DNA of 63,988 bases, the filler included, from Pelomyxa schiedti (Eukaryota > Protista > Evosea), in assembly GCA_020536535.1 (NCBI GenBank). It is 6 parts of 6 records of this genome, joined end to end, with 100 filler letters (N's around TTAATTAATTAA, not from the genome) between each part and the next. Parts side by side here need not be neighbours in the genome. Positions count along the whole stretch, not along the records: positions 48,259 to 53,388 come from JAHLWZ010000055.1; 5 more parts are not named here. One strand, given 5' to 3'. Below, piece by piece: positions 1-63,988 of this stretch. Below the pieces are notes generated by a model. That model worked only from the letters and a program-made list of their open reading frames with translations. It searched no databases and was not told the DNA's origin. The position numbers and the translations under genes are program-made. Every line of letters begins with the position of its first letter. Positions within the stretch are counted from its first letter, which is position 1.

Positions 1-3000
1 GGAGGATGCGGTGGGTGAGGCCACCCGAGGCGGCGGCGGCTGTGCGGAAGCGGAGGCGGAGGCGCCGGCGGAAGGAGGACGTGCGGCCGAGCGTGATCCC
101 GAGGGAGTGGGCGTGGGCGTGGGCGTGACGACGAACGCGAGTGCTGCGGCAGCCGGCGGCGGGAAAGGTGCGGAGGAGCAGGAGCAGGAGCAGGAGCGGG
201 AGCAGGGGGAAGAGGAGGAGGAGGGGGGGGAGGAGGAGGGACGGCCTGTGCTGCCTCTGAAACACGCGAGGGATGGGTGCACTGAGCAACTGGAGAACCA
301 AGTCAGGAATGAAGTCCAAAGAGACGGGCAGCAGTCGGCGACCGCGCACCGTTGCGGAGGTGGCGGCGGCGGCGGCGGTGGTGGTGATAACTCACGCACA
401 GTGGGATCGAAAAAACGAAGGGTCGCAAAAGCAAATGCACAGCAAGGTGTGATATGTGATAGATGGATGTCTTTACTCAATGTCTTTTTCTTCTTCTTCT
501 TCTTCTAACCATTGGCAGACGGCACTCTGAAGGCAGAAAGGGTATGACTCCAGTGTTGGTTTTATTCTAAAGAGTGGCGCAGGTTCCAGTCACCATTACG
601 TTGGCTTGCATTGGCGCACCTGAGATGAGTGGTAACCTTGTAAGAGAAGACACTCACTACAAAGAGCTGCTGGAAGATATCCTATCAAATATCAAAGGCA
701 TCTTCCCAGAAAAATCCCAACCTTTGTACTAAACTTTTTAAGGTGAAAAGCCTGCACCTGCAATTGCCACCCTGAGGGTCAAACTCACTGCCCTCCAACG
801 TGCCAGGCACATCCACAGGACACCACAAAATCTATTCTTCATTTCAACAGTTATTCCAATTGCCACATCTAGGGCCCTCCAGAGGTTGGCTGTCTTCGAG
901 TTTTTCATATTACTTACCACCCTGTGTGCCAGGGTAGGTCTTGATACAGAAACCCAGTCCGAAGTTGAAACATTTCTTTTTGAAGTGCTCCGCTCAGTAA
1001 TGTTGTTCATGAATGAGGACCTTCCTGCACTGTACAAATGCTTACCAAGAATATTCCGCAAAACTAAACCATTTTATACCCAAGTAAATTGCAACTTCAC
1101 TCAACTTCTTCCATTAAAAAACCGGTGCAGAACTTCACATATGCGCAAATTTTGCACTGTTTCTTTGAAAATGAATGGATGACAGAAATTGCCAACCGTG
1201 TGAAAAACTCGACCCACATGCCTTTGTCCTGTCTTTATTCCACTGTTAAATTTTTGCTTCATGTGAGTAACACATACATAAGATTTCCCTCTATTAAATC
1301 CTGATAGGTGACGCCTAATGCGGAATCACAGTATTTTAAAACTGTCATTGGAACCTTAAGGCGCCCAATTTATAGTCACCTGTCAGCCTTGACTCGAGAT
1401 GATATAAGATTCTCCCCCAAAAAAACAATTCATGGGATTTTTGAATGCTTTGCCGCAGTTCTGATTCATGTGTGTCCTTTTTCCTTTGTAATTGATTGTC
1501 TGAACAGATTTAGGTCGGTATAAAACCTGGTTCAACACAAGACACCTGCATTTTCTCAGTGGGAGACAAGTGCTTCAAGTGTGAATCTCTAGAAAAGAGG
1601 ATTGTTGGTTTAAATCTCATCAAGGTTGTCAATAAATTGTGCGGAGGAAATTCTAAATCCTCACAGCTACTGGTTGAAGGGGTTAAAAAGCCAATGTCAG
1701 ATGTCCAGGAACATAATATTCAGGCAGTTGATACTGGCCTCAGTGTTTCCCTTTCCAAGAGGTTTCTGTCAACTCTACCACACACCATTAAGACCTACTT
1801 TAGCGCTGTTATAGAGATGCTGGAAGAAAATGATTTTGTCGAAGCATTATTTGGTCCATCAATGCATGTTGAACTCATTGAGCGAAGTTTTGAAATATTA
1901 CTTTTTATAGTACAAGAGAATCACTTAAATCAAAAACATTTGGAACTCATTTGGGGTGTCACAGTGGTATAAGTATCTCTTACCCTTAAGTTCATTGACT
2001 AATGACCAGGGTTCTCACGAAACAGTGGTCAACTGTGTTATCCCTATGTTGGCCAAACTTCAATTTTATTTTTCCTTCCGTGCTGTTATATTCATTCTGG
2101 AGTGCTTGAGGAATACCCCTTTTTCTGTCTATACATCTCACCACTGCCGCCTTATCTACAAGATGGGATTTTACCACAGCAAAACAACACAGGTTTCATT
2201 CTTTTTTTTTTTCAACAAGACCAAAACAGTTTAGGTGGCTGAGGGTTGTTGTGACATTCTGTGGGCGATCATCCAGGATAAGACTGGTCTAAGTGTAGAA
2301 TTGACCACACAGGCACTGAGTGACCTCCCAAAGTTGATTCGGCATGCAAACCTAAAGTAAGGAAACAAAGTAATGCAATGTTCTTAATGTGATTCAGGGC
2401 CTCGTTTCTTGGTCATTGCATTAAAAATCTAAAAGACTGTATTTCTGTTATACCATCTCTAAAGGTTTTACGTGCAGTCATTGAAGGTGACTAAGAGAAT
2501 TCCGGAAACTACACACTTAACAATTTATCAGCCAATAGATCACAAACCAATAGTATGTCTGAAGAACTTGGCTCCCTCGAAAAGAAATACAACTTACTGC
2601 ATGTCCTCATTCAGGTATCGCTGCCATTTTCTATTTATATTTATGCTCTTTAAGGATCTCAGGATTTTCCAAGATTGTATTAAAGAAGCTGTCACTCACA
2701 ACCCAAGGTAAAATGTTTCATGCAAAGTAGGAATGGCTTTTTTTAAGTAGTTACAGTGCAGACATTTTCAATACGCCAATGTATGGTACAAAGGCAACCT
2801 TACAAGCTCATTTCAGCTGCTGTTTTGATTTTTTAACCTTTGTTGTGTGCAACTCAGCGATGGTTCTTAGTCAACACAACATTGATGTAATAAATCAAAG
2901 CAATAAATGATTGTACCTCACAACAAACAGGAACTTTGGGACACCCTCATCACACAGTCCACTTTACAGCAGGAAAAAGAGTTGGCATTGCACTGGTTTC

Positions 3001-6000
3001 TGCAGACGCTATTACAGGTAACAATTTTTCTGGGTGCATTTGCTCACTTCTTCCCAACAGAGCCTTAAGATTGTTGAGATTCATGACTACTTCATTACTG
3101 CAAAATTACCTTCTCTCAACTTCACGGATACAACAGTCGCTGTCTGTAGTTTGATAATAGGGTTATTTAAGCATGTCAACTATAATACTGGGGCTCTCCG
3201 CTTCAGTGGAGCCTCACTGGAAGTGTGTGATTCCGAACATTTGAAGGGTGTTGAGATTCTGTGGCGAATGGCCTTAGAAGCCAAGGAACAGACAGTAGGG
3301 AATTATGCAATTCAGACATTACTTTCTTTGCAACAGAATGTATGTCACTTGGTTTTTCCCCCTTCGTCAACTGATCTTTACAAAAAGATGAGCCCTGCAC
3401 TCAAGTCCCATGTTTGTGCACTTCAGAGCCAATTTGTTTCCTTGTGCATGGAAAAGTTGTCTGCAGCAAATCAGGGATTGCATGCAATGGATGAACTCTG
3501 TAAAGTGCAAGCTCTGCGCACAGTGCAGCGCATACTACAAACTCTTAAGGTTAGACTTCACAGACTAAGAAATACATACTTACATTACAGCAGGACTTGG
3601 TCAAAAACACCTCAGGGAAAAATACACATGGAAGACGATGTGTGGGTGGTGTACTACCACTGACAGTAATTGTTCCTGAACCGACTGGACCTCATGTTCT
3701 CGCTGTCAAAATGAGGGAAAATGACACTATACTGCAACTAAAGATAGCAATTAGCTCGCAGTGAGTTAAGCAGCAATTTCTAAAGCTTCTGAGTGCCTTT
3801 AAGGTGTCAGTTTCTGAGCCAGAAATCTTTTACTCTTTATGAGCCACATCATGATTGGTGCTATGACACTACACTTGTCAGCTTGGGTAACGCAGAAGTT
3901 TATCTTAGTGGTGAAGGAAGTACACTTGCCCACCACCATCTGCAGCCAGGAGCCAAACTCTTTGTTGAACTCCTAACCCCTCAGGTTATTAAATAAATAA
4001 TAACTAATCTCCTATTTACTTTTCCGTAGCAAGAGAACACTTTGCCCAAAAATCCTGAGGTTCTGTTTATTGCACAGCTATATTATTTCCTTACATGTTC
4101 CAGTGTCCTATTACAGAGGAAGCATCAATTCACCCAGTCAACGTTCTGGCTCAAGAGCACCACTTTACTCAATTATTTGAGGTCTTTGGATACTCAGACA
4201 ACTTGAGTGGCGAACTTGCCTGGGACTTACTCAATGCACTGCCTACAAACGATAAACAGCTGAAAGCCCTTGTGTCTATAGGAACAGAAAATACACCTCC
4301 AAACTGGGGGCTGTTGCTAGATACACGGTAGTTATCATTGAATTTTTTCTTCCTTTCACTGAACTGTGTACAGCTCAATTTTTAAACTGCTGTATTCACT
4401 TATGATTATTGCATCATTCCTCGAGGAATCAGATGACACCAAAGAGGAGCAGGAACGCACCCAGTGGAGAACAACTTTCCAACAGCAAAATGGCCTCAGC
4501 TATCTTATTAATGATGTGTTTATCCCTATCAACTTTGGAGATACCATCTTCGGACCAAAGAGAAGGGCCTGTCTTGGCATATTGTTGACAATTATAAATT
4601 ACTTTTTGATTGGTATTCAAGCTTGCCATCAATGAATGTCTGATAATAAATAGACCCCTCAACAGAAACCCTGAAGGAAGGGCAAATGCCAAATTTGGAA
4701 TTCTTTCCTCTCGTGCAGAAGCTTATGCTTGAAATTCATAACTCTGCTTCATCCCCGCCTCTTCCCAAGGACATGGGAATTTATGAAGTGAGAAATCTTT
4801 GCAGGAATACTCTTCCTCACATATATTAGGATGATGACCTTGTTGCATCCCGGTCTGTTACATTGTTTGTTTCATGTGTCCAGCAAAACCCAGATTTGTT
4901 ACATTCAGTCTTGACCGTACTGCACGTACTGAACTCTGATTGACATTTTTACATCATCTAGAGTGGTGATTTCGATTCATGGCTCTCAAGCTCCCTGCTG
5001 CATAGCCACAACACTCGGGTGAGACAAGCCATTTACCGAGGGTTTTATAAACTGTGCACTCACCAAATATCTCTGTGTGTTGTCATACATCATTTTCCTC
5101 TCTAATTTCAAGGAGGAACCAAGAACCTTCAACACCCCTGTCTGAGTTCTTTCTGACAAAGCTTTGTCAAATTCTTCAAAGCCTCGATGCAACAGTGAAT
5201 ACTTGTGAGCAGTACTTCACCTTCTTAGCTCAGGTGTGTTGAACATTTTCTCATGTTTTGTCTTCTAACAAACTGAAAGCTTATTGAAGAGTCTTGCAAG
5301 AATCCTGAAAAAGTACATATGTTGCATCCTCTAGCCACTTCTCTTGTAGAAATGATTAAATCGCACCCAATCATGGAAACGAGATGGACTGGTTCACTTG
5401 ACTTGTTCCTAATGGGTCTTATGATGCTCACAACGATTTTTCTCAAACACTCTGATACGTTCAGGTCGCAAGCTTCCATGGAGTAGGCTTTATCCCCTCT
5501 GCTTTATACTCTCCTCATTCAATCAAAAGGCTTGGTTTGTTTGAGGAAGTGTATCACAAATGCCTCTTTGACATGCCTACGACTGATGACCATGGCCCCT
5601 TGGCACCTCCCAAGTGCAAGGTTCGTATATTTTTTAGGGTACAACAATTGCCTTACCAGGGCATTAGACACAGATTTCGCGCAAGCGTGCATATACTTTG
5701 TTGGAAGAGCTGTGTACTTGCCCAAGCAACCTAGAGAAAGTGTGTGAGCTCATAAGTTCACAAAATCTGCCAAGCCAGAAACCTCTTTGGAATTGTACTC
5801 CCGATTCCTTTGTCAAGCATGCTGGTGATTATGTTGGCCTTTCAAATCTGGGTGCAACTTGTTACATGAACGCATTGTTACAACAACTCTACATGCACGT
5901 TGCTTTCCGATACAGGTGAGCAAAAAAATGTCTTTGTCCTCTCACTTAAAAAAAAAAAGTATGTTGCAATCGAGACTCCACCCTTCAACAAATAGAGAAG

Positions 6001-9000
6001 AGTCTGTACTTTACCAAATACAAAATCTATTTAGTGGGCTTCAAGAAAGTGAAAGAAAGTTTCTGGACACACGGCCACTATGCAACGCAATTAAGCGTGA
6101 TGGTTCACCTCTAAATACCTTGATTCAAATGGATGCTGACGAATTTTTTGCTCAACTTTTTGATACACTTGATTCTGAACTGAAGAAAGGTGGAAATGAG
6201 GTATTTGTCCAACACTTCTGAAACTTCCCAGCACCCACATCCTCATAACAGGATATACTTCAGAAATACTTCGGGGGCACTGTGTGCCACCAAGTTGTAA
6301 GTAAGGAGTGCCCGCATGTAAGTGAAAGAGAAGAGAGTTTCTTCACTTTGGCCCTTGAACTGAAAGGCAGGGGTACCCTCAATGAGTCTTTGTTGCATTA
6401 CATTGAAGGCGACCAGCTTACTGGTGATAACAAGTACTTCTGTGGGACATGCCAGGCCAAGGTGATTTTTTTTTGGCCGCCTCTGAATGAAACTAAATGC
6501 AAACAGGTTGATGCAGTTAAACGCTGCTGTTTGGCAAAACTTCCTGCCTCGCTCGTTATTCACAGCAAGCGATTTGAATATGATTTTGAACTGATGAGAA
6601 GGATCAAGGTGAACGACCTCTATGAGTTCCCAATGAAACTGGACCTAGAACCATACACCAAAGAGGGCCTAGCTCGAAGGGAGAAAGGTTTTGGGTTTCC
6701 CCTCATTGGTCTCGTAATAGTAAACTAGGCGTTTCCCCTCTAAGTCCTACAAGTTGTGAATATGATCTTGTTGGTGTTTTAGTTCACAGTGGTACGGCAG
6801 AGAGTGGTCATTACTATAGCTACATCCGGGAGCGAAGCACACCAGACGGAAGTAATCCAAAATGGCTCCAGTTCAATGACACTTATGTGGAGCCATTTGA
6901 TATATCTGTCAGACTTTATTTTTTTATTTCTCTCTCTGATAATCTTAGGGGCTGCCAAGACAATGCTTTGGAGGCACGGAAACGATATTGTCAACACATC
7001 CACAGACACACCAGCAAATCTCCCAAAATGTTCCTCGGTAATACATGTATTCCAAAATATTCGTTGTATAACTTGCATTCTCAAGGGTTTATAACGCGTA
7101 TATGCTCTTCTATGATAAATGTGACACCAAACATCCTCCCATGTGTCCTGCTTCGCAGCTGATACCCGCCGATATCTTCCAAGCGTTGTGGGCAGACAAT
7201 ACCACCCTTTTACAAGCAAAAAACATCTTTGATGACGACTACACTGGCTTTCTTGTCCGTGTTCTTAGCGCAGCCGCGCACTTAGACCCTGGCATGTACA
7301 AGCAAAAAAAGATGAAGGGAGGGACTAACTTTTAACAGGTAATAGAACGCTTCTAACTGCGGCGAAGGCAGGAACCAGATTTTTATTCAATACTCTTGCA
7401 AGATCTCGTTCTCGAACTCATATCTCTCAAATTGTGGAGTTACTGAAGACATTCTATTCCCGCTGTACAGAAGTGTGGCTTGATCATGCTCCTGTTCTTT
7501 CTACCCTATTTCTAGGTTGCCGAAATATGGATCACAGAAATGCTAAATGGTTGTTGTACACTGAAGCAGATCCTATTGGACAACCCAGCTGCTGAAGCAA
7601 GGAATGTGGCGGAAACTTTATTGGTGCATGCTATCTCCGCTCTTTGCCCCAGCAACAGGCCACTATATGGCCAGTATCTGGTATTTTCCTTGAAATTTAA
7701 TCATGTGTAATCTTGTATTAGGAACCTCAAACCCAACACGAAGTGGATTGCGCAGTAAACAAGCCAAAATTGTACCATGTCCGTTACTGTTTTCTTGATT
7801 TCTTCTCAACTGCTTTTTCCTAGCACCCTTTGCAACCTCCTATCCCTGGAACTCCTATTTCTCTGATCATAAAATTCCTGGATCTCCTTTTATCTCTGGT
7901 ATGTATTGGTTAGGTCCAACTCCCTGCTTACTCAATCTTCTCTCTTCAAGCAAAGCGAACTTACAAGGTATTGGAGATCTTTCTCACAGTATTTCAAGCT
8001 TTTTTTCGATTTTGCCAATCTTGGAATTCTCGAGGTTGAACCCATCCTCCTTTAGTTTAAATTGAACACCATTAGAAGTCCTACATCATTGAAAGGAGAG
8101 TTGTTGAGCAATTTTTGGACTTATATATGGGCAACGAATCTCCCTGGGCCCAGGTTATTTCGTCCCCCCCCCCCCCGCGCTCGTCTGATTTGGAGTTAGC
8201 TTCATGGAAGCACCCAGGCCCACATGGGTGACAAATTCGCCTCGCCTGACTTCACATACCTTTTTTCACTTGTAGCTTTGATGGTTCCCGACATTCAAAA
8301 GACAGACACCCAGTTGAAGAAATCCATTCTTTCACTCCCAGTGAGAAGGAGTTATTCACTACGTTACACTCAATTTCCGCAGAGTTTTTATTCTAGGCTT
8401 CTGAAGGAACCAATTAACCCTATTGATGTCGGACAGATAGTTCAAGTTATGGGTGAAAAAAACCAGGACCTAATGCAAACAGTAATTAGCAGCAGCAAAA
8501 ATGTTTATTTCCTCTTCAAAACTTTCTCGTACTCAGTAGAATACAGGCAGTTGGAAGTGTGAGTGGAGACGTGTTTAAAACATTCTTTGCAGCACTAAGG
8601 GGACTGACCCAAATTCAAGATAACGCAGATGGCACAAGAATTTCGAACATAATTTCCTCCATTTTGCCGTATGTTTGCAAGAACCAACTAAACTCTGAAG
8701 CACACTTGTACAGTACCCTTAAAGAAAACCGTTCTCACCAAGAGAACTCAGTTCAGTTACTCCAGTGGTTGCTGGATATGATGAAAACTGATTCTCGAAC
8801 CAAGTTTTTTATTTACACTTGAACTCCCTTTTTCCTAAAGACCACATAAGGCGCCCGCTGTGGGATAATCGCAAAAGCATTGAGGTCTTACTGGTTATCG
8901 CTTCCACCACAGACAATGTGAAAGAAACGGCTGCCAACGTTTTGAAGATACTTGTGCTTGATTCTAGTGGTACACTACAAACAAGAGATGTGGAGACCCT

Positions 9001-11405
9001 TTTCAGAGACATGATGGAGCTGTGTTCCACAGCAAAACAGCATTTGCCCGCAATGTACCACACTGATGGACAGAAAACCACAGCTGAGAGTACCACACCC
9101 AGCTTGAAGCTTCTTCAATTTGGGAAGTTACTTAATTGGTGCTTCACTGGAGATTCGCAGCACAGCACTGTAGTCACATTTGATTCCCTTTTTTGGTCTT
9201 ACTTTTTTCCAGTTTCTCAAAATGGTTGCTAACTTCACTGAATTGCTGCGTGAGGTGGATGCGAGGCACTGCAACCTCGATGAAAGCAAAGTTGAAATGG
9301 TTAATTTGTTTTTAAACGACACAGCTCACAAATGTATCAGAACAGATTGCTGTTATCTGCATGTGACAAAATTCCTGAGGTGCTAAAGCATATGGTTACT
9401 ACCTGTTCAAGTTGGTTAGCTCAATTCCACGTACGTTGAATGACATCATCACCCTTCTGTGACCACGCACTATAGATCAGTTTGAATACTACCAAGGAGT
9501 ACACAAACTTCAACGCTGTATGTTCTTCTCAAATCTTACTTCTCTAACACTGGGAAACAACAAAAAAGAGAGCAACCCCACCATACTATGGAACAATCTG
9601 CTTGATGTGCAAACACAGCCCCGAATTCTTGCACTTGTTTGGTTTCCACGTTAATTTGCTCTGGGCCTCACGTCACATTCTCTCCTCTGCCTTTTATATC
9701 CCTGAAGTATGCTTTCAAGTTCCAAACACTCAGACTCACCCCTCTAGGCTGCAGACTCCATTCTCGAGATTCTACATATGGCAGCTAATAATCATGATTG
9801 GAGTGCGGAGTTCAGATCGAAGACTATCCCGAGTGTTGTAGGAGCGTGTGCCAATTTATCTGAAAACTCCACTTCAGTTCTGAGGTATTACCTTCATTCT
9901 AGAATGCTTCTAATGGTCCTGCAGTGCCTTGAAAGTGCTGATGCAGACCGAACCTGATCAAATAGTGTTCTGTACTTGTAAACCTGACTCATGTGCAGCC
10001 ATACAAGCTATTCTCAACGTAAAGTCTTTCTTACTTTGGTGAATCTTACGTGGTTTCCAGTTTCTTAAACTGCACCACAATACTGGGCATCTGGCTGTGT
10101 CAGCTGGAATAATTGAGCCTGCACTGTGTGTTCTCTCACTGGCTACCCAGTGGCTCAACAGAACTACACCAGACCTTGCTGACATGAAAAAATTGTTCAT
10201 AGAAATTATGAAGGGTACCACACTGGTGTGTCTCCGTTTTTCGGGTTCTCAGACCTCAAATTCTCTTCCAGGATGAGCTTACTACTTGTCTGCACGGGAT
10301 TTTGAAAGAGATTACATCTTCTCCACAAACCTCACACTTACACGATGTTGTTGAACAAAGTTCATCTATCTTAATGACACTTTGCAGGTACGTTCTCCAT
10401 TGGTAGTTTGTTTTCCTCACAGCCAAGGTGCAGACTGAAAGAGTGTTGTCTGGCCTACACAGTGAACTGTCTCCAAAAAGAATACATCTCTGCCTCCAAC
10501 GCGCAATACATTACCTTTGGCCAGGAGGCCATGAAACTTTATATGTCTAGTTCTCTCACAAAGCCGTCTCCTGATCCTCGTTCTCTGGAAATTGGATTTG
10601 ACTATAGTATGAAACACCCTGTATCACAGGTCTAATTTCTGATAGTGATTGATTCAAGTTTGCGGCAGCCCACAGTTGGCGGATTGGGATTTCTTTGTAC
10701 AATTTTGGACTCCGTGCCCCAACCTGACTTTCTCATTGAAACATTGTGGGCCGGCTCTATGAAGTTCCAGGGGGTCTGGCATGATTTGCTTTCCGGCAGC
10801 ACTAGTAGCAGTTCTATAACACCCTTTTTTATCCGCTTTTACCCTTTGGTGTGGAAAAGCCCCCTCTCCTTTTCCTAACTGGTTTTCAAGGTTTCCAAGC
10901 TGTTGTCTGAGAACCTCAAAATTAATGTGAACGAGCACTTATGGCAGCAGGTGCATTCTCTGGTGCATGATTCCGCGCAACTACCCCAGGAAGAGCTGGT
11001 GCCATTAATGAACGTGTGTATTGCTTAAACAATCCTCCGGCTCCTAACCTCCGCTCCCAGCTTATTGCTCAACTGCAAGCCTGCTCCCATGATGCTGTAT
11101 TCCTACCTCTTCTCAAATCGAGCCAGACCCACTCGGACCTCCTCGCCAGGCTAGCTTCCCAAACAGCCGAGCTACCCGCATGCTCCACCTCCACTACTAC
11201 CACAACTACACTACACACCGAAACCGGGTCCGCAACTCCCACCGGTGCGGCCTCCACAACAACAGACCTTAGTACCGCGTCCACAGCAGTACTTCCGGTA
11301 TCCACTACAACTGCTCCAACACTCCCAACAACTATCACACCGTCCACAGCCCGTTCATACATACATGAAGCCACCAAGTCCATTCTGGCACTGCTTATGC
11401 CGTAA
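1..11405 (+). CDS. Large ubiquitin carboxyl-terminal hydrolase (USP/C19, USP9X/24/34-like); many introns, 5' end probably outside the window
   Basis: Cys box GLSNLGATCYMNALLQQLYMH (~5836-5898), QMDADEFF (~6126), His box YDLVGVLVHSGTAESGHYYSYIRER (~6761-6835), KRFEYDF/KVNDLYEFP motifs. Continuous + strand exon chain with short introns ending at TAA 11403-11405. Confidence 0.9.
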
Positions 11406-11570
11406 CCAAAAGGCACAGACAGGTAAAAAGGAAGACCCAGTAAAAAAAAAGAACAAAGAAACTTTGGCTTTGAGAAAAGCCTTGTTATGGTTTACTTATT
11501 TTCTACACAAGAGAAACCAAGGTTCAATGAGGGGAGTAAAAAAATGAAAACATTCACAAGTAGAGGGCCC

Positions 11571-12436
11571 TCAAAGCTCCTGGGACTGGCTTTCTTCCGC
11601 CTTGGTTGATTTCCTGTTGCAAACAGTTAGAAATGGTTTCCGGAATTAAAGTGGGGGAAGCTGCGCACTTGGGAAGGAGAATGGAGTGGATGTTGGGCAA
11701 GACACCACCAGAGGAGATGGTCACGTCCTGGAGGAGCTTGTTGAGTTCCTCATCGTTTCGGATGGCGAGCTGAATGTGCCTTGGAACAATCCTTTGTTTG
11801 TTGTTGTCTCGGGAGGCATTACCGGCAAGTTCGATGATCTCGGCAGTGAGGTACTCAAGAACTAATATTAAGTCAGTTTTATTGTGCCGCGAGATGAAAG
11901 CGGCATACCAGCAGCGAGGTAGATGGGAGCACCGGCACCAATCCTGTCAGCAAAGTTGCCTGTCCTCAACATTCTGTGGATTCTTCCAACTGGGAACTGA
12001 AGACCGGCCTGTAGCAATATTAGTACAAAAAAAAAAAAAAAAAAAAAAATAAACTTATCAAGAAATATAGCTAAAAGGCCGGAATGAATACCTTGTATGA
12101 CCTGCTCCTTGTGTGGTCCTTTGTGTCGACTTTCTTCTTTGCGGAACCGGATGTCTGTCCCTTCTTCCTTCCCCTGCCTGTGCCAGTCGCCGCCTTCTTG
12201 GACGACGAAGACGCGCCCTTCTTCTTCCCGCCGCTTCCGGACTTTGACCCCCCCTTCTCCCCAGACTTTCCCCCGCTCCTGTGGCTGCCCCCACTCTTGC
12301 TCCCGCTGCCGCCCTTCTTTGACGATGATGACGTCTTTTCAGCCGGTTTTTCAGGGGCGCCTTCAGCGGGTGTGGGTGCCTCCACGCTCTCGGACGTCTC
12401 AAGGTTGCTTTCTTCCAACTGTGACGATGTAGACAT
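11571..12436 (-). CDS. H2AX: Histone H2A.X-type variant with long N-terminal extension (3 introns)
   Basis: Spliced product contains [64 protein letters not shown] and ends [13 protein letters not shown] (SQ-E-hydrophobic motif). Confidence 0.92.
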
Positions 12437-12708
12437 TGTCGCTTATTGTTTTGTTGGGTTTTTGTGTCGCTTTTTCGGGGTGTCGCGTGCCTTGGTTTGT
12501 TGTCGAAGTTTTTTTTTTTAATTAAAAAAATGATAAATTAATTCAAGGGTTACTTTGTGTCGGACTCAAGCGAAAACAATACACGTCAAGAGGCCATTTT
12601 GGACCAATAGGAGATCAGTTCGCGGATAGAAATAAGAGATTTCTTTTTCTTTTTTTTTCCCTTCCGTTAAATAGAACTTGTTTGATTTCGTACGTGCTAG
12701 TCTCAGAA

Positions 12709-15700
12709 CTAGTGCTGCTCTTCAGTTCTGTTCATGATGCTTAATATTTAATAAACATTTTCTTGGAGACATGTGCATACTGTTGTTGTTGCTGTGCGTG
12801 ATTGTTTATTTGAACAGATAGACCGCGTAGTTCCCGGAGTTTTTCACGGGTTCTGAGGAAGGTTGTTAGCTTGGGAATGGGGGTGATGTTTGTTTGGGGT
12901 TTCAACTTGGTCAGAAGAGTCTCTAGTTCTTGTTTCGGCACTTGGTCTCTTTGCAGCATCCTTTTGTGATGCCGGTCAGGAATAAATATGAGCCGGCTAG
13001 TTTACGGGAAATACCTTTTGAGGAACAGTTCCATTTCACCAATAACATCCCGGAGTTGTGAGTGCATTTTCTGGCAGACTCCGCAGACACACCAGGTGCT
13101 TGGGGTTATAAGTGTAAGACGCAAACGAGGGAACGGGATGTGTACTTATCAAAGAGGTGCTTCTGAAGCTGAGTGGCCAAACTATTCGGAATTAAGTAAA
13201 ATATCTATTTAATTACTATATACCCAGATAAGTCTGTGATTGCAGTACTTGCTTTCGCGCTTTTGCGGAATTCAGTACATTATTAAGTTGAATAACGGTT
13301 ACCTCTCTGGAGACAGTCCCGCATTAGTTAACTTACTTTCTACCCTACTTCTAATGAGGCACAGGAGGAACGAAAATTCTCCCACCTTGAGAAAAGTTGC
13401 CGCAGATCTTCAACTTGTTGCCCCATGGTATCTGTCTTGTTGGCCCTACCTGAATGTAAGATATATTGAAGGTAGATAAGAAAACAACAATGTTGCCACA
13501 TCCTGGGACAGCTTGTCCAAAGAGCCACCATAAGTTGGGGAACCCTGTGTATGCGATACAGAAAACGTATCTGGTACATGCTGTAACCTAGTATACGTTT
13601 AAAGTGAACTTCAAGAAAAAAAAAGGGCCAGTACAAAGGTGTGAGATCAGATATGAGCTGCATTCGCATTTCTGTAACTTCATTCTGAACTTGCTGCTTT
13701 CTTGTGATTTATTAGTATGCTTTTGTTTTATATTTCCTAGGCATACATTACAGCAGAGAGAGCACCTGACAATTCACGGTTGGCTGAGGCATTCATTAAT
13801 TTTATTCTAAACCCGGTAAGAAGTCTTGAGGATAAGGTCTTACTTACTGATCCATCAAGTCCGATGTATCTAGTCTCTCGTGGCTGGATTCTTGGTAGGA
13901 ACTAAAAGAGTTTAGATGTGATGATAGCAATTTTCGAGTACTTGGAAATTGCAGATATCAATTGGGCTTGGCATTGCAATTCCTTTAAGTCTTTTTGCCG
14001 GCGGCGATGAGTTTGTTCGGTAGTAATTCGTTTCAATTCGTCTTTGATCTGAAGAGGTTATGAGAAACATCCTACTATCCCAGAGTAAGTCTACCTCCTT
14101 TTGAGCCTTTGATAGCTCCACCATAGCACTTACTGTAGCTTGAATGTGGTGGTGCATAGTTTCAATCATTTGGTTGGTGTCTCGCAATTGAGAAGAAAAC
14201 GCTTCATTTTGTTGCTTTTGTTGCTGTTTAAGAGGTTCAAGAAGTTGGTTTAACCGTTTCTCGACTTGTCCCATATCTTCTTCCTGGTGAGGCGGCGACA
14301 ATTCAGAGTGCGGCTGATTTTGAGCAGTTTTTAATTCGCGAACCTCTTCAAACAGAGTGCCAAGAGTTTGAGTGATATTATCTAGCCTGCAAAGGAGTTC
14401 TGGGTCTGGGGAGGTGTTGGAGCCTTGGCAACTAGTAGGGCCAGAAGTGTATTCTTCATTGCCAAACTCAGTTGAACGTTGGTGCTCCAAGGTGTTATCC
14501 CAATTGTGCCCAGAGGCGTTTGTGGTGTTGACCAAGTTGGAGGTAGTTGAAGTATTATTATGGGAGAGTGAAAGATTTTGGGTATCATGGGAGGGGGATG
14601 CAGGCAATGTACATTGCGGTGACAGTGGCTCAATAACAGGGGGAAGAGGAGACGACAATACCGTCGCTGAGTCTTGTTGCTTGGAAGACTTTGATGGGGT
14701 GGAAGGCGCACACAAATGCGAGGTCGAGATGTTGGATTCAAGTTGTTCTGGTACTGGCTCTTGGGTTGCATTGAGTTGTGCACTTGGCGGCTGAGGGGAA
14801 GTTTCGGATTGTTCCGAAGTCTGCTGCGTTTCTGTGGTCGAGCTTATTGCTGTGATCGATGCAGGCGCTTCATCAACCATATGAACATCATCAGTACTCT
14901 CGAGATTGTTTTGGGAATCCTCAGTCCCATTTGAAGAGGGAGCTGGTACTTCTAGCGTTGAACTTGAAGGAGAAAGAGGTGTGTTGGTGCCATCGCACTT
15001 CGCGGAGGGAATTTGCGGTTCCTGAGTAAGAGGGAAAGCAGAAGCATTACTGCCTACTGTAGCGGTACATTGAGTGGAAGGCTTCAAAGACCCGGGCGAA
15101 GTGAAAACCGAGTCCTCAGCATCCTGGGTGGGCCTACTACCCCACGCATATAAATCTGGCAGAGAAGAAGACCCAAACGTACTCGTATCCAGTGAAGTTG
15201 AAGGGTCGGAAAACACAATACTACCACTACTCTGCTGCGACGGCGCGCCAGTCTGAGAGCCAAAAAAAGGAGGAGGCACAGAAGGTATCTGGTCAAACAG
15301 CCCCCCAGGAATCTTCTCCTTCCCACCAAAGATAGGCTGAAACATTCCCGCCGGAATCTTGTCGTTATCTTTATCTTTCCCGCCATCATCAAACCCAAAA
15401 CTCCCACCACTTCCAAAAATAGCACCACCACTTCTAGTAAACTGAATCTGCCCCGAAAACGTAGTGCTCGTCGTCACCGTCTTGGCGCGGTCTCCTTGTT
15501 CCGTCCCATCATTCCGTTGTTGCTCCCGCGAAATCTCATGGTGTTCGTCCTCCTCCTGCTGCGTCTCCTTTTCGCCGTTGATTATTCCTCCCGAGGTGTT
15601 GAAGTCGACGTTGTTGTTGTTGTTGAACAGATCTGCGGTTGTGTTGCTTAGTTTGCCGGTCGCGGCCATGGCATTCTCGGGGGCTACGTTGAGGGGCGCG

Positions 15701-15978
15701 AATGTGAAATTCGGTGTCGTTGCAAATGTCGTCGTTGTTGGCGATGACTGGCCGCTTGTTGTCGCGGTGTTTTCATTCTCGGAGGAGACGAGCGGGTGCG
15801 CGAGCGTAAAAGTCGGTGTTGTTGTTGTAGCTGATGTTGTTGGTGATGATTGCGACGAGGACGACGACTCGGACGAGGGTGCGAATAGTGTTTGGACCGG
15901 CTGCCTTTTTTTGGGGGGGCGCCCGCGTTGTTTCTTTTTGCCGTTGTCGACAGCGGGCTTACCGCCTGATGGGTGCAT
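12709..15978 (-). CDS. Hypothetical protein: N-terminal AT-hook/NLS, FG-containing and Ser/Thr-rich disordered region, coiled coil, multi-exon C-terminal part
   Basis: 688-aa first ORF starting with KKKQRGRPPKKR. Further short exons with GT..AG introns run to a plausible stop at 12709-12711. Confidence 0.6.
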
Positions 15979-16232
15979 TTAGTGAACTTGGTTGCGGCTT
16001 ATAAAAACTGGTGCTTGGCGTTGTGTTGGGTTCCGCAGCTCTGTGCCCAAAAAAAAAAAAAACCTAGATCTGAACAGATTCTGCGGGAGACTGACAAGCA
16101 GAGCACTTCTTGCGCCCCCCATCCTCCTGACGACGTAAATCTGAAACACTGAGAGTAGAGGATGGGGAACTTGGAAAGCTACCTACTGAATCAAGCCCCT
16201 ACGGTTGATTCTGCTGGGTTGGTCAATCACCT

Positions 16233-17472
16233 TTACATCAACTCTGTCGAGTTGAGTCGGGATTGTGGGCAAAAAAACGTGGGTTCGGTGAACAACCCTA
16301 AGTTGTTTTATTACTCCATCGTTATGAGAGTGTACCGATAATTACAAATATAATACCACAGAATATACTGATTCCTCCCTTTATTGAGGTTAGATTGTGA
16401 GGGGGCATATCTCATCGTCGATGGGGGAAAGGAAAATTACCGAAATAACTAATATCTTCAGGTTCCTAAGTTGCTCCTGAGCATTGTTGGATCCGCTCCT
16501 TCGGAAGATGAGTTGGGTGATATTATATATATATATATTCGTTGATTACATTTCTGAGGCTTCGTTGAGGGACATCTGCTTGGCATTCTTGTTAACCGCG
16601 AAGACGCCGTGCCTCTTTGCCGAAACCCTAGCAATTGAATTCGCGGACATTAGAAGCTCGCCCTGCTCCTCATCCACCGGACCGTGGTTATGACGGTCAC
16701 CCCTTCCGCTTCCGCCGTTCCGGGAAGCAGCCTCCTCCTCCGCGGCGGCCATCTGTGATATCTGGGCAATAAGTGCCCCAGAGTCAAACAGCGAAGAAGA
16801 AGAGGAGGAGGAGGAGGAGGAAGAAGAAGAAGAGGAGGACGAGTGAGACGAGTGGTGGTGGTGATGCATCCCCAACGCAACCTGAGGGTCCACAGTTACC
16901 ATTGGCATCCACTTCCTCTCAGGAGGTTGATGCTGCTGCTGCTGCCTGGTCGGCTCCTTCGCCACCGCGCTCGCTGCGGCAGCAGGCGACGGCAGCACCA
17001 GTGACGGCGGTGGTGGTGGCATCAACGCCGCAACAGCAGCTGCCGTCCATTCTCCCCTCAGAATCCCACCAACTGTAACACCAGAACCAGCACCAACAGA
17101 AGTAGTACTAGAAGCATAAGCAGAACCCCCGGTTCCATTCACACCCGCGCCTCCCATAATTATAGTTTGCTCGTCTGCGTCGCCCAGCAAAGCGCGGTTG
17201 GTGTCGGAGACCACCTCGGTGTTCTCGTCCATGTAGTACTCGACGGGCTGCGCGGATCCGTAGCTATCGCGGCTGTGCCTTTTGGCGTGCGAAGAGGCGC
17301 GCCGGTTGGCGTTGGCGTTGGCGTTGGCGTCGCCGCCGGGGTACTCGAGGGACAGGGTGAGCTCCGGCGGGATTGTGGGAGATGAGCCGGGGGACGACGG
17401 CGGCGAGGGGGCCGTGGACGGGGGCGCGGGCGGCGCCTCCTCTGCTACCTCATCATCGTCATCAGGGTCCAT
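16233..17472 (-). CDS. Low-complexity hypothetical protein with probable C-terminal transmembrane helix (tail-anchored)
   Basis: 308-aa GC-rich ORF. Downstream exons encode LKILVISGGISIFCGIIFVII shortly before a stop; last exon uncertain. Confidence 0.5.
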
Positions 17473-17726
17473 TCCTCTTTCTAGCTCGAATCTGCTGCGA
17501 TCGGTCGTTCGTTCTGGGTGTCTTTGTTGATTTTTGGACAGTGATGGTGGCAGTTCAGGAATTCATCGTTGTGCTGCGATGGATGTGGATAGATGTGATG
17601 TTGGGGTTCTGGTCCCAACATCAACAAGGTTCAATCAATCATTATTCGCTGTCAACCCAACAACAATATTGTTTAGCTGTGTGTGTTGAAACGAGGTAAT
17701 TCAAAAAAAATCTGACTGTAATCGAG

Positions 17727-19164
17727 ATGACATCACACTCAGCAGCGTCATGTTGTGAATGCGGATCTATGGCATTGAGACTGAGTGGAACGGGTGACAT
17801 GATGCCACGTGTCGGTTTTGGCACCTGGTATGCGTCTGCTACATAACTGCAACTTAATATGTTTTGTGTCTGAAAAACTGATTGTTTCACGATTGCCCTG
17901 TCATGTTGGCTTTTATTTTTGTTTGTTTGTATTCGTTCCACTCTTTCTGATCACCATCCGAAAGGTTGGCACAGAAAAATGTTGTTGGGGAAGCTGTCAA
18001 ACTGGCAATTTCATGTGGTTACCGGTAATTTTTCCTTTCGGAAACCAGTCAGTTTTTTTTTTTACTCCCGCGCAGGCACATTGACTGTGCAGAGATATAT
18101 GGAAATGAGGAGGAAATCGGGCAAGCAATTGCAGTTGCAATGGCCGAGAATCACCTGACAAGAAACCAATTGTGGCTCACCTCAAAACTGTGGTATCATC
18201 TTATAATCTGAACTTTCATCCGTTGAATTTGAACACCAATATATATTTTAGGAGCACACACCACGCACCAGAAGATGTCAGACCTGCTCTTTTGAAAACT
18301 CTTTCCGACCTTGGTGTTTCTTATCTTGACCTTTACCTCAGTATTTGTTCTTTCAAGCTGTTCACATCACATCATTCTTTATTTTTTTACCACTGCTTCA
18401 TAGTTCACTTTCCTGGGAGTTTCACCAAGGATGCGTCATTTCCTCCACAGCCGGAACACTACATTGAAATACCCACGATCGACACGTGGAGGGAAATGGA
18501 AAAACTGGTTGATGACGGGCTTGTCAGGAACATCGGAGGTTGCTTCCCCAATTTTTCAACACACGATTTCTGAACAAAAACATAATAGTTTCCAACTTCT
18601 CGTGTGCCAAGATCGAGAAGTTCTGGGACCAGTGCAGGATCAAACCATCAGTGAACCAATTCGAGCTGCACCCAATGCTTCCGCAAGCGAAGCTCCGGGA
18701 ATATTGCAAACTGAGAAACATCTGTGTGACTGGGTATGGTTCTCTCCTCAACAACGGGAGCCCTTTCCGCGGAACCGCTCCGAATCTTTTGCTGAATCCC
18801 ACGATTCTCAAAGTTGCGGCCAAGCACAGGAGATCACCCGGTTCGTTTTTGTTGCACTTCCCGGTTCAATTTTATTGATGCTCACAAACAAACAAACAAA
18901 ACAGCGCAAGTGTTGCTTCGATGGGGGATTCAAATGAATGCAATTGTGATTCCCAAGTCAACGACGCGAGAGAGGATCATTGAGAACAGCCAGTTGTGGG
19001 ACTTCTCCCTTGACAACGATGGTGTGTCTCTTCTCTGTTATATTCCTTTTGTTCACTCAACTGCAGACCTTGGTGCCATTTACTGTGAGGACAGGCACCT
19101 CAGGATTGCTGGACACGGTTTCCTTAAGGGCAGAACCCTTGATGAGTTCTGGGACTACGAGTGA
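17727..19164 (+). CDS. Aldo-keto reductase (AKR), copy 1
   Basis: Spliced motifs [55 protein letters not shown]; catalytic Asp/Tyr/Lys/His all present. Confidence 0.93.
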
Positions 19165-19216
19165 GAGCGAATCTTTAATTATTCACCTCAAAACCAAACA
19201 TCAAATTCACACTGTT

Positions 19217-19306
19217 GCTCTGGTAGCTCAGTTGGTTAGAGCGCGGTACTTATAAGAATAGTATTGAGTCATGCTGAGGTCGTGGGTTCGATCCCCACCC
19301 GGAGCA
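19217..19306 (+). tRNA. tRNA-Ile(UAU) with 16-nt intron at canonical 37/38 (19255-19270)
   Basis: GCTCTGG/CCGGAGC acceptor stem, GCTC/GAGC D arm, anticodon TAT 19251-19253, GTGGG-TTCGATC-CCCAC T arm, T-run downstream. Confidence 0.93.
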
Positions 19307-19388
19307 AATTTTTGAATCGAACTAGATAAACATGATGGTGCCATCAAATTCGTACATGCGAAACCAAAAAAAATAAAACAAAATTTAA

Positions 19389-20993
19389 ATGTTCTCTGGC
19401 GGTGCCGTAGAACTTGTTGATACACCGACAACCCCCCTTTTTGCTGCGAACCAGTTCGTAGCACTCGCGTGTGCTTTTTTCCACTCAAGCAGCGCCAGTA
19501 GCCCCGTCGGTACCCCGTGTCGTCCCCTAAGCCCCATAATCGGGCGTGTTGGCAGCGTCTACCCCACCGCCAACTCGGCGCGCTGCCCATCCCCAACAAC
19601 ATTAACATCTACGTCGCCATCAACATCGACATCGACAGCGACAGCGACACCCCCATCACCATCAAAATCAAAATCAACATCAAAATCCTGTTGCTATGTT
19701 GGGCTTTTGCCTTTTTGGATTGTTGTTGACGTCATTGGTAAGAGGTGGGTGATGGCTGTTGAAAGGGTTGTGGAGGCTACTTTCTCCAGTGGTATGATGA
19801 TGGAGAGCCCCGAGCGCCGCGTCTTGTTCAGTGTGTCACACACCCTCGGGATTGTGCAGAGGCCACACCAGGTACCTACCCTGCAGCTATCTTCGCTCCA
19901 GGCCACTCTTGGCTGGATTGCACCTGGCAGGACTGTTGTGGAGGAGCATCGCGGCAGAAAGCACAGCTTCTCTGTTGTGGAAGGCCGCAGGAAAGCTGTT
20001 GCCGGACCTATTTCAATCCCTGGGACCACGGTGTGCCCGATTGCAGCGTGCAACAGGAGGTGGATTGTGATATCACAGAAGGCTCAGAGCCTGCTGGTTG
20101 TGTGGAAGGTTGTGGATGGGTTGCCACTGCCTGATCACGTCGCTGTGGAGTGCTCATGGGTGAAGAACCTCCTATCCCTGAAGTTCTTCTCACAGAGCAG
20201 CGAGTATTACTATGAGTCTGACACACTTGAGGCGTTCTCCCTTGAGTTTACTGGTCGTAGGCAAAGAGAGGATACTATTGTTGGGTTCCACATTGACCTG
20301 AATGCTGTGTGGAATGAGCACGCAATCACAGACCCATTAGCTGTTGGCGAATGCAAGTTGGAAAAAGCAGGCCTTTCAACTGATCGCTTATGTCGTCCAC
20401 TGGTTGACAGAGTGGAAAGGAACTACTACCTGCCGTTCACCACACAGAAATCAGGGAAGCGAGCTGAAAGGTTGTTTGACTTGACCATGGGAATTCCCTT
20501 CACGTGGTTGGATGATAGCACAGGGCTGCAGGTGCAAGCAGTTGATGGGTCACACCTATCCGCAACAACAAGTGACAACTCTTCCACCTCTGTCCTTTCG
20601 TTATCATCACTCCGCCACAACGACGCCCCCACCCCAAAGAGGAGGAAGAGTAATGCACTTCCACAACCTGTATCATGCATCAAACATGCACCAGGAACAC
20701 AGTGTGTACTTGCTGGCTGCGGCTTTATTGTGTCTAGCACCACTGTTACAGCGCAACACAATCCAGTTGATCTTCTGCATGCTCCACTTTGCTTGGACAA
20801 AATGTTTACAACGACTTACCAAGGCACAAGGACCACACTGACAACAAGGCACACATTCACAGACGCTTTGACCGGTGGTACATTGTTCACTATGCAACTA
20901 CCTCTGGGACTCTTCCCGCAGTTTCTCCTCCCGATCCCGTTCACCTCTCCACAGTTACATGAGACTGTATCTTCATCTCTTTTTTTAATATAA
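19389..20993 (+). CDS. Intronless hypothetical protein of a lineage-specific family (QFVALACA..W..VSxTLGIV..CNxxW)
   Basis: 534-aa uninterrupted ORF; motifs shared with ORFs at 27772, 29079 and 62158. Confidence 0.8.
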   Translation: MFSGGAVELVDTPTTPLFAANQFVALACAFFHSSSASSPVGTPCRPLSPIIGRVGSVYPTANSARCPSPTTLTSTSPSTSTSTATATPPSPSKSKSTSKSCCYVGLLPFWIVVDVIGKRWVMAVERVVEATFSSGMMMESPERRVLFSVSHTLGIVQRPHQVPTLQLSSLQATLGWIAPGRTVVEEHRGRKHSFSVVEGRRKAVAGPISIPGTTVCPIAACNRRWIVISQKAQSLLVVWKVVDGLPLPDHVAVECSWVKNLLSLKFFSQSSEYYYESDTLEAFSLEFTGRRQREDTIVGFHIDLNAVWNEHAITDPLAVGECKLEKAGLSTDRLCRPLVDRVERNYYLPFTTQKSGKRAERLFDLTMGIPFTWLDDSTGLQVQAVDGSHLSATTSDNSSTSVLSLSSLRHNDAPTPKRRKSNALPQPVSCIKHAPGTQCVLAGCGFIVSSTTVTAQHNPVDLLHAPLCLDKMFTTTYQGTRTTLTTRHTFTDALTGGTLFTMQLPLGLFPQFLLPIPFTSPQLHETVSSSLFLI

Positions 20994-21030
20994 CAATACA
21001 AACAATACGTTGAAGAAAAGATTTTTGAAA

Positions 21031-21931
21031 TCAATTTGTTGCTAAAAAGACTTGTGACACTAGCAATGTGGCAATAACAGACCCCGTGGAGGCATCAGCA
21101 ACCACAATGGACTTACAATCGGACCTCTCTTCTGGTATAACTTCCCATACCACAACTCCTGTGCTCTGTGGGGACACTCTCTTCATATTGATCCGAGATA
21201 AATCCCTCGTTGCCGGGTGAACCATGCAAGGTGTACATGTGTCTCTTGTGCGGTACACAGCCACTTCACTGCTGTTCCTCTGAACGCCTATGAGGTCATT
21301 TCCGAGGTAGTCGCCTGCATGATGGAACTCGTAAGTCTCTCCAGTTCTGGTGTTGAAGATACGGTCATCCTGCATTACGCAGACTGGGTCTGATGACGTG
21401 ATAAAATTCACGTGCTTCTTGCTTGGAAGTGGGACCTCAGCCAAAATAACCAAGGCCTTTTTGCTGAGAGTTTCCTCCAAGTCAACGTGCAGCAGGCTGT
21501 TGCTTCCTGCGTTCGGGCAAACCATAAGCACATTTGGGTCCTCGCGAGATAGTGTGCAGCAGGTGCTATAAGGCTGCCCAATAGTATTCCCAATAACCAC
21601 AGGCGTATCTCTCTGCACCACAGCGCCGTCCTGTACCCTCCACAAGTATAGCGAGAAGGGCGTGTGAACAACAACCCACAGGAAGCTGCAGTACACAGCA
21701 GTCAAAGGGCGTTCCAAAGTAGGCCCCGCAGGCAAGCGCGAGGAACTGATTATGGGAATGGGGCAGCGTGGTGGCCATCGACGCGGCTATGGTCCCGCCG
21801 TTGTTTTGGATGTTGTTGCTGGTGGCGATACTACCACTGGAAGAAGTTGTAATTGGGGTCAGTTGTTGGGTTCTGGGTCTCTTTGGTGGTTTTGGTTGTG
21901 ACGGACATATGCCTGCCTGGTGTGGGTGCAT
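21031..21931 (-). pseudogene. Probably disrupted member of the same family
   Basis: N-terminal motif HNQFLALACGA lies in ORF 21566-21931, whereas the C-terminal family-like part (CSFLWVVV..LYLWRV..VDLEETL..VADASTGSVI) is in another frame (21031-21735). The central TLG motif is missing. Confidence 0.5.
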
Positions 21932-22217
21932 CTTATTTATTAATTAAGAATATGTATTTCAAAAAAAAAAAGTCGTGTTGCTTCACTACTTTTATCGTCT
22001 TTGATGGATTCGGCCAAGTTGGAGAACTTGTGTTGCAACTTGAGTTGAGCTCATCTATCCTGGATCGATACTGCTCCCCCAGTCGATGTATCACTGCCAC
22101 TTTGAAGTCCTCGCCCATCTCTCAGCGAAGTGATGGGGGCATCTCTCCTCCCGTCCTCACAAGACTCATCAAGTCATTTTCCTGTAAACCCCCTTAAACT
22201 CGTCTGACGGTCAGACA

Positions 22218-23667
22218 ATGTCTTCAACAAGTGAATGTGAATCTGTGGCATTGAGGCTGAGTGGAACGGGTGACATGATGCCACGCGTAGGTTTCGGCAC
22301 CTGGTATGCGTCTGATGTGACATCTAATATTGCTATTTCTTTTTATCTCCCGCCATTTCGTTTGTTCTTGCGTACGGCTGGTTGATGGCCCTTAATTTTT
22401 TTTTTTGTTGAGTTTTGTTCTTTTTTCGTTCACACATTCACCACTTGAAAGGTTGGCACAGAAAAATGTCGTTGGGGAAGCTGTCAAACTGGCAATTTCA
22501 TGTGGTTACAGGTCGTGTACCCTCTCTTGCACGAAATGAAACTAAATACCGCCACGCAGGCACATCGATTGTGCAGAAAAATATGGAAATGAGGAGGAAA
22601 TCGGGCAAGCAATTGCAGCTGCAATGGCCGAGAATCACCTAACCAGAAACCAATTGTGGCTCACCTCAAAACTGTGGTATCATCTTATAGTCAGTCTAAT
22701 TTTATAAAATAATAATAATAATAACTATCGGCCTTTTGAAAACCAATTGCATTCATTCTTTTTAGGAGCACACACCACGCACCAGAAGATGTCAGACCTG
22801 CTCTTTTGAAAACTCTTTCCGACCTTGGTGTTTCTTATCTTGACCTTTACCTCAGTATTTTTTCTTTCAACCTCCACATCATTCTTTATTTTTTACCGCT
22901 TCACAGTTCACTTTCCTTTGAGTTTCACCAAGGACGCGCCATTTCCTCCACAGCCGGAACACTACATTGAAATACCCACGATCGACACGTGGAGGGAAAT
23001 GGAAAAACTGGTTGATGACGGGCTTGTCAGGAACATCGGAGGTTGCTTCCCCAATTTTTCAACACACGATTTCTGAACAAAAACATAATAGTTTCCAACT
23101 TCTCGTGTGCCAAGATCGAGAAGTTCTGGGACCAGTGCAGGATCAAACCATCAGTGAACCAATTCGAGCTGCACCCAATGCTTCCGCAAGCGAAGCTCCG
23201 GGAATATTGCAAACTGAGAAACATCTGTGTGACTGGGTATGGTTCTCTCCTCAACAACGGGAGCCCTTTCCGCGGAACCGCTCCGAATCTTTTGCTGAAC
23301 CCCACGATTCTCAAAGTTGCGGCCAAGCACAGGAGATCACCCGGTTCGTTTTTGTTGCACTTCCCGGTTCAATTCATTGATGCTCACAAACAAAACAGCG
23401 CAAGTGTTGCTTCGATGGGGAATTCAAATGAATGCAATTGTGATTCCCAAGTCAACGACGCGTGAGAGGATCATGGAGAACAGCCAGTTGTGGGACTTCT
23501 CCCTTGACAACGATGGTGTGTGCTCTGTGTTTCTTCCCTTTATGTATATGACTGACTGGTGAATCGCAGACCTTGGTGCCATTTACTGCGAGGACAGGCA
23601 CTTCAGGATTGGTGGTAACATTTTCCTCAATGGCAAGACACCAGATGAGTTCTGGGACTACGAGTGA
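22218..23667 (+). CDS. Aldo-keto reductase, copy 2
   Basis: Same exon structure and motifs as copy 1; ends EFWDYE*. Confidence 0.92.
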
Positions 23668-23958
23668 GAAGGATTTTTAGTGGAAATCATCACTCTGGGA
23701 AAACAATAAAGAAGCTTAATTAATGTTCCGCGTTACTTGTTTCCCATTGCAACCCCAATGTAACCAACGTGATCATCATCACACAAGGAACAGAGTGTGT
23801 TGTTGCTGCATATGGACGGCTGGTTGATTTACAATTATAATTGCAAAATATGGGGATAAAGATGGGGGTAAATATTCCCACATGCTCACGGCACACCAAT
23901 CAACACAATCTATTCAATGAAGTATAGACCCTGGTTTTTTTTCTGAATGAACATTCAT

Positions 23959-24318
23959 CTAATTATGTGAAGCCATTGTGCCAAAGTCATCCTGGACCTT
24001 TATGTTTATGTCCACCTTCCTTTGTATTGGCTCCGTGTCATGAAATCGCAAAAGGGCCACCCTGTAGTCTGTATCCTCGTTGCTCATGTCAGCCATCACT
24101 CTTGTGGATAAACAACACTTGCTAGTTTCCACCATGTTGCTGTCATCCTCGAGTGTGACCTGTATCACTTTGCCCTGGGCATACAGCTTCTTGTTCTGAA
24201 TGGTCAAGAAGACACTGAGCCCACTTGTATCTTTCTCCAATTTGACAGTGACTTGCAAGTCCAAGCATGGTGTTACAATAGTGTCCGGCCCATTCAATCC
24301 CCAGAATACACAGTCACG
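23959..24318 (-). CDS. 3' fragment of a gene (beta-rich, possibly MATH-like domain), truncated by gap
   Basis: Open frame RDCVFWGLNGPDT..GLSVFLTIQ..MASHN*; repeated at 25108-25467. Confidence 0.5.
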   Translation of the reverse strand, partial: RDCVFWGLNGPDTIVTPCLDLQVTVKLEKDTSGLSVFLTIQNKKLYAQGKVIQVTLEDDSNMVETSKCCLSTRVMADMSNEDTDYRVALLRFHDTEPIQRKVDINIKVQDDFGTMASHN

Positions 24319-24418
24319 NNNNNNNNNNNNNNNNNNNNNNNNNNNNNNNNNNNNNNNNNNNNNNNNNNNNNNNNNNNNNNNNNNNNNNNNNNNNNNNNNN
24401 NNNNNNNNNNNNNNNNNN

Positions 24419-25467
24419 ACAACGGGAGCCCTTTCCGCGGAACCGCTCCGAATCTTTTGCTGAATCCCACGATTCTCAAAGTTGCGGCCAAGCACAGGAG
24501 ATCACCCGGTTCGTTTTTGTTGCACTTCCCGGTTCAATTCATTGATGCTCACAAACAAACAAACAAACAAAACAGCGCAAGTGTTGCTTCGATGGGGAAT
24601 ACAAATGAATGCAATTGTGATTCCCAAGTCAACGACGCGTGAGAGGATCATTGAGAACAGCCAGTTGTGGGACTTCTCCCTTGACAACGATGGTGTGTGC
24701 TCTGTGTTTCTTCCCTTGTATATGTATATGACTGACTGGTGAATCGCAGACCTTGGTGCCATTTACTGCGAGGACAGGCACTTCAGGATTGGTGGCAACA
24801 TTTTCCTCAATGGCAAGACACCAGATGAGTTCTGGGACTACGAGTGAGAAGGATTTTTAGTGGAAATCATCACTCTGGGAAAACAATAAATAAGCTTAAT
24901 TAATGTTCCGCGTTACTTGTTTCCCATTGCAACCCCAACGTGATCATCATCACACAAGGAACAGAGTGTGTTGTTGCTGGCTATGGACGGCTGGTTGATT
25001 TACAATTATAATTGCAAAATATGGGGATAAATATAGGGGGTAAATATTCCCACATGCTCACGGCACACCAAGTATAGACCCTGGTTTTTTTCTGAATGAA
25101 CATTCATCTAATTATGTGAAGCCATTGTGCCAAAGTCATCCTGGACCTTTATGTTTATGTCCACCTTCCTTTGTATTGGCTCCGTGTCATGAAATCGCAA
25201 CAGGGCCACCCTGTAGTCTGTATTCTCGTTGCTCATGTCAGCCAGCACTCTTGTGGATAAACAACACTTGCTAGTTTCCACCATGTTGCTGTCATCCTCG
25301 AGTGTGACCTGTATCACTTTGCCCTGGGCATACAGCTTCTTGTTCCGAATGGTCAAGAAGACACTGAGCCCACTTGTATCTTTCTCCAATTTGACAGTGA
25401 CTTGCAAGTCCAAGCATGGTGTTACAATAGTGTCCGGCCCATTCAATCCCCAGAATACACAGTCACG
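24419..25467. repeat. Near-identical duplicate of ~23256-24318 (AKR 3' end 24419-24847 on +, gene fragment 25108-25467 on -); allele or tandem copy
   Basis: Both copies end at the same base (..cagtcacg) next to N gaps and differ by SNPs and short indels. Confidence 0.85.
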
Positions 25468-25567
25468 NNNNNNNNNNNNNNNNNNNNNNNNNNNNNNNNN
25501 NNNNNNNNNNNTTAATTAATTAANNNNNNNNNNNNNNNNNNNNNNNNNNNNNNNNNNNNNNNNNNNN
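25468..25567. other. Artificial scaffold spacer N44-TTAATTAATTAA-N44 (also 48159-48258, 53389-53488, 61545-61644, 62699-62798)
   Basis: Identical 100-nt construct with an all-frame stop linker; adjacency across these joins is not guaranteed. Confidence 0.95.
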
Positions 25568-27502
25568 CTCTGGGGTGTGGTCGGTATAGTGCTCACAACT
25601 GGCAACAACTTTGGCCTCCAGCTTGGTAGACATTTGTTCACTCAACTCAACTGTGAGCTGTTGTTGCTTTGCTTCCAACTGTGCCCTCAGTTCACTGTTC
25701 AACGCACGCTCTGTTGTCAAGGTCTTCTCAAGTTGCACCACTCTCTCTTTCAGTGCTTTTATTGAGAAGGCCCTTCCACCACTCCCTTGAACTTCAGTTG
25801 GCTGAAGGTTGTATTGCACTGATGCAAAATCGTTGCCATCAAGGATCTCCTTGAGTACTTGGATGTTGATGTGATGGGTGATGTTCTTTGCTGAGAGGCA
25901 TGGTGTCATTGCACCTGATGACACAAGCTGTCTGCACTCACAAAGTGTTTCCTTCAGCTTCTTGTCTGCTGCAACCAGGCTCACAACGTCATTGGACTTG
26001 GTGATTTCGTGTGCTCTCGTTATTGTTCTTTGGTGTGTTGACATGCACACCTCAAGGCACTCTTTGTGTTCTTTCACATGTGATTCTGTCACTTTGGTGA
26101 GCCGTATGAAAAGGTGAGAAAGAGAGGGAACATACCGATAAACGAGGAAAGCAAAGTGCAGTCTGAGACTACATTGCCCACCTGCTGTTTCATGGAACGC
26201 AAAATTGAGTCAGTCTCTGTCTCAATATTGGAGACAATTGAGTGAAGAGTTTTGTCAGACTCCAAAATGGAAGCCTCACATCTCTTTATTGCTTCACTTT
26301 CAAGTGCAACAGTTTCCTCAATCTTGGAAACCGAACCTAGTACAGGGCAGAAAGGAGAACCGTTTAGTCATACTCCCACATGGCTTTGGAATTACACACC
26401 CAAAATGGATTCACGGACTTGAGTTCCAATTTCTTCAAGTGGGACACACTTGTGAGTGGAATGCAAAGAACTGACGTGGCACAAATAACATATTGGTTCA
26501 TTGTCCTCCACACAGAACAGATCGAGGTCCTTCTTTGGGTGTTTGGGGCACTTGTGTTCCTCAGTGACTTCCAATGTGGGGATTGGTTCACCCTGGACCA
26601 GGAGTTACAAACTAACTAAAGGTAATTGGAACGAATGATAACCTTGTGAGACTTGAGTCCAGGTGCTTTATGACGAATTTGGAAGCACGACTCACAGAAC
26701 AACATCCCTTTGCACCGTGGGCAAGTCAACGTTGCTTTCCTGGCAACTGAATTTTCATCCATGCAATTGCCGAACATGCACAGTCCTTCCTCTGGCTCCT
26801 AAAGGAAAAAAGAGAGTAGAATACATGGGTGAGTGAAAGTAACAGACAACATGTGTTGGAACGCGTTGGAACACACCTCCTCTTTTTCTTTCATCACCTG
26901 GAGCATGTAATCACGAGTAGGGATATCAGGGATGAGCATTGACACATCAGGCACCCTCGTTGATGTTGCCCCACACCCCGCAACTGGGCATTCAACACTC
27001 ACAAAAGAACAGTCACCGTCATTCAGTACTTCACATCTATTATTGCTTGACTTGTGGGTGGTGGTCCCTGTTTTTGATTGGGCATTTGGTTTAGCTCTTT
27101 TGTTAAAATGTTTAATTAATTTTTAATATCAAGTAGTAGTAACATTCAGAGCGTGAAACCGCAACCTGGCTGAGAGGCCGTTTCCCCCGCTGGATTTTCA
27201 CTGGAAGATGCATCTTCTCTATCCTGGTTGGAACCACTCGTGGTGGTGGTGCTGGTGGACAGGGGCACCGAGTGCACGGACAGCGGGGCGTGCTCACGCA
27301 ACGTTGTGAGGGTGGCCACGGACGCGATGTGGCGGTAGCACCCACGGCACACAACGTGCCCACACGACGACGAAGACGACGTAGACGACGCGGAGGATGC
27401 AGCTGATTTGGAAGCGGGGAAAAACACGGGATCAGTTATGGGACACCCGAGCCCACTACATACAGCGCACTGTGGTGACGGAGACGCCTGCTCCGACGAC
27501 AT
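25568..27502 (-). CDS. TRIM/RBCC-like protein: RING, B-box1, B-box2, coiled coil; 3' end cut by gap
   Basis: CAVC..CGHVVCRGC..CPVAGC (RING); C..C..CPRC..FCESCFQIRH..H (B-box1); CPKHPKKDLDLFCVEDNEPICYLCHVSSLHSTH (B-box2); helical heptad-rich exons follow. Confidence 0.85.
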
Positions 27503-27771
27503 TATTATCCGTTTGATTTATGATTCGTTTTTTAGTTGAAGCCATTTCGTTTGAAGTGTTGGGGCCCAACACACCTGGCTGTAAATTTGAATAGAGGCAC
27601 TGGGCATTTTCAATGCATACATCCTCTAGCATGGCGTGCTGAAGCTGCGTGAGGTGGAGCTTCTTCCGTACTTGTTTGTCCATAACAAACAAGCCTATTT
27701 ATGGCCCGGCCAGTGCTCCCAATGGCGTTCAGGTAGTACACAAGGGACAAGGAAAAGAAGAAGAAGTGTGT

Positions 27772-28938
27772 TCACATGAACATGGCTGTTTCTGGCCTCA
27801 GTTTGCAACGGCAGAGGGTCAAACCTGTTTGGGCATCAATCACGGCTCTCCACTCATCAGATACAGGGCCAAGAAAGAGGTCCCTGTTCATGAGGCTCTC
27901 ATCCAGGTCTGTCTCACAAGGCACTGTGGCAGGGAGGTTCACTTGACCTGTGAAAACGTCGAATGGAGTATTCCCCACATTAACAAGCCTGTCAGAGAAC
28001 TTCCAGGAATCCCTGAAACTGTCACACAGCTTGCTTGTCTGAGCAGTGTTCACATCAAAGGAGTACGTGGCGCGGCGTTCTGGAACCAGAAATACCACCT
28101 TTACATTTCTTCCACTGTCATCCACAAACAGATAAGGCAAGCAGAGTGAACCCCACAGTGTTGCGCAGATTCTCTCCTTCACCACCACCAGTGATCCTGT
28201 GGAGATAGTCTTTCCCAAGTCAACGGTCAGCAGTCTCCTCTCATTCTCCCTTGACACCAGCACCAAGGCCTCATTGCCTTCTGCAATCAGAGAAGGCTCT
28301 GTGCAAGAGAACACAACATCCAGCTCAGGTGGTGTCACTGAGGAGTCTCCAAAAGGAAATATGCACCAGAGAAGCCGAGAAGGTGGGAGTTTGGCGGGTT
28401 TGGGATTCCCAAACCGGAATAACAGGTCAAGATTGAGGATCTGGATTTCTGGGCATTCTGGAACCCACAAAACGGCCCATTTGTTGTTGCCCCAGTAGCG
28501 ATCTGATAATGAATACGGGAATGTGATCCCATTATCCTTAAACTCCAGGTGCGCCATGTCCATTACCGCGACGCGGGGTGGGCCAAATTCGTGGTGCAAC
28601 GTCAGTGCATGATCACAGCCCATCCAGCACAACACGAAGAGATTTGGGGGCGCCCACACACAAGGGCTCTCGACGTCACCCACAATTCCCAGTGTCGAGC
28701 CAACGGACACGACCCTCCCGAAAACGCCGCGGCCACCAGCGATGAAACGCCTTACGGGCTTCAAGACCCAACGCTCGCCAATGAGCCTCACAACGTCGTT
28801 TGTGAGACAAGCAGGAGCGCGTTTCGGGATTGTGGGTGGAGGGCACAGTGCGAGACACATGGCAACAAATTGGCTGCGTGCGTCAATAACTTTTTCAACC
28901 CGAAAGTGTTCTATCAACATCCCCTCGTGCCAACTCAT
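27772..28938 (-). CDS. Intronless hypothetical protein, lineage-specific family
   Basis: 388-aa ORF with DARSQFVAMCLA, IGERWV, VGSTLGIV, GNNKWAV, VIDAQTG. Confidence 0.8.
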   Translation of the reverse strand: MSWHEGMLIEHFRVEKVIDARSQFVAMCLALCPPPTIPKRAPACLTNDVVRLIGERWVLKPVRRFIAGGRGVFGRVVSVGSTLGIVGDVESPCVWAPPNLFVLCWMGCDHALTLHHEFGPPRVAVMDMAHLEFKDNGITFPYSLSDRYWGNNKWAVLWVPECPEIQILNLDLLFRFGNPKPAKLPPSRLLWCIFPFGDSSVTPPELDVVFSCTEPSLIAEGNEALVLVSRENERRLLTVDLGKTISTGSLVVVKERICATLWGSLCLPYLFVDDSGRNVKVVFLVPERRATYSFDVNTAQTSKLCDSFRDSWKFSDRLVNVGNTPFDVFTGQVNLPATVPCETDLDESLMNRDLFLGPVSDEWRAVIDAQTGLTLCRCKLRPETAMFM

Positions 28939-29078
28939 TTGATTTTATGGTTTTTTTGGTTTTAGAAACCCTTCACAGAACCATCAGAAAGGTGGTGTGA
29001 GTCTGGTTCAAAGTCACTCCTTTGTTGGCAAATTTCTCAGGTTTGTGTGTCGTCGATCACCAGTCACTTGCATTTTGT

Positions 29079-30272
29079 TCACCAGAATGGAAGGTATTGA
29101 TGTTGAATGGCGATGGGCATAACAGCTTCAGAAAGAGGAGCCTTGATTGTGATGTATGTGAATCCACAGGAGGGGTCAACAAGGTACATTGTGGCTGCAT
29201 TATAAGGCACAACAGCAAGTAAGTCACCAGCCCGAAACAACCACACCTCTTTTGGCAGGGTGAGTGGAACGTGTGGTCCGGCCAAATCCTTCAGGTTCCA
29301 CACTTCTGCTGAGCCCATTTCTGGTTGGACAATCAGGAAAGAGTCCAGCATTGTGAATGTGGACCCTGGAACTGTGGGGATTTCGTAAATCACACAGGAC
29401 CTATCTGCTGCGAACACTGATTCCTTCCTGGTTCTACTATTGTGCAGGATACCAACCACAGTGTGAGTATCCCAGATGCACACCGCTGTGGTTATTGAGG
29501 TGTCCACTGGCTCTGGTACACTCATGGAATCCACCACACACCAGCCCTTGTTGACAAATGACTGCTTCACATCAACCAGCTGGCACAGAACTCTGGAGTG
29601 GTATGTCCTGGACTCAACAGCCAACATGTCCCTCCCCACAAACCTCATAGTAACAAAGTCATATTTCGCAAACTGAGTAACCTTGGCCATCCCCTTGAGC
29701 ACATCAGCACCACTTGCACTAGTGTCCACTCGCGCTATCCAAACCTCGCTCTCCTTTGACAACATTGCGGCCCAGTTTCCATTGCACACAGACTTATCCA
29801 CCAGTACACAGACCCCACCAGTGTCCCACAGCACACCATCATGACCAACCACCGACCTTCCTCCCCCACACCCTGTTTTCTCAAGCCACCCCTCAGCACA
29901 CCCGCACAGCTTTGGTGACCCAATGACACCGAGTGTGATGGGTGACACCTCAACCATGATAGAGGCAGTTACCACGTTGAGAACAACAAGCACAGACGCC
30001 GGCGGTGACAGCAGCGGTTCGAATTCTCGCACCAGCTGATGGCGATGACGGCGCCCTCGCAGCCAGTCGTCGACTATGAGCCTGACAATTGGCGGGCAGT
30101 ACGACAGGAGCCTGGCCGCGCTTCCGGCCCCACATCGGCTGTTTGTGGCACCAACAACGAACGAGAGCACCTGCTCGTTCCATGAGAGTGTCACCTCGCA
30201 CGACCACCTCTTCCCCAGTCGGTGTTCTATGCTTTCGTGCCTTTCTGCTGTAGTGTAATCACTTCTGTTCAT
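29079..30272 (-). CDS. Intronless hypothetical protein, lineage-specific family
   Basis: ORF from MNRSDY with EQVLSFVVG..RCGAGSAAR..DDWL, VSPITLGVI, CNGNWAA, LVDPSCG. Confidence 0.78.
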   Translation of the reverse strand: MNRSDYTTAERHESIEHRLGKRWSCEVTLSWNEQVLSFVVGATNSRCGAGSAARLLSYCPPIVRLIVDDWLRGRRHRHQLVREFEPLLSPPASVLVVLNVVTASIMVEVSPITLGVIGSPKLCGCAEGWLEKTGCGGGRSVVGHDGVLWDTGGVCVLVDKSVCNGNWAAMLSKESEVWIARVDTSASGADVLKGMAKVTQFAKYDFVTMRFVGRDMLAVESRTYHSRVLCQLVDVKQSFVNKGWCVVDSMSVPEPVDTSITTAVCIWDTHTVVGILHNSRTRKESVFAADRSCVIYEIPTVPGSTFTMLDSFLIVQPEMGSAEVWNLKDLAGPHVPLTLPKEVWLFRAGDLLAVVPYNAATMYLVDPSCGFTYITIKAPLSEAVMPIAIQHQYLPFW

Positions 30273-30524
30273 AGTCTTTGTGTACTCACTGTCTTTTTTT
30301 TCTTTTGATACGAAAATAAAATGAAGCGATGGCGAATAGAGGATTAAAAAGAAAGAAAAGCAAAACAAGTTACCAAGATAGGGAGTTCTGGTTTATTCTT
30401 CAATTGCTTGAATTCAAAACAGACAAAAAGTGGTATACCCTCATTTTGTACACTTCACGTTTGGGGGTGGTGGTGACTTTACAAAACTGTGATAATGTTG
30501 CCGGCTTGTAATGATACTACTGTA

Positions 30525-32923
30525 CTAGTTACTGAGCGCAACGCACGCGGGCGTTGCGGGCTGGCAGGGTGAGGTGAAGAACTTCCTGTGGAATTTATTG
30601 CACACAAGAGGCCTTATGTCATTCGCACTGTGTAGTGTGCGAAGGAAAGGCAGTAGTGTGAGCAATTCAACATCGGAAGTACTTCCCACCCAGCTAGTAA
30701 TCGGTATTCCGTTATCAACCTTCCAAATGTGAGCCATACAGTATCGCTAGGGGAAGTCCTACCTGATACGCATACACATAGGATGAATTGTCGATAATAG
30801 CGGTTTTGGTGAGGTCCCTATTGAGGACCCGGAGGTCCTTCAGCAGGAAACCCTCGGCATTGACGCAATGTGGCCGGAATACTTGATGCCTGTAGGATGT
30901 TAAAGAGGGAGTACAGTGAAAGAGGGTATACTTGATAAACTCATGATCCGGATCAATGTTATTGACCACAGTTTCTGCGTACACCCTCTGAGAAGCAGTG
31001 AAAACCACAACCTCGAACAGGTGTGCGACTTCTCTCAGGAATGTTTCGAGATGTGGCCTGGTATAAACGTACACGTGTGTGATGTTACTATCGCTGTTGG
31101 CCTCGAGTATTTGTGGCTGTAGTGTGTTGACGTTGGTGATGAGAGACGCAATTCCGCTGCCGTCGATGCTCAGGTCAAATTCGAAAGCTGGGGCCGCAGT
31201 TGTGATAGAAGGTGGTAGTGGCTGCGTTGAACAATGGACCAGTGTCTCGTCCTGAATGATATTATAAGAAAACAAAGCGGGATTGTTGGAATTAATACCA
31301 TATCGAGAACTAGAGTTACTTTAGGAGACCCAGGCATCTTGGGAGGTATCGCCGGAAATCCCAGGCGGGCCATGGGTGGTGGAGGGTAAAGTTGCAAAAA
31401 TTTGATAAGGTTTGGATCCTGCTTTTGAGTGCAGTGGATCTCCCAGTGGTCGAGTCTTTTGAAAGAAGTAGGGGATGCTATAGACGGGCATTGAAAAGAT
31501 GGTAGCTCCCACTCCAGGTCGTAGTTTCCGGCGACATCGTAACCAACCTCAGAAACTCCCACCTCCCAGCTGGGAGAAGAATCGTTATGAGGAAGGACTG
31601 GTGTTCTGCAGGTATTGTCATCGTCAGAGTCCACAATGAACTCAGCAGAAGATGTAGCAGCATAAAACATTCCATCTTCTTCAGGTTCATCTTCCTCCTC
31701 TTCCTCGCTGGAGGAGGAAGTTATGATTCCGGCATTAGGCGGCAGAGCAAGTGCCGTTTGGTTCTGCCCTGGCTTTCCTGTTTTTTCTAACGGAAATTAG
31801 ACAGGCAACATGAACACAACATTCTAACCTGCGCTATTTGGTAAAAACAGATCCATTATCCAAGCCATTGGTGGTACTAATTCACGCAAAGTCATATCAG
31901 TCGAACTGGGAGGTGCAGATACAGGAGTCCCAGTTATAGAAGTAGTGGTACTGTTGAAGTCAGAGAGCAAGTTCCTGACGATTCTAACAGGAAGTGCCTC
32001 TTCCTCCTCCTCTTCTTCCGCGAAGTCTTCAGCCTGCACGTGGCCCTGGCAACTCCACTCTGAGCGAGATTCGCCCAAGTGAACATCTCTGGCGTCTGTG
32101 TCAGCGACACTGTTGGCAGAGTCGGAAAGGCTATCCACGTGGTCCGCATCACCCCCGCTTTCGTTATCGTTATCGTTGTCTTCCACTTCGCACTATGTTA
32201 AAACCAGTTAGATCTTGCACATCTTGGGGGGTGGGTATTATAATTAAATAAAATAGTGTCAACGAGATCACGATATAAAACCGAAAACATAAACGCCGGG
32301 GAATTAATTATGTCACAAAAGAGGGGGTGACATGCCAACGACGCCGGATTCTTATTCTGCGAATCCTCAGCACATAAATTACGTTGAGACGAAATTGCTT
32401 GTTGCTGTTGTTGGTGATCTTCATATTGTTGCTGCTGTTGTTGGTGATGGTGCCTGTGATTGTGACCGTGGTTGTGAACGTGACCGTGATTCCCGTTGGC
32501 ATTGTTGTGAGCGTGGTTGCGTCGCAACTCGTGGTCGTGATTCTGGGTGTTGTTATCTCTTCGCTGTGTCTTTGTCCTCGGCCTGCCCCTCTGCTGCTGC
32601 CACTGTTGCTGTTGCTGTTGCTGCGGCAGCATCATCAACATCTCCTGTGGTTGTTGTTGTTGCTGCTGCTGCTGAGACTGCTGCTGCAGCTTGGCAGCCT
32701 CCTCGGCCAGCGCCGACAGCGGCGTCGTGGGCCTGGGCCTCTTGCGGTGGTGGGTGCCGTCGCCGGACGGGGTGCACGCCGCTCGCGGCGTCTTGTGCAC
32801 CGGAGCCCTCGGCGCCGTCGCTGTAGCCGTCGCGTTGGTCGCGGAGGCCAGAAGAGACGCGTCGATGTGGAGGAGACGCTCCGTGGTGGCGACGTCACGA
32901 TGTTCACACATTTTGTGTTGCAT
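30525..32923 (-). CDS. FCP1/SCP-family (NIF domain) CTD small phosphatase-like protein with Gln/His-rich N-terminus
   Basis: Spliced TLVLDM|DETLVHCS (DxDxT), RPHLETFL..FEVVVFTASQRVYAE, KDLRVLNRDLTKTAIIDNS, NGIPITSW..DVELL. Confidence 0.88.
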
Positions 32924-33512
32924 GATGATGTCGGTTATATATTGCTGGCTTGATTGATTGCTCGTCTTAATGTACGTCTTTTTTTTTTTCGTATGACTCT
33001 ACACACAACAACTGTACCGCCCTTCACGTGCAATAATTAATTTGTTTTTTGTTTTAATTATCTTTTCACGGTGCAGACCTTTCCACAGAAAAGTAAATCA
33101 CGTTTCGTGGACGAAACTGAAAATATCTTCCGGTAAACGGGTCCCGAAAACCCCTTCGCACCTGAGAACCAAAGTTGGTCTATGTTTGAGTTTGCGTAAA
33201 AACCTGGTTTTGTCCAACCGTTCAGAGGTGACGCGGCACTTACCTTCCATTTGCATACAACGGCTCTTCGGTGGTTGTGCTTGTGGGATTTTGTTTTTGT
33301 ACCAAACAGGTGAAATGGACCTTTTTGGTTGCGTGTGTGGAACTTGGTCCATTGTTTGTTTGTGTTTGGTAAAGCAATAGTAAGTGTGGATTGAAAGAAT
33401 TGTGGAGCGCTAAGTAGCACTTTTTGTATAGACAAACAGACACACCACAATGACAACGAAAAAGGCACCCAATGTACAACGAGTGTCACGCTTGGCTTCC
33501 GGGAATCCCCAC

Positions 33513-34171
<659 letters not shown>

Positions 34172-34716
34172 ACTGTCTTTCTCTTTCGCGTGCGGTAATG
34201 TTGTGTCGGTAGTGTGTCGGTAGCTTGTTTGTTGTTTGTTAAAAAAAATAAAGTTGGGGGGCGAAAAGTCAGAACTTTCTTTGTGTTTAGCAACTGCAGA
34301 TTCCTTCAGAGGATCTCTGAGGCAGGAACCTAGCCTGGCTCCCAACGTGCAGCACGCCCGCTGTAGTCCTCCCATTACCTGAGTGAGAACGGGCAAATAG
34401 AAACATCAGAACATCATGGAGGTTGTTGTGTGATCAAGTGAAAACTTGATCAATTCGCAAGAAAACTTACAATATTTTCCGGGGTGGTGCCGAGCGCTAC
34501 CAACATCAACAGTCTTCCTCAAAAAAAGAAAACAAGAAAAAAACAGGTACCTAAGTTCCCATCGCTTTTTTTTTTTTTTTCATCACTAACACCAAACGCC
34601 TTTTTTTTTTTTTGTCGCCTCCACAGGCGGTTTTTTTTCGCTTTTTTGTTTTCTCTTCCCTCTGTACAGTACAACACCATTATTATTTATATTGGAGGTT
34701 TATTCGTTTTTGTACA

Positions 34717-35735
34717 ATGGGCAACCACAAGTCACGCCCAGCGAAACCAGCAAAAACAGCTACGCCGTCGTCCACCCCAAAACCACGCAAACTGAGCCCC
34801 TCTGCTGTTATTATACCCCCATGCACCCTGTATAAGTCCAGGGCGTGGGACGAGACCGCTGTGCGAAAGCTCATTGCAAGCAGGGTACTGAGCCCGGCCT
34901 TTGTTGGTGATGCAAACAAGACTCCTGACAGTGAAGAGTGCCCGATTTGCTTTTTGGTGTGTAAGCTTCTTCGGCCGTAGTATCAATTATTATTATTAAT
35001 ACACTTGGTTAACTTTGGCTGCTTATTAACTGTAGAAGCTTGGGGGTTTGTTTTCTTTAACCGGCATTCGTAGAATTATACTGGAGGTCTAAATAGAACG
35101 CTGTGCTGCAAGCAGGCTATATGTACAGGTAAAGTGGCTTCCTCCCTTAGCGAAATCTTACATGCGCCATAGAATGCCTTTTGCAAACTCATCCACAGTT
35201 TGTTACAACATCAACCCTTACGTAGTTCACCTTTTTTTCCCGCTTCCACTGACAAAATAAAGTTGTCCAATTTGCCGGCATGGTATGATTGTAAAATACA
35301 CTGGTCCCCTATCAAAAGAAGAGCGCGCTGCTATGGAACTTGTACATTTTCCCCAAAATCCTTTTTTGACACAGCCGTAACTGTAACCCTTAATCCCACA
35401 CCCAGGAAGACAAGAAGGTTCATGACTTGGAAGAGAAAATGCGAATGGAAGAGATAGAACGGGATAGGGAACGAGAAGCAGCCAGGAAATCCATGCCTAC
35501 TTCAGTACCAACAACACCCCCACCACCCCCGCCTCCACCTCCCCCTCCTGCTCACTTAGGTATGGCATTTCTGTCACAAACATACATATAACTAACTATA
35601 TTTATCATACTCATAAAAGATTTGAACAATGAGGATGCTATGATGGCGGAGGCAATACGGCTCAGCCTTGTGGATGCTTATCAGGAACAGTATGGTGCTA
35701 TTCCAGGGGGTGGGGGTGCTGGTGGAGGCAGCTGA
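34717..35735 (+). CDS. Sip5/DA2/GW2-like RING protein with N-myristoylation motif and C-terminal UIM-like motif
   Basis: MGNHKS start; WDETAVRKLI..LSP; EECPICFL|NY..LNRTLCCKQAICTECLLQ; EDAMMAEAIRLSL. Confidence 0.8.
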
Positions 35736-36360
35736 GAGAACATACACTCACTTGCATATTCCCTTTTTGTAATTTGAAATACCTTTTGTAATTTACTAAG
35801 ACAAGTATTTGTGTTTCCCTCGTGCGCATGACCACAGCAATATGACTATGTGGGGTAGTGATATTATTCCAAAAGATCATCCCACAACATACTACAAACC
35901 CTACAGGCACTTGACATTGGAGTATTCACCTGGTAGTGTATCCTTCTGATCCTGCGTTGCTTGTTTCCCTCAGTAAACAACATCGGGGAAAGGAGCAATA
36001 CGGGGTTGGGAGAAATATGCTAGTAGGTGTTGGTCCCCAATTCAAGCAGGATTTCCTACGGAAGAAGAGTGATGGGACAGCAAGAACCACCACTTCTCTA
36101 CCTCCTCCGGTGAGGGCAGGGGAGTGGTGTCATTGGTGGTGGATTCTGTCCACTCTCAGTTCTTGAAGGGGAAAAAAGGAGACCAATTTTCAGACTTCAT
36201 TTCTACATCAAAAATAAAAGATCTCGAGCATCAACCGACCCCGTCACTTTAGTCCGGCGTAACGTCGTTTTGTTCGCAACTAGGCGATCTAGATCCGCTG
36301 GCCCTTTGTACAATCCTCCTTTGGTCAACAATAAAGAAATAAAAAACGGCGACCGCAACG

Positions 36361-38263
36361 ATGTTATCGGGACCGCATCCTGTCCTCCCGTACAGGTTAT
36401 TCTTTGTTAACGTATTATTATCCGTGCTCTACGTGGTGTTTTTGTGTCGCCGACACCTTTTTTTTTTTCCCCCTTTGCTCCGTTATTCTTGCGTAACCTT
36501 GATTCTTGCAGCACTGACAAGTTTCAAGGGTCTATTGACCCTGCTTTTCGTCCACGCCCTGCACCCGAAGCCGAGATCACGTTCTCGGCTTCCACACCAC
36601 CTCGCCCAATTAAGGAAGTATCACGCGAGACACCCAAGATAATCCCAATACAAAACCTCTATCCGCCTCCCACTGTCACTTCACCGCTACTCCCCTCTTC
36701 TCCCCGCGCTCAGCTTCTACAGTCCCCACGAAATGACTTCAAGTCACCCAGAAATGATATGTTGAAGTCTCCCAGAGATACATCTAGCACATCTGGAACA
36801 ATGCTTCTCCTTACTCCACAAGCCTGCCGCACTCTTACAACTTGTGAGCTGCGGGACCAGTTGAATCTCATTCCACCGGTCTGTAATCTGAAAGGTTCAA
36901 ACTCAGCGCCGCCTATCACATCTCGTTCTACTTCGCCTCTTAATGCCAGCTCAACTGCAGTCTTACCCACACCTACCCCAAGCAACGCACCACCGGTTTG
37001 TATCACAACCACTCTTCGTACCGAGGAAACCAACAATTAACTCTCCATTCAGGATCCTGATATGAACAAGCCTTGCACATCAACTTACAACCACTGCAAC
37101 GTGAATACATCAAATACTCCCCCCCCGCAACCACCGTTGTCCCTCATGAGCACACCACGGTCATCACCATTGCACCCATTGCTTTCTCTCACCCAAAACA
37201 CCTATGTTCACTCCTCTCCCGCACAACCAAGTTCGATCTTGTCTCCACGTGATAGTGCCGCACTGGCCCTTCTATACTCTTTGAATGCAAATACTACTAT
37301 GAATGGAGGCACAAACAACCAGAGCAATCCAAGTTTCAATAGCTTTGTGACAGCTCCAAGTACTAATTCAATTCCCTATTCCAGTCCAACTTCCATGTAA
37401 GGCTGATTGATTTTACCAAAACCCTAACTCTTTCTAGTGCAACACCAACTCCAGTGATCACACAAACATCTGTGAACCCCACCCCAACTACTCCAACAAA
37501 AGACACGATTTATGCAGCAGGTGGCTACAGCAACTCACCGGCCGCTGCAACACTCCCTACGCCGGCATCCCTTGGAATATCTGTTTCACAACCCCAAAAC
37601 AACACATCATCAGGCACAGAAATGCCGCAACCCACAACACCACTCAAGCATAGACCTGTCCCTCCCGCTTCTTCTCACACTCAAGTAGCAATCGGGCACT
37701 CCCCGACCGTCAAAATCACCCGCAAAGCACAACAAAACAGCCCTAAACTCACCTCCACACCAGACAACAACCGATCACCATCACCGGAGTCACCTATCCT
37801 CCAGTCATCCGCACCCATCAGCATCCCAGCATCTAACGCACCCACCCACCCGCAGCGCCGCCACAGCACCGGTACCAAGTTCAACGGTGCCCACTACAAC
37901 TCCGCGGCCTTTGCGGATCCACTGTACCAAGCCTACACCGCCAACCCACAGCTCTACTTTGGCTCACCACCAACCCACCTCACACTAGGCTCCCCGCCAC
38001 CCCTGATCGCATTCGGCTCTCCGCCGCAGCACACGCCACACTGGGGCCTCACACCCGAAATGCACAACAACCACAACAGCCACAGCCACAGCCCGCACCA
38101 CTTCCCCAAGTCCGCCGCACACAAGCCTCCATCAAACAACAACTCCACAACCACCAATGACACCCCCGGTGGTGGTGGTACAAACAAGGGTGTCACATGT
38201 TCCTCCGCCACTGTCACTGTTTCACTCCACCAACAACAATCCACAAGTGAGCAGCCACCATGA
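36361..38263 (+). CDS. Pro/Ser/Thr-rich disordered hypothetical protein (many SP/SPR sites)
   Basis: Three long consecutive + ORFs separated by short introns. Confidence 0.6.
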
Positions 38264-38500
38264 ATGACAATGACCGAGGATTACCTTACCGTACATCACT
38301 AAACACTGCCTCCCTTGATTGACTGACTGATTGGTTGCCTGAATGAATGCCTCCCTGACTACCACATTACCCGCATCATGTCAACCACGTGCTTTATGGC
38401 GAAAAATAAAACGACGCAGTGTTTAGTACCACAACACCTTCTTTATTCCGAGAATGGCTGAAATATCCCCCGGGAGAGAAACGGTTCAGTTTTTGAAACG

Positions 38501-41500
38501 ATGCAGTCCATCAAGCTCTTTGTAGTGGGCGACGGTGGTGTTGGAAAAGTGCGAGAATCAATATTAATAAGAGCAATCACACCATTTACGTGACCTTGGG
38601 TTTGTTTTGAATTGCGCAGACGTGCTTGTTGATACGGTTCACATAGGGAGAGTTTCCTACAGGAAAATACGTCCGTTCCGTATGTGTTTTTTTTCCATCT
38701 TTTTGTTCTAACGATGACTTACAGGCGTTTAAACGCTCCCTGTAAGAGTTTTTTTTTTTAATCTTGGTGAAATTGATTGCCTGCAAGAATATATGTTACG
38801 GTGGAGGAGGAGACATACGGTGTGATATTGTGGGACGTTGACGGTTTGACACACCCTTCCCTCTGTGAATAAGACCAAGAAATTCCTTCAAGGTAGTGAA
38901 GATAGTGAGAGACTAAGGCGCCACAACTATACTGGAACGGATATTTTCTTGGTATATTCCTGTGTTATGTGTTTTTGAGGATAATATCTGGATAAGGTCT
39001 GCGTTTCCATTGCCAATCCTCTCAGTGTTGATAATGTTCGGTCAATGGTTGCAACCATAAATCCCTTTTGATTCACTCACTCACTGAACAAACAAAACAT
39101 TGAAGCGGTTACCGGAGGTGAGTGTTTCTTGAGTTTCCTGTCATGCACTGATATTCTGTCAGATTGCTCTCCTTTTCCCAAACACCCCATTCATCCTTGT
39201 GGGTACAAAACGTGATCTGAAGAGTGATCCTCGTCACCTCAAGTCGCTTGCGAGGAAACACAGGTCACCCTTCACCTTTGAAATGGGGTGTGAGGTAAAC
39301 CTGAGCCCATCCCCACAAATAATCAATAAAGTCTTTGACTTCTTCAGATGGCACGAGAATTTCATGCAGCAGCATATGTTGAGACGAGTTCCTTGACGGG
39401 AGAACACGTTCAGGATCTTTTTACACTCGCAGTCAAAGTTGCCACAACTGGAAGAAGAAAGCAACCTGTTCCGGCATCATTCTCATTGGTATCTGGCACT
39501 CACTTTCATCACTCATCCTTCAGACAAACTCACCTTCATGAAAAAACAAACAGGGAACTCTGTGGAACGCACTTGTTCCTCACATGCCTGCTTCTTCTGC
39601 CACCGTTCATCGTCATCATCAGCAACCCTCATGGTCAAAACTTTTCTCTGACGTTGATGTGGCTGCAAGGTGACTTTCCCCCCCACATTTTTTTCACCTC
39701 TTCTGACTGTTGTTCATCATCACAAACACACACACCAACAGATACGGTCACTCACAATCACGATGTGGAACTGTTCTGATCACTGTTGGTGGAATGTGTG
39801 CCGATGGTGCACCACCACCTCCACCTGACGTTCTGAGGTTCGATTGTTCCAGTGGGAATTGGTTGCATCCATTCCCTCTTGCCATCGCAGATTGCGCTGA
39901 GAACCAGAGTCACTCTGTTGGAATCAAAGGAATGACATTTGTTGCCTCTGTGTATGTCTCCCCCCCGCCCCCTCATTTTTTGCGTTTCTCGATTTGACTC
40001 AAACTCACAAAAAGATTTGTTGATGACTTGATGTTTCTCTTTGGAGGTTTATTTCTTCCCTTCACCATTTCATCCTCTCATTGGTCACCGACTGGTTTGG
40101 GGTTGGTCACCGAAAACCCACACATGTGAACACAGGGAGGAGCAACAGTTACAACAACTCGTTGAATTGCCTGAACATGAGCACAGGGGAGTGTTCACTT
40201 CTCCCAGAAGGAAATCGTGCAGAGTCACCTTCTCCTCGATACGGTTCATCGATGATCGCGTTTGGGAAGTGCTTGTTTGTGTTTGGAGGGTGTGTGTTCT
40301 CCTCTCATTATTGTTGTTAATTGTTCTTCTCACAAAGAGTTGCAGTTATGACTGCAACAGCGTTGAATGTGAAGACTTGAGGTGTTATGACTTGACTGTC
40401 CAAAGTTGGATTCAGGTGTGCGTGTGCAACACTCCCCTTTCCACAACAGTAACTCCCACACCTCACAGGTGGCGGGAATCGAATCAGGAAGCGAAGCACC
40501 AAGTGGGAGATTCCACCACACCGCTGTTTGCCACAACGGAAACATGATTATCTTTGGTAAATCAAATCAACCACTCCACAATTCAAGCAGCGAAAGCTCT
40601 CACACATTGCCGCACGCTCTCTCACACACAAACACAGGTGGAATATTGAATGGCAAGAAGCTCAACGATGTGTGGACTTTTAGTGAGAGAAACAACTCTT
40701 AAATACTTATTTCCTGATTGTAACTCACCAGATCTTTCCACGAAAGTGTGGGTGAAACCACCAACACGAGGGATCACACCACCAGGCATGCGAGGCCACG
40801 CGGCGGCAGTGATTGGTGATGAAATGTTTGTGTGCACTTGTGATCCCCCTTCGTCACCTTCTTCCATGGCTTTGTTCAAGTATGATATCATCTCTCTTTC
40901 ACCTTTTCCCTCCCGATTGACACACTGCAAACACAGACTCACACTGGGATCATCAACCTTCGAGTGGTCGCGAGTTGAGATCGGGAACACACCACCGGTT
41001 CGTGAATTCCACACTCTTCTTTCATCAGAGGATGGTATGTTGATACTGGCAGGTGGCCGCGAACTTGCCGCAACCACTGGGACCCCCTCGGGTGTGTGCT
41101 GCTTTTCCTCTTCTCCACTCAATAAAACACAGGAAAGACGCACGGAGATGGGTGGTGGTTGCAACTTTTCAGAAACGTTTTTAAAATGCTTCCACACGAA
41201 CTGTGGATGTTCATTTTCTCGTTCTGTGATCCGAAAGACCTCTTCCGGCTTTCCGCTGTGTGTGCACATCCCCTTCCTCTTAATGTCAATCACTCCACAC
41301 CCTCCACTTTACATTTAATCATTCCGCACCGCAAACTGTCCAATGAATAATTCACATTTCGCACACAGGTGTGCCGGGATTTCAGAGCACTTGCATCATC
41401 TGACATTCTTTGGAACCGATTCGTTCCGGCGAGCACCGTCGGCTCATCACCAACATCGGCCAACAATGGTTGTGCCGCGCTCAAATCCCTGTTCACATCA

Positions 41501-41621
41501 TCAACTGTGTTCTTTCTTTGCAAAGCTGGGGTGGACATCACTGGTGAATGGTATGTGTGCTGTCTTGTGTGCATTTTTCCGTTCGTTCACCCCTTTTTCT
41601 TTCAGGATATTTGTTCCTTGA
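38501..41621 (+). pseudogene. Rho-like GTPase-Kelch-F-box gene, copy 1, with premature TAG in exon 2
   Basis: MQSIKLFVVGDGGVGK|TCLLIRFT*GEFP (TAG 38644-38646). Kelch motifs (RYGHS, RFHH, RGH, REFH) and F-box LPHELWMFIFSFCDPKDLFRLSAVCRDF lie downstream. Confidence 0.75.
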
Positions 41622-41837
41622 AATAGACTCCTGAAGCCGCTGAGTGCAAGTTGTGAGAATTGATTGGATGAGCGAGCCTTGAAAGTACCAGTGTAAAACG
41701 AGACCCCAGTCCGGGTCTGAAATGGTCAGAGATACCGGAACGCTCTCATCTTCGTTATCGTAGCTCTGGATCGGCGGTCTGGTTTTTTTTTTATTCCACC
41801 TGAGTGTAAATTCGCTTAAACTGTCGAGTTTTTTGAA

Positions 41838-44800
41838 ATGATACAACCACTAAAGTGCGTTGTGGTCGGCGACGGCGGCGTGGGCAAAGTGTGTGTCAAG
41901 AATATGACTGTCCGTTGATGTTGCTGTCATCCTTTTAACATTGTTTACCAATGACAGACATGTTTGTTGATAAGGTGCACATCGGGCGAGTGGCCCGTGG
42001 GCGACTACATACCAACGGTATGAGAGTGTTGATTTTTTAGTGTGTGCACTCACGAACCAAAAAGGCACTGAACAACCAGAAGTAAGGGGGTGTTTTTAAT
42101 CTTTGACACATGAAAAATTGACTGACTGGCAGTATGAATGTTACTTTTGAGGAGAAGGCATACAACGTGCGATTGTGGGACACTGCCGGTTTGACACCCT
42201 TCCCTCTCTGTGTGACTGAACATTTCCTTTCCTTCAGGTGAGGAAGATTATGACAGAATAAGACCCTGTTGCTATCCTGGAACAGACATTTTCTTGGTAT
42301 TCTAGTTTCTATGCGTTTCGTTGTTGTGATGAACTCATCAGCTCTGCTTTTCTCTTGTTTACCCTCCCAGTTTTGGGAATATTCGGTCAAAGGTTTCAAA
42401 CAACACAACTCCATTTTAGTCTTGAACTAAACAACCGAACAACCAACACAAAACGAAACATTCAAGTGGTTCCCTGAGGTGAGCAGTTCCCGAGGTACCA
42501 TACCACCTAAATGAAGTTAGATTTCTCACCATTGCCCAAAAACGGCATTCATCATTGTGGGGACAAAACGTGATCTGAGAACTGATCCTGCTTTCCTCAA
42601 TCGCCTTATTCGGAAACACATGTCACCCGTCACTTTTGAAATGGGTTCTGAGGTCAACCTTATCCCATCCTCACAAATCACCAAATCAATTGTTTGACTT
42701 CCCTTTCAGCTGGCCCAAGAACTTCATGCAGCAGCATATGTTGAGACGAGTTCCTTGACTGGAGAACACGTTCAGGATCTTTTTACACTCGCAGTCAAAG
42801 TTGCCACAACTGGAAGAAGAAAGAAACCTGTTTCGTCATCATTCTCATGGGTATCTATCACTCACTTTCATCATCCTTCAGACAAACTCACCTTCATGAA
42901 AAACCAAACAGGGAACTCTGTGGAATTCACTTGTGCCTCGCATTGGATCATCAAAACCAACAACAACAACACCACCAAGGCCCGCTTCTTCTGCCACCGT
43001 TCATCATCATCATCATCCACCCTCATGGTCAAAACTTTTCTCCGACGTTGATGTGGCTGCAAGGTGATTTGCCTCACATTTTATTCCCTGTTCTGAATGG
43101 CTGTTGATCATCACACACACACAAATCAACAGATACGGTCACTCACAATCACGATGTGGAACTGTTCTGATCACTGTTGGTGGAATGTGTGCCGATGGTG
43201 CACCACCACCTCCACCTGACGTTCTGAGGTTCGATTGTTCCAGTGGGAACTGGTTGCATCCATTCCCTCTTGCCATTGCAGGTTGTGGCGAGAACCAGAG
43301 TCACTCTGTTGGATTCAAAGGAATGACATTTGTTGCCTCTGTGTATATCTCCCACCCACTCGACTTTACTCAAATCCAAAAGTTATTTTGACAACTTGAT
43401 GTTCCTCTTTGGAGGTTTGATTCTTCCTTCTCCATTTCGTCTTCACTCATCAACCAAAAAACCCACAGGGAGGAGCAACAGTTACAACAACTCGTTGCAT
43501 TGCCTGAACATGAACACAGGGGAGTGTTCACTTCTCCCAGAAGGAAATCGTGCAGAGTCACCTTCTCCTCGATACGGTTCATCGATGATCGCGTTTGGGA
43601 AGTGCTTGTTTGTGTTTGGAGGGTGTGTGTTATCCTCTCATAGTGTTATATTGTTCTTCTCCTCACAAAGAGTTGCAGTTATGACTGCGACAGCATTGAA
43701 TGTGAAGACTTGAGGTGTTATGACTTGACTGTCCAAAGTTGGATTCAGGTGTGCGTGTGTGCAACACTCCCCTTTCCACAGCACCAACACACACACCTTG
43801 CACACAGGTGGCGGGAATCGAATCAGGAAGCGAAGCACCAAGTGGGAGATTCCACCACACCGCTGTGTGTCACAGCGGAAACATGATTCTCTTTGGTAAA
43901 TCAACACTCCACACACAATTCAGCACACAGCAACAAAAACTCTCTCACATTGCCGGACACCTCACGCACACAAACACAGGTGGAATGTCGAATGGCAAGA
44001 AGCTCAACGATGTGTGGACTTTTGGTGCGGAAACAAACAAGTCTTAATTTCTTATTATTTACTGACCTGAACACACACACCCAGATATTTCCACGAAAGT
44101 GTGGTTGAAACCCCCAACACGAGGGATCACACCACCAGGCATGCGAGGCCACGCGGCGGCAGTGATTGGTGATGAAATGTTTGTGTGCACTTGTGATCCC
44201 CCTTCGTCACCTTCCTCCATGGCTTTGTTCAAGTATCTTTTTATCTCATCTCTCTTTCACCTTTTTCCAAACTGACTGAAACACAGACTCACACTGGGAT
44301 CATCAATCTTCGAGTGGTCACGTATTGAGATCAGGAACGCACCACCGGCCCGTGAATTCCACACCCTTCTTTCATCGGAGGATGGTCTGTTGATACTGGC
44401 AGGTGGCCGTGAACTCACTGCACCAACCGGAACCCCCTCAGGTGTGTGTATGCTGTGCTGCTTTCCACCCCTTCTCATATTATTGATAACTTCACTCAAC
44501 AAAACAAAGGAAAGATGCACGGAGATGGGTGGTGGTTGCAACTTTTCAGCAACGTTTTTCAAATTCTTCCGCATGAACTGTGGATGTTAATTTTCTCGTT
44601 CTGTGATCCAAAAGACCTCTTCCGGCTTTCCGCTGTGTGTGCACATCCCCTTCCCCTCAATATAATATTTTTTAATAAATTTTCGAAATCAGTTCCGCAC
44701 CCAATTTCCGCCTTTACGTTCTTCATTTCGCACCGCGTCAACTGTCATTTCCATGAATAATTCACATTTTGCACACAGGTGTGCCGGGATTTCCGAACTC

Positions 44801-45029
44801 TTTCATCGTCTGACATTCTTTGGGTGCGGTTCATCCCTGAGACCATAATAAGTTCCTCCACCAACAAGGGTGCCGCTCTCAAGTCCTTGTTCCGATCGAC
44901 AGCTGCGTTTTACTTGTACAAAAGCGGAACGGACCTCACTGATGATTGGTGTGTGCGTCTTTTCCCGTTTGGTGTTTACAAATTCGTTCACTCCCCTTTG
45001 ACTTCAGGATCTTTGTTCCCTGTGAGTGA
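41838..45029 (+). CDS. Rho-like GTPase-Kelch-F-box protein, copy 2
   Basis: MIQPLKCVVVGDGGVGK|TCLLI, WDTAG|EEDYDRIRPCCYP, VGTKRDLR, YVETSSLT; Kelch blades; F-box near the C-terminus. Confidence 0.88.
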
Positions 45030-45130
45030 GTCACCGTACCAACACTGACTAGCCTTGGAACCATTAACCCATTAATGGCGTTAACGATGGTTTAGAGTTT
45101 TCCTTTCACAGCCAGTTGGTTTTTTTTGAA

Positions 45131-48100
45131 ATGGCACAGCCACTCAAGTTCCTTTTGAGCGGCGACGACGCAGTGGGAAAAGTGTGTGTCAAGAAATATT
45201 GTTTCTTGTTCTATTATGAATGAACGTTACACTGTTTCGACTTAAATCACAGACATGTTTGTTGATACGATATGCATCGGGCGTGTTTCCCAGGGACAAC
45301 GTACCATATGTAAGTGTGTGGTTTTTTTTTCCTCGTTTGTGTACTCATGTCATGACGACGCAAAGGTGCTGCACAAATACTACCCGTGAGAGTGTTTTAA
45401 ATGTTACCAATAAAATTGACCGACTTGCAAGAGCCAAGGTTATGTTTGAAGATAAGCCATACGACGCGGAATTGTGGGACACTGCCGGTTTGACACCCGT
45501 CCCTCTGTGACTGAACAATTCATTCCTTCAGGTGGTGGAGATTATGACAGAATAAGACCCTGTTCCTATCCCAGGACAAATATTTTCTTGGTATTTGAGT
45601 TCTATGAGTTTCGTTGTTGTGATGAACTTACAGCTCTGCTTTTCTCTTGTCAACCCTCGCAGTTTTGAGAATATTCGGTCAAAGGTTTCAAACAACACAA
45701 CTCCATTTTACTCTTGAACTAAATAAACGAACATTCAAGTGGTTCCCTGAGGTGATTGTTCCCTTGAGTTACTTCTGTCATGCCACCAATATTATCTCAG
45801 GTCTCTCACTGTAGCCTAAAAATCCAATTCATCATTGTGGGGACAAAACGTGATCTGAGGACTGATTCAACTTCCCTCAGGTTGCTGACAAGGAAAGGCT
45901 TGTCACCTGTCACTTTTGAAATGGGGTCTGAAGTAAATCCTTTTCTCACAGAGAATCAAAACCAATGACTTCCTCTTCAGATGGCACGAGAACTTCATGC
46001 CGCAGCATATGTTGAGACGAGTTCCTTGACTGGGGAACACGTTCAGGATCTTTTTACACTTGCAGTCAAAGTTGCCACAACTGGAAGAAGAAAGAAATCT
46101 GTTCCGTCATCATTCTCATTGGTATCTGTCACTCACTTTCATCGGATTCACTCAGACCAACTCATCAATACCTTCTCAAAACCAAACAGGGAACTCTGTG
46201 GAACGCACTTGTTCCTCACATTGGATCATCAACATCAAGGCCCGCTTCTTCTGCCACCGTTCATCATCATCACCAGCCCTCATGGTCAAAACTTTTCTCT
46301 GATGTTGATGTGGCTGCAAGGTGACTTGCCCTCACATTTTATTCCCTGTTCTGAATGGCTGTTGATCATCACACACACACAAATCGACAGATACGGTCAC
46401 TCACAATCACGATGTGGAACTGTTCTGATCACTGTTGGTGGAATGTGTGCCGATGGTGCACCACCACCTCCACCTGACGTTCTGAGGTTCGATTGTTCCA
46501 GTGGGAATTGGTTGCATCCATTCCCTCTTGCCATCGTGGATTGTGGCGAGAACCAGAGTCACTCTGTTGGATTCAAAGGAATGACATTTGTTGCCTCTGT
46601 GTATATCTCCCCTCCCTCCCCCGTTCGTTTTTTTGCTTTTCTCGATTTGATTCACACTCAAAAGGTTTGTTGATGACTTGATGTTTCTCTTTGGAGGTTT
46701 ATCTCTGCTTATCACGGGGGTTGATCAACCGAAAAGCCACATATATACACATAGGGAGGAGAAACAGTTGCAGCAACTCGTTGCATTGCCTGAACATGAA
46801 CACAGGGGAGTGTTCACTCCTCCCAGAAGGAAATCATTCAGAATCACCTTCTCCTCGATACGGTTCATCAATGGTCGCATTCGCGAAGTGCTTGTTTGTG
46901 TTTGGAGGGTGTGTGTTCTCCTCTCATTGGTTGTATCCCTCACAAAGAGTTGCAGTTATGACTGTGCCAGTGTTGAATGTGAAGACTTGAGGTGTTATGA
47001 CTTGACTGTCCAAAGTTGGATTCAGGTGTGTGCGATATCGGATACTTTGCCAAACACAGAACTACACTCGTATATTTCTTCTCTCTTCTCTCGAAGATAC
47101 CTGCACACAGGTGCCGGAAAGAGAAGCAGGAAGACCAGCACCAAGTGGGAGATTTCACCACACCGCCGTTTGCCACAACGGAAACATGATTCTCTTTGGT
47201 AAATCAACACTCCACACACAATTCAGCACACAGCAACAAAGGAACTCACACGTTACCGCACACAAACACAGGTGGAATGTTGAATGTGAAGAAGCTCAAC
47301 GATGTGTGGACTTTTGGTGTGAAAACCCAAACACCAATCCAGATGATTTAATGAACAGAACACACAAACACACCCAGATATCTCCACGAAAGTGTGGGTG
47401 AAACCACCAACACGAGGGATAACACCACCAGGCATGCGAGGCCACGCGGCGGCAGTGATTGGTGATGAAATGTTTGTGTNNNNNNNNNNNNNNNNNNNNN
47501 NNNNNNNNNNNNNNNNNNNNNNNNNNNNNNNNNNNNNNNNNNNNNNNNNNNNNNNNNNNNNNNNNNNNNNNNNNNNNNNAACACACAAACACACCCAGAT
47601 ATCTCCACGAAAGTGTGGGTGAAACCACCAACACGAGGGATAACACCACCAGGCATGCGAGGCCACGCGGCGGCAGTGATTGGTGATGAAATGTTTGTGT
47701 GCACTTGTGATCCCCCTTCGTCACCATCTTCCATGGCTTTGTTCAAGTATCTTCTTATCTCATCTCTCTTTCACCTTTTTCCAAACTGACTGAAACACAG
47801 ACTCACACTGGGATCATCAACCTTCGAGTGGTCACGTGTTGAGATCGGGAACACACCACCGGTTCGTGAATTCCACACTCTTCTTTCATCAGAGGATGGT
47901 CTGTTGATACTGGCAGGTGGCCGCGAACTTGCCGCAACCACTGGGACCCCCTCAGGTGTGTGTGTGCGCTTTCCCGCTTTTCCCCCTTCTACTGACAACC
48001 TCACTCAACAAACCACAGGGAGGATTCACGGAGATGCGTGGCGGTTGCAACTTTTCAGAAACGTTTTTAAAATGCTTCCACAAGAACTGTGGATGTTCAT

Positions 48101-48158
48101 TTTCTCGTTCTGTGATCCAAAAGACCTCTTCCGGCTTTCCGCTGTGTGTGCACATCCC
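45131..48158 (+). CDS. Rho-like GTPase-Kelch-F-box protein, copy 3 (internal gap; truncated at gap)
   Basis: MAQPLKFLLSGDDAVGK, WDTAG|GGDYDRIRP; same exon series up to F-box LPQELWMFIFSF. Confidence 0.85.
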
Positions 48159-48723
48159 NNNNNNNNNNNNNNNNNNNNNNNNNNNNNNNNNNNNNNNNNN
48201 NNTTAATTAATTAANNNNNNNNNNNNNNNNNNNNNNNNNNNNNNNNNNNNNNNNNNNNGTTCCGTGATTATGTTGTCACACAGGCCGCGACAACTAGATC
48301 TTCCACCACAGTCAAGTTGTGGCTTGGTCTGCCCATTGATTAAAGCATGCCTCCACCATGGCCCTCGCTGTCTCATTCTTGTAACACTCAGATTCGAACT
48401 TCAATCTCCCAGTATTGAGGCTATTGCTATTAGTGTGTAGTTTGTGGTGTGACGGCAAAGGTTTGAGTAGTGATTCTAAGGTTGGACAGCGTTACGGTCT
48501 GTTGATTATTTTATTCAGTCCTGAGAAGCCCAACTTACCCACAAATCGAAACAAACAACAAACAGAACAAATTATTGAATCTCTTTCTTGATCTTGCTTG
48601 TTCTCTGGCCTTGTCGTCACACAACGAACTTCACATCCCACACACAGATAACCAAGCTGAGATGAATTTGCACTGGGCAAGGCAACAACAAATCACAGGT
48701 GTCTGTTCGCTGCAAGCAAAAGG

Positions 48724-50330
48724 ATGAAAGTTTCGTTGTTTGTGTCGGTTGCGTTGGTAGCTGCGGTGGTGGAGGCGACGGAGTTATGGGACAGCACCAA
48801 AATGCCGGAGGACACGCCATTTGAGGGCTTTGAGACGATGTACAATAAACATTATGGGTCCGAGGGTGAGAGGGAATACAGGAAGGCTGTGTTCACCCTC
48901 AACATGGTATTTATAATATAGACGGCCACTGTGTTTGTGATTTTTGTTTGTTTGGTTTCTTATTTCTTCGCGCGTTCGTTTGGAGCCTAACACTTTTCCA
49001 ACAAGGTGAAGGCAAAGGAGTGGAATGACAGAGATGGAAGGAAGACTTATGGAGCTTCGCCATTTGCTGATATGACAGCGGTGCAGTCAATTATCTGCCC
49101 GCATTCCTTGTTACTTTTTTTGTTCACTGCCTTGGCAGGAGGAGTTTCGATCAAGCAGGTTGATGGCACCTGCCGATGCTGAGTCTCTTGCTCGTGCTTG
49201 CATGGAGGCAGGTGTTTATCAGCCCACCCCGGCTCCGGTTTCTGTTCAGATTGATGACTCCTTTGACTGGCGAGACACTCCTGGCGTGGTGCAGTCCGTG
49301 AAAGATCAAGTATGATTCTTCTTCCACTCCTAGGTTTATTTCTGATCATACCTTTTTTTTTTTATTTCCTCAGGCAAGTTGTGGAAGCTGCTGGGCGTTC
49401 AGCACAGGTAATACCAGTCTTTTTTTGAAGATTTGGCTCTTATTTTTTCCCATAAATATTAGTTGAGGCCATGGAAGGTGCGTATGGAATTGCAGGCAAA
49501 AGTGTTGAACTCAGTGCCCAGTTTGTAACAGACTGCAGCAGAGGTTAAAATGCAGAGGAGTTGTTGTTAATTAAAGTGTTTTTTTAGGGTGCTCCTCTGA
49601 GATTTATGAAGGAGCGAATACCACTGTCTGCAACAAAGGTATCCCGGCCCCGTTCTTTTCAAAATTTTCAATTTGTGGCCGCCAGAGTGCAGTGGTGGGT
49701 GGCCATGGACCGCCTTGAATGACATTGCCACACAAGCAATCGGCGGCGTACCTCTCTGGAGTGAGTACCCATATACAGGAGCCTATGAGCAGTGCCGCGA
49801 TGGGAACTACTCTTATTCCTTCCGGGCGAACATAACTTCATACACCTGCCCCAATCTTGACAAGGTTACTTTCACTTCCTTCATTTTCTTCTGAGAATGA
49901 CCTCGGCATCCAGGGCACCAAAGATGAAGATGTAATGGCAGACAGTCTCAAGCAATACGGGCCGCTATCCATCGCAGTGAATGCGGAGCATTTCCAGTTG
50001 TACATCAGGGTTCGCAATCTATTTCTATTCTTGTCCTTGAGAAAAATTTACAATCCCCGCAGGGCATTATGGACCCTGTATTCTGTGATACGACCTACCT
50101 TGACCACGCGGTTCTTCTCGTTGGGTGGGGGATAGACAAGGACCCACTGTTCTTGAGCGATGATCCTTACTGGATTGTCAAAAACAGCTGGTATGCTTTC
50201 CAGTCACAAAACTACCGCAACAAACAAATCACACAGGGGATCAACATGGGGTGAGGACGGCTATCTCCGCATGGCACGCGGCAATGGATGTTGTGGAATC
50301 AATCAGGCTGTCACTGCAGCCATTTTATGA
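48724..50330 (+). CDS. Papain-family (C1A) cysteine protease with signal peptide and I29-like propeptide
   Basis: MKVSLFVSVALVAAVVEA; DWR..VKDQ|ASCGSCWAFS; LDHAVLLVGWG; YWIVKNSW; WGEDGY..CGIN. Confidence 0.93.
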
Positions 50331-50495
50331 GGAGGCAAGGGGGGACACACCACAAAAAAGCGGTATCACCCATAAGTACTGCGATGCCGGTTTTCGAGAT
50401 CAAAAAAGGGAAACAGTCCCTCGATTATCTCTGGAGTGCTACTTAAAATAAATTCAAATATTTGAATTCTTACCCCTGAGCTCTGGTGATACTTC

Positions 50496-50570
50496 GCATG
50501 TGGCGCCGAAGACCTGGGTTCGATTCCCAGCTGTCGACAATGTTGGCAGTAGTTTAGAGGTAGAACTTCG
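50496..50570 (+). tRNA. Putative circularly permuted tRNA-His(GUG): 3' half 50496-50538, linker AAT, 5' half 50542-50570
   Basis: Re-joining the halves gives G-TTGGCAG TA GTTT AGAGGTA GAAC T TCG|GC ATGTGGC GCCGA AGAC CTGGG TTCGATT CCCAG CTGTCGA C, with all four stems paired. Flanks are complementary and a T-run follows at ~50597-50607. Confidence 0.78.
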
Positions 50571-50662
50571 CTGTTTCACCAATCGCAGCCACTCCCTTTT
50601 GTTTTTTATTTTGCGGCCATTTCCGAAAAAAAAACCGGTATTCAATTTGACAAAGAAATCTG

Positions 50663-51170
50663 ATGGACCCAAGCGGTGGCGCAACGGTTCGTAGTTGTAT
50701 GTTATGTTTTTTTTTACAACAACCAAATTAGAAAACACCGTATTGTTCCGAGGAACAAAAAGTATTAATTCTTTCAGCATAATTTGTGTGCTCAAATGGA
50801 AAGGAAAATATTGGCTGTTCTTGGGACACCAACGAGAGGCGTTGATAATGACAGCACCAACACAGCAGAGTACATCAGGCGAATAGTGAGTGCATCACGA
50901 ATTGTGTGGGACAATGTTGTTGCCGGTGGGTGGTTGTGTCCCCTTTCCTCAATGTACTGCCCCGAGGCTTACTCGTTCAGTCCAGGTCAATCCCTCCTAT
51001 TTGTACTGTTCATTCATTAATTCTTTATCCAATCCAGGTTGGATGAAGAGGAGAGAAAAACTTATGGCTGAGTACCGCTTTTTGTTGTGTAAGTTGGCTC
51101 AGGCCATGTTTCCACTTGTACCGAGGGTTGTGCGTGTACTTCAGGAGCTATACGAATGCAAGTCCTACTG
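50663..51170 (+). CDS. 5' part of hypothetical protein (IVSASRIVWDNVV..AMFPLVPRV), truncated by gap
   Basis: Spliceable + strand exons; repeated at ~52861-53388. Confidence 0.5.
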
Positions 51171-51270
51171 NNNNNNNNNNNNNNNNNNNNNNNNNNNNNN
51201 NNNNNNNNNNNNNNNNNNNNNNNNNNNNNNNNNNNNNNNNNNNNNNNNNNNNNNNNNNNNNNNNNNNNNN

Positions 51271-52546
51271 AGCTTCGCCATTTGCTGATATGACAGCGGT
51301 GCAGTCAATTATCTGCCCGCATTCCTTGTTACTTTTTTTGTTCACTGCCTTGGCAGGAGGAGTTTCGATCAAGCAGGTTGATGGCACCTGCTGATGCTGA
51401 GTCCCTTGCTCGTGCTTGCATGGAGGCAGGTGTTTATCAGCCCAACCCGGCTCCGCTTTCTGTTCAGATTGATGACTCTTTTGACTGGCGAGACACTCCT
51501 GGCGTGGTGCAGTCCGTGAAAGATCAAGTATGATTCTTCTTCAACTCCTAGGTTTATTTCTGATCAGATCTTTTTTTTTTATTTCCTCAGGCAAGTTGTG
51601 GGAGCTGCTGGGCGTTCAGCACAGGTAATATCAGTATTCCATGAAGATTTGGCTCTTATTTTTTCCGATAAATATTAGTTGAGGCCATGGAAGGTGCGTA
51701 TGGAATTGCAGGCAAAAGTGTTGAACTCAGTGCCCAGTTTGTAACAGACTGCAGCAGAGGTTAAAATGCAGAGGAGTTGTTGTCAATTAAAGTCTTTTTT
51801 TAGGGTGCTCCTCTGAGATTTATGAAGGAGCGAATACCACTGTCTGCAACAAAGGTATCCCGGCCCCGTTCTTTTCAAAATTTTCAATATGTGGCCGCCA
51901 GAGTGCAGTGGTGGGTGGCCATGGACCGCCTTGAATGACATTGCCACGCAAGCAATCGGCGGCGTACCTCTCTGGAGTGAGTACCCATATACAGGAGCCT
52001 ATGAGCAGTGCCGCGATGGGAACTACTCTTATTCCTTCCGGGCGAACATAACTTCATACACCTGCCCCAATCTTGACAAGGTTACTTTCACTTCCTTCAT
52101 TTTCTTCTGAGAATGACCTCGGCATCCAGGGCACCAAAGATGAAGATGTAATGGCAGACAGTCTCAAGCAATACGGGCCGCTATCCATCGCAGTGAATGC
52201 GGAGCATTTCCAGTTGTACATCAGGGTTCGCAATCTATTTCTATTCTTGTCCTTGAGAAAAATTTACAATCCCCGCAGGGCATTATGGACCCTGTATTCT
52301 GTGATACGACCTACCTTGACCACGCGGTTCTTCTCGTTGGGTGGGGGATAGACAAGGACCCACTGTTCTTGAGCGATGATCCTTACTGGATTGTCAAAAA
52401 CAGCTGGTATGCTTTCCAGGCACAAAACTACCACAACAAACAAATCACACAGGGGATCAACATGGGGTGAGGACGGCTATCTCCGCATGGCACGCGGCAA
52501 TGGGTGTTGTGGAATCAATCAGGCTGTCACGGCAGCCATTTTATGA
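51271..52546 (+). CDS. Papain-family cysteine protease, second copy or allele (5' end lost in gap)
   Basis: Near-identical to 49053-50330. Confidence 0.88.
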
Positions 52547-52693
52547 TGATAGAAAAAGCGGCATCACCCATAAGTACTGCGATGTCGGTTTTCGAGATCA
52601 AAAAAGGGAAACAGTCCTCGATTATCTCTGGAGTGCTACTTAAAATAAGTTCAAATATTTGAATTTATTAACACTGAGCTCTGGTGATACTTC

Positions 52694-52768
52694 GCATGTG
52701 GCGCCGAAGACCTGGGTTCGATTCCCAGCTGTCGACAATGTTGGCAGTAGTTTAGAGGTAGAACTTCG
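52694..52768 (+). tRNA. Putative circularly permuted tRNA-His(GUG), second copy: 3' half 52694-52736, 5' half 52740-52768
   Basis: tRNA body identical to 50496-50570; leader 52674-52690 pairs with trailer 52771-52786. Confidence 0.78.
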
Positions 52769-52860
52769 CTGTTTCACCAAGCGCAGCCACTCCCTTTGTT
52801 TTTTTATTTTGGCCATCTCGAAAAAAAACCGGTAATCAATTTGACCAAGAAGAAAGAAAT

Positions 52861-53388
52861 ATGATGGACCCAAGCGGTGGCGCAACGGTTCGTAGTTGTA
52901 TGTTACGGTTTTTTTTTTACAAAGACCAAGTTAGAAAACACATTATTGTTCCGAGGAATACAAAAAGTATTAAAATATTTCTTTCAGCATAATTTGTGTG
53001 CTCAAATGGAAAAGGAAAATATTGGATGTTCTTGTGTGACACCAACGAGAGGCGTTGATAATGACAGCACAAACACAGCAGAGTACATCAGGCGAATAGT
53101 GAGTGCGTCACGAATCGTGTGGGACAATGTTGTTGCCGGTGGGTGGTTGTGTCCCCTTTCCTCTTCAATGTACTGCCCCGAGGCTTACTCGTTCAGTCCA
53201 GGTCAATCACTCCCCTATTTGTACTGTTCGTTCATTAATTCTTTATCCAATTCAGGTTGGATTAAGGGGAGAGAAAAACTTATGGCTGAGTACCGCTTTT
53301 TGTTGTGTAAGTTGGCTCAGGCCATGTTTCCACTTGTACCGAGGGTTGTGCGTGTACTTCAGGAGCTATACGAATGCAAGTCCTACTG
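52861..53388 (+). CDS. 5' part of hypothetical protein, duplicate of 50663-51170
   Basis: Same exons as the first copy. Confidence 0.45.
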
Positions 53389-53508
53389 NNNNNNNNNNNN
53401 NNNNNNNNNNNNNNNNNNNNNNNNNNNNNNNNTTAATTAATTAANNNNNNNNNNNNNNNNNNNNNNNNNNNNNNNNNNNNNNNNNNNNGTGTCGTCGACA
53501 TCGGCATT

Positions 53509-56500
53509 TTAAAAGATGAGACCAGAGACATCGTGAGGGTGTTGGCCAGGTGCTGCCGTGCCGCAGTCGCAGTTATGGGATAACCCATTTGTGCTGTCAT
53601 TTTCAGTGGAGAATGGTGTTATGTTGTTCCTCGCTTGCTTTTGTTTACTTTTGTTTATTTTATTTGTTGTATTCTTCGTGATCGCTTTTAAGAATATGGA
53701 CAACTTGGTCGGGTAGCGTGTCAACAAGAATGAAAATTTAACGGAGCAAATTGGGGAATTCGCGGTGTGTTCCTTGGAAATTTGTGGGAATTTGCTGGCT
53801 CGAGTCTCATGATTATTTATTTCTTTGGGAAGGAGTCACAATTTGGTTATTGGCGTCACCAGGGTCGGGTAAGTAAGGTGGCATCAAAGAATTTGACTAT
53901 GGAGATTTCAACCAAGCTTTTCAGTGTTGTGGCTTTGAGGGCTGTGGAAAAGTCCTCATGCTCCTTCTGAACGACATACCAACCAACATGGTTAACAGTG
54001 CCGATCGACCTGTATTTAGCTTCGCCTGTGGTAGGGTGTGAACCTTGAGAACTATAAGAACCACCTATACCTGTAAAATCAAGCCAGATGCCGGTATCAC
54101 CAGGCCACCGTCTCATTATTCTTAAATGTAGCACACCCTGGTTATAAGTCAGTGCCATAAACGCAGAGGCAAAGAATTNNNNNNNNNNNNNNNNNNNNNN
54201 NNNNNNNNNNNNNNNNNNNNNNNNNNNNNNNNNNNNNNNNNNNNNNNNNNNNNNNNNNNNNNNNNNNNNNNNNNNNNNGAACCACCTATACCTGTAAAAT
54301 CAAGCCAGATGCCGGTATCACCAGGCCACCGTCTCATTATTCTTAAATGTAGCACACCCTGGTTATAAGTCAGTGCCATAAACGCAGAGGCAAAGAATTC
54401 ATCTGACCTGACCAGTAAAAAGTGAACCGGCACACATTCCGGGCGTTGTGTCACTGAATCTTACTAAAAATCCTTTTGCTATTCCACTTCTCACAAGATG
54501 GGTCTCACACCCAGGGCGTCCAAAAAATCCAAAGTTTTGTCTACTATTGTGAGAAGGGAAATGGTAGAAAGAGTAAGTTTACGGAATGGCCAAATCATCT
54601 ATTGTTTGTTGCTCAGGTTGGAAGCTCGCTGTAGAGGAAAGAAAAGAGCAAATTTGGAGCCACCGGGCTTGTGAAAGGCATTCTCCATGATCAGATACTA
54701 TGCTTTTTTAGCATGCTTAAAAAAGCAAGGTTGAGGTAAACCCTTTAGCTGTGTCCAGGATGTCAAATCAACTGCAAAGAGGTGTTTCATGCATTGAATC
54801 ACCTTCACCCAAGGCACGTATCTTGAACCCTGGGCCATCAGTATCCAAACACTGTCTGGGGTATGATCTGCCTGTGGAAGTGACACTGGGGTATGATCTG
54901 CCTGTGGAAGTGGCACTGGGGTATGATCTGGGCTATAAGTCGGTGCAGTTTTTACAGTTGCTTTTGGCAACACTGACAGAGTGGTTTTTGTGTTAGTGAT
55001 AACATTTACAATCTTGCACCATACAGTATGAAACACCAGTATTAAAAAAGCGTCGTTCTTGGGGATTCCACTCAAATAACAATAGTTCATACACTGTCTC
55101 TGTCCCTTTTACCATTGTAGAGTTCAGAATGAGTCTCATATGTACAGGTGGAGCACCTGGATTTAATGGCACCATTACTAGTTGATTCACTTTGTACTCT
55201 GCACATACTGAATTGAGTGCGTCTCACTGCAATTAGGTAATCATCACCCCAAAGTTCAATTGAACCTAGTATCATGTCACCCACAAGCTTGTTTCTAGGA
55301 ATCTTGGAAATGTCAAAGTCCCATGGAGGGTGTTTTGGGGCAAAAAAGTGTTCTTCCGGGATTCCAGGTTCATGACACCAAACACGCTCAAAAAGTGGTG
55401 CCACAGACAGTGCCACATTGTTATAGTCCTCTTCGCTCGCTCGCAATTCCACCTCAGGGTTCGCAACAGCCGATCCAAGTGGCGTCGACAGCGCACTACT
55501 CGAACTGGCCAACAGCGGTGTCTGTTTATTGACCACATTCTGTGGAATCCCCTGCCTCGGCTGATGCGCATTGCCAAAACCATTACCAGTTCCACCAGGG
55601 CCCGGTCCCATATTTGGCGACTCCACCTGCCCCGAGTCCCCAGTCCACTGCCCAGGCACCAGCAAATTGTTGTTGTTGTTGTTCCTTCCTCCTGATACCC
55701 TCGCATTGCCGTTCATTGGCAGTTGCACTGGCACCGGCACCGGCATCAGCACCGGCATTGGAACCGGCATCATTGGAATTTGCTCGCGCGGCGTCGGAGG
55801 AGTCGCCATGGCGTTGTGCTGCTTCTGTGGTTGTGGTACACCAAACGACNNNNNNNNNNNNNNNNNNNNNNNNNNNNNNNNNNNNNNNNNNNNNNNNNNN
55901 NNNNNNNNNNNNNNNNNNNNNNNNNNNNNNNNNNNNNNNNNNNNNNNNNTGGCACCGGCACCGGCATCAGCACCGGCATTGGAACCGGCATCATTGGAAT
56001 TTGCTCGCGCGGCGTCGGAGGAGTCGCCATGGCGTTGTGCTGCTTCTGTGGTTGTGGTACACCAAACGACGGGGGTCGTCTCAGAGGCTGTGGTGGCGGC
56101 GGCAATGGGTTGTTGTTGTTGTTGTTGTTGTGGCTGTCGATGCCATTCGAACTGTTGCGCACACCAGTGGTTGTGCTTGGTGGTGGCGTCGAACAACCAC
56201 TTTCTGTAGTAGACACCTCGTGTCGTTGTTGTTGTTGTGATGACGACGGTGATGACGATGGTAAGGACACGGAGGGGGACATCCTGAGCCAGCCGTATTC
56301 GGAAGGCGGCTGTGGCGCACCATTTTCCAACGACGGGGCCGCCGACACGCCACCACCACCCCCAGTCGTTCCTGTTTTGTTGGGGTTCGCCTGTTGCATC
56401 GCGGTTATGGGTTATGTATGTAGCAGTTGCTGGTCGTGCACGATGTTGTGTTGTGTTCTATTTTCCAAGTTGTTCAGCGAAACTTCACTGACACGTAATT

Positions 56501-57064
56501 TGGCGCTACTACAACCAAGTAATTGGATTAGTTGTGGCTCCGATTGTGGCAGTTACTGTTGTGCGTGTGTGAGTTGGCTATGTGCGTAGGGACGTTGAGT
56601 GTGATATAACGCCGATGGCCAGGGACTGCTGCATCTTGCCCACGGTAATGCGCGAGTGTATCGATGTGATGGCTTGTGTGGCGTCCTTGCCCAAGAACTT
56701 CAATGGCACTTGTTTGTTGTGAGTGTGTATACCGTTGTGCCGTTGACTAAAATCATTATGTATTTATTATATATAAACGGCTGTTATTAAGTCGATGTAA
56801 TCATTCAACGCCATTTTCCGTACCTACTCTTCCCCCGCGATGAGACTTCATGCATGAGGTAATGTCATACACCACGTTGTTGACCACTACCCACGCGTCG
56901 TCGATGGTGGAGTGCTGCGCCACCTGCTCCCACGTCATCGGCGCAAGGAACTTGTTGCTGCTGCTGCTAGTCGTAGTCCCGGTGCTCACTGATGGCGACG
57001 GCGTTGCCGACGACGTATTCGTCAGCACCACCGGTGGGGCACCATTAGGTGCGCTGCTAGCCAT
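53509..57064 (-). CDS. Cytochrome b5-like heme/steroid-binding domain protein with low-complexity middle and unidentified C-terminal region (two internal gaps; 3' end uncertain)
   Basis: MTWEQVAQHSTIDDAWVVVNNVVYDITSCMKSHRGG, next exon LGKDATQAITSIHS; continuous - strand ORFs downstream. Confidence 0.65.
54855..54931. repeat. 30-bp coding tandem repeat (~2.5 copies), encodes DHTPV(P/S)LPQA on the - strand
   Basis: ctggggtatgatctgcctgtggaagtg(a/g)ca repeated. Confidence 0.8.
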
Positions 57065-57212
57065 CAATTATGGTAAATTGATGAGAAGGACAAGGAACAG
57101 GAAATCATAAACGTGAAATTCATTATTATCATTACACTGATACAAGTGGGTAAGGGAGACCAAAAGAAGTGTTGGGCAATGATATAGTCTCTAGATTGGG
57201 AAGAGCCTGGGA

Positions 57213-60056
57213 TCATGGCAGCCACATCCTGTGTGAATTGAATGGAGGCAGATATGAACTTGGAGTTGTACGCACCATTCATCGAATTTCGTGCCGGCAT
57301 AGTACATGTGGAAAGCAAGGCTTGTGCGGAAAAAGGTTTTGAGTGGAAGTAATTCATAGCGGAAGTTCAGCAGTTCTTTTAGGATGAACCGCTCCCACAG
57401 GGAGTCACTGGATACCATTTGACTGAAATGGTGGCATACCTTGAATTGAGTTGAGAGGGTTCGGTGAAGAGTGCGGGGAAATTACCGCACTGAGAAGGAA
57501 AAGAGTTCTCGGATCACAAAGGGAGAATACATGCATCCACAACTCCTGTGGAAGAAATTCAAATACGTTGAAGTACATATGCAAAATCCATGCGTCGCCA
57601 TGGGTTTTTTCTGTTGTTCTTGAGATTAGGTAAGTCTATTTGGGGAATACCTGTGGTTCCGGTTGACAAGGCACGGCCACCAGACAGAATGAGTGCCCCA
57701 GAATCGGTGGAGATCATTGTGGCAAACTCGCGCGCTGGTGGTGAGTTCGCCACAGAAATGCGCCTCCACTCATACGACTTAAGGTCCAACCTGGCATGTT
57801 GTGTAATTTGGAAAGGGTCAGTAAAAAGGGAAAAATAACCTGAAAAGGGCCATGGTTGTTGGAGAAGCGAGATCAGAGCAGCACACAAACATTCCATCAT
57901 TTATTAGTGCTGCAGAGTGTCCTCGCGTTGGCGGTGGAATAGCTCCTCTGGTTGCAGGTTTTGTCCAATCATAGGATGAACAATCTCAAGGCAATTAAGG
58001 GTTGGTGAATTAGCGATTGATTGCAACTATCTTACCAAAAACCCACAAATCATTAAGCCTCTCGCTGTTATCACCAATGCCGCCTTGAATAAGTAAACTG
58101 GAGTTTACTGTTTGGCCGAACCAATACCAAAAATAATCATCCGGCCTTGGTGACACACAGCACTGTGATGGAATCTTGCGGGTTTCCCTGGGACAATGCC
58201 CTAATAATCGTATAAGACATTCACTGTGTTACAGAGAATTAAAGACTTCACTATTGGTTTCCAATGGTTGGTGGAAATGTCATAGCACCCAAGATCATCA
58301 GACACTGATCCGGAATTATCATATCTTTTTTGAAATTTAGCTCTATCTATGAAAACGGCAGAGATCACACCCGCCGAAGACAAACAATAATTTCCCAAAA
58401 AGGATCATTGATGCTCCATAACGGGGCGTAGGGCTCCCTTCCGACGGTAATAGAGCGATCTCCCCTGTCTTCATGTTGAAGCAGTACAAGGAGTTGCTGA
58501 AATTATTGCTTCTTCCTCCAAAGATGAACAGAAAGTTGCCTGTGAACCTGTATCCACATGAGTTTGGGGCATCAATATAAGTCTTCCTACATACACAGAA
58601 GCAGAGAAGGCCATCTCTTGAATTGTCTTGCCTGATAAAGTCGTAGAAAGCTCAGACGCAGTGACAACAAGAGGAAGAGGTTGCAGCCACCTTCGTTCAG
58701 AAATGTCATATCGCAGTATTTCGGGCTCTATAGGTTCAAGAACACCACCGACTGTGTAAACAATCGTTCCAAAATGGGCTTGGATGTGTCCGTACCTTCC
58801 AATAAAAAATGAGCAGAAAAAACAAAAAGCAAGAGCTATTGAACAACCTTGCCACCCCATTACTTGTAGAAAAAAGTGGTGTCCATTGCAGATTTAGCAG
58901 TGCCCTTTCCTGTGAGGGAGAAAAACGGTCCCCTACAAAATTCAAAAGCCTTCCCTGTAGTGAGGTTAGAATTTCTTGGAAGCAGATACGAAAAACCAAT
59001 GAAAAGAATGAAGATGCTTTGCTCTTTTCAGGACCCGGCATTGCCGGTGATGCAACTCTTATGATATTAGCCAAGAGATCTGGCACATGCTCCCCAGAAA
59101 GGGAGCTTATTTCAATATAGCCTGCTGCACATACTTTCTTGGCTAGCTACATAAAAAATATTAACCATAAACGCAAGGAATTTTCCTTACCTCTCTCCCC
59201 ACTTGAAATGTGATAGTCGAAACCCCATTCAGGAGGAGCCGTTTTATTGTCTGCTTGTCAGATCTCAAATCACGGTGTGTGCCCACAATTATGAATGGAA
59301 TGCCAGGGCAATAATGTGCAATCTAAGGCAAGATTTTTCTTATCATACGAAATAGGGGTTTGAGGAAAGACCTCAGGACAATACTTGGAATTGATTCAAA
59401 ATAAGGCAGTTAGGATTCTTATTAGGAGCGCTTAAGTTCTATATACCTCAGTCCTCACTTTTGCCCAAGACTCTGGGTTCACGACTGAAAAACAAATCTG
59501 ATTACGAGTAAAACTCAATGAAAAAGGCAAGACATTATTTACCAAGAAAGCGGCGGCGCCCTTAAAATAAACATTTCGCCATCCAGGATTCATTGATCCT
59601 GCGTTGGTGAAGTTTGAATAGTTGATGCTATAGTTATCATCAAGCAAAGCTCTTAAAAGAATAAGGTACCAGGTACATCATGGACCGTAAGACTGTATAT
59701 CTTGGAAGCGTAGTTCACAGACACGCTGAGAGAAGGAATGAGCAACTTAGCCACACTAGTACCTGTCATAGAGTCGAGGATACATACGGGTCCGAATCGA
59801 ACATCTGTCAAAGCCCGATTTAGTGACACTTTTTTGCACACTTGTTAGGAACTGCCAACCCTTTGCGTGTAATGCCCCGTCACCAACTTGTTGCTGAGAG
59901 CGGCAAAAAGCAGTGATGTCTAAAACGGACCCGGGTGAGGCCCACTCATTTCATTTCAATGGGGAAAGGGGAAGGAAGACGACGACGACAACAACAAAAA
60001 AAACAAACCTTGCCTACTTCACTGTCACCAATCGCAACGACAGTAATCGCCTGCAT
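57213..60056 (-). CDS. Divergent Rho-like GTPase-Kelch-F-box protein, copy 4
   Basis: MQAITVVAIGDSEVGK; PFIIVGTHRDLR; RYGHIQ, RYGAS, RFHHSA, AREFAT Kelch motifs; F-box LPQELWMHVFSLCDPRTLFLLSAVC; C-terminus ..DEW|MWLP* parallels copies 1-2. Confidence 0.82.
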
Positions 60057-60253
60057 GGTGGTTCTGCTGCGATGCGATCAGTTTCAGAGAACGAGAAGGG
60101 CGGCGAACTTATTTGCCTCTTGAGGAGTCGCTCAAGTGCAATTCATTTCCACTGGCCCAGATGAGATTAACGCTTCGTTTGGCATCACTTGCCTGCGCCC
60201 GTGATGACAGAACCGGCAGGAGATCAGAAAGATCACATAAACAAAAAAAGAAA

Positions 60254-61544
60254 ATGTCATCTAGCAGTAGTGGAGGGGTAGATGCGAAGACCAAGGCACT
60301 GGACATAATCTCTATCGTGATGGCGTCATTGTCTGCCTTGTCTTGTTTCATTGTGATTGCCTTGGGTCTAGCGAGTACGTTCAAACCCCCTTTTTTCCCT
60401 TTGCTCCTCTTCTTCCTTTTTTTTTCTTCCTTTTTCCGGCACTCACTCACGTGTGTACATGAAGTACCTAGATTGAGGGGATTCAAGTCAAGACTTGTTA
60501 TTTATTTGAGTGTAATGGACGCTGGCTCTGCTGTGGCCAAGTTGGTTGGCATAGCCTCACATGGGTACTTTTCCCCGCTGTTTTGTTTGGCATTCAAACT
60601 GGTGAAAGGACAGGTACCAGACCCCTTTGTGTCAGGCCATGGGATATTTTGATGAAACTTTTTCCCTTATGTCTGTGACTTGGAGCTCTGTTATTGCTAT
60701 TACGCTGTTCCTCATGGTTTTTCTCCATCTTTTTGGTTTGCACTACCTGGCCCACTAGCCGCTTCTTTTCTATATTCTTAATACATGGGCGATGATGATC
60801 CAATTCATTGGTTTAATTTGAATGCCACATTCTTGGCATCATGAGAAAGAATATTCCTTATCTGAGCCCCTATTTATAACTGGAATTTGCAGACCTTTGA
60901 ACTGCAAACTAACTTTGATTTAGGTTGTTTGTGGATTTGTCCCCTATACACGCTGGTGGTTCAAAGATTGGTTAATGGTACTTGTTGTTGCACTTTGTGT
61001 GTTTGCGTTTGGAATCATCCCCTTTTTCACTCTAGGATATGGATCAGAAGGTATTGCAATTTTTATTCATACTAGTATAACAACGTTAATTCCAAGGGGC
61101 CTCCTGGTGCTGGATTCTTGGCTCAAATGCGTTCTTATTTTTTTATCCGATTTTGTGGGTTTCTTTTTTTGTCACCCTTGTAATGTATTGCTTGGTAAGT
61201 TTCTATCTGTTTTTTTCTTATTTCCAACAATCCCCTTTAGGTTTTCCGGCATCTGGCTTCCAAGTACAAGGCACGCCATAATAAGCGTGTTGCTGGAAGC
61301 TTTGATGCTGGGGGGTCACTTCTCACATCAGAGACAAAAGAAACCCTACTGATGCTGGCACCTTTTCCCATTGTGCTGTGTGCTGTGTGGACCTTCCCCA
61401 CTATCCATAGGATTTATGTAATCCTTCCTTTTTGTTTTCATTTTTCTGACAACTATTAGAGAGAGATCACTGGGGGTGATGATTTGTTCGGGCTACAATT
61501 GTTACATTCCTTTACCGATCCAGCATGCGGTTTCTGGAATTCCG
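60254..61544 (+). CDS. 7TM GPCR, cAMP-receptor/GCR1-like; truncated by gap
   Basis: Series of TM exons: SLSALSCFIVI, RLVIYLSVMD, CQAMG..SVTWSSVIA, YG..WCWI, LWTFPTIHRI. Confidence 0.75.
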
Positions 61545-61644
61545 NNNNNNNNNNNNNNNNNNNNNNNNNNNNNNNNNNNNNNNNNNNNTTAATTAATTAA
61601 NNNNNNNNNNNNNNNNNNNNNNNNNNNNNNNNNNNNNNNNNNNN

Positions 61645-62105
61645 TGAACCCTTACCTCCCAGTCAAACTGAACAGACTACTGAGAAAGTACCAGAACCAC
61701 AAGCTTCCCCCCAACACCCGGAACCCATCAACAAAGTGAGAATATTGGAGGCCATCACAGCCCTCAATCAAGTGAGTCTCCTCCACATAAACCACTTCTT
61801 CTCTCATCACATTTTGTAACAACAAGATACCTGTGTTTGATGGGAAAGATATTACTCCAGAAGACAATGAATGGCTCAAGTCCGCACTACAACCTCTGCT
61901 ACCAAAACTATCAGAGTACCTCAGTACTGGTAGCAGCAGCAGCTCTTTATTTCACAGACAGGTGCACCTTGAGAATACACAACATTTCCCAGGATCATGC
62001 TTCTGGTTGCCTGACCTTTTCGCGAACGAGCACTCATGCTGGTTGCAATGTGTCAATGACGGTGAATCCTGTTGCTGCTCCCCACCATCAAAAACCAACC
62101 CATGA
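61645..62105 (+). CDS. 3' fragment of an unidentified gene
   Basis: Two spliceable exons ending at stop 62103-62105. Confidence 0.35.
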
Positions 62106-62157
62106 ATCAAAAACTTCCTTCGTCTGTTAATGTGTTTTCCCATCACTCCACTCACTG

Positions 62158-62698
62158 ATGAAACGAGAGATACCAGCGTCGGCGTCTTCGACGATTGAGG
62201 CCGTCGTCGACGCGCGATCGCAGTTCGTTTCGTTTGCGTGTGCGTCGATCGACAGGTGCGGCCGACGCAGCCCGGCCCGCCTTTTCCTTGTTGAGAACCC
62301 CGCCGCGTTCGAGGAATTCGGCCGGCAGTGGGTCGTCGGCTGCGCCAGGAGGGTCGGGACCACCCTCTCGTTCCGGGCCACGCGCGCACCCGTGTGCGAC
62401 ATCTGGACACCCGAAGGCCGTTGCTACTACTTCAAGGCTGCCGCCAGGGTGGACGTGTTCATTGGGCTGAGTGCCACCCTGGGAGTCGTGTGGTGCAAGT
62501 GCTGGACAACGAGCGAGGCGCCACTGAGGATGGGTGACGGGTGGGCTGTGGAGAGGTCACTGGGTGGTGGTGGTGGCGGCGGTGATGGCGATGGAATGGG
62601 AAGGTACCTGGTGACAAATAAATCGTATCAGGGACTTGGATGTGTGCTTGATTGTGCCAAGCACACAGTGGAACTGCTGATGTACCCAAAAGCGGTTT
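62158..62698 (+). CDS. Lineage-specific family member, truncated by gap
   Basis: DARSQFVSFACASIDRCGRRSPAR..GRQWV..LSATLGVV. Confidence 0.75.
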
Positions 62699-62798
62699 NN
62701 NNNNNNNNNNNNNNNNNNNNNNNNNNNNNNNNNNNNNNNNNNTTAATTAATTAANNNNNNNNNNNNNNNNNNNNNNNNNNNNNNNNNNNNNNNNNNNN

Positions 62799-63988
62799 AT
62801 TGAATTCACACCTTTACAGCAACATCAAACCCTCTCCATTTCGCTCTGAATACACTTCCCATGGCACCTTGTCCTATTTTTTCTCCTATTTTTTTTCAAG
62901 AGAGAGTGGGTCGCTCAGTCACAGAAGAAGTTCCACAAATAAAGGCGCAGCAAATGAATGTGTTATTGTACCATAATCTATCTCATCAGCATCCAATTTC
63001 AACGACTGTTCAACGCTGGCTGTCACTGGAATAATGATATTGAACGGTAGATCTAGCAAACAAACATATCAGCGTGAAGAAGGAAGAAAGATGTATAAGA
63101 TACGAGTACCTGAACACTTCAACGCAACTTCAAATGACAAATCCGATGTGCACTTGGGTGTTATTGATAACCGGAATGTGCACGTTTCGCTCTACGAAAT
63201 GTATATTTCCTATTTATTTTGTATTGCGCTCAAGGGTGTTGATGAAGACCCTACCTTGGAGAGTGAGCAGGACTCAGGGTCAATGTGAAACGCGTATTTA
63301 TGACTGTTGTTATTTTTTCCATGTGGCACAGATAGTGACAGGGTTCTGGTGGAACGCAGTGTATTCGTAACTGAAATCTCGTCATATGATTCCTTATCCA
63401 CCGAAAGAAGCTTGTCTTCAGTTCCGAAATTGATTTTTTGCTTTGAGAAAAGGAGACCATGTGCATCAGATGTCCAAGCAAATTTACTGTGCAAGGCGTT
63501 ACAGTTGTTTATATCTAGAAAAGGATATGCTGACTATACCACATTTCAGCAGCAGCAGCAGAGCCACCAAGAAGATATTGGTACTCGTTGTTTTTCTTTT
63601 TCTGGTGGTGCCTCAGAATTGCTATTGTTCCCGCCAAGACACCAAAAAAAGTGAACAGAGTTACTATGATGGCAATGGCTGGTCCAATAAGATCTTGGTG
63701 TGGTATTAATTAAATAAAAGCAAGGGCCGGAAGTACTTAGTTTGCAATCATTTGAAATTGGTTTTGTAGAAACCCAAAACACGTCGCATTCACACTTAGT
63801 TGTGCAACCAGAACCACCATCACTTCACTTTTGGGTGAAAATATCGTTGACAAAAAAAAGAGAAACTTACCACTGCTCATAAGGATCCACAATGGAATTG
63901 TTGCATGCTTAAGGCTGACTTAGAGAGATACGGATTTGAAAAGTAAAGGAAACCTGGGCCACAAGAAACTTCTGGGGTGGTATAGGCG
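62799..63988 (-). CDS. TKL-type protein kinase, internal fragment
   Basis: EKIGQGAMGSVFRAKWRGFDVAVK (~62812-62885, subdomains I-II), preceded by exons SLKLDADEI and KINFGTEDKLLSVDKESYDEISVTN. Confidence 0.8.

Follow-up and report, generated by a model that had tools for sequence, protein, structure and literature searches.

The window, that is, the whole stretch of 63,988 nucleotides that was analysed, comes from the genome of the giant, free-living amoeba Pelomyxa schiedti. The piece at positions 48259 to 53388 (JAHLWZ010000055.1) contains, in order, a cathepsin gene, an RNA element of about 165 nucleotides, the first part of a second spliced gene, and, beyond a gap of 100 N, a repeat that is nearly identical. 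The host, which the original prediction had placed probably among the Amoebozoa, is indeed P. schiedti, and one exon of the cathepsin matches KAH3767386.1 without a difference. The cathepsin, a papain family protein encoded at 48724 to 50330, was matched to that accession by this single exon, and its short GT-AG introns were confirmed by RNA. Just upstream of it, 48485 to 48596 is a very high-copy sequence, whose summed depth in the DNA runs reaches 9500 versus 60, and it may be a genome-wide repeat or a promoter motif. The gene on the other side of the element is unannotated; it starts within 50784 to 51170, an intron at 50981 to 51032 is seen in RNA, and two exons gave no Pfam match. Since both neighbors of the element are spliced, as seen in RNA, and since, at even depth, overlapping DNA contigs of two runs extend from the cathepsin through the element into the next gene, the element is nuclear and is not derived from a symbiont.

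The original prediction had described a single copy at 50476 to 50607. The element with swapped halves is real and was correctly located, but its limits, as given by RNA contigs, are 50433 and 50597, and a second copy that had been missed lies at +2198 nt (Table 1). The two copies are identical over 50476 to 50582, and the core shows 1 change in 122 alignment columns, while the 199 columns downstream of it hold 11 substitutions and 22 columns with gaps. They could be a tandem pair, or two alleles that the assembly set one after the other across the 100-N gap. A second, partial cathepsin copy at 51271 to 52546, after the gap, may likewise be an allele scaffolded in tandem.

The core carries the two halves of a tRNA in inverted order, and when each half was re-read in place, the earlier reading of 50496 to 50570 proved exact. 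The 3' half (50496 to 50538) comprises an anticodon loop with GTG at 50500 to 50502, an AGAC variable loop, a T arm, and the 3' acceptor strand. It is linked by AAT (50539 to 50541) to the 5' half (50542 to 50570), which comprises the 5' acceptor strand, U8A9, a D arm at 50552 to 50566, and TTCG. The predicted acceptor helix of 8 bp is recovered as a hairpin. Swapping the halves does give a full cloverleaf, and ARAGORN calls the sequence joined at 29/30 tRNA-His(gtg), with a perfect 5-bp anticodon stem. On the unrearranged sequence, ARAGORN found neither a tRNA nor a tmRNA at the locus. When it was run over all possible joins, hundreds passed, so ARAGORN cannot fix the junction.

RNA contigs from two single-cell runs, X3 and X4, cover the element as one unspliced colinear molecule, and the neighboring DNA at 50611 to 50806 has no RNA contig in either run. 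At the 5' end, the template-switch oligonucleotide precedes G50433 in X4, and X3 starts at the same base; at the 3' end, A tails follow 50596 or 50597. By year, study, and type, X3 and X4 are probably libraries of a published study (PMC10579272) that were A-tailed in vitro, so the A tail need not be natural. The alleles in the RNA contigs match copy 2. Contig depth, a poor gauge of level, is 100 to 600 for the element versus 4 to 9 for the cathepsin mRNA. The transcript begins 63 nt upstream of the 3' half, and the AT-rich stretch that had been taken for a TATA-like upstream promoter is therefore internal to the RNA, where it folds as a hairpin; there is no TATA within the 70 nt before 50433. 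The T-run noted downstream was correctly seen, and the RNA ends at its first base.

The RNA contigs also carry marks of a kind known from tRNAs. In X3 and X4 alike, the RNA contigs lack U20 (T50561), which no DNA contig lacks. Three RNA records (19, 24, and 25) have one unlisted mismatch and a fourth, record 20, is clipped to 50524 (3 letters), from which we infer, on the basis of the contig tables, that the RNA contigs are altered at A50523, which is A58. acp3U20 and m1A58 are known to leave such marks in reverse transcription (PMC13210174), and the marks at U20 and A58 on the full-length RNA, as read from contigs, resemble those of modified tRNAs. There is a contig break in X4, absent from X3, right after C73 (50538), where depth falls from 163 to 97, and one in X3 after U8 (50550), where depth also falls; CCA-added ends or a modified A9 might be the cause of these breaks.

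Table 1. Features of the Pelomyxa RNA element, in positions of the window.
Feature	Position	Strand	Remarks
Whole ncRNA, copy 1 (~165 nt), probable YrlA-type tRNA mimic	50433..50597	+	X3/X4 RNA contigs; fold z -2.85
Whole ncRNA, copy 2	52630..52795	+	Alignment; alleles of the RNA contigs match this copy; fold z -3.51
Terminal stem, 5' strand (GGAGUG)	50433..50438	+	Pairs with 50590-50595; coincides with RNA ends
AU-rich internal hairpin (formerly "TATA-like")	50446..50472	+	7 bp in copy 1, 11 bp in copy 2
Long closing stem, 5' strand, with bulged C50483	50476..50489	+	Pairs with 50576-50588; T50583G in copy 2 restores a pair
UAC-UUC linker	50490..50495	+	Counterpart of YUAY, the conserved start of the YrlA V region (PMC4201824)
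Anticodon-like hairpin, positions 41-43, AGAC variable loop	50496..50513	+	Pairs 30-31/39-40, loop A32 U33 GUG G37 C38; same geometry in Ro60-linked RNAs
T arm (B box)	50514..50530	+	A58 = 50523, inferred to be altered in RNA contigs
Closed 8-bp acceptor hairpin, AAU loop, G-1:C73	50531..50549	+	Pair probability 0.99; 8 bp common in homologs
U8A9, D arm (A box), 26, and 27-29	50550..50570	+	27-29 pair with 41-43; U20 = 50561
3' linker and 3' strands of closing and terminal stems	50571..50596	+	
T-run, probable RNA polymerase III terminator	50597..50607	+	RNA ends at first base

The colinear RNA can itself adopt a tRNA-like form, in which the chain is open, or nicked, between positions 29 and 30 of the anticodon arm. 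The order of T arm, acceptor hairpin, and D arm was recovered in 0 of 3000 dinucleotide shuffles of 2.9 kb. The bases of the tRNA tertiary contacts are present (U8, A14, G15:C48, G18G19, U54U55C56, and A58), and a UAY precedes the V region. The ends of the RNA pair in a terminal stem of 6 bp (probability, 0.98), none of 200 shuffles folded as well as copy 2, and a 7-nt direct repeat (50491 and 50565) stands on both sides of the tRNA body. At the nick, nearest-neighbor folding slightly favors a local hairpin over cross-pairing, whereas comparative evidence favors the 27-29/41-43 cross-pairing; the two forms may both occur. As a fold, the cloverleaf nicked at 29/30 is real.

Homologs were sought with DNA patterns. 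A strict pattern made of the T and D arms of the element yielded seven loci, all seven of which have a closed acceptor hairpin and a closing stem; strict patterns run on metagenomes and bacterial genomes gave nothing. In the closest match, L009, a TROVE/vWA Ro60 gene follows the RNA, 230 nt downstream, and the RNA also adjoins an RNA ligase. This contig is phage-like, and its RNA, which has a tRNA-like domain, occupies 9020 to 9160 on the minus strand, the Ro60 being 688 amino acids long. This RNA also has a stem resembling that of animal Y RNAs. A looser pattern gave 109 loci, 24 with closed-acceptor RNAs and the rest (about 85) with tandem tRNAs. The latter, together with a BLAST match (H2), are ordinary tandem tRNAs and served as controls. 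In the 24 closed-acceptor RNAs the acceptor hairpin covaries at all 8 pairs. A third pattern, which joined the arm before the T arm to the T arm and held no letters of the D arm, found closed-acceptor RNAs in 15 of 30 bacterial and 3 of 5 viral loci. A TROVE gene was present in the retrieved DNA of 13 of the 15 closed-acceptor loci from bacteria versus 0 of the 15 others, and of 12 of the 24 in the viral set versus 0 of the 85 others, in counts for which locus classes were set by eye and rows are partly redundant. The search patterns themselves were built from letters of the query, and related rows cannot be counted as independent. These searches turned up no eukaryotic homolog, and the leader, trailer, and flanks of the element had no significant match in the retrieved homolog loci.

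The homologs share one anatomy: a closing stem, UAC-UUC, a small anticodon-like hairpin, a T arm, a closed acceptor hairpin, and a D arm. The common arm reads UAC-UUC-GN-[7-nt loop]-NC-GAAG, with U33, a purine at 37, positions 41 to 43, and a variable loop of 4 to 5 nt, and in L137 it matches the Pelomyxa arm length for length. Across 17 RNAs, a set whose filter left out four Y-like rows and took in one ordinary tRNA, pairing across the nick was found for 27-43 in 15 and for 28-42 in 15 (shuffled means, 8.5 and 11.2), with compensatory C-G, U-A, and G-C variants, and 29-41 is paired in 7 of the 17, often being A.G. L139 and two L122 RNAs combine, as the Pelomyxa RNA does, complete pairing across the nick with broken pairing to the local UUC. 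The triplet at the anticodon position takes 14 values in the 17 RNAs; A32, which the original prediction had called atypical, occurs in two of them; and G-1:C73 is also found in homolog L015, which has a Ser loop. Given the conserved pairing across the nick, the free triplet, A32, and G-1:C73 with a Ser loop, the cloverleaf nicked at 29/30 appears, from comparison of sequences, to be the fold of a Ro60-linked RNA family in organisms without a reported splicing endonuclease. Clusters of two to five YrlA-like RNAs, all under the Rfam cut-off, lie by TROVE genes in L122 (4169 to 5884), L131 (6884 to 7501), L132 (4856 to 5094), and L114 (2600 to 3180), and L122, from Rapidithrix thailandica, also carries a T4-type RNA ligase.

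Y RNAs that mimic tRNA have been described in bacteria and phages (PMC4201824; 10.1101/312249), and YrlA in particular has its domains in the order V, T, acceptor, and D, bears tRNA modifications, and is encoded near Ro60 (PMC4201824). YrlA (RF02553) was also the best Rfam match of the Pelomyxa RNA, at 28 bits (E, 0.006) and again at 23.9 bits, both below the gathering cut-off of 69 bits; the Ro60-adjacent homologs fall below it as well, at 36 to 52 bits or less. A covariance model of our own (R1) gave the Pelomyxa RNA 57 bits, and it was not used as evidence because Y-like RNAs and tandem tRNA junctions (45 to 64 bits) overlap in score. With YrlA (RF02553; PMC4201824; 10.1101/312249), the Pelomyxa RNA shares the order of V/anticodon-like hairpin, T arm, closed acceptor hairpin, and D arm, the paired 5' and 3' ends, and the conserved UAY ahead of the V region; its closest homologs adjoin TROVE genes, and the marks on the full-length RNA, as read from contigs, may correspond to the tRNA-type modifications of YrlA. 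Unlike YrlA, its gene is eukaryotic, nuclear, and set between intron-containing genes, and the RNA is longer (165 nt), has an AU-rich hairpin in place of the 5' Ro motif, ends in a T-run, and is marked at U20 and A58. Its 5' stem lacks the Ro60-binding motif GNCGAAN0-1G, an AU-rich segment of about 40 nt occupying that position, and the only match, at 50505, falls in the anticodon-like arm; the exact motif is likewise missing from several homologs that adjoin Ro60. There is no TROVE gene within the 5.1-kb piece, and a Pelomyxa Ro60 was not among the matches listed, in lists dominated by bacteria; an operon-like linkage of RNA and Ro60 is unexpected in a nucleus. The His features of the RNA (GUG, G37, and G-1:C73) also count against this assignment. 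We consider it likely that this amoeba carries in its nucleus, and expresses, a tRNA mimic of the YrlA type, probably gained by lateral transfer from a bacterium or phage. With the 5' Ro motif missing and no Ro60 adjacent, it is best described as built like YrlA and probably descended from one, rather than as a proven Y RNA.

Two other RNA types bear a partial likeness. Metazoan Y RNAs share the end-to-end stem, a bulged C in the stem (here C50483), and the oligo-U end; unlike them, the Pelomyxa RNA has no GGUCCGA motif (PMC4030889), and they have no evident tRNA-like domain (PMC4201824). Two-piece (permuted) tmRNA (RF04321) also has the T arm before the D loop. A tmRNA was rejected, as ARAGORN finds none and the RF04321 match is weak (15.9 bits), and unlike these tmRNAs the Pelomyxa RNA lacks G3:U70, has a full D stem, and carries an anticodon-like loop and no tag reading frame.

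That the element is a functional permuted tRNA-His gene, as originally proposed, now seems unlikely. On that account the 165-nt precursor would be cut and ligated at 29/30 into a circle, which RNase P and RNase Z would open within the AAU loop before CCA addition yields tRNA-His. GUG, G37, and G-1:C73 are consistent with His, the ARAGORN call on the joined sequence points the same way, a CCA-added 3' end could explain the X4 break exactly after C73, and the modification-like marks fit as well, since tRNA precursors can bear modifications. No ordinary gene with these halves was found among the DNA contigs, and one further 5.7-kb contig in which an ordinary tRNA was sought held none. Wang et al. 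(10.1101/312249) remarked on the likeness of YrlA RNAs to permuted pre-tRNAs and on their possible processing. The permuted genes of Cyanidioschyzon, prasinophytes, the Bigelowiella nucleomorph, and Thermofilum (PMC3978253) likewise place the 3' half first and share the short linker that closes the acceptor, the pairing of leader and trailer, and the downstream T-run. They are cut at a bulge-helix-bulge (BHB), at 15/16, 20/21, 37/38, 50/51, or 59/60 (PMC3978253), whereas 29/30 is outside the known junctions and has no BHB, strict or relaxed, the central helix having 2 of 4 pairs and the flanking helices 0 and 1. No other junction combines a BHB with a sound tRNA; the 37/38 junction, which would give tRNA-Glu (UUC), has a C30xC40 mismatch and no BHB. 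Also unlike the permuted genes, the Pelomyxa locus has no TATA in the 70 nt upstream of its transcript, the promoter-like AT stretch being itself transcribed, and the RNA is seen unspliced. The same fold occurs in bacteria, for which no splicing endonuclease has been reported (10.1101/312249), and the UAC-UUC that would be a disposable leader recurs in Ro60-linked bacterial and phage RNAs. Nuclear tRNA-His nearly always has A73, G-1:C73 being of the bacterial or organellar type (PMC4338351), and G-1:C73 is also present in L015, with a Ser loop. The predicted joint of 50570 to 50496 (G29|G30) is missing from RNA and DNA contigs alike, and no circular form is seen, which is weak evidence because the libraries barely catch a 76-nt or circular RNA.

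A second alternative, which we judge very doubtful, is that the mimic arose within Pelomyxa from a tandem tRNA-His pair, is unrelated by descent to YrlA, and has a role independent of Ro60, for example as a HisRS decoy or a partner of TEP1 and the vault. The retained His features, the 7-nt repeat flanking the tRNA body, and the lack of a Ro motif and of an adjacent Ro60 would suit such an origin, and a dimeric-tRNA origin, possibly more than once, has been proposed for YrlA itself (10.1101/312249). Against it stands the agreement in detail with the bacterial family in the UAC-UUC-GC..GC-N-GAAG arm, the position of the nick, and the lengths of the linkers. As to the vault variant, a vault RNA was rejected because no vault family of Rfam matched at E values as high as 10; in vault RNAs box A precedes box B. 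Most improbable is that the element is a nonfunctional relic, a misassembly, or symbiont contamination, for although the assembly is single-cell amplified, the contig short, the host rich in endosymbionts, and the two copies possibly alleles set in tandem across the gap, the overlapping DNA contigs at even depth, the defined ends of an RNA beside DNA without RNA, and the conservation of the core relative to the DNA downstream all speak against it.

If the element is a YrlA-type mimic, RNA polymerase III would transcribe it from G50433 and stop in the T-run, and the T arm, closed acceptor hairpin, D arm, and two-strand anticodon arm nicked at 29/30 would assemble into the L shape of a tRNA, whose elbow host enzymes would treat as tRNA and modify at U20 and A58. 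The long stem, predicted to exit the anticodon arm at 29/30 and unite both ends of the RNA, might by analogy with YrlA be the handle for a TROVE-domain protein (Ro60), and the tRNA-like end might dock an elbow-binding partner in RNA quality control, surveillance, or repair, as proposed for YrlA. The handle and the docking step, drawn from this analogy, are the weakest part of the mechanism and are only somewhat probable even if the rest is granted. The GUG triplet would then be one of many interchangeable loops and not a decoding anticodon. The 8 acceptor pairs would allow nicking by RNase P or Z and CCA addition, as in Mycobacterium smegmatis YrlA, which is so nicked and given CCA (PMC4201824); the X4 break after C73 hints at this, without a repeat in X3. 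It is quite unlikely, even so, that enzymes of the amoeba have turned a laterally acquired bacterial Y RNA either into an aminoacylated mimic made of two pieces or into a working tRNA-His, the latter by joining at 29/30 without a BHB and then by RNase P/Z cleavage and CCA addition.

In the searchable literature, outside whose coverage most subscription papers lie, we found no report of a tRNA-mimicking Y RNA in a eukaryote. If the assignment is right, the gene for a structural noncoding RNA has crossed into a eukaryote and been adopted by its transcription and modification enzymes, and the Pelomyxa RNA would offer a handle on the Ro60 ligands of single-celled eukaryotes and on the proposal that Y RNAs arose from tRNA. 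Many Ro60-linked bacterial RNAs under the Rfam cut-off appear to retain a complete two-strand anticodon arm, which bears on any contact they may make with a ribosome or synthetase. Were a Y RNA indeed converted to a working tRNA-His, it would be a living link from Y RNAs to permuted tRNA genes.

Some minor observations concern other small RNAs. Three phage loci, L002 (3893 to 4080), L043, and L086, encode closed-acceptor RNAs with a UUCAGCAA motif in the 5' loop; they had no TROVE match in the retrieved DNA and are possibly a separate subfamily with another partner. Beside both copies of the Pelomyxa element (50661 to 50716 and 52860 to 52919), the same 39-nt stretch has an A-box-like core and a hairpin and is followed by a T-run of 9 to 10 nt. 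It has no RNA contig in X3 or X4 and no significant match, and it could be a second small RNA or a promoter element; bacterial Y RNAs do occur in clusters.
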